Shown here one piece after another: positions 1 through 64,000 of a DNA stretch of 64,000 bases. Source of the stretch: Callorhinchus milii (lineage: Eukaryota); contig NW_024704742.1 in assembly GCF_018977255.1 (NCBI RefSeq), positions 123,196,001 to 123,260,000 of the forward strand. Direction: 5' to 3'. The notes under the pieces are model-generated. The model had not been told where the DNA came from. It did no database searches and saw only the letters and a list, made by a program, of their open reading frames with translations. A program made the translations under genes and the position numbers. Position 1 is the first letter of the stretch; every line of letters begins with the position of its first letter.

Positions 1-270
1 GTAAAGCAGTCATTCCCTATGTATTCCAAGTCCATGGATGTATTTAATAGTTTTCCTTCGTTCAATATCAATGCTTAGATGAAGACAGAGAAAAGCGGTC
101 TATCACTCAAAAACTGAAGTGAATATAGAACCATACAGGTACAGACATGTATAGCAGAGACAAAGGCCATTACCCTCTACCCTCCATTGACACTATACAA
201 ATGTAATTTTGTTTGTTGTTGTTGTCCAGCGCTGGCTCTTTTAAAGAAGAATCCTTTCAGAACTTTTAGG

Positions 271-1745
271 AACAACAAAAACAAAAACGTGCACTTAAAA
301 AGCACCCTCCACACAGGGTAGTGTTTCAGATTGCGTAACAGTGGTGAAGCCTGACTCCGAGTTGGGGGAACGGGGAGATTGCCGTAGGCATGGTCGAAGA
401 GGAAAATATTCAGGCAGGACTTGAAAGAGGGGAGAAATGGGCAAGGCGAAGGGTTTGAGGGAGAGTGTTCCAGAGTTTTGGGGCATAGTGGCTGAAAGCA
501 CAACCTCCAATGGTGGGGTGGAGGCTGCAAGGGACGAGCAGGAAGCCGGTGCCAGTCGAACTGAGGTGCCGGGTGATGGACTGGGGAGTGAGGAGGTCGG
601 AGAGGTAGGGAGGTGCCAGGGATTGAATGGATTTGAACGCGAGTGTGAGGATCTTGAAGTCGATCCGTTCGGTGATGGGGAGCCTGGCTAGCACTGGTGA
701 GATGTGGGTATGGAGTTTCGTCCAGGTCAGTATGTGGGCAGCAGAGTTTGGAATGAGCTGGATCTTGTGAATAGTGAAGCTGGGGAGACCAGTGAGGAGT
801 GCTTTGGAGTAATCCAAGCGGGGGGTGACACATGCAAGCACGAGGGTTTCGGCTGCATTTGGGGTAAGGTATGGTCTGAGGCGGGCAATGTGGCAGAGGT
901 GGAAGAAGGCGGTCCTGGTCAGGGACCGATAATAATAATAATAATTCTTGCATTTGATATAGCGCTTTTCACGTCGGGAGGACGTCCCAAAGCGCTTCAC
1001 AGAATAGACTGTAAAGTGAATTGACTGTATATTTGTGGGCGAACGATGTAGGGGAGGAGGGACAGCTGAGGGTCAAACCGGATGCCTAGGTTGCGCACTA
1101 GTTCGGTGAGTGTGAGGGAGAGTCCAGGGAGGTTGAGGAGTTTAGATTCTCAGGAGTGAAGACGTCGACAGGAGCCAAGGAGTATGGCTTCTGTCTTGTC
1201 CATATTCAGTTGCTGGAGGTTTACGCTGATCCAGACCTTGATGTCTGTCAGACAAGCTGATAGAACATCGGCGGACCTGGAGATGGTACTGGAGGAAGCA
1301 AAGTAGATTTGGGTATCATCTGGATATGTGTGAAAGTTTACCCTGCGTCTCCGAATGACATTGCCCAGAGGAAGCATATAGATAAGGAAAAGAAGAGACT
1401 TGATGATCAGCAATAGGGAGCACGCAAATGAGGAAAAGAAGGGGGTCAAGGATGGAACCCTGGGGTACCTCCCAGGTGACCGGGCGGAGGTAGGAAGAGA
1501 AACCATTTGCTGAGATGAAATGGAGGTGGTTGGTTAAGTAGGAGGAGAAACTATTTGCTGAGATGAAATGGAGGCAGTTGGTTAAGTAGGACTCGAACCA
1601 TGCAAGTGTGGTCCCACTAAGGTAGATGAGGGAGGAGAGGCAGTGGAGGAGGATGGTGTGGTCAACTGTGCTGAGATCCAGGAGGACAAGGAAGAAGAAG
1701 GAGTCCTCTTCATAAATAGAGAGAATGTCGTTTGGAGCAAAGAAT
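271..1745 (-). mobile_element. L2-clade LINE, 5'-truncated (RT domain to 3' tail), tail type 2
   Basis: Minus-strand translations give VLLDLS-TVDH-ILL, VPQGSILDPLLF, FHTYPDDTQIY, LNMDKTEAILLG, RLDYSKALL-GLP, LPITERIDFKIL. Ends in a stem-loop plus (GTT)n-like tail at 271-335. Frameshifted and interrupted by a SINE at 929-1045. Confidence 0.92.
929..1045 (-). mobile_element. 5'-truncated young SINE (family A) inserted in L2
   Basis: Near-identical to the 3' end of copies at 3681-3995 and 24268-24573; (ATT)n tail; CGAT duplicated at 927-930 and 1044-1047. Confidence 0.9.
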
Positions 1746-2039
1746 AATAGTGAGGTTTGTGGGTGAATTTGTAGTGCAGTGCATTGGACAGAACAATCTA
1801 ATGTAGAAGGAGACAGATTCATTCCAATTCACAACACGGGGAATCATAATTTCAGTAATGAAGTTCAGGAAGAAGCACATTCAGAGGCAAATCACTTCTC
1901 GAAACAGAAAGAAGCCAGTATATTTCTTGTTTCTTTGACTGGGAATTGAATTCAAGACACAGAAGTTACGGAAGCACTCCAACAAAAATACGAGACCTAC
2001 TTTTGATCTTCGAAATGAATGTTCCTTAAAAACTGTCCT

Positions 2040-2285
2040 GTTCAATACCTTGAGCAAACTGGGTCAACAGTTAAGCTGCTACAGTTGGCCTCAACATCCA
2101 AGGCTTTAGGGAGAGTGAAATGATCAAGTGAGATTCTTACTTCTGACCTTTATCCAATGATCCCTGCCAGAAAGTGTGTGTGGATGTTGAGTGAGGGCAG
2201 CCATGGATTTGGCGGTGGTGCTGTCCTACTGTCAAATAACCTGCCAACAGTCAGTTCACACATGATGAAATGACCACTTAGAATT
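2040..2285 (+). mobile_element. Old unclassified SINE-like repeat (family C)
   Basis: Shares motifs (acaattggcctcaRca, atccaRtgaYccctgc, cacacatgaagaatggccactt) with 5280-5740(-), 12880-12990, 16200-16330, 27975-28660, 32500-32760(-) and 45780-46020(-). Confidence 0.6.
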
Positions 2286-3680
2286 GAACTCCAGCAAAAA
2301 TCGGAATCCTCAGGAGAGCAAGGCGGAAAATTGAAAAGAAAAAAGAGCTGCCAAAATAAACTGTTAGACATGAATCCATTCATCATTTTGTTGCAGTTTG
2401 CAACTTTATTTTCATTAAACCACAGCAGAGTGTTCAAGAAATATTATCCTTAACTAATTCCTCTCAGTGTGAAAACTAGTATAATAATAATAAGCGTCTT
2501 TGCATTTGGTATAGTGACTTTCACATCAGGAAGATGCCTTAATTTGATTCACAGCCCTTTACTGTAAAGTGTAGTGCCTGTGTATTCGTAGGTGAGCAGC
2601 CAATTTGTGACCAGCAATATCCAACAAACAGTCATGAAATGAGTGACCAATTTTTCTGAGGGATTTTGGCCAGGACACCAGGGGAAACTGAAGAACTAAT
2701 CACAGATTTTGGTAACAATTTCTTAAAAAGAATTCCACAAGAAAGCGTACACTATCATTATGTAATATACTAAAATAATCTGATCTGAAAGATACGCAGT
2801 TTTCTGTAGAAACTCTTTAACTCACATTCTAATCTTCTTGTCATATTTTATGGGTAATGTATTCTGAACATTTTGGCATGAGAAGAACTAAATTACTGCT
2901 CTTTTACAAGTCAATCCTCAAAAAGAGATGAATTGTAGATCTGATGGAAAATTCTGTTCTTAGTCTGAGTCTTCATTTAAAAAAAAGCAGCAGTCACACT
3001 GACAGATTAGAAGATTAAAGACAACATCTTCAATGTAGAGAGCTGCAGTTTACTCTACTGATTTTCAAGCTTCCAGGAAAAAAACATTATTTGTTCAAAT
3101 GTATTTCATTTAATGGCAGGCATTTTTGATACTGCAGACATTGAATTCAGCTGGTCACCAGGCAGCCTGTGGACTCAGGCAAAGCCTAAAGTTATTCAGG
3201 ATCTAGGACTGACTGCAGCAATGCTATTACAGTGAGAAATTGTAGTAAGATACCTAGGTGAAGGACTGAATCCACTGCCAAGGTTGAAAAAAATAAGAGA
3301 CAAAGGTGAAATAATCAAGAAGTAAAGGTTAGATAATTCCCAACTCTTGTAATTTGGAGGAGGAGGAGGAAGGAAAACTGAAGGGAGGCAAGGAGTTCCA
3401 CAAACAGAATAATAGTGTAGTGTTTGGGACCCAGCCAAATTCTGCGTTAGAATGCATGGTAGTGCAATTAGAATTACATTACATGTATTAATAGGGCCAG
3501 ATCCTTTCAAATTATTGTATTAGTGCATTCAGCTCAGCCACTTCTGCCTCAGCATATCATTTCCCCTAAATTTATGGACAATTAGTGAGACACCACTTCT
3601 CTAACAATCAAATATTTGGTTCAATACAAGGACATGCTGTTATAAAAGCAATACTGTGATGAAGCAATATTACTGATATG

Positions 3681-3995
3681 ATAATAATAATCCTTGCATT
3701 TGATATGGCGCTTTTCACGTCGGGAGGACGTCCCAAAGCGCTTCACAGAACACACTGTAAAGTGAATTGACTGTATATTTGTGGGCGAACGCGGCAGCCA
3801 ATTGCGCACAGCAATATCCCACAAACAGTCGTAGATTGAAAATGACCAATTTTATTATTACTTTTGGTTTTGGAGGGATTATTATTAGGCGTGTGGAGTA
3901 AGGAACTTGCCCAAGGTTTCGCCCTCTGCCTGGAATTGAACTCAGGTCTCTCACTTGCAAAGCGAGTGCACTAACCACTGAGCTACAGGACTCCA
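3681..3995 (-). mobile_element. Full-length young tRNA-derived SINE, family A short form
   Basis: tRNA-like head with A box (TAGCTCAGTGG) and B box (GAGTTCAATTCC), body tgtttgtgggaYattgctgtgcgcaattggctgcc, L2-like stem-loop tail and (ATT)n. Near-identical to four other full-length copies. Confidence 0.95.
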
Positions 3996-4339
3996 CAATT
4001 ATTGACTTAATTGCAAATTCCTTCGCAGCAACAACTTGCATTTCTATAGGGCCCTTCACATAGGATAACATCTCGGAGAACTTTTACAAAAATGGGCTTG
4101 AATGCCGAACAGGGGAGAGGGGGAAGGTGAGAGGAGACCATATGTGCGGTCAAAGCGCTAGGTTTTAAGTCATAATCTAAAGAGATAGAGAGGAGGCGAG
4201 ATGGAGGGGAGAGGGAGAAAGTTGAGGAGGTAGGGGCGTAGTGGCTGAAAGCTTGGTCATTGAGGAGGGGATACGGGATGTGCAGTAAGCCTGAGTTAGC
4301 TTAGCAGAAGGAGGGAGCAGATGAATGGGGAGAAGTGAG

Positions 4340-4630
4340 AGGACCTGGATTTGTTTCCTGGGCGGAGCGAAACTTTAGGCATGTTTCCGCTAATCCTATG
4401 TTTACCTAGCAGTAATAGGAACCCGGTTATTAGTCATTGTCGGATCACTTTCCGGGGTTAATAATCCCTCAAAAAGAATTTGATCACTCAATCCACAATT
4501 ATTTGTGGGACACTGCTGTGCGCAATTGGCTGCCACGTTTACCCACAAAATATACAGTCAATTTACTTTACAATGAAAGTGTCTCAACGACATGATAAGG
4601 CACTATATCAAAGGCAAGGATTATTAATAT
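4340..4630 (+). mobile_element. Older family A long-form SINE
   Basis: Contains the extra central block tgtttacctagcagta..ggaacccggttRttagtc..atcactttccgggg and the shared 3' body and tail. Confidence 0.8.
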
Positions 4631-5279
4631 TAAAATTAATAAGATCACAGGGATAGAGAGGTGCTCTGGCAGCCCATACAACCGGCTTTAGACATTCCTT
4701 TAACTCCAGGCTACAGCAGTACAAAATTATTGTATCCTTTAGCATGCTTTTGCTTTCAGTCTATCCCTTTAATTTCCAAAGTTATTTCCAAACTGATACT
4801 GACTCACTTCTTATCAAGGAGTTAATCAGCATATAAACTCATTTTGTTATGAGTCTGTTCCATGTAGTCTGTGGAAGAAATACATTTGCTAGAATCTTTA
4901 GTTTCAATCAAAGTTGGTTAATTTTAAACTTATGTCCTCTAGCTCATCGTCTAAGTCAAATGCCTGCTTACATCTATATTTCTTCAATGTTATAAATCTG
5001 GATGAATCCTGCTTCAATCATTTTTGGTCAGTCAGGTTTTATACCCATCACCATGCTTAAGAGTATCTTGTCCAGCAAGGACCGCACTAGCCAATACGGC
5101 TTTGACTTTGAGGGTTAACAAGAGCTGAATGAGAAGAATTCCTACCCCCAGGACTAGTCTGCTCTTCGAAGGACTGATGACAGGCCAATCTGACAGGTCT
5201 GTCAACAGCAGTGCCCTGGAATACTGCTGCACTGAGACCGCCTCAGAGGTTTGTCTCGATTCCAACCTTCCCTTGCCAA

Positions 5280-5740
5280 GTCAGCTCAGCTATAAACCCC
5301 AGCCCCAAGAGAATAATCACTTCAACCTCCTCTTATTGGGTGTTGTTCCACAGATCTTGGTTGCCCTCCACAGACCCTGGTTCCCCTCTGCTACTTCATC
5401 CAAGTGGCCATTGTTAATGTGTGAGCCTTTGGAGGTCAGGCTCTGCTCTGACACCCTCTATAGTCGAGGCCACTCGACTCTAGAGGGTGTCAGAGCAGAG
5501 CCTGACCTCTCCCCACCTTGTTGCAAGCCTACAACTAGAGGGAGACAGGGTGCTGGAGAGAGACCAGAAGCAGGAAGCCTGGCTGGGTTTACTCTCCCAA
5601 ACCCTACAAAGGCAGGGAGTCAATATAACTTTCCCTTCAGCCCCAACTGGGACCAATAAATGCAGCATGGATTCAAACCAGCAATCACCCAATCCATAAA
5701 CTGCAGCTATATCTACCACACCATCAGAGCTGCCCCCAGC
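5280..5740 (-). mobile_element. Family C SINE-like repeat containing an internal inverted duplication
   Basis: Reverse-complement similarity to 2040-2285; hairpin at 5432-5509. Confidence 0.6.
5432..5509. repeat. Inverted repeat, 37-bp arms (1 mismatch), 4-nt loop GCCA
   Basis: gaggtcaggctctgctctgacaccctcta-t-agtcgag / gcca / ctcgact-c-tagagggtgtcagagcagagcctgacctc, read directly. Confidence 0.97.
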
Positions 5741-5952
5741 TTATGTTCTTATGATTGCAAAACTGTCAATAATAAGCATATACGTGACATCACCATTATC
5801 TGAATTACAGGAGCAGATAATGTATTGTTATTTAATTTACTGTAGATTTAATTCAATAAAAATTTTGTTTGTATAAACTAAGAAGGTTACATGAGTTGGT
5901 TATTACTTTACATTGACAGCACTATCATTCCGTAACCATTATTGTGTATGAC

Positions 5953-7095
5953 AGCCAGACTTAGTTGGTAGCACTCTTGCTTCTGAGTCAGGATGGTTGG
6001 GATACATATATAGTGACACCCCAGCGCCTTCCATCACCTCCGGAATATCACCAGACTACAGCACTACCTCACCCCTCACGCTGCTGAAACTCTGGTCCAC
6101 GCCTTTATCAGCTCAAGGCTGGACTATGGGAACTCTCTCCTCGCCGGCCTTCCCGGCACCACCCTCCACAAGCTGCAGGTCATTCAGAACTCTGCAGCTC
6201 GTGTACTGTCCCGCACCAGGCTTCGCGACCACATCACTCCCACCCTCGCTCGCCTCCACTGGCTCCCCATCCCCCAGAGGATCAAATTCAAGATCCTCAT
6301 CCTCACCTACAAGGCCATTCACGGCCTTGCTCCCTCCTACCTCTCTGACCTACTATCCCCCTACTTACCTGCCCGAACACTCCGTTCCTCTGGCTCCGAT
6401 CTGCTCCACATCCCCCGCCCCAACCGCCCTACCATCGGTGGCCAGGCCTTCAGCCTCTCAGCCCCCAGGCTCTGGAACTCCATCCCCCAGTGCCTTCGCC
6501 TTGCTTCCTCCCTTTCCTCCTTCAAGGCCGGTCTCAAGACCTTTCTCCTTGACCGTGCCTTCAGCTCCCCTCTCGACTCTCTTCCCCCTCCTCGCTCCCT
6601 CCCTTCCCTCCCCTCATCCTGACCATTTCCCCCCTCCTTGCTCCCTCCCTTCCCTCCCCTCACCCTGACCATTTCCCCCCTGCTCGGGTCCTGACCCAAC
6701 TGTACATCGCCTTGGGACGTCCTCCCGACGTGAAAGGCGCTCTATAAATGGAATCTTGTTGTTGTTGTATTGAAAGAGGTGTGCTGTGTTGTCAGAGGTG
6801 TTGTCTTTCACATGAGACATTAGACCAAGGTCCTGTCTCCCTTGGACATTAAAGATTCCATGGCACTTTGAAAAGAGATGGGAGTTTCTTCCCATCCTTG
6901 GCCAACAATCCTCCAAATAAAGTTCATCAATCACTTTCTGGCTGTTTGTGGAACATTGCTGTGTGCAAATTGGCTGCAACATTTGCCCACAAAATATACA
7001 GTCAGTATATGTTACAGGGTATCTGTGAAGCACTTTGAGATGTCCTCCTGATGTGAAAAGTGCTGTAGTAAATGTAAGGATTCTGATTATTATTT
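5953..7095 (+). mobile_element. SacSINE1-like Deu-domain SINE (family B) split by an L2 insertion
   Basis: Head ttagttggtagcactcttgcttctgagtcag at 5953-6024. Body resumes at about 6768 with Deu-like atgagacattagaccaaggtcc...aaagattccatggcact...ccttggccaa, then the tail. Confidence 0.8.
6023..6768 (+). mobile_element. Very young 5'-truncated L2 LINE (tail type 1)
   Basis: Uninterrupted frame from 6023: SAFHHLRNITRLQHYLTPHAAETLVHAFISSRLDYGNSLLAGLP...LHWLPIPQRIKFKILILTYKAIHGLAPSYLSDLL...RLWNSIP...FKAGLKTFLLDRAF. CpGs preserved; stem-loop and (GTT)n tail. Confidence 0.95.
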
Positions 7096-8485
7096 TTCAA
7101 CCGTACGTCTTATTCTGTCTCATGCTTTGACAACTTTTGTTTTTGTCTGTTTTTTTAAGACTGTCTTTCTCCTTACCCTATCAACATCATAGACTATATT
7201 CAGAGACAGATTTCTTCTCAATTTAATCCGCCTTCTGTCTCAGTTTCCACCAATTACCCTGCAGCCTAATATCCTCAAGTCTGCAGACACAATCGCTGTT
7301 GTCTGTACACTATATGCACAAATCTGTTTTAAAATCCTGATACATCTTCCTTAACAGCCACTGTGGGTACTGAAAATAGTACTTCACAAAATCGTGATCC
7401 AACAATAACAATGCAAAAGGTTTTAGATAAGTTAACACTGAAAACATTTTTAAGTAGATCACCATCGATCTCTTGAGTGTCTTCCTCGTCAAAGCTTCAA
7501 AGTACAGGATTGTCCCTGTTATTATAGCACAGGCTTATAATTAAATTATGTGGTGAATAAACTCTGATCTATTATATTATACAAGGACCATAAAAAAGAA
7601 CACTATGCTAAAGGCTTACAGTACTTAATTAAACTCCCACCAGATTAGTAATATTCAGGTAAGCACACACCTCAGTCTTAATCGGATTCTCGCTAAAAAG
7701 CTTCTTTTGAGCAGTTTATGGGGCTTGAGGCATGACAGTAAATTAAATCTAGATCTGGCCTGCAATAATAATGGTCTTAAGGCAAGTTAAGAACCGCTAT
7801 TTTTCAGTGAATTTACAGTTTCTCCCTAGATAGGCAGAATTGGATCTGATGAATATTTCCAAGATCACTTTCAGTGCTGTTTGTGTGGGCATTGCTGTGT
7901 GCAATTTGGTGCCACATTTGCCGACGGTCACTCTTCTTTACCGTAAATCCTGTGAAGCAATATGAGACAGCCTGCTGATGTGGAAGACACTATATCAAAT
8001 ATAAGGATTATTATATATAGATTAGGAGAATCCACAATATCTGTTATTTTTTACTGTATAATATAATAAAGCACTCCGAGACACTACCCTGTATGAAGGG
8101 TGCCAGGTAAATACAGGTTGTTGTTGATGTTGTTGCAGATGGTGAGATCCATGTCTCCAAATTTAAAGTCCAGCTTTGTTTCTGCTGTTTGAAAGGGTAC
8201 ACAAAATCCGTTACCTTGTACATCATAGATCAGTAATGTCAAGTCTTCCAATTTGAAGTTAACCCTGCATGAGATTAGACTCTGGACAAAGTCACTGGGA
8301 TCAACTGAATGGTCCATTCAATATTTATCTCATTGAATGTACCCAGATGTGTAGGAGATGCACCTCTCCCCTTACACCATTTTCAATTGTGATGTCTATG
8401 AGGAAAACTCATCAGAACTCTATCTCATACCTCCCAGTGTCTGACTGAAGGGAAGAACAAAACACCTACCTGTTTTGTCCTGAGG

Positions 8486-8607
8486 TTTAAGATCACACAG
8501 AATTGCAGAAAGTTCTTAAATTCGGGCTGAATTTGGAAGTCATTTTTTCTGCAGTCCTTAAAAAAAAAGAACTCGTTGAATTTAAGAATTTTCAGTGTGA
8601 TCTTAAA
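8486..8607. mobile_element. AT-rich MITE-like palindromic element
   Basis: 13-bp terminal inverted repeats tttaagatcacac/gtgtgatcttaaa plus inner ttcttaaattc/gaatttaagaa. Related sequence at 27630-27780, 43835-43990 and 18680-18750. Confidence 0.65.
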
Positions 8608-9449
8608 TACAAATTGGTCATTCATTCATGGCTGTTTGCGGTCGATTGCTGTGCATAAATTGGCTGCTGCTATGTCCTACAAATTATAGTCACTACTCTT
8701 TACAGTGAATCCTGTGAAGCATGAGATGTTCCAGCCACAGCAGGAATCCCACAACCACCATCAAAACAAACTGTACTCAACCTCTTTGCAATGCCCCATG
8801 GTGTGATACATCTTTATCTGCCAACCAAAACAGAACGATCCCATGTTGCTATTCAGATTTAGCTCTCCTGATGAAATATATTCTTTCTGCAGTCTGCTTC
8901 ACCTGTCACTGCATACTATGGCTTCAAGTGAATTTGATCCTGCTGCCTTGAGCAATGCTCTCTCGGTATATATAGATTCGGCGCTCTGACATCTCTCAGA
9001 AAATGAGATGCTTCCATAGTCCAGTGATTGTTGACGGCTGTACTTAGTAATGACAGTTCAGAACTGTGTAATTTTCCAGCTAATCAGCATATGTCTGCGG
9101 TGTATTTATAACCTTGTTTATGATCCCATCTGTTTCTGAGATTAGTTCGATTTATGTTCACAAATGCCTTCTGCTCGCCAGGCTTTTATTTCTAGTTATT
9201 TGGTTCCTCTGCTTTCTCACCCGTGAAAGCCGCAAACATTTTAATCATCCGGTTCATAATCCCTTCATGAGATTCCTGGTCTCACTTTCTTCCACTTTGG
9301 TTTTCTTCTGTGACCTGAGAACTCTGTTAACTCGTCCACAAATGGTGGATCCATCATACATTAACAGGAGGTGGAGGAATGATCTTTTAGTTCCTTGGCT
9401 CGATTTCACCAGTTACCTCTTATAATCTTATAAAAGTCTAATTTAGTGT

Positions 9450-10740
9450 CAGGCAGGCTTAATTGGTACTCTCGATTCTGGATCAGCAAATTGTGAGTTT
9501 AAGTGCCACAGTCTTCAGGATAAAGATCTAGTGCAGTTCTGAGAGAGTGCCATCCTCTGTATGAGATGTTACCAGAGTCCCAACTGCCTGTCCTCAGGTG
9601 TAAGATTGCGTTACATTAACAGAAAATCGAAAGGTCAATAATACTCCAAGTTACTTGCTTGTAGGACCTTGCTAAGTGCAAACTGGCTGTTAGTTCTTGC
9701 CTCCAAGAACAGTCATTGGATTTGACAGTAATTTCCTGTGAACTGGTTTGAGATGTTTCAACATTATAAGGGTTATACCAAAGGCAAGAATTAATATTTT
9801 GGATGAATCTGTCATGATTTTAAATAATGTAATAATTCTTGCATTTGATATAGCACCTTATCATGTCATCAAAATGTCTCAAAGTCCAGGATTTTACGAT
9901 AAAGTATAGTGGCTATTTATTTTGCAGGTGAATGTGGTGGGTCAATTTGTGCACAGCAATGTCCAACAAAAAGCCACAAAGTGAATGATCAATTGCGCAG
10001 CAAATTGCGCACAACAGTGTCCCACAAACAATCGTTGATTGAGTGACCAAATTTTTTTTTAAGGATTATTATCCCCAGAAAAGTGATCCGCCAATCGACT
10101 AACAACTGGGCTCCTACTTGCTGCTCAGTAAACAAAGGCACGTGCATTTGATTTCTGCAGTTGTCCAGTGCACAGTGTAACTATTTCTTGTGTTGGTGTT
10201 GACATTCTAACTAGTCTAAGAGGATCACTGCTCCACCTGGTAGCTAATAGGCATTTCCCTGACTCTACCCAATATAAATTTACATTTACATAACATCTAT
10301 AATAATGTAATATTTTAATAATATTCCTTGTATTTGATATTGTCCAATACCATGCTATTGAAACATCTCAAAGGCTTCTCAGGATTTAAAAAAATAAACT
10401 TTAGTGACTGTTTTAGTAAAGAGACTCAACCAACAGCCAATTTATACTCAGCAATGTCCCACAAAGCACCATGAAGTAAAGGATCAATTTTATCTGGAGT
10501 TTATTGGAGAGGATACTGGGAGAAACTCCCTTCTCTTTTCAAAGGATTTTTAACATCTGCTTGCACAGGCAGACAGCCCTCAGTTCAATGTCTTGCCCGA
10601 AGGATAGCACCTCCAACCATGCAGTCTATCCCCAGCACTGAGCTAGAGTATGAGTCCAGACTATGATATCACATTGGGCTTGAACCCACAGTGTTCTGAT
10701 TCAGAGGCAAGAGTGCTGCCAACTGAACAAGACTGACACC
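9450..10740. mobile_element. Cluster of old SINEs: family B (+, 9450-9800), family A pieces (-, 9825-10150), family B (-, 10310-10740)
   Basis: Recognisable heads (gggcttgaacccacagtgttctgattcagaggcaagagtgct on the + strand), Deu-like bodies and shared tails. Confidence 0.75.
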
Positions 10741-10999
10741 TAGGAATTGGTTGATGAGCTGGTGGCGGTGGTTGGGGAAGGAACATCTGGCCAACATTTA
10801 CTGGCGTGCTCGTGTTTGCATCTGACTCCTGGCAACATAAAAACAACAATTCCTCAGAAGTTGCACTAGATATCTGTGTTTCATTAAAAAATACACATTT
10901 CCCTGTAGAGTTATCAATCTTGCATGTTATAGCATCTATGACCCTTCAGCATCTTAAGATGTTGAAACATCTCAAATACTTAACAACTACTGTCAAGTG

Positions 11000-11260
11000 T
11001 CACAATAGCATTAGGTTTGGAGTAGTTATGGAAAACGACAAGGAACAATCAAAGGTGAAGATACTCAACTGGAAGAGGGCTAATTTCAGTGAGTTGAAAA
11101 GGGATCTGGTCCAGCTGGATTGGAAACAAAATTGATGGGTAAAACGGTAAACAAGCAATTGGAGGCCTTCAAGGAGGAGATAGTTAGGATACAAACCAAA
11201 CACATTCCCAAAGGTAGGGCATCCAAAGCTGGAGTTCCCTGGATGACTAAGGAAACTGAG
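11000..11260 (+). mobile_element. CR1 LINE ORF2 fragment (between endonuclease and RT)
   Basis: HNSIRFGVVMENDKEQSKVKILNWKRANFSELKRDLVQLDW followed by a PWMT motif, typical of CR1 ORF2. Confidence 0.85.
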
Positions 11261-11574
11261 TCAGGTCCACTTTGACCAGGAGCAATGTAATGTTCATTCG
11301 GTCTGCACTGCTCCAACAATATGTCACATTCACAAACTCAAAACATTGCTTCCTATTTCAGCAGCATGAGTGCTTCAATTTCACAGTTACATTTCCTCTT
11401 CACTTTGTGGCTGTTTGTTGGGTCATTGCTGGGTGCAAATTGGTTGCTGGGTTCATCTGCAAAATGCACAGTCACTACATTTTACAGTAAATCCTCTGAA
11501 GCACTTTGAGACTCTCTCCCAACATGAAAGGTACTATGCCAAATGCAAGCATTGCTTTTTTTTTACACCAGTTA

Positions 11575-11800
11575 TCCTCATGACTTCTCTGAGTAACGTT
11601 GCTAGTTGAGTCACATTGAGTTACAGGCTGTGGACCTAAACTCACAGGATTGCGGACTGTGATTGCCCAAACTCATTTCACAAAAGACCATTAGGGATGA
11701 CCAGAATAGAAGAGTTTTATTTCATCAAATTAGACTGCATTTGAATCCAAATCCCAAAGATGAAGACTACAGTTGATCATCACTATAATGAACCCCCTCG
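11575..11800 (-). mobile_element. LF-SINE-like fragment
   Basis: aactcatttcaca..gaccatt...gcatttgaatccaaatcccaaagatgaag resembles the reverse complement of the recalled LF-SINE 5' half; similar piece at about 21925-22050. Confidence 0.45.
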
Positions 11801-13234
11801 AGACCGGCAGAAAAGATTGTTATATCAGGGTACAACAATACAACAACTTGCATTTATATAGCGCCCTTCACGCTGGGTAGTGTCCCAGAGCACTTGGGTA
11901 TAGGATGCGTTATAGTGAGGTTTGACTGTACATTATAAGCCATTACACTCCCTGCTCTCTCTGTCTTGTGTTCTCGGTACACAGCTCAGAATTTAAGATG
12001 ACTAGAAGTAGCATCCAATGATGTGCTGATTTATTCTCCTGATATACGACTGGGTTCAAAGGGTTAAATTGGGGTCCACATTTCAGGCAGATTCAATCTG
12101 GAATCAAGTTACGTGCAAGCCCAGACTTTGTGGGTATAAAATACATTTTGGAGATGACATTCACAAAGGGCTAAAACCAATTAAAGTTATTAATTTCACA
12201 ATTAATTTTAAAATGCCAGGGTTCAATATTACCTTTTTAACTTCAGTTAATTGAATATTTTGACTTGTATTTTGCTGGATTCCAGCCTGAGGCATGTCTG
12301 TTACCTACCCAGGTTCTTTCGGTTTCAGGATCCAAGTGAGCTTTGGAAGTGAGTTTGAAGCATTCTCACACATGCACGAACTGTAACCAAGCTTGAGCGG
12401 AAGATAAAATGAGATGTAAATAAATCGCTGGGCGCAGCTTAATAAATCACATCTTTATATATGAGGAGTACAGTTACAGAATCCAGCTGCTGTTTTATGT
12501 CAATGCTTAATAATTTTCTTTCTTTAATGTTGAAGCCAAGACAAGAGATATAACACCATAACTGATTAGCACTAGACAGAGCAAGGTTTGTCTATGGGAA
12601 AGCAGGAGTGCAACCATCAATCTACTTTCAAATAAACAGGCCCATGTTAACAGCTCTTTAATCTGAAGTGGTTGGGTTCCACATTGAAATGGTGCAGCTT
12701 TAAATCATCCCCAACAAAAAAAACACACGACTTTCTCCCAGCACAAAACTGTCAAGAAGTGTCATTGATTATTATTTCTTCAATTTATTTTCCAAGGCTG
12801 AAATTAATATGTTTTTTTACTACATTTTCCAAAAATATGACGAGCCGTCAAAGAATACAAAGGGGTTCTGACCTCCAAATGACTTTTCTTTCAGCAGCAG
12901 GGTGCACAATTGGTCACAGTGTTCCAGGGCTAGAGAGAGAGGACAACAATTAGCGAGGGTTCCTGTTTCTAATTACTGTCCAGACATGGTCCGTTCCCCA
13001 TTTCCTACTCCCTGGTTCTCCCTTCCCTCCACCCATTCCCCTCCCTGAATTTATAGAGTTGGAAAAACATATGTCAGGAAAACAGCAGCTCAAATTGACA
13101 CTTGTCCTGGATAAAGTACTGTACATCTCATCCAGGGAACTTCTTGTAAGTCATGTACACTGTTTGAGCATTTCCACCATGGAAATGGCCTTGGAACTGA
13201 GTTCTTGCGAGTCGGCGTACTGTACTTTTTTTTT

Positions 13235-13505
13235 GAAAGGATGCAATGAGTTGGATGTTGATAGGATATTTGCACTTCTTGTTGAGTCCAGACGAGGGGG
13301 AATAAATGTAAAATAGCCGGTGCTGGATATAATAGGGAGCCCAGGAGGAGAGGTTGGTGAGATTGTGGGTCTCGCTTAAGGAAGCTGTGGCTCAAGCAAA
13401 ACCCATCAAAATATTTAAGAAACTTGATGATTATATGAAGGAAAAGGGATTAGTGGGATTATAGGTGGCGGGGGAATAGGATGAGGTGGGCCTTATGTGA
13501 GGTAT
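13235..13505 (+). mobile_element. CR1 LINE 3' fragment
   Basis: LKG..LDVDRIFAL..ESR.RG motif followed by a degraded CR1 3' UTR. Confidence 0.7.
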
Positions 13506-13509
13506 AATC

Positions 13510-14420
13510 ACCAACAACAACTTGCACTTGTATAGCGCCCTCCATGCAGGGTAGCATCTCAGAGTACTTACCAGTGGTGGAGCCTGATTCCAAGCCAGGT
13601 GGGGGAGAGGGGGCCATAAGCACGGTCAAAAAGGAAGGTTTTAAGGCAGGACTTGAAAAAGGAGAGAGAGAGGACAAGGCGGAGGGATTGAGGGAGAGTG
13701 TTCCAGAGTTTGGGGGCGTAGTTGCTGAATGTGTGACTTCCAATGGTGGAGCAAAGGGTGGGAGGGATGAGCAGGAGGCCAGTGTCATTCAAGTGGAGGT
13801 GCTGGGTGGTGGATTGAGGGGTGAGGAGTTTGGAGAAATAGGGAGGTGCCAGGGAGTGAAGGATTTGAACACAAATGTGAGGATCTTGAAGTCAATCCAT
13901 TCAGTGATGGGGAGCCATTGGAGCCTGGCCAAGACTGATGAGATGTGAGTTTGGTCCAGGTAAGTATGCGGACAGCAGAGCTCTGAATGAGCTGGATTTT
14001 TTGAATAGTGGAGTTGGGGAGACGGTCGAAGAGTGCATTTGAGTAATGCAGGCGGGAGGTGACAAATCATTCACAAGGGTTTCAGCTGCATTTGGAGTAA
14101 GGATCTGTCAGAGGCGGGCAATCTGGTGGAGGTGGAGGAAGGTGGTCCTAGTCAGGGACTGATGTGGGGAAGGAAGGACAGCTGAGGGTTGAACCGGAAG
14201 CCTAGATCACGCACTGATTCAGTGAGTCTGACGGAGAGCCCAAGAAGGTTGGGGAGTTCAGGTCCGCAGGAGTGATGTCATTGACAGGAGCCAAGGAGTA
14301 TGGCTTTGGTCTTGTCCATATTCAGCTGCTGGAAGTCTGCATCAGAAGACCCGGAGTCGCAGCTGGAGAAGACAAAGTAGATTTGTGTGTCATCCATATA
14401 CATACGTCTGTGAATGACGT
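13510..14420 (-). mobile_element. L2 LINE fragment, tail type 2
   Basis: Collinear with 271-1320 (LQWLPITEWIDFKIL, YAPKLWNTLPQSLRL, FKSCLKTFLFDRAY); (GTT)n tail at 13510-13525. Confidence 0.9.
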
Positions 14421-15560
14421 CAACAACAACAACAACAAAATTACATTTGTATAATGATGTCCGGAGGACATCCCAAGATGCTGGACAATCAGTGTTTTGG
14501 ACCCGAGCTGGGGGTTGGGATTGGGGAGGGTGGAGGGCAGGGGGGGAAGCAGGGTGATCGAAGGCACAGTCGAAGAGGAGGGTCTTGAGCCGGGTCTTGA
14601 AAGAGGCAAGGGAGGGGGAAAGATGGAGGGACTGTGGGATCGAGTACCAGAGGGTAGGGGCAGAGTGGCTGAAGACATGCCCGTCAATTATGTGGTGGGC
14701 AAGGCAGGGGACGTGAATCAGGCTGGAGCCTGCTGAGCGGAGGGAGTGGGCAGGTGGGTAGGGGGTTAGGAAGTCGCAGAGGTAGGGAGGAGCAAGACCG
14801 TGGAGGGCTTTGAAGGTGAGGACCAGGATCTTGAACTGTATCCTCTGTGTGATGGGAAGCCAGTGGAGTCGGACGAGGATGGGGTGATAGGATCACGGAG
14901 CCTGGTGCGGGAGAGGACACGGGCTGCAGAATTCTGGATGATCTGCAGCCCTTGGAGAGAGGAGTTGGGTGGCTGACAAACAGGGAGTTTGCATAGTCAA
15001 GCCTGGATGTTATGAATGGGTGTATGAGGGTTTCGGCGGCCTGCGGTCTGAGACAGTGGCGGAGCCGGGCGATGTTGCGGAGGTGGGCTCAGGCAGAGCA
15101 GCTCATGGCATGGATGTGGGGTAGAAAGGATAGTTGAGGGTCAACCAAGATGCCAAGGTTCTGGAACTGCTCAGTGAGGTGAAGTGCGAATTCTTGGATG
15201 GTGATGCTGTCAGTGTGGAGGCGCTGACGGGAGCCAATCAGGAGAGCCTCGGTCTTGTTGACGTTCAACTGAAGAAAGTTAGCTTTCATCCAGGGATGAC
15301 TTGATGATTAGCAACCAGCAGCATTTAAATGAGGAAAGGGGCTAAGAATGGAGACCTCAGGTGCCCTGCAGATGACTGGGCGCAGGTGGGAGGAGAAACC
15401 ATTTGCCGAGATGAAGTGGAGGCAGTTGGTTGAGTAGGACTCATACCATGTGAGTGCAGTCCCACTAAGGTGGATGAGGGAAAAGAGAAGGATAGGATGG
15501 TCGACTGTGTCAAACACGGCAGAGAGATCCAGGAGGACAAGGAGACAAAGGGAGCCCCGA
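14421..15560 (-). mobile_element. L2 LINE fragment, tail type 1, internally deleted or chimeric
   Basis: MKANFLQLNVNKTEALLIGS, FDTVDH-ILL; collinear with 38985-40030 up to about 15300, and the YADD segment is missing. Confidence 0.9.
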
Positions 15561-16469
15561 CTTTATTTCAGACTTTGAAATATATATATTAGATCAGTAT
15601 TTTAAAAAATTATTATACAACATGTTTTTTTGCTTGTGTGTGTGTGTGTATAACAAAAACAGTTCTCTTCTTGTATTGCTTTGAATGGAGTGCCAGACTT
15701 GCTCTACTGCTTCCTCTGAAAGGAAATGTTTGACTTATTGGGTACTTCAGCTCCGGGTCTTTTCCTTTTATTGAGTTAGAATGCAGTGAAAAGCCTCAAG
15801 AAACAATCATGAAAGTCAGTGCTCTTTCTCTGGGTTGTTAAACCAGGATTAACCAGATGCCCAGCAGTTGGTTTCCTTGGAAATCTTTCCTGGTATGTGC
15901 TCCGTTGCACTGGAAGCAATTAATTGGTCTTGTACTTCTATTCAAATATCTTAGTCAAGAAATCCACTTACATTTTGTAAATTATAGAGATAAAGTATCG
16001 AACCACATTCCACATGTATAGTGGTTTATTTCCGTCCTCTTTGTGAATACCCAAGTTGTCCCAGTTTGAGTCATTTTTGTTTCTAAAGGTTGAATCCTTT
16101 ACAACAAAGCCAACTGAGACGTATAGAACTTTTTTTAAAAGAACATTAAGAATGTAATCTGATGGTGGGTAAATTAATTCTGTGGGACAGTACAGTATTA
16201 AGCCATGTACACTAGGAAAGTTTATTTTCCCTTGCCCCTGGTCTGTGTTGAGTTAGCTAGTCTTGATTGAGTAGGAGAGGATGGATACACCAATAAGTAG
16301 CATGTCTCTAGGAAAGGGAGAAGGGAAAGAGGGAGAAAATGCTTTGTGATGGGATAGTTTTATGTGGGCTATGGAAGGAGCATTCTTCATTGGTTGAAGC
16401 CCCTTTGGATCATACAACATTCTCTAGTGTTCTTTATGTGTTCAGACTGGTTCAGTTGGAAGCACTTGC

Positions 16470-17470
16470 ATAGTTTAGGCTGACATATCAGTGCTGTGCT
16501 GGAGTTGTGCCACATTGTTATGAAAACTATTGGTCTCATCCATTGTTAACCGGATGAGATGTTAAACTGAGGTTTCCCTTGTTCAGGTGGACATTAAAGA
16601 TTCCACAGCATAACATAACATGTAGGAGCAGGAGTAGGCCATTCGGCCCTTCGAGCCTGCCCCGCCATTCAATCATGGCTGATCTTCTAATCTAACTCCA
16701 GCTAATAACCTGACCCTGCCTTATCCCCATATCCCTTAATCTCTTTTGCAATAAGAAATCTATCTATCTCAGTCTTGAATATGTTCAAGGACTGAGCGTC
16801 AAAAGCCCTTTGGGGTAGTGAGTTCCATACATTCACCACCCTTTGAGCGAAGAAGTTCTTCCTCAACTCAGTGCGAAAGGGCTGTCTCTGATTTTAAGGT
16901 TGTGACCCCTGGTTTTAGTTTCTCCAACCAGGGGAAACAATCTCCCACTATCTACTCTATCATGCCCTTTGATGATCGTATAAGTTTCTATAAGATCCCC
17001 TCTAATTCTTCTATATTCTAGAGGAAATAGGCCCAAATTGGTCAGCCTATCCTCGTAACTCATCCCCTTCATCCCTGGCACTAACCTAGTAAATCTACGC
17101 TGCACCCCTTCCAAGGCAAGTACGTCCTTCCTTAAATGAGGAGACCAAAACTGGACGAGTTATTCCAGGTGTGGTCTCACCAGGGCCCTATACAGTTGCA
17201 GCAAGACTTCCCTACTCTTATACTCTAATCCTTTCATAATGAATGCTAACATATTCATGAGGCAGTACTCAATAAGGCAAAGGAGTTTATTCTGATTTCC
17301 AAGCCAATAAATCCCCCAAATAAAAAATGGTTACTCACTTCATGGTTGTTTGTCGGACATTGCTGTGCGCAAATTAGCTGCTGCATTTGCCAACAAATGC
17401 GCAGACACTACACTGTATCTTCAATTATATAACGCCTTTCATGTTGAGAGGACATCTTAAAACACTTTAC
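16470..17470 (+). mobile_element. Family B (SacSINE1-like) SINE split by a CR1 insertion
   Basis: gatgagatgttaaactgagg...aaagattccac ends at about 16608; the body resumes at about 17256. Confidence 0.65.
16609..17255 (-). mobile_element. Young CR1 (HER1-like) LINE 3' end
   Basis: EGVQRRFTRLVPGMKGMSYEDRLTNLGLFPLEYRRIRGDLIETYTIIKG-DRVDSGRLFPLVGETKTRGHNLKIR; 3' UTR ctcgaagggccgaatggcctactcctgctcct and (TTATG)n tail. Confidence 0.93.
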
Positions 17471-19539
17471 ACTGCTGTAACGCAGTGGGTACCTGAGCCA
17501 AAGAGTGGTAACTGAAGAGGGTGGGGAGGGGAAAGATGCCCGAAAGCATGTTCACAGAGATATGTCTCAAATCTATATCCTGTGAAATGCTACAAAAGGT
17601 GCTTCAAAAATGCAAGTATTATTATTATAGAGATAGGAAACACAAATTCTGAAATAAAGACAAAAATTGCTGGCCATTTGCAGCAGATCAATTGTAGCTG
17701 AAAGAGCTTCGGATGTGGTTTCAAACGAAAGCAACAACTGACTGTTAACCTAGCAATTTTAGCTACTGATCACCCTTCTGTCTGTTAACTGTTTTATTCA
17801 AGATGTGGTAATTGTGCTGTTTGTCCAGAGCTCTATCATGCAGTGTGTAATTAAACACAACACTGGTCCAATATCTGGACAAAGGCTCACATTTGTCTCA
17901 AGGGAGAGTAGCGTGTGTGTAAGTTTGGTGAGTGACAGTAATGGGAATTTTTATGGACATCGCACAAGTCTGTCTAGGGGATGAAACCATGAACTCCAGA
18001 AGGTTGTCAGTTCATGCCAGCTGTGACTTCTACTAAAAGTGCCAGTTATTGCAGGATGGCCAAGTGCTAGCTATTGCCCAGTGCTGGAAGATGGGTTTTT
18101 AATTAGCACCAGAACAACAGCAGTGATCGATTTTAATGCTGGAAAGACATTCCCACAGGCTGTGTCTCACTGTGCATCCAATCATAAAACAGTAGGACTA
18201 GTGAATCTCATAAAATCGTCAAATAGTGCAATTCAACTGTGAAACTGTTAGCTCGGAACCTGTCCAATTTTTCTGAATTCCGAAGGATATGGGTAAAAGC
18301 ATTAGATTCATTTTGCAGTGCTGAGCAGTTTTTAAAATAAATTGCAGCGTTATTCACAAGTTAGCTGGTTCATGTCAAACTTCCACATATCATGATTTGT
18401 GACAAACTTCTAACTTTGTTGGCTTCTTTGTTCTAACCTTTGCACTTTAATCAATCTTTTTCTTCTAACCTGGTGCACTGATAGCCACGCAATCCCTTTC
18501 AAACCCAAATCTCAGCTCATAGCAGCATCAATGATCAAATTATTGTGAAAATTTGCAGAATTTGAAATCCAGAAATCCACCTAACTGGAGCCTATAAGAT
18601 CATCTTTTCTTACCTTTGAGCACATTGAGACTTCCTCCTGACATGAAACTCTGTATAAATGTAAATTGATTTGATTTAAAATTTAATATCACACTGAATT
18701 TTAGGAAAATCTTGAATTCAAACTTTATTTAGAAGCTGGTTCTTTTCAAAAACTACAAAACAACCCAATAAATAATCCTTTTATTTGAAATAGTATCTGA
18801 TATTACACTGTCAAAACTTTTACCATAAAGTGTGCAAACTGTATTTGTAGGCAAACACCTTTGTAACTTAAATAAAATAGCTGGAGATCATTAATAATAG
18901 GACCTACTCATAGTTATCTATATGGAAATCAGGTCAAACAGGATTATTGTCACACCTCGACAAACAATTGACCAAGCATTTTGTCAGATCTGATGTACAA
19001 CAAAACTCATGTTGGGATAAATTTACTTTGAATTGAAAAATGCCATTACATCACTTGATACAATTCTAATGGATGGCTTTTCCTCTCCACAATGGCAACA
19101 ATAATGTCTAAACTGCAGGTTTAAACTCACGCAGTTGCCTTTAATTATGCAATTAATCAATCAAAAGTGTTTCTGGTAATTCATTGATCCATTTGATTGA
19201 TAATTTTACCAGGAAATGTGGTTGAGGCCATAGCACAGATAGATACTTGTTCAAGAAAAAACTTAACGCTGTAACAAGGGAGAGGATGTGTAATCGTGAA
19301 GGAGTCAGGTTGCGTCACTGTTAAGTGCTCTAAGATGCTACCCTACATGGAGGGTGCTCTATAAGTGCAAGTTGTTGTTGGATAAAATGAAATCGACTGA
19401 AATGCCTTTTTCATCCAGATCTCTATTGCGAATTATGTATCTCAAGACATCTGTTTACCTTCAACCCACATTTTAGAACCTCATGCCTCTTTAAATGATA
19501 TAAGGATACAAGGAGTAGTGAGGGGAGATGATTGGGTTA

Positions 19540-19990
19540 AAGACAAAAAGTGTTTGAAACCCACAAAATGAATCTAAGAGAAATAGAAGAAAAAGGGGGA
19601 ATTTAAGAAAACAAATTGCCATGGATATCGAGGAAAATAATAAGACTTTTCTGGCTATATTCACTGCAGGCAGAGGATTAGGGAACAGTTTCAAACAGCC
19701 TTTGAGAGATTAAGTAGACAGATAAGTCGAAGAACCAAGATACAGCTGAGCTTGTAAGCAGAAGAGACTGGAATTAAGGCAGATTTCAATGGAGATAGCA
19801 TTAGAAAAAGACAAGCACCAGTATTTGACAAAGTGCCAGGACATGATGCCATGCAACTGAGAATACTTAAAAAGATGTAAGAGATAAACACACAGAAAGG
19901 CTTTGCTTAAATCTCTTGCAGCATGTTTCTAAGAAATAAAAGATAGCTAATGTGATTTTGATTTTTAAAGACAAAATAGAGGAAATAATG
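19540..19990 (+). mobile_element. Degraded CR1 ORF2 fragment
   Basis: Remnants of IA.DIEENNKTF..Y and DKVPGHD..(HPR)ILK motifs with many stops. Confidence 0.5.
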
Positions 19991-20224
19991 GTCTGTGAAT
20001 TACACACCAGAGGGCCTGACCTCCATGGCAATAACATATACTTGATTATTATGATATACACAATTCAGCCTCATCTTGTGGGTAGGAGATCATGCTGAAC
20101 ATTTTTATAGGATGTGACTTCTATTGTGTTTATATTGATCCTAAGTGTTCAGCCATCAAAATCCATGCTGCCCTGTTTACATTGCTATCTTCCAGCTGGC
20201 AACCTCCACACCATTTTATTATTC

Positions 20225-20890
20225 TTTTGGTCAGCCGGGTGTCCGATACGTGGGGAAACCCATCAACATGTTTAAGAGTATACAAACCAAACTGAGAGTT
20301 CTATGTATCCTACCTATACCTAGAAATTCCCAATATATTGGCAATATATTTGTTGGAATGAAATGCATACTCTCTCCCTGGAGGGATGCATCCAGCTTAC
20401 CTAATTCTGGAGAGTAATAGGCACAGGTTGGCAAGAGCCAAGGCTTGAAGACCCCAGAGTGTGCGATGGGATACTGCTGGAGTCTAACCAGCTAAAATCG
20501 CACAGCTTGCGATTGTCGCAAACTTTCCCGCTGCTTGTTCAGCTAGGACCACCCTACCCCTTAGGGCTTTGGCTTGAGGGTTAATGGGAGCTGAGTGGGA
20601 AGATTCCCTGCCCCAGTGACTGATCTGTCCTTGTCTTGGACTACCGAGATCGCCACAGAGGGTAGACTCGATACTGACATTCTATTTTCAAACATGTCAC
20701 TTTGGAGCCAGTTTCAACCCTGAGGAGACCTGTTTACCTCCCCCTCCCACCCCCACCTGCCCCCACCGGAGGACAGTCACAAGTTGGTCATTTGGTCATT
20801 TGATATCCGACAAGCACAGGTTTGAGCTTGCACTAGGTGGTGGCAGGACCCAGGAACTCCCAGATTCCGAGTGGGCAACACAGCATGAAA
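20225..20890 (-). mobile_element. Unclassified interspersed repeat (family D), longest copy
   Basis: About 370 bp align by eye with 30785-31165 and about 170 bp with 52860-53030. Both longer copies abut a T-run (poly-A on the minus strand). Strand is inferred. Confidence 0.7.
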
Positions 20891-22599
20891 TGTATAAAAG
20901 CATTACTCACAGCTCGGACACCACATCCCTTCCCATTGAGCAATGGTTCCACAAGTTAGAAGTGCAGAGCTTGATCAATAGCTACTTACCTCTCTATGTA
21001 ACTGTTCTTCCTGTGTAATGTTGGCAGGTTAATAGATTTTTGTTCCCTGAAAACATTGGGAATACACTCTTAGATTTAAGACAAGATGTCTCACTCTGGA
21101 ACTCTATTCTGGAGTTCCTTCAACTTCACTTGCATCTTTCAAGGTCCACCTCAAGACCTTCCTCTTTGACCATGCTTTTTGCAATTTCTCCCCTCACCCA
21201 TCCCTTTGCCTCCCCACTCCCATTGGCTCCCACTTCTGTCCAGTGCTTTGGGAATTCCTACCGATGTGAAAGGTGCTATTTAAATGTAAATTTCTTTTGT
21301 ATTGGAAGATGTTAAAAACTGGAATGATAGTGGCATGAGAGGAGATATACCTCTGGTATTAACCCATTAGATTGTTGGACTAAATCTTTGTTCTTAATCT
21401 CCAGCCCTGCATCTTATATTATTTGTTGGATATCAGATAAGGCTAAAAAAAACTAGAAGAACCAACATGTGGTTACGTTTATGTGGAAAAGGGATGAAAA
21501 ACATTGCCAATGAAAGGATGGATATGGACTGCAGGGCAGGCCAGATGCAGGGGATAAGGTTTGAGGCCCCATCAAAAAACCGAAATATACAACACAATAA
21601 ATTTTCATTTGTCCTACAAACTGCTTACTCTCCTCTCTCATTTGCAGTTTAGCTCCTGCCAATGCGGTTTTCTCTCAATGTCAAGCTGCTCTTTTTATAA
21701 CCAAATAATCAACTTGGCGGGTTAGTCATTTATTTTTTTCCCCTTCTCTTGTGTAACAAATATTTGTGTACTAGTTTGTGCCTGTTTGAAATAATTTGTG
21801 TAGCCTATAGCTCCCAAGTTGATAATTCTATTTATTTGTCCAATGTCTTTGTAATGTGATACAATAACAAATAAATATAAATTTAATATGCTGGTAGCAG
21901 TCATGACCTGGTGACCAAACCTCAACTTGCACAGTACCCTTATGTTTGGCAGAGAGGAGAAAACTTTATCCCACCAATCTGGCCTGCGTTTGAACCCAAG
22001 TTCCTCTATTAAAATAAAACAAAACTGTTTTAACTCATTGAACCATTCAATGCCTCTTTATTTTATATCTAGCTGCTTTCACATTTTGCCTAGATATTGT
22101 TAGATCAATTTCTTCATTTGTAAAGTTCCCACTCCCACCCCAAACACCCTCCAGGTTGTAAATTAGTTTCTCTCACTTTCGCAGATTACCCACTGAATGA
22201 AGTAGTTTTCCTTAACAATCAGCTTGGGAGACGGGGTGCAGTGGGTGGGGGTGGAGAGGGTGGGGTGGAAAGAACGGAAGTCTGTGTGACTCCACCTTGA
22301 ATTCTCCTTCCATTGCACTCCAGGATGAGATAAAATACTCAATAAACCATTATTAATTTCACATCAGACATTGTCTGAAATATGTGTCTAGCAGATATGT
22401 TTTCCCAAGCAGTGAAATTGAAAGTCAGGAATGATGCACAGCATTTGTTAAGAATCACACTCATCAGGAATGACAATGTAGAAACCCATTGATTTTCCAC
22501 TACCAGCTGAGTAAAAAGAGATCAGACCACCGCCTAACATTTAGAAAGAAACAGTAAAATATTGTTTGCATACTGAAAGAAAGATATTCTATGTTTGTT

Positions 22600-22790
22600 T
22601 AGTTCAATGGGCAGCATTCTAGTTTGTGGGTCAGAAGATTGTGGGTTTGACCTCCACATTAAGACTTGAGCTTACAATCTTGGCTGAGACTCCAGTATAG
22701 TACTGGGGAGTGCTGCAGTGTCAGAAATGCTGTCTTTTGGATAAGACATTAAACTGAGGACCCAGATAGCCTTTAAAGATCGCATGAACC
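22600..22790 (+). mobile_element. Family B SINE 5' half
   Basis: gtcagaagattgtgggtttgacctccac...ggataagacattaaactgagg...aaagatcgcatg. Confidence 0.7.
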
Positions 22791-23065
22791 AATAAAAGAG
22801 AAGAGTTTGTTGGTCTCCAAATTAATTGTCATTCACAGAAGAGAGAACAGAAGCAAGGGTGTTACCTTTTGTTTTATGGCACGTGGAGGAAGAAAGTGCT
22901 ATATGTGCTTAGGCATGTTTGGAGTACCCAGGGGGAAGTAAATCCTTCCGCAGTTCAGACAGGAGACTGGTTTGCTGCCTTCAGGCCCCTAACCTGCTGA
23001 CATTTTAAAGTTTAATGAAAGTCCTATAGGATTGAAATTGTTGGGACTGAAATGTAAACTGAAAT

Positions 23066-23303
23066 AAAAACCAAAAACAATAATAAATTGGTCATTTTCA
23101 ATCTACGACTGTTTGTGGGACATTGCTGTGCGCAATTGGCTGCCGCGTTCGCCCACAAATATACAGTCAATTCACTTTACAGTGTGTTCTGTGAAGCGCT
23201 TTGGGACGTCCTCCCGATGTGAAAGGCGCTCTATAAATGGAATCTTGTTGTTGTTGTCCTCCCGACGTGAAAAGCGCTATATCAAATGCAAGGATTATTA
23301 TTA
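23066..23303 (+). mobile_element. 5'-truncated young family A SINE with an L2 tail inserted inside its own tail
   Basis: Body matches other young copies; 23208-23257 matches the L2 tail 6719-6768 at 49 of 50 positions. Confidence 0.92.
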
Positions 23304-23599
23304 AACTTATCTTGCCCATTCCTGCCTCAGGAGAATTTTCAACAATTTTAACAACCAATTTAGTTTGGTTGTTTAGCTAAGTTGTTTAGCATATTTCTGA
23401 AACGTTAGTATATGTGTAAATTTGGGTAGGCAGCATTATGCTTTGTTGTTTAATGCACTTCATAAAGCGCTTCTCATATAGGATAACGGTTCGAAAAGTT
23501 TTACGAAGATTGTGTGGAAATCCAAGCAAGGTGGGAAGTGGGGGAGGAGTGGTTAGAGGGAGTTGACAAAATGCCTCTACATTATAGGTGCTCGACGAG

Positions 23600-23935
23600 G
23601 ACAAGGTTAGCTTGTTCGCCTTGCAAGCAAGAGGGCCTGGATTTGATTCCCGAGCCGGGCGAAACCTTGGGCAAGTTTCCTTACTCCAAAGGCATCTGTT
23701 TACCTAGCAGAAAGTTGGAACTGGGCTGTTTGTTGATTGGCAGATCAGTTTCTGGGGGTAATAATTTACAACTGTTTGTGGGACACTGATCTGCACAATT
23801 GGCTGCTGCATTTCACCTATAAAATACACAGTCCGTCCACTTCATAATATATTCTGTGAAGTGCTTTGGGAAGTCTCAATTACGTGATAAGGCTCTAAAT
23901 CAAATGAAAGGATTATTATTATTTTTGTTATCATT
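23600..23935 (+). mobile_element. Older family A long-form SINE
   Basis: Head ttcgccttgcaagcaagagggcctggatttgattccc, central tgtttacctagcag block, tail. Confidence 0.85.
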
Positions 23936-24267
23936 ATTAAGGGTTTTAAAAGCAGAAACGGGAGGTGCTAGGTGAAAAGATTTTGCACTATAGAGACCAG
24001 GGGTGTAGTAGCTGAAAACTTGGCCTCCAATGGTAGGCAGAGGGAGAGGTGGAGTACAGTATATGGAGTTGAGTTTACAGAGTGAAGGGAATGGGTGGGA
24101 GAGTGAGGCTGGAGTTGATTGCAGAGGTAGGGTGGTGGCAAGAGAGTGTGGAAGGATTTAAATGAATATCTAGAATGAATATCACAAGATCATAACAATT
24201 CACTGGTTGTCAGTGGAGCCTGGTGAGCATGCGGGTTAAACAGTGCATGTCATTATAAGTCAAACAG

Positions 24268-24573
24268 TGAAGTCCTGTAGCTCAGTGGTTAGAGCACTCG
24301 CTTTGCAAGCGAGAGACCTGAGTTCAATTCCAGGCAGGGCGAAACCTTGGGCAAGTTTCCTTACTCCACACGCCTAATAATAATCCCTCCAAAACAATAA
24401 TAAATTGGTCATTTTCAATCTACAACTGTTTGTAGGACATTGCTGTGCGCAATTGGCTGCCGCGTTCGCCCACAAATATACAGTCAATTCACTTTACAAT
24501 GTGTTCTGTGAAGCGCTTTGGGACGTCCTCCCGACGTGAAAAGCACTATATCAAATGCAAGGATTATTATTAT
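24268..24573 (+). mobile_element. Full-length young family A short-form SINE
   Basis: Intact tRNA-like head with arm CTCGC-TTTGCAA-GCGAG; target-site duplication AAACAG at 24262-24267 and 24574-24579. Confidence 0.96.
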
Positions 24574-27500
24574 AAACAGAGACTATAATAAATAATAATA
24601 ATAATCCTTGGATTAGATATAGTGCTTTTCACGTCTTCTAGACGTCTTAAAGCGCTTCACAGAGTATATTGTAAAGTGAATTGACTGTATATTTGTGGGC
24701 GAAGTATGATATAACAATACACATTTTCATAAAATGTGATTACATATACGTTTGGTATATTTAGCCAAAGTAGCTTTTGAATGCAGAGGGTGAAAATTGT
24801 GGTATGTGATGTTAGAATTATCACTGGTGATAATAGCGCATTGTCGGACATTCTGTTCCTCGACATATCTCAATTGAAAACCGTTGTGGGGGAAGCAGCC
24901 CCTCCCCCACCTGCATTCAATCGCTTATGTCCTAGAGGTGCTTGCTACATCAATTTAAGCACTTTGAGACGTCCACCCGATGTGAAAGGCACTACATAAA
25001 TGTAAATGGTATTGTATTCGGCAGGCGTCAGCTTTGTCCCTACCACCAACACGAAATCCAGGATTCATACTGGCTGCCGCACACATCTACAAAATACACA
25101 GTCACTACATTTCACAGTAAATCCCGGGAAGCGCTTTGTGATGTGAAAGGCTTTGGGAATTGGCAAATATCTTCATGTAATGTCAAGCACACAGTATAGA
25201 TGTGGATAGGTTTAGCTTATAAGTATTGGCTGCTGTGTTCGGTCCAAAATACTAAGACGCTACACTTTACAGAAATTCCCTGTGAAGCAATCTGAGACAT
25301 TTTGACGCTATAACAAGGACTCTTGTTATTATTATAACCTAATCCCAAACAGCACGGCTGCTAAATATACTGCTGGACCTGCTTCCCATTTGAAAGGAGC
25401 AAATTATTTCCTTTTGAAAATTCATACTTTTACGAGGCAGTACTTTTGAAGTCAAGGTGACGTGACAACCTCAGATCATTTTACGATGCCTATGTTAGAA
25501 GGAATCATGTTAAAATGAACATCGCATTGGAAATTCAGATCTGTATGTTCTAACTCTTCCCCTGCATCTCATTGCAGACTACCTGCTGAGACTGTGTCTA
25601 AACCCCATTGGGACCACTTCCTCCTTTAAGCATCTGCCTCCAAATGTAATTTCCTTACAACAAATCATCACCTCCCCAATCTTTGATCCTTCCTCTAACA
25701 TCGGTTAGGAAATGAGAAACAGAGCTGGAGCCTCAGTTGAAATGCGCTGAACAAGTTGAAAGCTCTGTTCAGTGTTATGGACAGAGTTGAAAGGAACGCT
25801 GAGAACAACATCAGATAAGAGAAGGAAATGAGAACAAAATTAAAAGAAGTTTCAAAGTTAAACAAAGAAAATAAAACATCTCAAGGATAAATGTGGAACA
25901 ATTATTGAGACAACTCAAAGGAATAATGGAGAAACAGAAGTAGATAAGAAGGTTGCTATAGAACGAGACTGCAGAGGAACAAAGGGTTATTGTAGAATTA
26001 TGTGATTCTCTTCAAACCGTGTGAAGGGAAACTGACTACTGACCTTCAAATAGCCAAAGAGACAGAGCTGATTGAGGTATTTAACAGCAAGAGAGAGAGA
26101 TACTTGGCAAGTGAGGATGTTAAGGGATAAGGAGAAAAGCTGGAGTTACGGAATAAAAGAGTTGCAATAGGCTAATGCCAAGAAAGACTAAATACCCTGA
26201 CCCAAGGCTTAAAACCGCAGCCTTCTGCCTCAGAGGTGAGAATGCTATGGACTGAGCCAGGCTGACACATTTGGGACATTCTTGGATTTGTACTAGTAGC
26301 CCCGTTCCTGTTCCCACCCGCAGACTGGCGTTTGAGTAACAATAATAATAATCCTTGCATTTGATATCACGCTTCACACCACATCATGGGACACCAGTGG
26401 AGTTAAGACGGCATCCTATGATGCTGTAGTAAAATAACAAATGACAATGGCAACTTGGTATCAAATGGGGGCAGGTAAATGAACCAAATTTTAATTGGCC
26501 GGGATCCAATTCTTCATGAACGTAACATTTACTCTGAACGTTCCCAATTCACAGAATGCCCTCTGAGCTCTTGGTCTGCTCTCTCTCCTCCACTGCAATA
26601 TCATAACTTCTGTAACCCTTCTCTCAGGCAGAGAACTCTTCTCAACTACATTACTCACGTCTTTCACTGATGAAGTGGCACTTACAAATCCTCCCCATCA
26701 GGTCTGACTTGGATTTAAATGCTCACCTTTTGATGTCCTCTTTCAGATGTGCAAGTTCTGCAAGAATTCCTCTTTGATCTGGGCAAATTGATCCTTTTCT
26801 CTCTATTTTTCCTGAGGGGCAGGAACACTGGGAGTCGTCCTAAACCGCAGACAGTTTAGCTTTTGATGTGATCTCCCAGCATTCACATTGTCACTAACAT
26901 TGGCAATCACAGGAAAATTGAGCCCCCTTAAGAGGTTACACAATTTTAATGATATTTCTCACGTTTCAAATACAACCACTGCAATCATTGCGCTGGTGGT
27001 ATGGACTTTCTGTTTATTCAGGTGATTTAGCTTAATACTAGAAGAATCTGCAAAATGTTACCAGCTTGTTTGTCTGCATCAAATTGCTCTTATCTCCCAG
27101 ACCTCTGCAGGTGTTACTATAAACTACAAAACATGTCAGATTTAAAGAATTCTATGTTGAATTTTATAACATTCCGGGGAATTTTCCAATTCCCGCTTCA
27201 TTCAACAATAAGCATTTCTTTGATTACAGCAGACAGTAACATAAGCAGCAACCCAGTTGTATCCCTATAAATCATTTTAATGAAAGTGAAATTTATACAG
27301 GTGTTGTTTCACGTATTAAGGACACATTTTGCAAGATATATGTGTTTGCAACAACTGTACATGAGTTAATGTCCCTTTCCTGCTGATCAAGCAAATGATC
27401 TTCGAAGAAATACAGTCACTTTGTATAGTTTGAAATTAATCAGCCAGACAGGTAACAAATGCAAACAATAACAACGAAAGCTCTAAATCACTCTACAGCC

Positions 27501-28180
27501 TTTAAGAAAAACAAACTTCAGCTCCTCTGATAGAATAGTATGGTATGCATTAAATTACGCAGGTTGGAAAGGATCTAGATTTAATCTCTAGGATCTGTTC
27601 ACTACTGATTCTTTGTTTTAAAACCATTACCTTAAAATTTGCAGAATTATGACAAATTCTTAAATTCAATCTGAATTTGGAAGCCAGTTTTATGGACTTA
27701 TTAAAGAAGATCTTTACTTCCAGAATTAAAACTGATTTTCAGAATTTTCCAATACTCTGTGTGATCTTAAATTTTAAGTTCAATAATAATAATAATCCTT
27801 GCATTTGATATAGCGCTTTTCACGTCTTCCAGACGTCTCAAAGAGCTTCACAGAATATACTGTAAAGTGAATTGACCATATATAGTCTTAACTCTAAGAC
27901 AATGGGAAATATTACTCTCCAAGATAAATGAAAACAGGGATAGTTCCTCCAATGATTCATTTGGTAAGTTTGCCACCCAATACAGATCTGAGTCACACCA
28001 ACCAGGAGGGTCCCAGACTGTACACAGTTAGCTGATATCTGCTAGAACAGCAGTAAGGGTGTTAACAATTGGCCTCAACAATTTTGAATGAGATGGAAAA
28101 AATAGACATGGATTCAGCCCCCTAATTAGCATTCTTTGTGGAACCAACATGTTTCTAGAGTAAAGACAGGAGTGGGCTTA

Positions 28181-28499
28181 ATAATAATATTAATAATAAT
28201 CCTTGCATTTGATATAGCGCTTTTCACGTCGGGAGGACGTCCCAAAGCGCTTCACAGAACACACTGTAAAGTGAATTGACTATATTTGTGGGCGAACGCG
28301 GCAGCTAATTGCGCACAGCAATGTCCCACAAACAGTCGTAGATTGAAAATGACCAATTTATTATTGTTTTGGTTTTGGAGGGATTATTATTAGGCGTGTG
28401 GAGTAAGGAAACTTGCCCAAGGTTTCGCCCTGCTTGGGATTGAACCCAGGTGTCTTGCTTGCAAAGCGAGTGCTCTAACCACTGAGCTACAGGACTCCA
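28181..28499 (-). mobile_element. Full-length young family A short-form SINE inserted in a family C repeat
   Basis: Near-identical to 24268-24573; CTTAA duplicated at 28177-28181 and 28500-28504; family C sequence continues on both sides. Confidence 0.95.
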
Positions 28500-29095
28500 C
28501 TTAACTGTGCTCCCCCCCACCCACCCTCATGGTTACCTGGTCAATGAAAACTCAATATGTTTTGAAGAATGGCCACTTAAGCAGGGCATTGGAAGGTTCA
28601 CACCCATGGAACTATACCTCAATACAAATCATTGTCTTTAGATGAGGAGGAAAGAACATTTGAGTAGGATTCTTATTTTGCATATTTATATTTAGAGCTG
28701 ACAAGACCGTACACGAAAAGTGAATGTCGAAAAGAGCATCCAATTTAGGAATTGCACCTTACTTCTCTCACTAAAAATATTGTTGAGAATTGCTGTAAAT
28801 GTGACACATTCAGATGTTATAACAGATGCCAGGAGGCTGGCAGCTGATGTAGACATAGATTTTTGATAAGTGTTGAAATGAAGCATTTGTTTGTTTGGTT
28901 CCTGCTGAGAAACTGTAATGTTCAGTAAAATGTATGCTGCTGTGGCAAGCTACAAGGTCATCTTCCTCTTCTCTTACTGTTTGTTTTATTTCAAAGCATA
29001 ATCAGTCACAGTAAGAGATTGCCTCTCAGTAAACCGATAAACCCATTCTTCTGGATTAGAATGTAGGCTTGGAAGCAAGGTTCTGTTTGGACTTA

Positions 29096-29452
29096 TAATA
29101 ATAATAATCTTTGCACTTGATATAGCGCCTTACCACATCTTCGAGACGTCTCAAAGCGCATCACAGAATATACTGTAAAGTGAATTGACTGTATATTTTG
29201 TGAGTGAAACGCGGCTGCCAGTTGCAGACAGCAGTGTCCCACAAACACTAAAGTGACCAATTTTTTTTGAAGGAATTATTACCCGCAGAAAAGCGATCCC
29301 CCAATCGACTAACAACCTGGTTCCTACTTACTGCTAGGTAAACAGAGGAGTGTGGAGTAAGGAAACTTGTCCAACATTTTGCCCTGCCAGGAATTGAACC
29401 CAAGTCTCTCGCTTATGAGGCGAGTGCTCTAATCACTGAGCTACAGAACTCC
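29096..29452 (-). mobile_element. Full-length family A long-form SINE
   Basis: Head, central block and tail (loop CTCGAAG) all present. Confidence 0.92.
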
Positions 29453-30784
29453 ATGAACTTGGTCCACATTGTGGCTCGCAGTTTCACTATTAGGACATTA
29501 GGCTCCTTGTCATTTGTTATCATGTTTGCAGGCAAATCTGAGTTTTTCTGAATGTCTATATCATCACTGCATTCTCTATGTCCTCTTTGGTAAATCTCCA
29601 TGGCTCTGTGCTTTCCTAGTTTTATTCTTACCTGTCCCTCCATCATCATTATGTCTCTTCTGATGGCTTTTCTTCCTGACCTGCTTCATACTTCCTGCTC
29701 GCTCTGTCCCACCATCAGCAGACAAGGCTTCAGCCTCACTCCCTCCCTCTCTGCATTCTAAAAACCTATCTCTTTCCCAGCTTTTCTAACCTATCTGCCC
29801 CCCATCTCTCTTGTTTCCCTTCCTTCCCAGGCTCCTGTTCAATCTTTGTAAAATGTTTTGAGACGTTCACACTATGTGAAAGGAACTGTATAATTCCAAA
29901 TTGTTGTTTTACAATATAATAAAACTATTAAAGTGACGTATTGTTGTGTTCATGGGAAAGGGGGATATTTAAACAGTTACTTTCCTTACCATGTGCAATC
30001 TTTCAGGCAAATCTTATTCAAAAAATGTGCACACAATGAAGAGCTGCTTTGAACATGTTTTAAGTGTGGGAAAAAATTACACTCAGGACTGTTGTAGACC
30101 AAAACAGAGAACACTGCACTGCTGTCTTTCTTCCAACTACAGTAACAGAGAAGTAGGACAGGGATTTCCTTGCTATAACTAGGAGCCATGGGAGCAATTG
30201 AATGTAAGGAAGGTAAGTGTTATCCATATCCTTAAAGTAGTCTTATTCCAGAATTGTAAGGGTTGCATGATGCTTGTATTTTGTGCTGCCAAAAAGAAAT
30301 ATTTTCCCACGTGTTTGAGATTTTCAAGCATCCGACCACATGTTTATTCTGCCCCAGTCATCTCTTCCCTGGTGCTTCAAGACAGATTAGAAGTTTGAAA
30401 GGTTGGCGGGTGAGTGTTTGGTTACTTCCTGAGGTGGGTGAGCCTGGGATGTTGTGATTTTTTTTCTTGTTTTTACAGGTGATTGTGCTTGCTGATTTCT
30501 AACCCTCCCTGCTCCCTCTACTGCTCCAGTACAGAAGAGACTTCATAATATAAAAATAATCTTTGCCATTTGTTAAGAGTTTTTCACATTGGGAGAACAT
30601 CTCAAAGTGGTTCACAGGACATTTCCTGTGGTATGTAGCAACTGTGTAGGCAAGTGCAACAGTCAACTAAAAAACATACCCTAGCTTTACTTTGTGGAGA
30701 AAAAAAATATTTGAATGTTCCTTAAGTGGAAGGAAATGCTGTACATGAACACCAGCTCAGACATTCTGCCAGAGCTCTCTATCT

Positions 30785-31165
30785 TTTTTTGATCAGTCGG
30801 GTGTCTGACACATGCGGAAACGCATGACTATGCTTCAGAGTATCCAAGCCAAGCTGAGATTCCCATGCATCCCACCTACACATGGAAATTCCAGAGATAG
30901 ATTGTTGGAATGGAATGTGCTCTCTCCCCCTGGAGGGATGCATCCTGTTTACCTAATTTTGAAAAGTATCAGGCGCAGGTTGGCAAGGGCCAAGGTTTAG
31001 GGACCCCAGAGTGTGCATTTGGGGTAACTGCTGGAGTTTAACCAGCTCATACTGCATAACATGCCATTGATATCGCTGACTGGCAAGCTTTCCTACTGCT
31101 TGTCCAGATAGGACCACCATAACCGTTAGGGCTTTGGCTTACAGGTCTAACAGGAACAGAGTCTC
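30785..31165 (-). mobile_element. Family D repeat, second copy
   Basis: Collinear with 20225-20600 (ccctggagggatgcatcc, caggttggcaagRgccaagg, gaccccagagtgtgc, ctgctggagtYtaaccagct). Confidence 0.75.
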
Positions 31166-31174
31166 CCAAGCCAG

Positions 31175-31425
31175 ACTAGGAACATAGGAAAACAGAAACA
31201 GGAGGTGGCCATTCAGCCCATCAAGCCTGTTCTCCCAGTTTATTAGATCTTGGCAGATCTTCTAACTATAATTCCCCATCCGTTTGGACATACCCCTTGA
31301 TGCTTCTCCCACCCAAGTGCCTGTCTTCTTTTTAAACGTTCCTATTGATTCCACCTCTACAGTTTCCTGGGACAGAGCATTCCCAATCTTCACAGTGTGA
31401 AGAAATGCTTCCTGGCCTCATTTCT
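31175..31425 (-). mobile_element. CR1 LINE 3' end
   Basis: ggaacataggaaaacagaaacaggaggtggccattcagcccatcaagcctg matches the CR1 terminus at 16609-16680. Confidence 0.8.
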
Positions 31426-33029
31426 GACTGTGAGCTGCATTGCCAAATCGATTGCGTGACTGATTTTGTAACCAATGTTAGGTGCAGGTAGTTTAAAGGG
31501 CATTTTGACCACTCTGGACAAGCTGTTCAAAACATATGCATAGCAGAACATTTCAATCCAACACACAGCTCATCCCAGCAAATTTATAGCCCTGTGGATA
31601 CAAAGCAACAGGAAATGCACCCAACAACCAGCAGTTACAGGCCTCTCCAGCTGCACATTGTTGTTGTTCACCCTAATACATAAGAGAAAATAACATTCAT
31701 TATATGTTTTACCAGTGGTGGATTTTCACAAAAAATGGTCATGTTTTTACCAGAAGGGACTTCAACTGTGCAGATTTTCTATTTATGGAAATACAAGTTC
31801 AGGGTTGAATTTGGCAGGGTTTGAAAGACTAAATTGATTATGCTGCCAAGTGAAATGCACTCTGCGACCTACTCTTTTATGAAATATAATCAGCAGATTT
31901 AAGTATGGATAATCGCACATTTCCTTTCAATCGCCATCTAAACACAAGTAGGAGGCTTTTGCAGATCCTAAAACTAAAACAAAATGCAGCATTCCTAGAG
32001 TTAAACAGTTTTATCCCACACTCTCTATGAAGGATTACTGTGCTATCAAAAAAAGAATTGTTTTAAATACTGGAAAACTTTATACAATTAACTATAATAA
32101 TAAGCCTTGCATTTGATACAGCGGCATTCACGTCAGGAGGGCATCTCAAAGCTATTTACAGGATTTTACTGTAAAGTGTAGTGACTGTGTATTTTACAGT
32201 TGAACACAGCAGCCGATTTGCGCACAGCAATGTTACACAAACAACCATAAAGTATGATTACTGCATAAAATAAAACAGAATTTATTTGTGTATATCGTGT
32301 TTTAATGTGTCAATTGTTTCTTTTTTTGTAAAAGAAAACTCCAGTTAAAATATAAGATATTTGACAGAAATTGATGCTTAATGATGGCAATTACCTATTT
32401 ACAACAAAGTGACCCAAACTGTATCTAACCTTTTGAAAGTATTCATTACAAAACAACATGGCTATTTTCTCTCATGATCTCTGGTTCCTGAAAGCACAGA
32501 TTATTGCAGCTCAGGTCGTCAACATATTCCCTCATCATCCCAGTTGAGTCCAATCTTGTCCCTGATTCACATAAGCACACTTCCCAATATGAGGCCATTG
32601 GATAAAGATCAGGCATGGGAACAGTGACTGTTTTTCCCCTCCCTTGCCTGGAGATACTGAAGCTAATATTGCCCTACCTCCTGCTGGTTAAAATCAATTA
32701 ACCCGCACAGAAACTTAGTGGCAGTCCTGATCTGTCTGACTCAGTGATATGCAACTTAAAGAGTATTTATCTACAAAGACAATGCGGAAGCCCCCAAGCC
32801 ATTTTGATAAAGACAAATGTCCCAATGTTTTGCTAGCAGCAAATGAAAACAGTGGGAGAAAATCTTCCCGATTGTTAACAGAGGGAATGTACTATTGAAA
32901 TTTGTTAGGAACAATGGAATTTGAGTTGACAATTATTGACTAGTTTTGGGTGTGAATAGCCTCTCTCCCCATTCCCAGCCTTGATACGGTAGTTGGGTTT
33001 TGAAAATTTGATTCCTGTTTCATATGGGC

Positions 33030-33320
33030 CCAGTTCAGCCACGAGGTGAATGATCATTGATCTAGAGGATTATTGGCCAAGTCAAAAAACTCCTCTTTTC
33101 AAATAGATGTCAAGGGATCTTTAGTGCCCATCTGAACAGGTAGACACGGGACATCAGTTTACCATCTCAGCCGAAAGATGGCACCTCTGCAAAATGCTGC
33201 GTTCCATCAGCACTACACTGGAATGTCCACTTGATCTGTGAGCTCAAGCCCCGATGTGGGGCTTCAATTCACCATCATCTGATCTAGAGGAGAGAATGCA
33301 ATCATTATACTAAGCTAACA
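33030..33320 (-). mobile_element. Family B SINE
   Basis: gggatcttt..catctgaacag..cagtttaccatctcagccgaaagatggcacctc..head, on the reverse strand. Confidence 0.75.
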
Positions 33321-34299
33321 CAAAATGCGGCCCATTGCTCCACTAGTACGTTTGACTTACAACCCGACAGCTGCATTTCCAGGAGGAGGTCACGGGAGAA
33401 GTGGAACCTTGCAAGATCTGGAGCCGGCAAAACTGCCCATTCTACATTACCAGTGGATCTGAAGACAACTGTGATAGAACAAACCCGCTAACTGTGATTT
33501 CTACAAGATAATAATAATCCTTGCATTGATATAGCATCTTATTACATCGTTGAGACATCTCAAAGCGCTTCACAGAATATAGTGTAAAGTGGATTGACTG
33601 TGTATTTTGTGGGCGAAAAAAGATCGTTAGCCGTGGAGACAGAAAACAAAGGGTTTTTCTTCTTTTGGAATAGAAAAACCACAAACCTTCTCCAGACATG
33701 TTTGATCAAGAACAATCAGCTTATTTTGTAAATATAGTATGTTAGCACGGACTATAATTTGAGTGTTGGGCTTACAGGGGGAATTCTTGGTGTTCTGAAC
33801 TATATAATTAATTCTGAACTATAGAATTACAAAATTGATTTTGATGAATTGCATGATTAAGGACACTTAGAATTCCCTCCGTAAACACACTTTAGCACAA
33901 TCCATTGGTTAGCACAATCCATAAAATACTCCCTTATATGTTCAAAATAGATTTCCTCAAATGGAGGCAATATATTCATCCAGAGTGCGAAACTAAGCAA
34001 AGCTATTTTAAATGATTTCAACGGCCTTCATAAAATAATACACAGTAATCAAAGCAAAACAAAATCTGCCTCTTTTATGTTGTGTTTATACTGCATGTTT
34101 GGCAGTAAATCACCACAGTTTTGCAGCAAAATGTAACAACAATTTACAGTTATGTAGCGACTTTCACATGTCTCAAAACACTTTAGCTGACTGGAAACCC
34201 AAAGCATAGAGTCACTACACTTTACAGTAAAATGTAATCCAAGCATAGTTGATTATGCTGAGGCTAAGTGGCTGATGAAATATGTTGTTGAATAACAGT

Positions 34300-34620
34300 G
34301 ATGATGCAATTTGCACAACAGCAAGGTCCAACAAACAGCCATGAAATTAAATTACCAATTTTATCTGGGGGATTGTTGCCCAGGACACCAGGCGAAAATC
34401 CCTTCTCTTTTCAAAATAGTGCAATGGGATCTTTAACGTCCATCTGAATAGGCAAATAGAACTGTGGTTCATTTTCTCATCTGAAAGACACGCCCCCAAA
34501 AATGGAACATACTCCCAGCACTGCACTGGACTGTCATACAATGGAATTCAAAGTCCAGACATGGGACTTCAACTCACAACCTACTGGCAAGGGTGCTACC
34601 AAATGCATCAGGCTGGCATA
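34300..34620 (-). mobile_element. Family B SINE
   Basis: Same Deu-like motifs as 33030-33320 and 58270-58670. Confidence 0.75.
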
Positions 34621-36089
34621 TAAAGAAGATTTTTATGCTACTATCAATTTGTAGGATTTAAGATTAAGAGGTTTCTTCATAAGAAATGTGTAATTAGCAA
34701 ATTTATTAAAGAATACATTCTAAATACATTCAATATTTTCAAAATTTGATAATGATACACTTCTTATTAAGAAACATATGAGGAAATACAGCAAATTGGA
34801 CCCTATTATGTGATTTCTATTGCATTAATTGCAGGGCTTTGGTTCAGGTCCTTAATAAACATCGGTCTGCCTGAAGATTTATATTCTGTTGGCTCTAGTG
34901 ATGGTTGCAATCAGTGAACCCTGAATGAACTATGTGAATCTATCTACTATCATATCCAATCCCAGTAAACATACAGCAGTTTGTCATTTGAATGTGTGCA
35001 CAGCTGGATAAAGTGGGGGCGTAAACACAAGAACACAAGAGAGAATGGAATGAAGGACCTTTAGGTCAATTAATCTTTTTCTTCACAAATATCCACCTTA
35101 TCATCAACAACAACAAGTTGTATTCATATAGCGCCCTTCACGTGGGGCAGCGTCTCGTAGCATTTAACATTGGTGCAGTCTGATGTCGAGCTAGGGGAGG
35201 GAGGAGGTCTTCCTATTCCACTTTCCTATTACAGCATCAAGCTGGTTCTTGAATGCGTCCAATATCCTGGCCTTAAATTATCTTTCCCGGTAACACACTC
35301 AAGATGTTGCTAAACTTATGTGTAAAAATACTTCCTGATATTTATTTTAAAAAATGTCTTTCACAGCTCTGACCTCTTGACATGCTGTTTTGGCATATAA
35401 GAAAGCATTGTTCTGGGTTTAATGTCTCTCCATTTTAGTATTTTGTACAACTCTATAACCAAGTACTCTGGTTTCATTTCAGATTTCAGATCCCACAGGA
35501 GTCTGGCCAGTGACACTACAAGCTTTGGAGGTGACCAGAGATCAGGCTGAATGTGCACCTGAGATGATATTAATGTATATTGAAGGGCGCTATATAAATA
35601 TAACTTGTTGTTGTAGCCTCATTTATGGATCATCGACTATTATAACAGCAGCAATAAAAAAATTCTGATTCTTTTATTAGCACAACTAGGAGGTGGAGCA
35701 ACCACGGTTAGACCACCATGAAGAGACAGTCTTGCTTTAAAGAAAAATACCACCATGTTGGCTGCTCTTCAACGTTAAATCATCTCCCAGACATGTTACA
35801 AGATCTCTTGCCTTCAATTTTGCCAAGAATTCTCCAGCTAGCACTTCACTATGGGGCTGCATGGGTTGAAGCTATGGACAATAGAAAACACTAAAGATTC
35901 TAGAGAGCGGGTGTTTTTAAGAGATTAATACATCATAACATTTGCAAGTTGTTTTGTTCCCCTTTAATCTTCATCAATGTTTTGGCAGACAAGTGTATGT
36001 TAAAAACAAATCACAATTTGATTGTTCAAGGACAGGATCCAATTTGTGGTTTTTCTTATTCGCTGGTTTTCCAAATAATAATAAAAAAA

Positions 36090-36437
36090 GTAATCCTTGT
36101 ATTTGATATAGCCCCTTATCACATCTTCGAGACGTCTCAAAGCACTTCACAGAACATACTGTAAAGTGAATTGACTGTAAATTTTGTGGGTGAAACGCGG
36201 CAACCAATTGTGCACAGCAGTGTCCTACAAAGAATCATGGATTGAAGTGACCAAGTTATTATCATTTTTTTGAAGGAATTATTACCCCGGAAAAGTGATC
36301 CGCCAATCGACTAACAATAGTTGCCTACTTGCTGCTAGGTAAACAGAGGCATGTGAGTAAGAAAACTTGCCAAATATTTCACCGTGTCGGGAATTAAACC
36401 CAGGTGAGTGCTCTAACCACTGAGCTACAGGACTCCA
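36090..36437 (-). mobile_element. Family A long-form SINE
   Basis: Collinear with 29096-29452; deletion within the anticodon-arm region. Confidence 0.9.
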
Positions 36438-36549
36438 AATGCAATATAAAACATCAAAGGCAACAACCAAAATCCTTTAGAGGCAGCAATTTATAGTCAC
36501 TAATTACAGTAAACATATAGCAAAGTAATAGTTTAGCGCCACAATAACC

Positions 36550-36640
36550 AACAGAAACCAGTAATATGCCATACTAACTAACAGGAACCAGCAATATACT
36601 ATGCCAAAAAAACAGGAGCCAACAATATGCTTTGCTGACC
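36550..36640. repeat. Degenerate minisatellite, 3 x ~30 bp
   Basis: aacagRaRccaRYaatatRcY units starting at 36550, 36580 and 36611. Confidence 0.7.
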
Positions 36641-37419
36641 AGTAGTGACTCTGGGTAGCCCCCTCATGTCACAGGGACCAGAACAGTACACAGCACTCTA
36701 GTTGCTACCTGACCAGAGCTCTATATAGCTTGAGTGTGACTTCTAAGAATCTGAACTCAGCTAAATTGGCATTATAGCCTAGCATCCTGTTTGCCTTGTT
36801 TATTCCTGCCACACACTGTTTTGACATAGCCATCGACGATTGAACAGACATCCCTAGATCTCTTAAAAAAAAGTCAGTGCCACAGGGATAGTAGGTACAC
36901 CTTCCTAGGTCCTATTATGGTTATGTTTGTTCATCCCAGAAGATGTTTACACGTTTCGCCCACAAAATAAACAGTCAATCCACTTTACAGTATATCCTGT
37001 GAAGCATTTTGAGACGTGTTGAAGACATGATAAGGTTCTATATCAAATGCAAGGATTATTATTGTAGAAGATGGAAGCCCTGTATAGTACAGATGATCCG
37101 CCCCATTAATCATCCTAAACCAGCCACAAGCCAATACCACTTTGGGGTCCAAATTCCACTCAGTGCCTTTGGATATGTGTAACTATAACAGGAAATCTCA
37201 TTCAATGCCAGTAACGCCAAAGATTATAGGCATAATGTGCAGTGCAGAAACAGCAGGCCAGGTGAAGGATTAGTTTCAAAACTGTGTTGTTGAACAGTCC
37301 GTCCTCCAAAAATTTTATCTTGGGTTCAAAATGGTTCGGTATTCTGGAAGGATAAGATGAAATGAGACAAAGGCCTTTTTTAAAATCCATGTTAAGATAC
37401 TCACACTCGCCTACACTAG

Positions 37420-37745
37420 CCTTGGCACTTAATGCCGCAGCACCTCTCTGCCTCTCCAATCTGCTCCCACCCCACTTCTCTACCCAACCCTCACCACTTG
37501 GCTGGCTCAGGCATTCTGCACGTCCATCAACCCCTTCAGCCACTATGCCCCTAACTATTGGAATTCCCTGCCTCAATCTCTCTGCCTTGCCCTCACCTTC
37601 AGATTTCCCCCCAAAGGTTTTCCTCTTTGACCATGCCTATGATCCCAACCACCAGCTCGGGTCCAGATCCCTGACTGTCCACCGCCTTGGGACGTCCTCC
37701 TGACGTGAAAGGCGCTTTGCAAATGTAATTTGTCGTTGTTGTTTT
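37420..37745 (+). mobile_element. L2 3' fragment, tail type 1
   Basis: cgccttgggacgtcctcctgacgtgaaaggcgct...ttgtcgttgttgtt tail preceded by FLFDHAY-like sequence. Confidence 0.8.
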
Positions 37746-38984
37746 TCCCCCAGTTCGGCATCAAACCAGGCCATTGTTCAGTGCTCCGAGATGCTACCTC
37801 GCGTGAAGGGCGCTATATAAATGCAAGACGTCGTTTTTGTAAATGCAAGTTTTTTTCATCCAATCTGCTCTCGTGATCTTGTGAACTAAAGAACACTGAC
37901 CAATAACACCACCTACTGGAAACGCTATGAAGTGTACTATTTTGTGCTGCATTCTCAGCCGCCATTTTTTTTCTTGCTGTACAAACAGAATCATTTCATA
38001 AGTAAGCGTTTCTTAGGTCCTTTATGCATGAGCTCCATTTGATTTTATTACTCAGTGATCTCTTGTATTAGTCTCTGTATAGTTTTATTTAAATTAATGT
38101 TTTGTTGCACTTATACAATCAATTCCCATATATTTAATTCTGATTCAAACAAATTCCTATAAGGAGATCTTGCCATAGCTTTGCCAAATCTGCAATATCC
38201 AATTTTTCCAGATAGTTTTGCTGATTTTCTTCCATGAAAACTGTTTGGAAAAAGACAGATGGGCCATGGCTGAAAATTCTATCTATTGGTTCTCCTTTCT
38301 TTGTGACAGATGATTGAATTACACTTTGCCATTGTTTTCCAACAAGCTATTATATATGTTGTGTTGATCTTGTAGATGAATGGAAAACCAGTTCAAATAG
38401 AACCAGTTCTCAAGTTGCCTGAAGCTGCTGCTGTTGCTGCTGTCTGGAATCCATCGGGTCTGCTTTGCAACACAGCGGCCAGGGTCCCGACAACAACATA
38501 GAATCAACTGCACAAGTTTCCAATTCACAGGCCAGACAGCCAAACAGCAGTACCTCTGAATGGGTCACTGGCAGTACAGTAGTGACATCGGAATTCATTT
38601 AGTGGCTCCATTCAATACAATAATAATAATAATCTTTGCACGTCAGGAGGACATCTCAAAGCCCTCCACAGGATATCCAACATATTTAATGCCCCCAGGT
38701 ATGTGTGTGGCAGACATGTTCTTTCTGTGTATCTACAGGTTCCACCGCCATTGCCCTTCAGTTCCTTTGAGATCTGTCCTTCAGATGAAACGTTAAATCG
38801 AAGTCCCATCTGCCAATTCAGGTAGATGCTAAAGATCCCATGGTACTGTTAGAAAAGAAAATGGGGTTTCTCTCGGTGGCCTGGCCAACAATCCCCCAAA
38901 CAATCCCCCAAATAAAATCGGTCACATGGCTGTCTGTTTGAGACCTGAATCCAAGACTTTTGTTGTGAAATCTTTTGGAAAACT

Positions 38985-40030
38985 GCTCTGTCCTTGCTCC
39001 CTTCCTCTTCAATATCTATATGCTCCCTCTTGGTGACATCATCCACAGACATGGGGTCAACTTCCACATGTATGCAGATGACACCCAACTCTATCTCTCT
39101 GCCTCCACCCTTGACTCCAGGACCACTGCTGTGCTGATAGAATGTCTGTCAGACATCAAGTCCTGAATGAGAGCTAACTTTCTTCAGTTGAACGTCAACA
39201 AGACTGCGGCTCTCCTGATTGGCTCCCGTCAGCGCCTCCTCACCTCAGGCGCTGACAGCATCACCATCCGAGGTTGCACACTCCACCTTGTTAAGCCAGT
39301 CCAGAACCTTGGTGTCTTGTTTGACCCTCAACTATCCTTTCTACCCTACATCTGCACCATGATCCGCTCTGCATTCCCCCAACTCCGCAACGTTGCCCGG
39401 CACCGACACTGTCTCACACCACAGGCCACCGAAACCCTCATACACGCTTTCATTACATCGAGGCTCAACTATGCAAACTCACTGCTTGTCGGCCTCCCCA
39501 ACTCCTCCCTCCACAGGCTGCAGATCATCCAGAACTCTGCAGCCCATGTCCTCTCCTGCATTAGGATCCGCGACCCTATCACCCCCATCCTTGCCCAACT
39601 CCACTGGCTTCCCATCACACAGAGGATACAGTTCAAGATCCTGATCCTCACCTTCAAAGTCCTCCACGGTCTTGCTCCCCCCTCACCTCTCCGACCTCCT
39701 AACTCCCTACCACCTTGTTCACTCCCTCCTTTCAGTGGGCTCCTGCCTGCTTCACGTCCCCTGCCTTGCTTGCCCCACTATCGGCGGGTGGGCCTTCTGC
39801 CACCCTCTGGAACTCCATACCACAGTCCCTCCATTTCGTCCCCTCCCTTGACACCTTCAAGACCTACCTCAAGATCCTCCTTTTCGACCGTGCTTTCGAT
39901 CTCCCTGCTTCCCCCACTGCCCTCCCCCACCTCAACCCTCAGCTCGGGTCTGTAACTCTGTCTGTCCAGCGCCTTGGGATGTTCTCCCAACATGAAAGGC
40001 GCTATACAAATGTCATTTTGTTGTTGTTGT
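38985..40030 (+). mobile_element. L2 LINE, RT C-terminal half to 3' tail
   Basis: SVLAPFLFNIYMLPLGDIIHRHGVNFHMYADDTQLYLS, then MRANFLQLNVNKT...RLNYANSLLVGLP...LHWLPITQRIQFKIL; one in-frame stop near 39164 and later frameshifts. Confidence 0.95.
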
Positions 40031-40385
40031 ATTTCCTGAAGTATAGCCATTGTCTGTGATCGCATTACAATTATTTCACCTGCCATTCCTCCTTAGGATC
40101 ACCTACTGGTTAGTTGGTTCTGAGCGAAGAGCTAAGCAGCCCATGGTGATCTGGCCTGTGTCCTAACATTTCATTCACTGAATATTTCATACACCTTTCT
40201 TTGATGTCGGCAATGAATCTTTTTGTTCAGGTAACGGTCATTAGTTTTTTGATAGATCTTTTGCCAAATGTGATCAGGGAGAACCTTGCAAAGACGATCA
40301 AAATATTGGCTTTACAGACTGGCGACCTTAGAAGTTCAAAGAACTCATACCTCAGTCCAAAGTGCTGCAGATTCCAACATAACTT

Positions 40386-40635
40386 TGAACAAAACACTGC
40401 AGATGCTGGAAATCTGAAACAAAAACAGAGAGAACTGGGAAAACTCAGAAGGTCTGGTAGCATCTATGGAGAAAGGAAAGTGAGTCAACGTTTCGGGTCT
40501 ACGACCTTCATCAGAACTCAAGGTTTCGGGTCCACAACCCTTCGTCAGACTCACTTTCCTTTCTCCTTTCCTTTCTCACTCACTTTCTGCCTGACTTGCT
40601 GAGTTTTCCCAGCTCTCTCTGGTTTTGTTTCCAAC
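40386..40635. mobile_element. Palindromic non-autonomous element, Penelope-like-derived
   Basis: Outer imperfect inverted repeat 40416-40460/40587-40631, inner perfect 19-bp inverted repeat 40468-40486/40548-40566, hammerhead cores in the centre. Resembles the common chondrichthyan 'ctgcagatgctggaaatctgaa' repeat. Confidence 0.75.
40482..40519 (-). ncRNA. Minimal type-I hammerhead ribozyme motif
   Basis: Minus strand: GAGUU-CUGAUGA-A.GGUC.GUA.GACC.C-GAAA-C-GUU-GACUC. Stem I GAGUU/GACUC, stem II GGUC/GACC, palindromic ACGU stem III, GUU cleavage triplet. Activity untested. Confidence 0.65.
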
Positions 40636-40898
40636 ATAATCTTGTTGATTATGCAAGTTGCTGATCCCCGACTGTTCAGCACCTTGGGACATCCTCCCGA
40701 CGTGAAAGGTGCTTTACAAATGTAATTTTGTTGTTCGTGGTGTTGTAATACGGGGAAGTTTTTACCTATTAGTGGAAAATACTGCAGTTTTTCCAAGGTT
40801 TTAAACCCTTCAGACACCTGGCTCATTAAAAGATCCAAATACCGTTTAGTGGGACTGATGGTGAGCAGTAGTTAACCCACACATGAACTACGCTCTCG

Positions 40899-40915
40899 CC
40901 CCCCCCCCCCCCCCC
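40899..40915. repeat. Poly-C tract (C17)
   Basis: Read directly. Confidence 0.95.
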
Positions 40916-40919
40916 ACCA

Positions 40920-41235
40920 CCTCTGCGACCTCCTCCACATGACCCTGGTCACTCCCTTCACCTGCTTGATGTCCTGCTCCCTATATGCCCCACCATCGGC
41001 GGGTGGGCCTTCTGCCCCCAGTCTCAGGAACTGCATCCCAGAGTTCCTCTGACTCCCTCCCTCCCCTCAAAGCACACCTCAAAACATACCCGTCTGATAG
41101 TGCTATGGGTCATTTTTTCCCCTCCCCACTCCCCACAGCTCACACCCCCAGCTTGGCTTCCTATCGACCACTATAAGTACTTTGAGATATCCTCCCAACA
41201 TGAAAGGCACAATATAAATGTGAATTTTATTGTAC
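40920..41235 (+). mobile_element. Degraded L2 3' fragment
   Basis: ccaccatcggcgggtgggccttctgcc, LKAHLKTY, tail gagatatcctcccaacatgaaaggc. Confidence 0.75.
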
Positions 41236-42324
41236 TGAAACTGGGCAAGGCACAATTTTTCTACATTGCTTTGTGAAGCTGGTGATACAGGTATGTTCAC
41301 AATAGACCAGAAGCATAAGTGCTCCATGCACATTAACCCAGTCTTGAGGGTGACCTCACTAGAAAAGATGGACTCCTTTCTGCAGGCAAAATTTAATATT
41401 GGACCATTTGCTCTACATGTTATGTAGGGTGGTCCAAAGTTTTTGTCAGTTGAAGACCATATAATTGAACGTAAGGACCCACAGATGGAGGCCTTTCCAC
41501 AGGAGTTGTTACAAAGCATAAGGATTCTACAGATCAGAGTAATCCTATCTGAAACTCACAGAGGAGCAGTGTCTGTGGAGAATGATCATCTCCAATGAGG
41601 CAATAAGAGAACAGTGCAATATTATGGCAGAGATCTTGAGGGTGTCCTCAGCAGTCAAGGCCACTTTCCTCAAAGCAACGGTTCTGAACTCCCTTGAGAA
41701 AGGCTCCGTTCTACTTCCCTCTTGTGATTTGGCGGGCATCTGCCAAAGTCCCACAAGTGCATCAATATAGTAGAGTTGCCAAAATAATCGCAAGAAAAGG
41801 GATGACATTTTCTGTGTTTCATAATTAATAATTATCATCAAGAACAAGTTATGAAATATTGAAAATTTCATCCCAAATAATTATTTTGGGAGTTTCATCA
41901 TGAAACTAATTCATCAGACATTCTTCCTAAACCTTTTACACTCTGCTCCCCTCGGTGGCCATAAGCATGTGTCACATGCATCCTTGTTTTCATTCGAATA
42001 TATTTTTAAAAAAACACTTTTGGGGATTTTAATTTAATTTTGTTTTCAGAATTTTTTTTATTGGTGATCAAGAGGAGGTTACACTCAACCCCTTTAGCTG
42101 AATTAGACTGAATACATTCCACTAGGGAATGACGGTTGTCTCCACAGACATGTCCCCAAACCCTCGTCTCCAAATTTTCAAAGGACAATGTGGACTTGAT
42201 GCCTGTCTTCATGACTACCCTAGCAAGCCAGGTGACTCAGAAGACCTGCAATACCAATCCCAGCCAATAGAGATCTGAAAGCATAGCTGTTGCTAGGAGC
42301 TCATTCCTTCCCATAAAGCCCCTG

Positions 42325-43030
42325 AGGGTAGGGGTAGGAGGGTGACCAAATGCACAGTCAAAGAGGAGGGTCTTGAGACTTGCTTTGATGGAGGAAAGGG
42401 AGGGAGCGAGACAATGGGACTGTGGGATGGAGTTCCAGTGGGTGGGAGCAGAGAAGCTGAAGACCTGACCACCGATGGTGGTGTGGGTTGGCCAGGGGAC
42501 ATGGAGCAGGGCAGAGCCTGCTGAGCAGACAGAGCGGACAGATTGATTTGGCCTTAGCAGGTCACGGAGGTAGGAAGGAGCCAGGCCGTGGAGTGCTTTG
42601 AAGGCGAGGACAAGGATGTTGAACTCTATCCTCTGCATGGATGAGGGTTTTGGCAGCCTGAGGCAGTGGTGGAGCCGGGTAATGTTGCGGAGATGGGGGA
42701 TGCCAAAGTGAATCATGGTACAGATGTGGGGTAGAAAAGACAGTTAAGGATCAAACAAAATTCCAAGGTTCCGGACTGGGAGGAAAGTGGAGTGGGCATC
42801 TTTGGATGGTAATGCTGCCTGAGGTGTGGAGGCTCTGACTGGAGCCAATCAGGAGAGCTTCAGTCTTGTTGATGTTCAACTGTAGAAAATTAGCTCTCAT
42901 GCAGGACTTGATGTTTGCAGCAGTGGTTCTGGAGTCCAGGGTGTAGGCAGAGAGGTACAGTTGTGTGTCATCCGCATACATTTGGAAGTTGACCCCATGT
43001 CTGCGGATGATTTCACCAACAGGGAGCATG
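42325..43030 (-). mobile_element. L2 LINE fragment with internal deletions
   Basis: MLPVGEIIRRHGVNFQMYADDTQLYLS...MRANFLQLNINKTEALLIGS; QRIEFNILVLAFKALHGLAPSYL. Confidence 0.92.
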
Positions 43031-46000
43031 TCTCACTGAAGACTTCTTGTCAAATCTTCTTGTTATTTCCCATACTCTTTCATTTTCCTCAGTCATCTAT
43101 TTAATTTCCTTTTAAAATAATTAAAGGTTTGATTGACAAAGATATGTAGCAGCATGCCTAGCTCAAACTTAAATATAACTGTGTGCAATTGTGTGATCTG
43201 AAGACTCCAATCTTCTCCTTTCCCCCTTCTCCCCTGTTCAGTGTCCAACTCCGGCATTGTGAAGCACTCCAGGATGCTATCCCATGTGAAGAGGGCTGTA
43301 CCATTACACCATTGCAAGTTCTTGCTGTACAATAGTATGAGTTTTAACACTGTTTGATTCAAAAGGAAAATAAAATAATAACAATAAAAATAATAATCCT
43401 TGCATTTGATTCCTTCCAAAAACAAATGTCCAGAGGACATCTCAAAGCGCTTTATAGGATTTACTGTGAAGTGTTGTTACTATGTGTTCTGTAGGCAAAT
43501 ATAGCAGTTAAATTTTAGTTACCTGTTGTGGATTGTTTAATTTCCTGCACTGAATCTTCAGCTAATAATTCTCTTTCTTCTGATTTGTTTCCTCATTCAC
43601 TACTCTGGGCTGTTGCTGCTTCATATTTTTGTGAAGTGCAGTCAGATCATCAGTAAATTTATTAATTGTGGAGGACAAGGGTGTCTTAATCCCAGTTGGT
43701 AAATACATTTACCAGCTTTGACATTGAGAACTCATAATGGGATTTTCCTATCATATGCTCTCATCACCAAATCCACCACATTTACCAGACACTCAGGTGC
43801 CCCAAAATTCTAATGAACTTAGTCTCAAGACCCAATGTCTTAAGCTTAACATAGTGCAGAATTTTGAAAACGTCTTAAATTAGTTGTTGATGGGGAATCT
43901 GATTTTTTGCATTCCCCAAAACAAGCTGGAAAACAAACTGAATTTAACAATTTTGCTAAATTTGTGCCTATCTAAACTTTTAAGATAATGGTCTTGCCAC
44001 TAAATCCATGAGAATTTCAGGCCTCTGAGACAGGTAAATATATTGTCAGTTAAAGATTCAGCCTCAATGTGTTCTTGAGCACATTGTTCTAGTATACTCA
44101 AAATAAGGGTGATAATAAATCACTACATGTGAAATTTTTAGTACGCATCATTTGCTGTGTATTTTTGAGCAAATCATCACAGGTAACATATTATTTCATA
44201 GTGAAACTTTTATAGCAAACAGGAAACTGCACAGGAAATTGCTCATCCCCTGGGAGTCCTAATTTCAGGCCAGTTTGTTTTATCATGGACTTAGCATTAA
44301 CCCTGTTTTTTCCACAGCCTTTTGGGAATATCCAGAAATCAGTAAGAATGTACCACTGACAGTTAGAACACTACATATTCAGAAAGATTACATAGAACTC
44401 TATCATGTGCATATCAACAATATCAAGCCCAGGTTTCATTTATTACTATTGATAAGATGCTGATGGTAAACGTCCTTTCAGCATCTTGTCTTTTCCTTTA
44501 AAAGTTTTTCCTTGTCTTTTCCACTTTCTTATAATAACTAACAGGCAATGAATTATTGAATAAAAGTTCAGCCAGAGCAGCAGTTGAAAAGTTTAGCTGC
44601 CACTGTGTCCGCCAATAGTGTGCGTCACTATACACTCCATGTCCATGACCTAACGTTCTGAGATAGGCACTGATCCATTTCTCCAAAAGCCACATCCCCA
44701 GATAAGAATGGTTAAAGCATTCCCCTCCTTCGGGAACCCAATTACATGGGAATACTGAAGCTTCCTCTGCCATATGTATTCTCCCAGCTTACAAGATGTC
44801 TTAATGCTGTGACCAACCCTGACTCATTGTCAACAAGGGGGAAAAAAATCACTATAGCTGTTAGCCTATCTTTTGAATCATTTACTAGCCATTATGGCGG
44901 CAGAAAGTGCTGTATTAGAACAGGAAAGGAGGAAAGCAGGAGGAGCGAATAGCTATCTGAAGGTTGTGAGTGAAGGCAGTGTGCAAGCCTGATCCAGTCT
45001 TAATATACAGGGTGGTTATTGAGGTTTATCCTAGAACAAAGTATTATTACCAGCAGCAGCATGAGCATTCAGCACGTCCACTCACTTCAATAGTTTTCTT
45101 CAGGTCAATTTTGTGCAGTTGCACTCAGTCTTCTTAGTCATTAGAAAATCAAGGGAATCCTCTTTGACCGTGCCTTCAGTCACCTTCTCTTCCTTTCCAG
45201 CTCAGCATCAAGCCACACCATTGTTAAGAGCTCCGAAATGCTACTCGCGCAAAGGCTGCTATATAAATACGAGTTATTGTTGCTATTAACATGTGTCTCT
45301 ATCAAGCTTGAGCTAACCACCGACATCCCCACAATCCCATACCAGCTGGTTAGTAGTAGTTCCAGCTCATTCACTGGAACTCCCTTCATTCCGGCACATT
45401 TATCTTTCTGCTTCAACAAATACATCAACAGATGAGCTAAGGCAACATCATATAGGGATGAAAATACAATACAATAAATCTACATTTATATAGTGCCTTT
45501 CATATTGGGAGGACATCTCAAGCACTTAGCAACGCTAGATATGCACCCAAGATGGGTGCTGAGGGGGGTGAGGAGGAATATATACAATGTTTTATAACAG
45601 ATTTGATATGATATGAAAGCAGCTATGAAAGAGCATTTCGCAACACAAAAACTCATTTTAACCACCTGCTGAGATTTACAATTGCTGCATATAGTGTGCA
45701 GCAAACTGGTGTCCCAATGTTGTAAAAATTAGGTTTGAGCTGAGTATTCTGGTAAATGCTCTTCTGGACTAGATCCTTCCTCATTTAAAGTCGCACATTA
45801 AAACTTTCCAATAGAGGTTCATTGGATAGCAACAAAGCTATCTGGTGAACATTGCTTGACTTTTCTCTCTAACCCAGTGGCATTGAGGTCAATTGCAACA
45901 CTCCTACACCCAATGAGACCAGCTAATTCAACGCAGATCAGGAATCAAATCTATGACTTTCTGGTCTGCATCACTTACTACTACATCAGGTGATGTTTCT

Positions 46001-46489
46001 ATCCTTTGTACCATTGAAGGAGCTTATCAATTCTTCTTAAACTCACCATGTGGCTGTTAAAGCTTAGTGTCATTGGCTAATGATTTATCACAAGAAGACA
46101 ATACAATTACAAAAAGTAGCCTCTACATAACAATTACGAATTTTGTGATCAGCAGGGAATCAGAGATGATCTCTATAGAGCTCAAATTGTCACTATCCCC
46201 TTTTCCATCATCATTGCCAAACCACTTTCCAATCCACTTTAACCGTAGAGCTTTGTTGTCTTTAATTTATTATTGGGATAGACATCCTAGCTCAGTTGAT
46301 TGAGTGCTCGACCAGGGACTATAATGGTCTGGTTTCAAATCATTAGGCCTCCAACTTTTTAAGTTGATAAAATGATCTAATAAAGGGTAGGAAAGGCTGA
46401 GAGAAAAGTCATTTAATTTTCAAGTCCTGGACTCTGTTACTTGGTTGTAAGTACAGTAAAGGTATACAAACGGGATATAGAAATGAAAC

Positions 46490-47030
46490 TCAGAATACCT
46501 TCAGATGTGCAAAACAAGAATACATAGGTTTGGGATTGTAAAATGCAATTTCTGAACAGATATCAGGAAATATTTATTCCCCTGAAGGTAATTAACAACT
46601 GGAACAGGTTTGCTGGGAAGGGTGGTTGAGGACAAGACACGGGCTCGTTTACGAAATAGCTTGATGCTTTTATGGGAGGATGGTGAACTGGATATTCTGC
46701 ATTCAAGATAGGAAGAAACTCCTGTGGTGGGAGTGTCGTTAATCAGAGGAACCAGATTTAAGATAATTGGCAAAAGAACCAGAGGGGAGACAAGGAGGAT
46801 TTTTTTTATCCAGAGAGTTGCTATGGTCTGTAATGCACTTCCTCAAAGAGTGGTTCGAGAAGATTCAGTAACAGCTTTCAAAAGGGAATTGGATAGGTAC
46901 TTAAAAAGGAAACATTTGCAGGGCTATGGGATAAGAACGGGGGAAGGGGACTAGTTGGATAGCTCTTTCAAAGAGCCAGCACAGGCACGATGGGCCGAAT
47001 GGCCTCCTTCTATGCTGTAAGATTCTATGA
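46490..47030 (+). mobile_element. Two adjacent CR1 3' fragments
   Basis: RGTRFKIIGKRTRGETRRIFFIQRVAMVCNALPQRVV...FKRELDRYLK; 3' UTR gatgggccgaatggcctccttctatgctgtaagattctatga. Confidence 0.88.
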
Positions 47031-47649
47031 TCAATGGCCTTCTTCATCCTTCTTGTGATCAGTATCCAGTGATCCAAAACACATGTAAAAAGTAAGGCAA
47101 CAACTAGTGTCCATATATGTGCAACAATGTCTCTAAGCCACAATCTCGTTGGGTATGCAACACCCTCACATCATCATTGGTTCCTCACGAGCATGGAAAC
47201 AAATCTGGGATTTTCAAAACTGAAAGCAGAGCCGAACGAAGACTGACACCTCTATTTACTGAATTAAGTAGCACGGCAAGAGTTCAAAATTTAAATATCT
47301 CACGTGCTCACCTCAGCATAGCTGTACCTATTGTTACCATTAATACATCCTTCCCCTCTTTTAGGTCACGACTGTAAACCTTCCTCTTTGAGTGTGCTTA
47401 CGGTCACCCCCTCCCTCCCCACCGGCCCGGTATGAAGCTCGGCCACGGTTAAGGATACCAAGACGTTGCCCCGCATGACGGGAGCTCTATAAGCGCAAGT
47501 TGTTGTTATTTTTTTTATCAGCCTGACTAAAGCTAGGCGAGTGATTATGTTACTATAATTTATACTGCGAATCTTCTGTGCAAAGACTTTATTCAGTCCC
47601 ATTCCTGCTCCAGGCAAATCAAAATAAAACGTGTGGCTGTCCCAACATG

Positions 47650-48384
47650 GGAAACAGCAACATTTTTACAGCACTTGTGGGGGTCAAAGTTTAGACTTGA
47701 TTTTCTCCTTTACTTATTCCACACAGCTCAGGAAACTCTCACTAGATAATTAATCAAGAATCGCATCACTACAGATCCTGTTTCAGACATCATTTTCAAA
47801 AGCTGGGACTCGAGTTGTTTACAGAATGAATGCTGCTGCTCAGAACTTCAGTACATTTTAGGGAGAGAGACTCTTCATACCCAAAGTGCATTGCCATCTT
47901 GCACATGCTCAGTCTTGTGGTGAGCACCCCTTGTTTACAGTGAGATGGTTCTGTTTTATTTGAGGAGACATTGGTTCTTCTGCTTTAATCTACATTTGTT
48001 TTGAGTGGTACATCATTGGTGGCTGTTTCTGGACTCGGTGACGTGATCAAAGGGGCATCTTTGGCAGCATCAGAGGAAGAGACACTTGAATTTTCTTCAG
48101 TCAAGCAGCGTGCGGACTTATTCAAAAGGTTCAGCTGTTCTCGGGAGATCTCGCCTTCCAGCAGCAGCCTGTACCAAGCAGTTTGTTTCAGTGCTAGGTG
48201 CAGGCCAGCACTGCTATTCTCCTTCACAACCCAGAGCCGTAAATTGATTTATTACAAGTCCCCCTCCCCTGCCAGCATATTGCTCTGCGATAGCTGTCAT
48301 TCCATTTACTGCAGTCGTTGCTTCTCTGTCTGAAACGCTGAGCTGAAATTTTTTTGCTCCGGTTGTAAATAATGAAATAGAAAA
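47650..48384 (+). promoter_or_regulatory. Putative promoter / 5' UTR region of ANKRD55
   Basis: Repeat-free stretch immediately 5' of the start codon, with TGTTTAC at 47816-47822 and 47932-47938 and a TGACGT half-CRE near 48039. Transcription start not determinable. Confidence 0.35.
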
Positions 48385-48424
48385 ATGGATTTTAGTTCAT
48401 CGTCTGTTTTCGATCAGCATAAAG
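48385..48424 (+). CDS. ANKRD55: Ankyrin repeat domain-containing protein 55, coding exon 1 (MDFSSSSVFDQHK-G)
   Basis: Matches recalled human MDFSTPSVFDQQRG; AAAATGG Kozak context; donor G|GTACGG, phase 1. Confidence 0.9.
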
Positions 48425-49774
48425 GTACGGATGTTTTCAATATGAGTAAATAAATGAACGGGGTACATGCTTGCTCAGATTTCTGCTGAACTGTATGGGT
48501 TTCCGAGCTATGTGCGTGGGTTCTTCAAATTAAGGTAGATGGTTTGAAGAATGAGCCTCTTAATTATTAAGTACATTGATGTTTCTTACCTTGTCGGATG
48601 TGTTTTGGGAATAGGACATACAATTTCTATATCACAATTACGTTTAAAAAAATCTGACATTCAAATTGTGGGTGGTCACAGTGTTCCACTGATAACCTGA
48701 GGACCACAGGAAGAAAAACCAGTTTGATAAGTTAAATGGGCAAATGTTGAATCATAATTCATCCACAAACATTGCAAGACGCTTCAGTAATATTTAGATA
48801 TACATATGTTTATACATTTTACTTTATATTTATCGAGAAATTAATAAAGCTATCCTTTTTTTCAGAAAGCCAAATGGCATTTAATAACCTCCAGAATAGT
48901 GTAACTGAAATGTGCTCAGTTAAGTGACTGTTCTGCTGTGCTGTCTATATTAAACAAGAAATACTACACATTCATGTTTTGTCAATTTTCGTTTAACCTT
49001 CAATACTGTGTTATTATGTGTGTCTTATTATTTGTGCCCTTATTTAATTTATTGCTGTGAACATATGTGGCAGGAAGGAAATAAATAGGGCTTGTTTAAC
49101 CCTTTGAGGTCTGTAATATTATCTGTGCATTGAAACTGAATTTGTAACAAGGTAGTGTTTTGAAATTTACATCATAAATCCAGTGATTGAATCAATTTTG
49201 TATGTTTCTGTAAGGTTTGCAAATTTTGGTTCAGTATATTCACGAAGATGTCAAATTTTAACCTCTCGACTAGCTCGGGCACTTAAGCACTGGACTGGGA
49301 ATTAGAAGATACTGGGTTTGAATGCTGCTGAGTTTTCTCAGCAGCTCCCCCTATTGAGGTTGATAAATGAATACTTCTTGTGGGTGGGGAGTGAGCAGTG
49401 TCTCCTTGGGGTGTCACTGCCTCTGAGGTGATATGCCTAGTGAAGCTATGCAAGTCCATAACAACCCAAGAAAGAAAGTTTGCATTTTTGTAGCGCTTTA
49501 TTCGTTGATTAATCTGGGGAATTGCTGGGAAGGACACTTGGAGGCACGCCATTCCCTTATCAAATAGTGTCATCCAAGCTTTAAAATCTACCTGAGGACA
49601 GGCAGTCCTCATCTCATTCAAAAGATTGTGCTCTCTGACAATGCAGTGCTCCCCCACCAAGTCTCAACATAGGGCTTGAACCCACAAACTTCTGAGTCAG
49701 AGAAGAGTCAGGCTGACAGCTACAACCATTGTTGATGGTCAACCAGTCTATGTGGCACATCAATAAGACTTGAA

Positions 49775-51405
49775 ACAACAATTTATACAGTGCCTTTCAC
49801 ATTAGAAGGAAGTCTTAAAGCTGACTGGTAGCGTGGAAGGAGGGGAACTGCGGGTGGGGTGAAGGTGACTCAAAGCTTGATTGAAAAGAGTTCTTAAAGC
49901 GGGCTTTGAAGGTGGGGAAGACGGGGACAAGGCAGAGAGTGGGGACTGTGGGTGGAGTAGTCTGTGGCTTACTCAACCTGCACTAAACTCCATACCCCCA
50001 TTGCATCAGTTCTAGCCAGGCTCCACTGGCTCCCTATCACCTGAATCGAATTCAAGATCCAACAACAACAACACCAATGACGTATTTATATAGCGCTCTT
50101 CATAGCATCCCTGAGCGCTTAACAGTGGTTGAGTCTGACCCTGAGCCAAAGAGGGAGGTAACCATAAGCACGTTCAAAAAGGAAGGTCTTTAGTGAGGAT
50201 TTGAAAGTGGAGAGGGAGGGGGCAAGGTGGAAGGATTGAACGAGAGAGCTCCAGAGTTTCAGTGCGTAGTGGCTGAAGGCACAGCCACTGATGGTGGAGC
50301 GGATGGGACGAGGGACTAATAGCAGGCCGAAAGCTGAGTGGAGGCAGTGGGTGCTGGAATGGGGGATAAACAGGTGGGATAGGTAATCCGTTCGGTAATT
50401 GGAAGCCAGTGGAGCCTGGTGTGATGGGTATGGAGTTTTGTGTGGGTGAGTATCCGGATAGCAGAGTTTGGGATTCATTTAATTTTTTTGTATGGTGGTG
50501 CTGGGGAGATCAGCGAGGAGGGCATTGGAATAGTCCAGCTGGGAAGTAACAAAGGTGTGGACGAGGGTTTCGGCACCACAATGTGATCAGGTCCTATATC
50601 GGGTGCAAGGATTATTAATAAAGATAACTGTGTGTGATTGAAGAAATGATAGAGGATACATTAGATTTTGGAAATAATACAGTGAATCAATCATGTGGGT
50701 GTAAAGATATATTTGGTGCAGAACAAGAACAGGAAAAGCAGAGGATATAATTATTAGTCATAAGATAAAGAATCTTAACCTACATTTATCTTAAGGAACA
50801 ATGGTAAGGAACAATTATTACACTACAATAGAAAATTACATTTGTATAGCTCCTTTCACATGGGAGGATGTTCCAAGTCGCTGGGCAGTCAGTGATTTGG
50901 ATCCGAGCAGGGGCATTGGGATCAGAGATGGTGGTGGGCAGGATGGGTGGCCGAAGGCGTGGTTAAAGAAGAGGGTCTTGAGGCATGCCTTGAGAGAGGC
51001 GAGAGACGGAGCGACGCAAAGGCAATGTGGGATGGAGTTCCGAAGGGTGGGGGTAGAGAAGCTGAATGCCCGACTGCCGATGGTGGGGCGGGCCGGGCAG
51101 GTGACCTGAAGCAGGGTGGAGCCTGCTCCGCTGAGGGAGCAGACAGGTTGATATGGGGTTAGCAGGTCACAGAGGTAGGAAGGAGCAAGGCTGTGGAGGG
51201 CCTTGAAGGTAAGGATGAGGATTTTGAATTCTGTCTTCTGAGGGATGGGGAGTCAGTGGAGCTGGGCAAGAGTGGGGGTGATAGGGTCGCAGGTGCGGGA
51301 GAGGACACAAATTGCAGAGTTCAGGATGATCTGCAGCTTGTGGAGGGAAGAGGTGGGAAGGCCGACAAGCAAGGAGTTTTGACATGGTCAAGCCTGGATG
51401 TTGAT
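49775..51405 (-). mobile_element. Three L2 3' fragments in ANKRD55 intron (49775-49960, 50060-50580, 50830-51405)
   Basis: FKSSLKTFLFERAY, YALKLWSSL; tails of types 1 and 2. Confidence 0.8.
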
Positions 51406-53474
51406 ACATACAGAAAATCAAACATGAGTCTTCAGTGTTATAATATGTAGCTACATCATTGCAGCTACCAGTTTATTGGACTGTTGGCTGCAAAGTAAAC
51501 CGGGCTGGATCATAGCATCAACAGCCTCAAGGTATTACAGAGCCAATTCTGTTTGAAGAGACTCATCCTGTAAGATTACTGCAGTATCAATATCACCTGA
51601 TTAAGCTGTTGGGAATAACTGCTTCTTTTTCTATCTTCATGAAGGATCAATACCATATCCCTACCTTTTCCAAACGTCAGAAGAGAATTAGTTTGGAAGT
51701 GCTATTGTGAGATGATAAAATAATATTCCTTGGATCTGATATAGCATCTTACCGTGTTGTTGTAAAGTCTCAAAGCGCTTCACAGCAATTATACATCAGA
51801 AAGGTGTGATGCATACTTTAGGCACTGGAAAATCATTGAAAATAAACTTCAAAGCATAATTTTTGAACAAAAGATGCAGGAACTTGATATCTGTAATTAC
51901 TGTGTGTAAAGATCAGGCAACTCTTATTATTACAAATGCATGAAGACTGGGAAAGCTGTCTTCTGTCGAACATATGGGGTGTATGGAGAAAAGACCGGGT
52001 GGTGGTGGGATTGAAGCGATATTCTTACTCTGTAAATCGATACAGATTGATGGGCCGAATGGCGTCCTTCTGTCCTGTAGGTTTCTGCGTTCAGAGGCAT
52101 AGTGTTGATTTCCGTGAAATGCAGCTTTTGTCAAGAGAATTTGTGATAAGTGAGTCATGAGGTTTGGAAATAATGGTAGTTTTAATGCATTTTGTTTAGT
52201 TAAAATCACTGATCTGTATCAATCTAGAACTGAATGGTAGTCATCGCAAAAGAATGAATAGCCACTTTGCATCAGTACCTTAATATGTGCAAAACATTAC
52301 CAATGCTGTCTATTATCACCCACTGAGAACCATTCTTTTATAAGTATCAGCACAGTGCATAAATGAAAGTGGCTGTTTATTACCTTCCTTTTACAGATTG
52401 TTTGCGATCCTATTTATAGATCATAAGTAGTGATTTCAATTCAGGTTGTTTGATTTCTATTTGTTGTTTATGACGAAAGGGTAATGGAACCTAAAATTTG
52501 CATAATTGTACTGGTTGAACTCAAATATGAATCCATAAACTGCCATTTGTTAACAAGTTGTTTTTTCCAATGTAGTTGAACCTTTAAAGGAAAAATGTCT
52601 CCTGCAGAAAATGACTGACAGAAAGATGCACGCATATCTTGGTATATATATATATATGTTAACATTTGGTTAAATACTTACGTTTTAATGAGCCTTCTCA
52701 GCTGCAGAATTGTTTGCATGAATTCCTCAGGGTTATTAGATGATAAGATAGATGTTTAAAAAGAATCTTTAGGGAAGTTGGATATGTAGCTGGATGGAAC
52801 ATAAGTCTAATCCTGCCTGAAACTGTTAATGTATTCCTCTTCCTGGCCAAGAATTAGACTGTCATTGCCTGGCTAGCTTTCCCACTGCTTGTCCAGCTAA
52901 GACCACCCAACCAGTTAGCGATTTGTCTTGCACGGTCAACAGGAGCTGAGCGGGAAGAGTCCCTACCCCCAGTAACTGGTCTGACCTTCCAAGTCCTGCC
53001 GATGAGCCAGGCTGGCTGGGTTATCATCAGCAGTATCCTGGTGTAGTGGATCTGCCACCTAAGAATGACCAAAACTTGTTTATGATTTGGTGTAAAACCA
53101 CCCATATTACTGTATTCCCATAACAGTATTGTGCTGTTTTAAAAATTAACTCTTTATCTTGGCCTCCACCATCTTTCCTAACCACGTGCTTTAGAGGTTG
53201 CGATTCTGGAAGATGGGAGAGGGAACTTTTTGTTATTTGTAGTTTGAGAAGCAACCAAAATTGGATAGGTATGGCAGTAAATGAATGAAATGTCCTTTGA
53301 ACCAGGCCATTTAAACCAGCGAATTTCTGGAGTGAATCTAATCCAGTGCTGATGTTTTTGTCTTTTGTCTGCTCTGTCACTATCTGGTTGTTTGAAGTAT
53401 AAATGTTATAAAGTATAAAGTATAAATGAAGCACATGGGAGTTTTTTCACTAATTGCTTCTTTACTTGTCATTC

Positions 53475-54146
<672 letters not shown>

Positions 54147-54151
54147 TGATT

Positions 54152-54298
54152 TGTGTGTGTGTGTGTGTGGTGGTGGTGTTGTGTGTGTGTGGTGGTGGTG
54201 TTGTGTGCGTGTGTGGTGTGTGTGTGTGCGTGGTGGTGGAGGTGTGGTGTGTGTGTGTGCGTGGTGGTGGGGGTGTGGTGTGTGTGTGGTGTGTGTGT
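54152..54298. repeat. Compound (GT)n/(GGT)n microsatellite
   Basis: Read directly. Confidence 0.97.
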
Positions 54299-54879
54299 AT
54301 TATGAAGTCCGATTGGAGGTTGGAATCACATGAAACATTACAAAAGGGTCCGTTCATCAACCAAAAAGAAAACCCTTGTTGTGCCCCATAATCTCTTTAT
54401 GTGGTGGACCTCACACTGCTCATGTGCAGGAAGCGCTGTTGATGTCATTTCGTGAAGAAGTATTACAGGGTAATCAAAAAGTCGTGATAACTACCCTATT
54501 ATCTAAAAATATATAGCATCATTTCTTTAAGACTTATTAGACATTGTAAGGGTATCACGGCTTTTTGGCCACCCTGTATTATTTCATGAAAAGAAACTGT
54601 TTGTGACATTCCCATTCATTTAATAGCCTCATTTATATTTGCGGTTTTCGCCTACAAAATATACAGTCAATCCACTTCACTGTATTATGCTGCACTTCCT
54701 ACAGTAACAAATGCACTTTTAGAAAATGCTCCTCAAAACCTGTCTGAAGCAACAGCAATAAACATGAACTTCTCCCTAGCCAGAAGCCTGAAACGCAGTG
54801 ATTTGAGGAAATAGTCTGCATCAATGGATACAATGATGATTATAGACAATAAGATTTTATCATAATGTAATGAGGCTAA

Positions 54880-55086
<207 letters not shown>

Positions 55087-55693
55087 TGATTTTCTATGAG
55101 TTTTTCTATCAATAATAGCTTAAGGAGCAATTGCAAAGTTTCTCGTAGACTGTAGAAATTAAACTGCTTTGCAAAATAGTATTGACTGTCCACCCAGGTC
55201 ATGATGACTAAGCTGTAGAGTAGAAATTCCACTTGGATCAAGATTTTCTCTATTTATGCAGCATTTCAGTGCATCCAGAATTTGGCAAATTCACTCTTAA
55301 TTTTTAAGTCACTTTTCTGTAAGTTCTTTAAAAGAAACTTACCAACACTCGGCTTCAAAATTAAGGCCTTGTTTAATAATTTGCTAAATTCGGCACATTC
55401 TGAAATGCTCAGGAAAGGTAACGACTGTATTGAATGGAGAATAACAGGAATGTGACTAGATTTTGTTTTTAAAAAAATCCAGTTTGTAACATCAAACCAT
55501 TCTATATGATACGTACAACATTACAGGACAGAAACAAACCATTCAGCCCAACTAGTTAGTACCATTGTTTATAGTCCACATGAGCCTCCACCCCTCCTGC
55601 TATGGTGTTGGGGAAACCCAACACAGGTATTTGTTCAAATAAAAATCTCCCAAGTTCTTAATGATGAAAGCAAGTGTACTGAGTGAACACTGA

Positions 55694-55834
<141 letters not shown>

Positions 55835-57039
55835 TAAGGGCACAGTTTTTATCTAAAACAAGAGCGATTTTCCAACCATTGGTACACTTTCCAAACTTGT
55901 TAAGTGAGGAGCACATTACACTGTCCCCTGTTTGCTAGTAAACTTCTCAACCATAGCAGTGTGAGTTTATAAAGTGTAATTTAACAGGCGGATTCTTAGT
56001 CTGTGCTGGTCAGTAAATTTTCCAACCTTGGCCACATGAGTGTAGGCGAAGATTAGAGTCGATAGATTAGGGAAGACTATTTACAATGTGATAATGAACT
56101 CACCACAGGATGTAAACTAACAAAAGCTCTTGGGAAACTTTTTTTTAAAATTGCGTGAAACTAATAGTCTCTGGAAAACAGTCTTGCAAAGTGCTGCCAC
56201 CTGGTCCAGCTAGGAACAGCTGTTCTTTTCTAATCCATTTTCTTTAATTAAATGCCTTCCCCCAAGAACCTCTGATCATTGTCATGTCATAGCTATACCA
56301 TCAAAATAATGCACTTTCTTGTAAATCATTAGAAATGATTGACAGCAAGACATATTTAGGACCAAAGTTCAGATGTAAGGGCTTGTGTCCTTCTCAGGGA
56401 CACATTTCACATATGGGCCGAATAAAGAGATGCTTTATACATTTGTTGCAGTGGATCATCTGCTTTAGATATAATTTATGTGCTATGGGACTAAGGGTGG
56501 GGAGAAGAGGATACAAAAAGGCAAGGTTAGTAGAGTGGAGATGTCAGAAAATAGCTTTTCTGATCACCTTTGGGAATCGATGAGTATTTATGTAAAACCT
56601 TGCCCAAGTAGATCAACTGTATGGGAGAATTCTATGTTACGATAGGTTTATATGATCAGTGCAAGAAATGGGCTTGATAAAATGAGGATTACTATTGCAA
56701 CAACATAACATCAGTAAAACTAACCTGTTTCATGACAGTCATTTCTCATTCTATTCTTTCTTACAATCTTGTGGATTTCATTTTTATTTCAACTAAATGT
56801 TATTTCTAAATAACATTTTATTTTCAAATTTAATTAAGTTGCAATTAATCCCTTTTTAAATACAAATGAAAAAAATTTAAAGGAAAGAAGCGGTAATATG
56901 TGGAGCTTAAATTGTTCTTTTGCAGAATGTATTTTTTTGTATTACAGTTGAACCTCAAACTTCTACTAATTTCAATTATCCAGGATGGGCCAGGGTTTCT
57001 ACGTGAGAGCATTATTATCTTTGTATTCTGTAAAGAAAA

Positions 57040-57301
57040 CTAATAATAACCTTAAATTTAGTAAACCACCTCATGTTGGGAGGACATCCCAAAGCATTTC
57101 ACAGGATATACTGTAAAGTGCAGTGACTGTATGCTTTATGGGCATCCATACAAATAGATGCAGCAGCCAATTTATACACAGCAATGTTACACAAACAGCT
57201 ACGAATGACCAGTTTATTCAGGGGATTGTTGACCATTGGGATCTTTAGTGTAGCTGTAAACACAGATGGGGCCTCAGTTTAATATCTCATCCGAAGGATG
57301 G
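57040..57301 (-). mobile_element. Family B SINE truncated at the palindrome
   Basis: Follows the family B pattern up to atctcatccgaaggatgg (compare 33160-33187 and 58520-58547), then breaks. Confidence 0.8.
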
Positions 57302-57462
57302 ATACATTCATCTTCTGTTAGACATTATTCTGCAAGCATTATTAAAATTTAAAAGAACACTTGGAATGCAAGAAGCATTAGCTTCTTGCATTCCAAGTGT
57401 TCTTTTAAATTTTAATAATGCTTGCAGAATAATGTCTAACAGAAGATGAATGTATCCATCCT
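57295..57462. repeat. Perfect inverted repeat, 82-bp arms, 4-nt loop ATTA
   Basis: 57295-57376 is the exact reverse complement of 57381-57462, checked base by base. Confidence 0.98.
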
Positions 57463-58269
57463 ATAAGATGAATGTATCCATGTATCCATCCTATAAACTC
57501 ATCAGTAGTGATAGGAGATCTTAGTAATTGAATAATTTATAGAAACAGTGGTTGCTACTATTATCACATATGTCTACATTAAATTCTTCGAAGATTAGCA
57601 GGACTTTTTTGCTGTCTGAATTTGCGATAAATAGACAAAGCCAGCAAATGAACATCTCATTGGCAATACTCAGGGGGAGACATATTTATTAAACAGAAGT
57701 GGTTTTGCCAATGTTGTCAGTCATGAGTAAAATACTCATACAAGCTCACGCTGTCCTCTAAGGATTTTGCACAGTATCCATAGATACAACATGCTTTGCA
57801 AAAAGCAAGAGCAAGATAAATGCTGTGAATAAATCCAGCCTTCAAATTAGTCCTGAGGGAATAATCAGGTGTCAAACCTTTTTAATCTAAAGAGTAAATT
57901 CGTGACTGGGCAACATGCCAAAAAATGCTGAGCACCACAATTACTTCCACTAAACTGCTGGCTGGATATTATTTACTGTTTCATTATATTTCTTCAGAGA
58001 TGTTATTGGAAAAATCATAAAAACAAAACAATTCAACATGTTGAAATATATCAGTTCTATAATTGCAGATTATAGGGCAGCAGCGATGAGGAGCACTCCA
58101 AGTGCTGCGAATTCAGCTTTTAATGCTTGGTTTAGGTTTTGGCAGTGAGTATTGCCCTTCATACCACCGCACCTTTCATCTTCCTGATTGACACATTCTG
58201 AACTGGTTCTGCTCTGCACATGTACATCAACCTGATGTTTTCAGGTTTAATACACAATGAAAACACGCT

Positions 58270-59570
58270 ATGCATGCAAAGTGTAGTCTTTGCATGAACA
58301 CCATGTCTTCATTGTGGATTTACCGTGAAGTGATTTATTTGTAGGTGAAAACGGCTGCCCATTTGCACACAACAATGTCCCATGAACAGCTATGAATTGA
58401 ATTACCAATTTTAATTGGAGGATTGTTGGCCAGGATCCTGGGAGATACTCCCTTCTGTTACCGAGCAGTGCCATGGAATCTATAATGTCCACCTGAACAG
58501 GCAGATGAGAGCTATAAGTTTAACATCTCCAAAGGATGGCACCTCCAACAATGCAGCACACCCCAGGCACTGCATGGAGTATCAGCCTAAACTATGTGAG
58601 CTCAGCTACCAACTTGGGGCTTGAACCCACAATCTTCTGCCTCAGAGGCAAGAGTGCTACTGACCCAGCTGATATCTTTCAAGTCAGGAGGACATCTCAA
58701 AATGCTTCACAGAATGTATAGTGAACTGTAGTTACTGTGTATTTTGTACGTAAACGCGGTAGCCCATTTGTGAAATTTAATAATAATAATAATCTTTGCA
58801 TTTGATATAGCACTTTTCACGTCGGGAGGACATCCCAAAGCGCTTCATAGAACACACTGTATAGTGAATTGACTGTATATTTGTGGGCGAACGCGGCAGC
58901 CAATTGCGCACAGCAATGTCCCACAAACAGTCGTAGATTGAAAATGACCAATTTATTATTGTTTATGGTTTTGGAAGGATTATTATTAGGCGTGTGGAGT
59001 AAGGAAACTTACCCAAGGTTTCGCCCTGCCTGGAATTGAACTCAGGTCTCTCGCTTGCAAAGCGAGTGCTCTAACCACTGAGCTACAGGACTTTGTGCAC
59101 AGATAAAGGAAAATCCAAGACACTCAACTCTTTACACTGTGGTTTTGCTGTCATGGGCAAATCATAATGAAAATGTGCAATTCACAGTACCTTGATTCAT
59201 CTATTGCTGTAATAATAATCCTTGCATAGAGCACCTTATCACGTCTTTGATACATTTCAAAGCACTTCACTTAATATACTGTAAAGTGAATTGACAGTAC
59301 ATTTTGTGGGCAAAATGTGACAGCCAATTGCGCACAGCAATGTCCCACAACAATGACCTCAATTTTAAATGTAAAAAATTTTTTTAGAGGGATTATTATC
59401 CCCGGAAAAGCGATCCGAAAAGCGACTAACAACTGCGTTCCTACTTACTGCTAGGTGAACAGAGGCGTGTGGAGTAAGGAAACTTGCCTAACATTTCGCC
59501 CTGCTGGGAATCAAACTAGATCTCCAGCATGCAAAGCAAGTGCTCTAACCAGTGAGCTGCAGGACACTAA
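58270..59570 (-). mobile_element. Nested SINE cluster: family B (58270-58670), old tail (58680-58772), young family A (58780-59092), long family A (59210-59567)
   Basis: All on the minus strand; the young copy is flanked by TTTGTG on both sides within the older SINE. Confidence 0.9.
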
Positions 59571-59949
59571 GCCAGATCTGAAATTGGTCATCCCTGATGT
59601 ATCACGGTAGCTGAACAATCAGCAGCAGAATGCACAGTGTCATCAGAATGCTTGGTATCATCACTCATGTAATGTGAGCATTTTGATCATGTCAGGCAAC
59701 CTTCAGGTGCCATTTACAACCTATTTCAACCAGCCATGCCTATTTAATTTGATTTTATCAGTCATGGCAGGCCCGTCGCTTTCTAATGTGGTGAAAGGAA
59801 AGAGATTAAATAATCCATTAGTCTCTCTTGCAGCTAAATAAAGAGGAATAAAGAGGCAGCACTTCTTTTACATCAGCTAAATATGAACTGCATGTAAGTA
59901 CTGTATCTCCTTCAAATGTTTTATAAAACCTGTCTTTGATTTACTCCAG

Positions 59950-60010
59950 AGTGTTGGCTGTACTGTTGCAACAATCAGTTATCAGCGAGATAAATCACCA
60001 GGACAACGAG
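59950..60010 (+). CDS. ANKRD55: ANKRD55 coding exon 5 ([21 protein letters not shown]); gene continues beyond the window
   Basis: 61 nt, phase 2-0, acceptor actccag, donor gtgagt; matches recalled human [21 protein letters not shown]. Confidence 0.97.
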
Positions 60011-60084
60011 GTGAGTGAAAAGCTGTTATTGCTATTATCAAAGTGGTACATTGTCGGATTTAACCCTTTGAGAACTCTCTTTCT

Positions 60085-61085
60085 GCAACAACAACAAACA
60101 AAAAATTACATTTGTACAGTGCCTTTCACTTCGGGAGAATGTCCCAAGGTGTTAGATAATAATCCTTGCATTTGATATAGGGCCTTATCACATCACCGAG
60201 ATGTCTCAAAGCGCTTCACAGAATATACTATAAAGTGAATTGACTGTATATTTTGTGGGAGAAACGCACTGCCAATTGTGACAGCAGTGTCTCACAAACA
60301 GTCGTGGATTCAGTGACCAAATATTCTGGTGCACCAGAATAAATAAACAAGATTATATATTTTTAGTTTATTTTCAAGAGTGCAAGTTAAGTGGTGTCAA
60401 AGCGCTTTGAGATGGCACCCCGAATTAAGGGCACTGTATAAAAGTTGTTGTTATAATATGGTTTCAAATTCTGGTTTAAACATAGGAACACAGAAGATTC
60501 AGCACAGAAGGAGTACCGTTCGGCTCATTGAGGCCTTGTACCTAATCTATGTATTTTGGGCAGATCAAGTGAAGGAAATAAATATTAAACAAAAAAACTT
60601 TGTGTTTACAAGATAAAAAAATTAGAATAATGATTCTTGCATTTGATATAGTGCCTTATCGCGTCTTTGAGACATCTCAAAACGCTTCACAGAATATACT
60701 GTAAAATTAATTGACTGCTCTGTAGCGTTATAGCAGATTATAGGCTAAACAGATGCTCCTTGAAATTTATTGTCAAGGACATGTGCAAACAGAGTATTGT
60801 AGGAAACTGTCTATACAAAGCAGATCTTTCAGTGTATTTGGGGATATTTTCTGTAAAGTTAATATTAGAGCTACAAAATATTACCCCACATGAAGGACAC
60901 TAAATAATAATAATAATCCTTGCTTTTGATATAGCACCTTAGCACATCTTTGAGACGTTTCAAAGCGCTTCACAGAATATACTGCTTAGAGAATTGACTG
61001 TATATTTTGTGGGTGAAACACAGCAGCCAATTGTGCACAACAGTGTCCCACAAACAGTCATAGATTGAAGTGAGCAATTTTATTA
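60085..61085 (-). mobile_element. Several 5'-truncated SINE/L2 tails (60085-60150, 60155-60320, 60625-60717, 60903-61085)
   Basis: Repeated aataatccttgcatttgatatagNgccttatc...tctcaaagcgcttcacagaatatact motif. Confidence 0.85.
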
Positions 61086-61566
61086 TTATTTTATTATTAT
61101 TATAAAAAATCACATTGCTTCAAATTTTTTTAAAAAAACAAGATTGCAGTTGGCTCTTTTCTTGCCCGCTTTACATACTGCTCAGAAGAGTATTAATCTG
61201 CACTGCCATTCAAAGTGGCAATACTATTTGGTTGTAATGTTCTGTTTGTATAAATGAATAATTCAGATAACTGATTGCATTATTTACCTGTCACAGAGTG
61301 CATGTCACAGGTCCAGAATAATAGCGACACTTATTGTATACCTATTAGAAACCCTCGAGTTTCTGACAGATGTTGTGAAATGCTTCCATTGAACTCTGTC
61401 CCAATCCACCTAATAAGTCCATCCCTACATCCTATCTGACTCCATAGGTTGGCATTTCATGACAAACAGAACCAGAGATCAGCAACTTGTGAAATGTGCA
61501 GCTGAAAATTCTCATCATAGTATAAATCTTCCTGCAGGGGTCAGCATAGAGCCGTCATTCAATATC

Positions 61567-61890
61567 TAATAATAATAATAATAATCCTTGCATTTGATAT
61601 AGCTCTTTTTACGTCGGGAGGACGTCCCAAAGCACTTCACAGAACACACTGTAAAGTGAATTGACTGTATATTTGTGGGCGAACGCGGCAGCCAATTGCG
61701 CACAGCAATGTCCCACAAACAGTCGTAGATTGAAAATGACCAATTTATTATTGTTTTTGGTTTTTTTGGAGGGATTATTATTAGGCGTGTGGAGTAAGGA
61801 AACTTGCCCAAGGTTTCGCCCTGCCTGGAATTGAACTCAGGTCTCTCACTTGCAAAGCAAGTGCTCTAACCACTGAGCTACAGGACTCCA
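61567..61890 (-). mobile_element. Full-length young family A short-form SINE
   Basis: Near-identical to 58780-59092; ATCTA on both flanks. Confidence 0.95.
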
Positions 61891-61980
61891 CAATCTAGTT
61901 ATAATAATAAAATAGCAAAACATTAATCCCTGCATCTGATATAGCGCCTTTCACATCAAGAGGATCTCTTAACGCGCTTG

Positions 61981-62359
61981 TGGAGACCTGTAGCATAGTG
62001 GTTAGAGCACTCGCCTCACAAGTGAGACCACCTGGGTTCGATTCCCAGGCAGGACATAACGTTGGGCAAGTTTCCTTACTCCACACGCCTGTTTACCCAG
62101 CAGTAAGTAGGAACCTGGTTGTTAGTCGATTGGCGAATCACTTTTCCGGGGGTAATAAACCCTTCAAAACAAAAACAAATTTAAAAAAATAATAATTTGG
62201 TCATTTAGTCACTTCAATCCACGACTGTTTGGGACACTGCTGCTGTGTTTCGGCCACAAAATATGCAGTCAATTCACTTTACAGCATATTCTGTGAAACT
62301 CTTTGAGACGTCTTGAAGATGTGATAAGGCGCTATATCAAATGCAAGGATTATTATTAT
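61981..62359 (+). mobile_element. Full-length family A long-form SINE
   Basis: Head with A box, arm CTCGC-CTCACAA-GTGAG and B box GGTTCGATTCC; central block; tail loop CTTGAAG. Confidence 0.93.
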
Positions 62360-63809
62360 CCACAGGATATATTTAAGGCACTCTGAGACGCTACCCTGCG
62401 TGGAGGGTGCTACATAAAGTGTGAGTTATCATTGTTATAAAGTCATTGTAAAGTGTAATGACTGTGTAATGACCCCCTGTCTGCGGATGATGTCACCAAG
62501 GGGGAGCATGTAAAGGTTGAAGAGGAAGGGACCAAGGACAGAGGACCACCACACAAGCCTGATACAAAGTTATTAGGTATTTAATTTGCAATGTGCATTC
62601 GAAAAGGGAGCGGAAAGAATTCATTTGTGCTCCTTGGATCCACCTGAGAAGATCGATTGGGTCAGTGATTTCCAAAAGCATCCAGAGAGTATAAAGTCCA
62701 GAGGATAAACCTGACAGCTGTGGGGAGATGGTGATTCTACCCACTGGAGGATCTGCCAAGCACCAGGAGCCTGTTTGGCACGAAATCCAGCTTCACAGAG
62801 GTTTAAACGTGATCGGATTGCCCCTCGGCATCTGAGCAAAGTTCCAGAGGTTTTGCCTGAGAAGCTGTGAACCTCTCTGATCCTGTGATCAGATGATTAG
62901 CCCGTGACCCTTTCTGCAAGGACAGGTTGGTGGGTATCTAAGGCAGTTTAGCTGATAAAGATGTTAATATTTGGATGGGGGGTTTATTGCATATTCAATT
63001 TCTGCAACTGCTTTAGTGAATATCGTAATTTGGACCCCATTTTGATACTACTTGTGTAGATCTGCTTTGTGATGGTGGCACATCTGAGAAGCACTCTAAG
63101 CCCTGTGTGCATCTCGTTGTGGTCACTGGCAAAAATATCCAGTGCGTTCTTTAGGAAATCGTGCATGGTCACAAAAATGGCTCCAATGAGATCTTGTGAT
63201 AGAGGTCCACGACTCTGTGTGACTCTGTTTACAGCTCAGACACCTTTCCCAGAAGCCACCCAGCAGTTATGCTGCTAGACCTGGACTTACCTAGACTAGT
63301 GCGAGTGTTTGGCGGGCGGGGGGATTCTTGATGGCTCCACAGACCAGAATCAGCACTGTTTAGCCAGCACTGATCTAGAGTCTAGACTGTAGACAGCTTC
63401 ACTGTTTACCATGCCCCCCTCCCGCCACCCACTCTCATTTTGGTGTCATCTGCAAATTTTGACACCACCATTCCTATACCTGAATCCAAATCAGTTGCTT
63501 TAGCTGAAATGCATGGATCCTTGCTGGCTATTCAGAGAAGAACCACATCAGTAAAATAGTCACTGTTTTAAAGTGTGTCTGGCTGTTGCAGAAAGCCTCC
63601 CACGATATCACTGGGGGTAGCACCCATACTACAATATAAATGTAGCATGAATAAATACTTTAATACTAAGTTCCTTATTGAACAGAATAAAGCAGTTGGA
63701 ATTTTCTAAGGGGTTGAATCATCTGCCAACATCTTGGCTCACCCATAAAGAATGCAAATTAATTAACAGTAATTCACTGAAGCAGAGAATGGCAGTACAG
63801 GTGTCTTAA

Positions 63810-64000
63810 TCGAGGGGATCCGTTCAGCTGTCTCCACCCTCCCAACTGCCACTCCCTCCCCATCTCTCCTCCCACACTCTACCCATCCCTCCCTCCAATC
63901 TTCGAACCTGTCTCCCCCTCCTCTCTCATCACCACCATATCCAGCATGAAACACACCACCTGCTCCCTTGACCTCATCCTCACCCCTCGCCTTACCTCCC
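63810..64000 (+). mobile_element. L2 ORF2 fragment running off the window end
   Basis: IRSA...FEPVSP...SSMKHTTCSLDLI resembles the L2 pre-RT motif TTCSLDPIPT. Confidence 0.8.

What the first reader, a model, noticed from the sequence alone, without database searches (positions are those of the whole stretch)
40482..40549. Two hammerhead-ribozyme cores inside a palindromic Penelope-type element
Seen on the minus strand: GUGAGU-CUGACGA-AGGGU.UGUGG.ACCC-GAAA-CCUU-GAGUU-CUGAUGA-AGGUC.GUA.GACCC-GAAA-CGUU-GACUC. The downstream unit (40482-40519) has both conserved boxes, a stem II, a 5-bp stem I, a GUU triplet and a loopless palindromic ACGU stem III. The upstream unit (40520-40548) has both boxes and stem II but a broken stem III. 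A perfect 19-bp inverted repeat encloses both and would compete with the active fold. Established: Penelope-like elements and retrozymes carry minimal type-I hammerheads with palindromic helix III that cleave as dimers. Inference: this ~250-bp non-coding element belongs to a ribozyme-bearing non-autonomous retroelement family, and is the best candidate for an under-described system in the window.
Basis: partly seen in the sequence, partly recalled or inferred. Interest (0 to 1): 0.8.

Follow-up and report, generated by a model that had tools for sequence, protein, structure and literature searches.

The report
Stuttered hammerhead in Penelope insertion stub
This is a 246-base leftover of a very abundant, likely Penelope-type jumping gene in shark-like DNA; its small self-cutting RNA motif was copied twice, each copy is damaged and the pair is predicted to be locked in a hairpin, so it is an ordinary example of a known kind.

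Summary
In detail: two hammerhead cores (40482-40519, 40520-40548, minus strand) lie inside a perfect 19-bp inverted repeat. They sit in a 246-bp insert (40383-40628) with an 11-bp target-site duplication, a 33-bp one-sided tail and an inverted truncated arm, the published layout of Penelope-like element (PLE) insertions. The repeat is laid by thousands of contigs in each of four shark-like DNA runs. Its consensus carries one intact minimal hammerhead. Here neither core is complete: the downstream one lost G10.1, the upstream one lost G16.2 and its stem I. They cannot dimerise in cis, and the active fold is predicted about 14 kcal/mol uphill. Across copies, catalytic G12 decays like other CpG sites (14-16%), so copies show no selection. 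The second core is a 31-nt stutter, likely made at insertion; no listed relative repeats it. No link to a PLE reverse transcriptase could be shown. One oddity: both seams of the stutter touch the predicted cut site, which may record cleavage but is untestable here. The scan has noted such stubs many times before (208 notes, at least 20 genomes), doubled cores included. Not an under-described system.

The parts
40372..40382 (+). Left copy of the 11-bp target-site duplication (TTCCAACATAA)
   Evidence: Only exact repeat of 6 nt or more between the two boundary regions; 4 of 2000 random box pairs share an 11-mer
40383..40415 (-). 33-bp one-sided tail: 3' end of the sense copy, absent from the inverted arm
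   Evidence: Arm homology starts at 40416; family pieces start at about 40389-40392; 30-40 bp one-sided tail described for PLEs
40383..40518 (-). Sense copy of the element end (pseudo-LTR-like): hammerhead followed by about 100 nt including the tail
   Evidence: Laid by thousands of contigs in each run; 16 of the 32 longest listed pieces stop at 40518
40482..40519 (-). Downstream minimal type I hammerhead: both boxes, ACGU helix III, GUU site, stem I intact; G10.1 deleted from stem II
   Evidence: family consensus with the extra G from loose ends
40518..40548 (-). Upstream 31-nt partial tandem copy of the hammerhead core: stem II intact, G16.2 changed to C, no own stem I
   Evidence: Period 33, 2.1 copies; 4 substitutions and 1 indel against the downstream unit; geometry enumeration
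40548..40631 (+). Inverted truncated arm, starting at the equivalent of G1.1 (first base after the predicted cut); inner 19 bp perfect, outer 45 bp 87% complementary to 40416-40460
40567..40586 (+). 20-nt filler inside the inverted arm, built from local repeats of the 19-bp arm, replacing 7 nt
40629..40639 (+). Right copy of the target-site duplication; its first 3 nt also match the arm end

Best explanation
The insert is an old, non-coding stub, likely left by one insertion of an abundant Penelope-like retroelement, and its two hammerhead motifs are predicted to be inactive. Shown: 11-bp target duplication, one-sided 33-bp tail, sense copy starting with the family's minimal hammerhead, a 31-nt partial tandem of that hammerhead, an inverted truncated arm, and separate lesions in each core. 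Inferred: the element's GIY-YIG nuclease cut both strands 11 bp apart. The reverse transcriptase copied the RNA from the tail to the start of stem I, then jumped back about 33 nt over a 2-nt overlap (GA) and recopied the core. The inverted arm came from priming at the other DNA end or from snap-back, and was joined over a 2-nt overlap (TC) that stem I complementarity supplies. The stub then decayed neutrally. The hammerhead matters, if at all, in the RNA of the parent element, where it would cut after GUU as a protein-assisted dimer; it does not work here.
For: Layout equals the published PLE scheme: partial tandem, adjacent inverted 5'-truncated copy, 30-40 bp tail at one end, 8-10 bp duplications (PMC8557442 passages; PMC3846280 passages). 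An Anolis PLE protein cuts and extends both strands and starts copying at tail-defining sites, and its hammerhead is dispensable for insertion in vitro (PMC11167929). 2925, 6929, 6815 and 3512 contigs were laid in four runs of four organism labels. Loose-end consensus behind 40499 and 40506 reads an intact CUGANGA, an extra A and a 5-bp stem II in 8 of 8 such rows. Head-to-head joints occur in all four runs (40506 to 40549: 3, 6, 4, 2 contigs). G12, C15.2 and G16.2 each vary in 12.6-16.0% of depth, the CpG pattern. The upstream unit shares none of the three changes private to the downstream unit (deleted G, A at minus 40500, U at position 7), so the duplication is about as old as the insertion. 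The active-like fold is 14.0 kcal/mol above the ensemble in the whole insert and 1.5-1.6 without the inverted arm.
Against: No reverse transcriptase or GIY-YIG frame was tied to this repeat: three protein searches and one HMMER search gave only two shark proteins with an exonised piece, and no genome is held. PLE identity therefore rests on motif and layout. The empty site was not seen. Rfam does not recognise the motif. Contigs break in repeats, so the absence of other doubled copies is weak evidence. The variant table is biased to copies at least 80% alike and had too little depth over the CUGANGA box for per-base rates. The 20-nt filler shows that this hairpin has been rearranged, so later repair could also have made the stutter.
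Confidence: 0.75

Rival explanations
1. The stub records ribozyme cleavage in the cell. One uncut RNA gave the sense copy. A second RNA, cut after GUU, gave both the 31-nt unit (5' product) and the inverted arm (3' product). The G at 40519 would come from a cap.
For: The inverted arm can extend at most to the equivalent of 40486, the first base after the cut. The upstream unit ends at U17 plus two shared letters. In a rough uniform count, 1 of 24 overlap-compatible arm ends includes the cut, and 1 of 8 GA-compatible unit ends lies there.
Against: One locus, noticed after the fact, among very many copies. Both seams have a 2-nt overlap that explains them without a cut, and the arm overlap is built in by stem I. 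The site at 40485 is also the nearest GA overlap after GAAA. None of the 24 listed loose-end rows (of 459) lies at 40486-40487, and only one contig each in two runs joins at 40486. In the Anolis element uncut RNA is the main template and no RNA reads end at the cut. Earlier scan notes on like seams mostly judged them slips (unchecked).
Confidence: 0.1
2. The insertion had one hammerhead, and the 31-nt duplicate and the 20-nt filler were added later by templated end-joining repair of a break in the hairpin-forming DNA.
For: The filler at 40567-40586 is a patchwork of nearby sequence replacing 7 nt, as templated insertions are (general knowledge of polymerase theta repair, recalled). The inner 19 bp are perfect while the outer arms are 87% alike.
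Against: The duplicate carries none of the three private changes of the downstream unit, so it must be nearly as old as the insertion. The 19 bp match the family majority on both arms, so perfection needs no refreshing (about 7% chance at 13% divergence, my arithmetic).
Confidence: 0.1
3. The 246-bp unit is a self-propagating non-autonomous element or retrozyme whose two tandem hammerheads dimerise in cis and release a small or circular RNA.
For: Two cores in tandem, a clean target duplication, and published non-LTR retrozymes derived from PLE ends, found also in the one chondrichthyan sampled (bioRxiv 10.64898/2026.07.22.740005).
Against: A cis dimer would have a C-C mismatch in the 4-bp helix III and would need nucleotides 40515-40519 twice. 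The period is 33 nt, below the 51-972 bp and 150-450 bp units published. The fold is blocked, whereas metazoan retrozyme circles mostly leave the ribozyme free. 0 of the 32 longest listed pieces run past 40522. Both cores carry lesions.
Confidence: 0.04

Closest known systems
Minimal type I hammerheads (min-HHR) in pseudo-LTRs of metazoan PLEs (Cervera and De la Pena 2014, PMC4209133; parts 1-2 of 4 read, one of two supplements searched)
   Same: No helix III beyond the palindromic ACGU, 4-5 bp helix I, extra base between A9 and G10.1, thousands of solo copies, and pairs on opposite strands 100-700 bp apart.
   Different: Stem II is 5 bp, not the 7-8 bp of the Schistosoma motifs. Here two cores lie 33 nt apart on one strand, each with a lesion. 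The searched supplement names no shark.
Insertions of endonuclease-bearing PLEs (Penelope/Poseidon, Neptune, Naiad): partial tandem, inverted truncated copy, tail, target duplication (PMC8557442 and PMC3846280, passages; Discussion of the latter)
   Same: All four features are present, with a tail of 33 bp and a duplication of 11 bp.
   Different: No coding region at all, and the partial tandem is only 31 nt. The clade could not be assigned.
Poseidon element PAc of Anolis carolinensis (PMC11167929; passages and second half of the main text)
   Same: Hammerhead near the pseudo-LTR start with insertion ends about 100-140 nt downstream of it; both-strand cutting and extension would explain an inverted arm.
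   Different: The PAc frame starts at stem II; no such frame could be shown here.
Metazoan non-LTR retrozymes (PMC7229834, passages; bioRxiv 10.64898/2026.07.22.740005, parts 1-3 of 5)
   Same: Non-coding, type I hammerheads in tandem, PLE-related.
   Different: Retrozymes are arrays of complete units of about 50-1000 nt that can yield circles. This has one complete and one partial 33-nt unit inside a blocking hairpin.

Membership tests
PLE min-HHR | CUGANGA and GAAA boxes with stem II | tested here: met
   Both units; family consensus in 8 of 8 loose-end rows behind 40499 and 40506
PLE min-HHR | Palindromic 15.1-16.1 stretch and NUH site | tested here: met
   Downstream unit ACGU and GUU; the upstream unit reads ACCU and fails
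PLE min-HHR | G10.1-C11.1 pair with an extra base after A9 | tested here: inconclusive
   Met in the upstream unit and the family consensus; not met in the downstream unit, which has A opposite C
PLE min-HHR | Helix I of 4-5 bp | tested here: met
   Downstream unit 5-6 bp, probability 0.6-0.99 without the inverted arm; upstream unit none
PLE min-HHR | Compensatory changes across the family | not testable with these tools
   No genome, no loci found; read tables give no per-copy sequences
PLE min-HHR | Self-cleavage as a dimer | not testable with these tools
   Needs an assay; a cis dimer is excluded by geometry
Endonuclease-bearing PLE insertion | Inverted truncated copy next to the pseudo-LTR | tested here: met
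   40548-40631; head-to-head joints in 4 of 4 runs
Endonuclease-bearing PLE insertion | 30-40 bp tail at one end only | tested here: met
   40383-40415, 33 bp
Endonuclease-bearing PLE insertion | Short target-site duplication | tested here: met
   11 bp, chance 4 of 2000; empty site not seen
Endonuclease-bearing PLE insertion | Same ends on an element coding for reverse transcriptase and GIY-YIG nuclease | tested here: inconclusive
   No such protein found with two short frames; no Pfam hit of that kind in 334 window frames; the searches are weak for 30-45 aa queries
Non-LTR retrozyme | At least two consecutive tandem units, each with a complete hammerhead | tested here: not met
   Upstream unit lacks stem I and G16.2; period 33 nt
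Non-LTR retrozyme | Ribozyme free to fold in the transcript | tested here: not met
   Active-like fraction about 1e-10 in the whole insert
Non-LTR retrozyme | Abundant linear and circular RNA | not testable with these tools
   Only contigs were available; they show no strand, start or circle

The most novel reading that the evidence does not exclude
This one insertion preserves both products of hammerhead self-cleavage: an uncut RNA, the 5' product as the stutter and the 3' product as the inverted arm. That would be genomic evidence that PLE minimal hammerheads cut in the germ line and that the reverse transcriptase uses cut RNA ends as templates within a multi-RNA complex.
Probability: 0.1. 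Interest if true: 0.55.

Novelty: new member of a known kind. Interest (0 to 1): 0.17.

Why it matters
As a decayed stub it matters little: minimal hammerheads in PLE ends and inverted, tailed insertions are published. The open question nearby is what these ribozymes do in vivo, since they cleave weakly and are dispensable for insertion in vitro. A shark-like genome with thousands of such stubs allows a count of seam positions against the cut site. That count, not this copy, could answer it.

Tried and rejected
No whole genome is held, so no family alignment or covariation test could be run. Rfam: no hammerhead match; the E-value hits are microRNA or snoRNA models far below their cut-offs, driven by the hairpin. 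No second copy of the element in the window. Pattern scans of metagenome and viral contigs found 0 loci each. Protein searches for a coding parent: nothing or only exonised pieces in two shark proteins. No RNA holder was listed; the run guessed as RNA (X15) holds family contigs but not this locus, which says nothing on expression. Orthology: organism B has the left flank (40102-40269, 15 differences and 4 gaps) but no contig bridged the insert, so presence there is undecided. An accidental hybrid, upstream core plus 5-bp stem III onto a GUC at 40505-40503, was rejected because its stem I would be two wobble pairs. Pairing the upstream core with the downstream GUU fails at the second stem I position. 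The fifth and sixth stem I pairs come from the seam: the family consensus has C, not G, before AGUU. Luense et al. on dimer cleavage is not held and is known here only through a review's passage. Four paper searches for shark PLE fold-back stubs or twin priming listed no such study; I saw listings only, and subscription journals, Repbase and bioRxiv supplements were not visible, so this is no claim of absence from print.

Full report
Setting. The window is repeat-rich vertebrate DNA with LINE 3' ends and tRNA-headed SINEs. The two proteins that share a piece of the element are from Scyliorhinus and Heterodontus, so a shark-like host is inferred. No genome is held. Exons of an ankyrin-repeat gene lie on the plus strand at about 48385, 53990-54110 and 54931-55061 (it resembles ANKRD55, a name I recall). 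The element is 8 kb upstream of the first coding exon found. Any host RNA from that gene would be antisense to the hammerheads (inference).

Observation. The sequence is as described. The downstream unit has CUGAUGA, GAAA, the palindromic ACGU, a GUU triplet and a 5-6 bp stem I; the cut would fall between 40487 and 40486. The upstream unit has CUGACGA, an extra A, a 5-bp stem II and GAAA, then ACCU. The full minimal motif arose in 0 of 200 shuffled windows. The 19-bp inverted repeat is perfect. Rfam found no hammerhead, and neither unit alone folds better than shuffles.

Anatomy. An 11-bp direct repeat (40372-40382, 40629-40639) bounds a 246-bp insert; 4 of 2000 random box pairs share an 11-mer. 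Read on the minus strand the insert is: an inverted arm (40631-40548, with a 20-nt filler of local sequence in place of 7 nt), the 31-nt upstream unit (40548-40518), and the sense copy (40518-40383). The last 33 bp of the sense copy have no partner in the inverted arm. Published PLE insertions show this layout: partial tandem, adjacent inverted truncated copy, 30-40 bp tail at one end, short duplication (PMC8557442 passages; PMC3846280 passages and Discussion).

The family. One run search listed 24 runs; I laid 6 of them in two calls. In one search, 2925, 6929, 6815 and 3512 contigs were laid in runs of four organism labels. Summed depth over 40472-40479 in X1 was about 4.4e5 against 8.8 on the unique flank; the tool warns this is no copy number, but the repeat is plainly very abundant. 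Loose-end consensus behind 40499 and 40506 gives an intact CUGANGA, the extra A and a 5-bp stem II in 8 of 8 such rows, then differs between runs past the start of stem I (agreement about 0.5). Of the 32 longest listed pieces (of 20,719), 16 stop at 40518, 2 at 40517, 4 at 40520-40522 and 10 earlier; none enters the upstream unit. Contigs break in repeats, so this is weak evidence that the doubling is local. Head-to-head joints occur in all four runs. Substitutions at G16.2, C15.2 and G12 run at 12.6-15.7%, 12.8-16.0% and 13.7-15.5% of depth, all CpG transitions. G12 is the general base (PMC6155905 passage). Copies therefore lose a catalytic base as fast as other CpG bases: the motif is kept in the source element, not in the copies. 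Per-base rates over CUGANGA could not be read.

Can it cut? In the whole insert the downstream stems have probability 0.001 or less and the active-like fold is 14.0 kcal/mol above the ensemble; without the inverted arm the gap is 1.5-1.6. A cis dimer needs ACCU to pair with ACGU (a C-C mismatch) and needs 40515-40519 in two stems at once. An enumeration of geometries left only the downstream monomer with its loopless 2-bp helix III and an accidental GUC site with a two-wobble stem I. Even intact min-HHRs are inactive as monomers and weak as dimers, and the Anolis motif needs the element's protein.

How it arose. The two units differ by 4 substitutions and 1 indel in 31 nt. The upstream unit has two private changes and none of the downstream unit's three, so the duplication dates from the insertion or soon after (inference). 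Each seam has a 2-nt overlap. The Anolis PLE protein cuts and extends both target strands and starts copying at internal sites that define the tail (PMC11167929). The likeliest account is target-primed copying from the tail to the start of stem I, a short jump back that recopied the core, and a second arm from the other DNA end or from snap-back. These steps are inferred; one locus cannot separate double priming from self-priming. The link to a coding parent was sought and not found.

The oddity. The inverted arm reaches at most the first base after the predicted cut, and the stutter ends at U17 plus two shared letters. A rough uniform count gives 1 of 24 and 1 of 8 compatible positions. This fits copying of both cleavage products. 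It also fits overlap-guided slips, since stem I supplies the first overlap and the second is the nearest one available. The listed loose ends show no peak at the cut (24 of 459 rows shown), and the Anolis study found no RNA ends there. I give the cleavage reading 0.1.

Comparison and novelty. It works like, and by layout and motif very likely is, a truncated endonuclease-bearing PLE insertion with a min-HHR; the coding link is unshown. It fails two defining tests for a non-LTR retrozyme. A 2026 preprint already reports PLE-derived hammerhead repeats in a chondrichthyan (supplements not visible). The scan's own notes hold 208 similar findings in at least 20 genomes and 143 in this one, including doubled cores and cut-site seams; these are unchecked leads, not support. 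Verdict: real, correctly spotted, a new member of a known kind, interest 0.17.

Noticed in passing
window 48385-48420, 53990-54110, 54931-55061 (+): Three coding exons of an ankyrin-repeat gene, resembling ANKRD55 (name recalled); Pfam Ank hit on the third.
   Followed up: partly
window 40440-40470 and 40405-40425 (-): Two polypyrimidine-plus-AG stretches in the sense copy look like splice acceptors; the frame behind the first matches the N-terminal piece of an RNF14 isoform of Heterodontus and a Scyliorhinus protein, suggesting exonisation of this repeat in gene models.
   Followed up: partly
window 40548-40503 (-): Chance hybrid hammerhead: upstream core with a 5-bp stem III closing on a GUC at 40505-40503, but only two wobble pairs for stem I.
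   Followed up: yes
window 17512 (+) and 41917 (-): Two further CUGANGA-stem-GAAA matches; the bases after GAAA do not give a minimal stem III with stem I, probably chance.
   Followed up: no
window 3926-3988, 24271-24342, 28425-28496, 29379-29450, 59021-59092, 61816-61887, 61987-62054: Seven tRNA-like heads of a SINE family whose 3' part resembles the 3' end of the LINE fragments in the window.
   Followed up: no
window 40670-40735: A LINE/SINE 3' end 30 bp from the insert, far more abundant than the element itself; several contigs join 40735 to 40390, so the two repeats also adjoin elsewhere.
   Followed up: no
window 24465-24703: Two SINE 3' ends back to back, 109-nt arms 21 nt apart, 89% complementary.
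   Followed up: no
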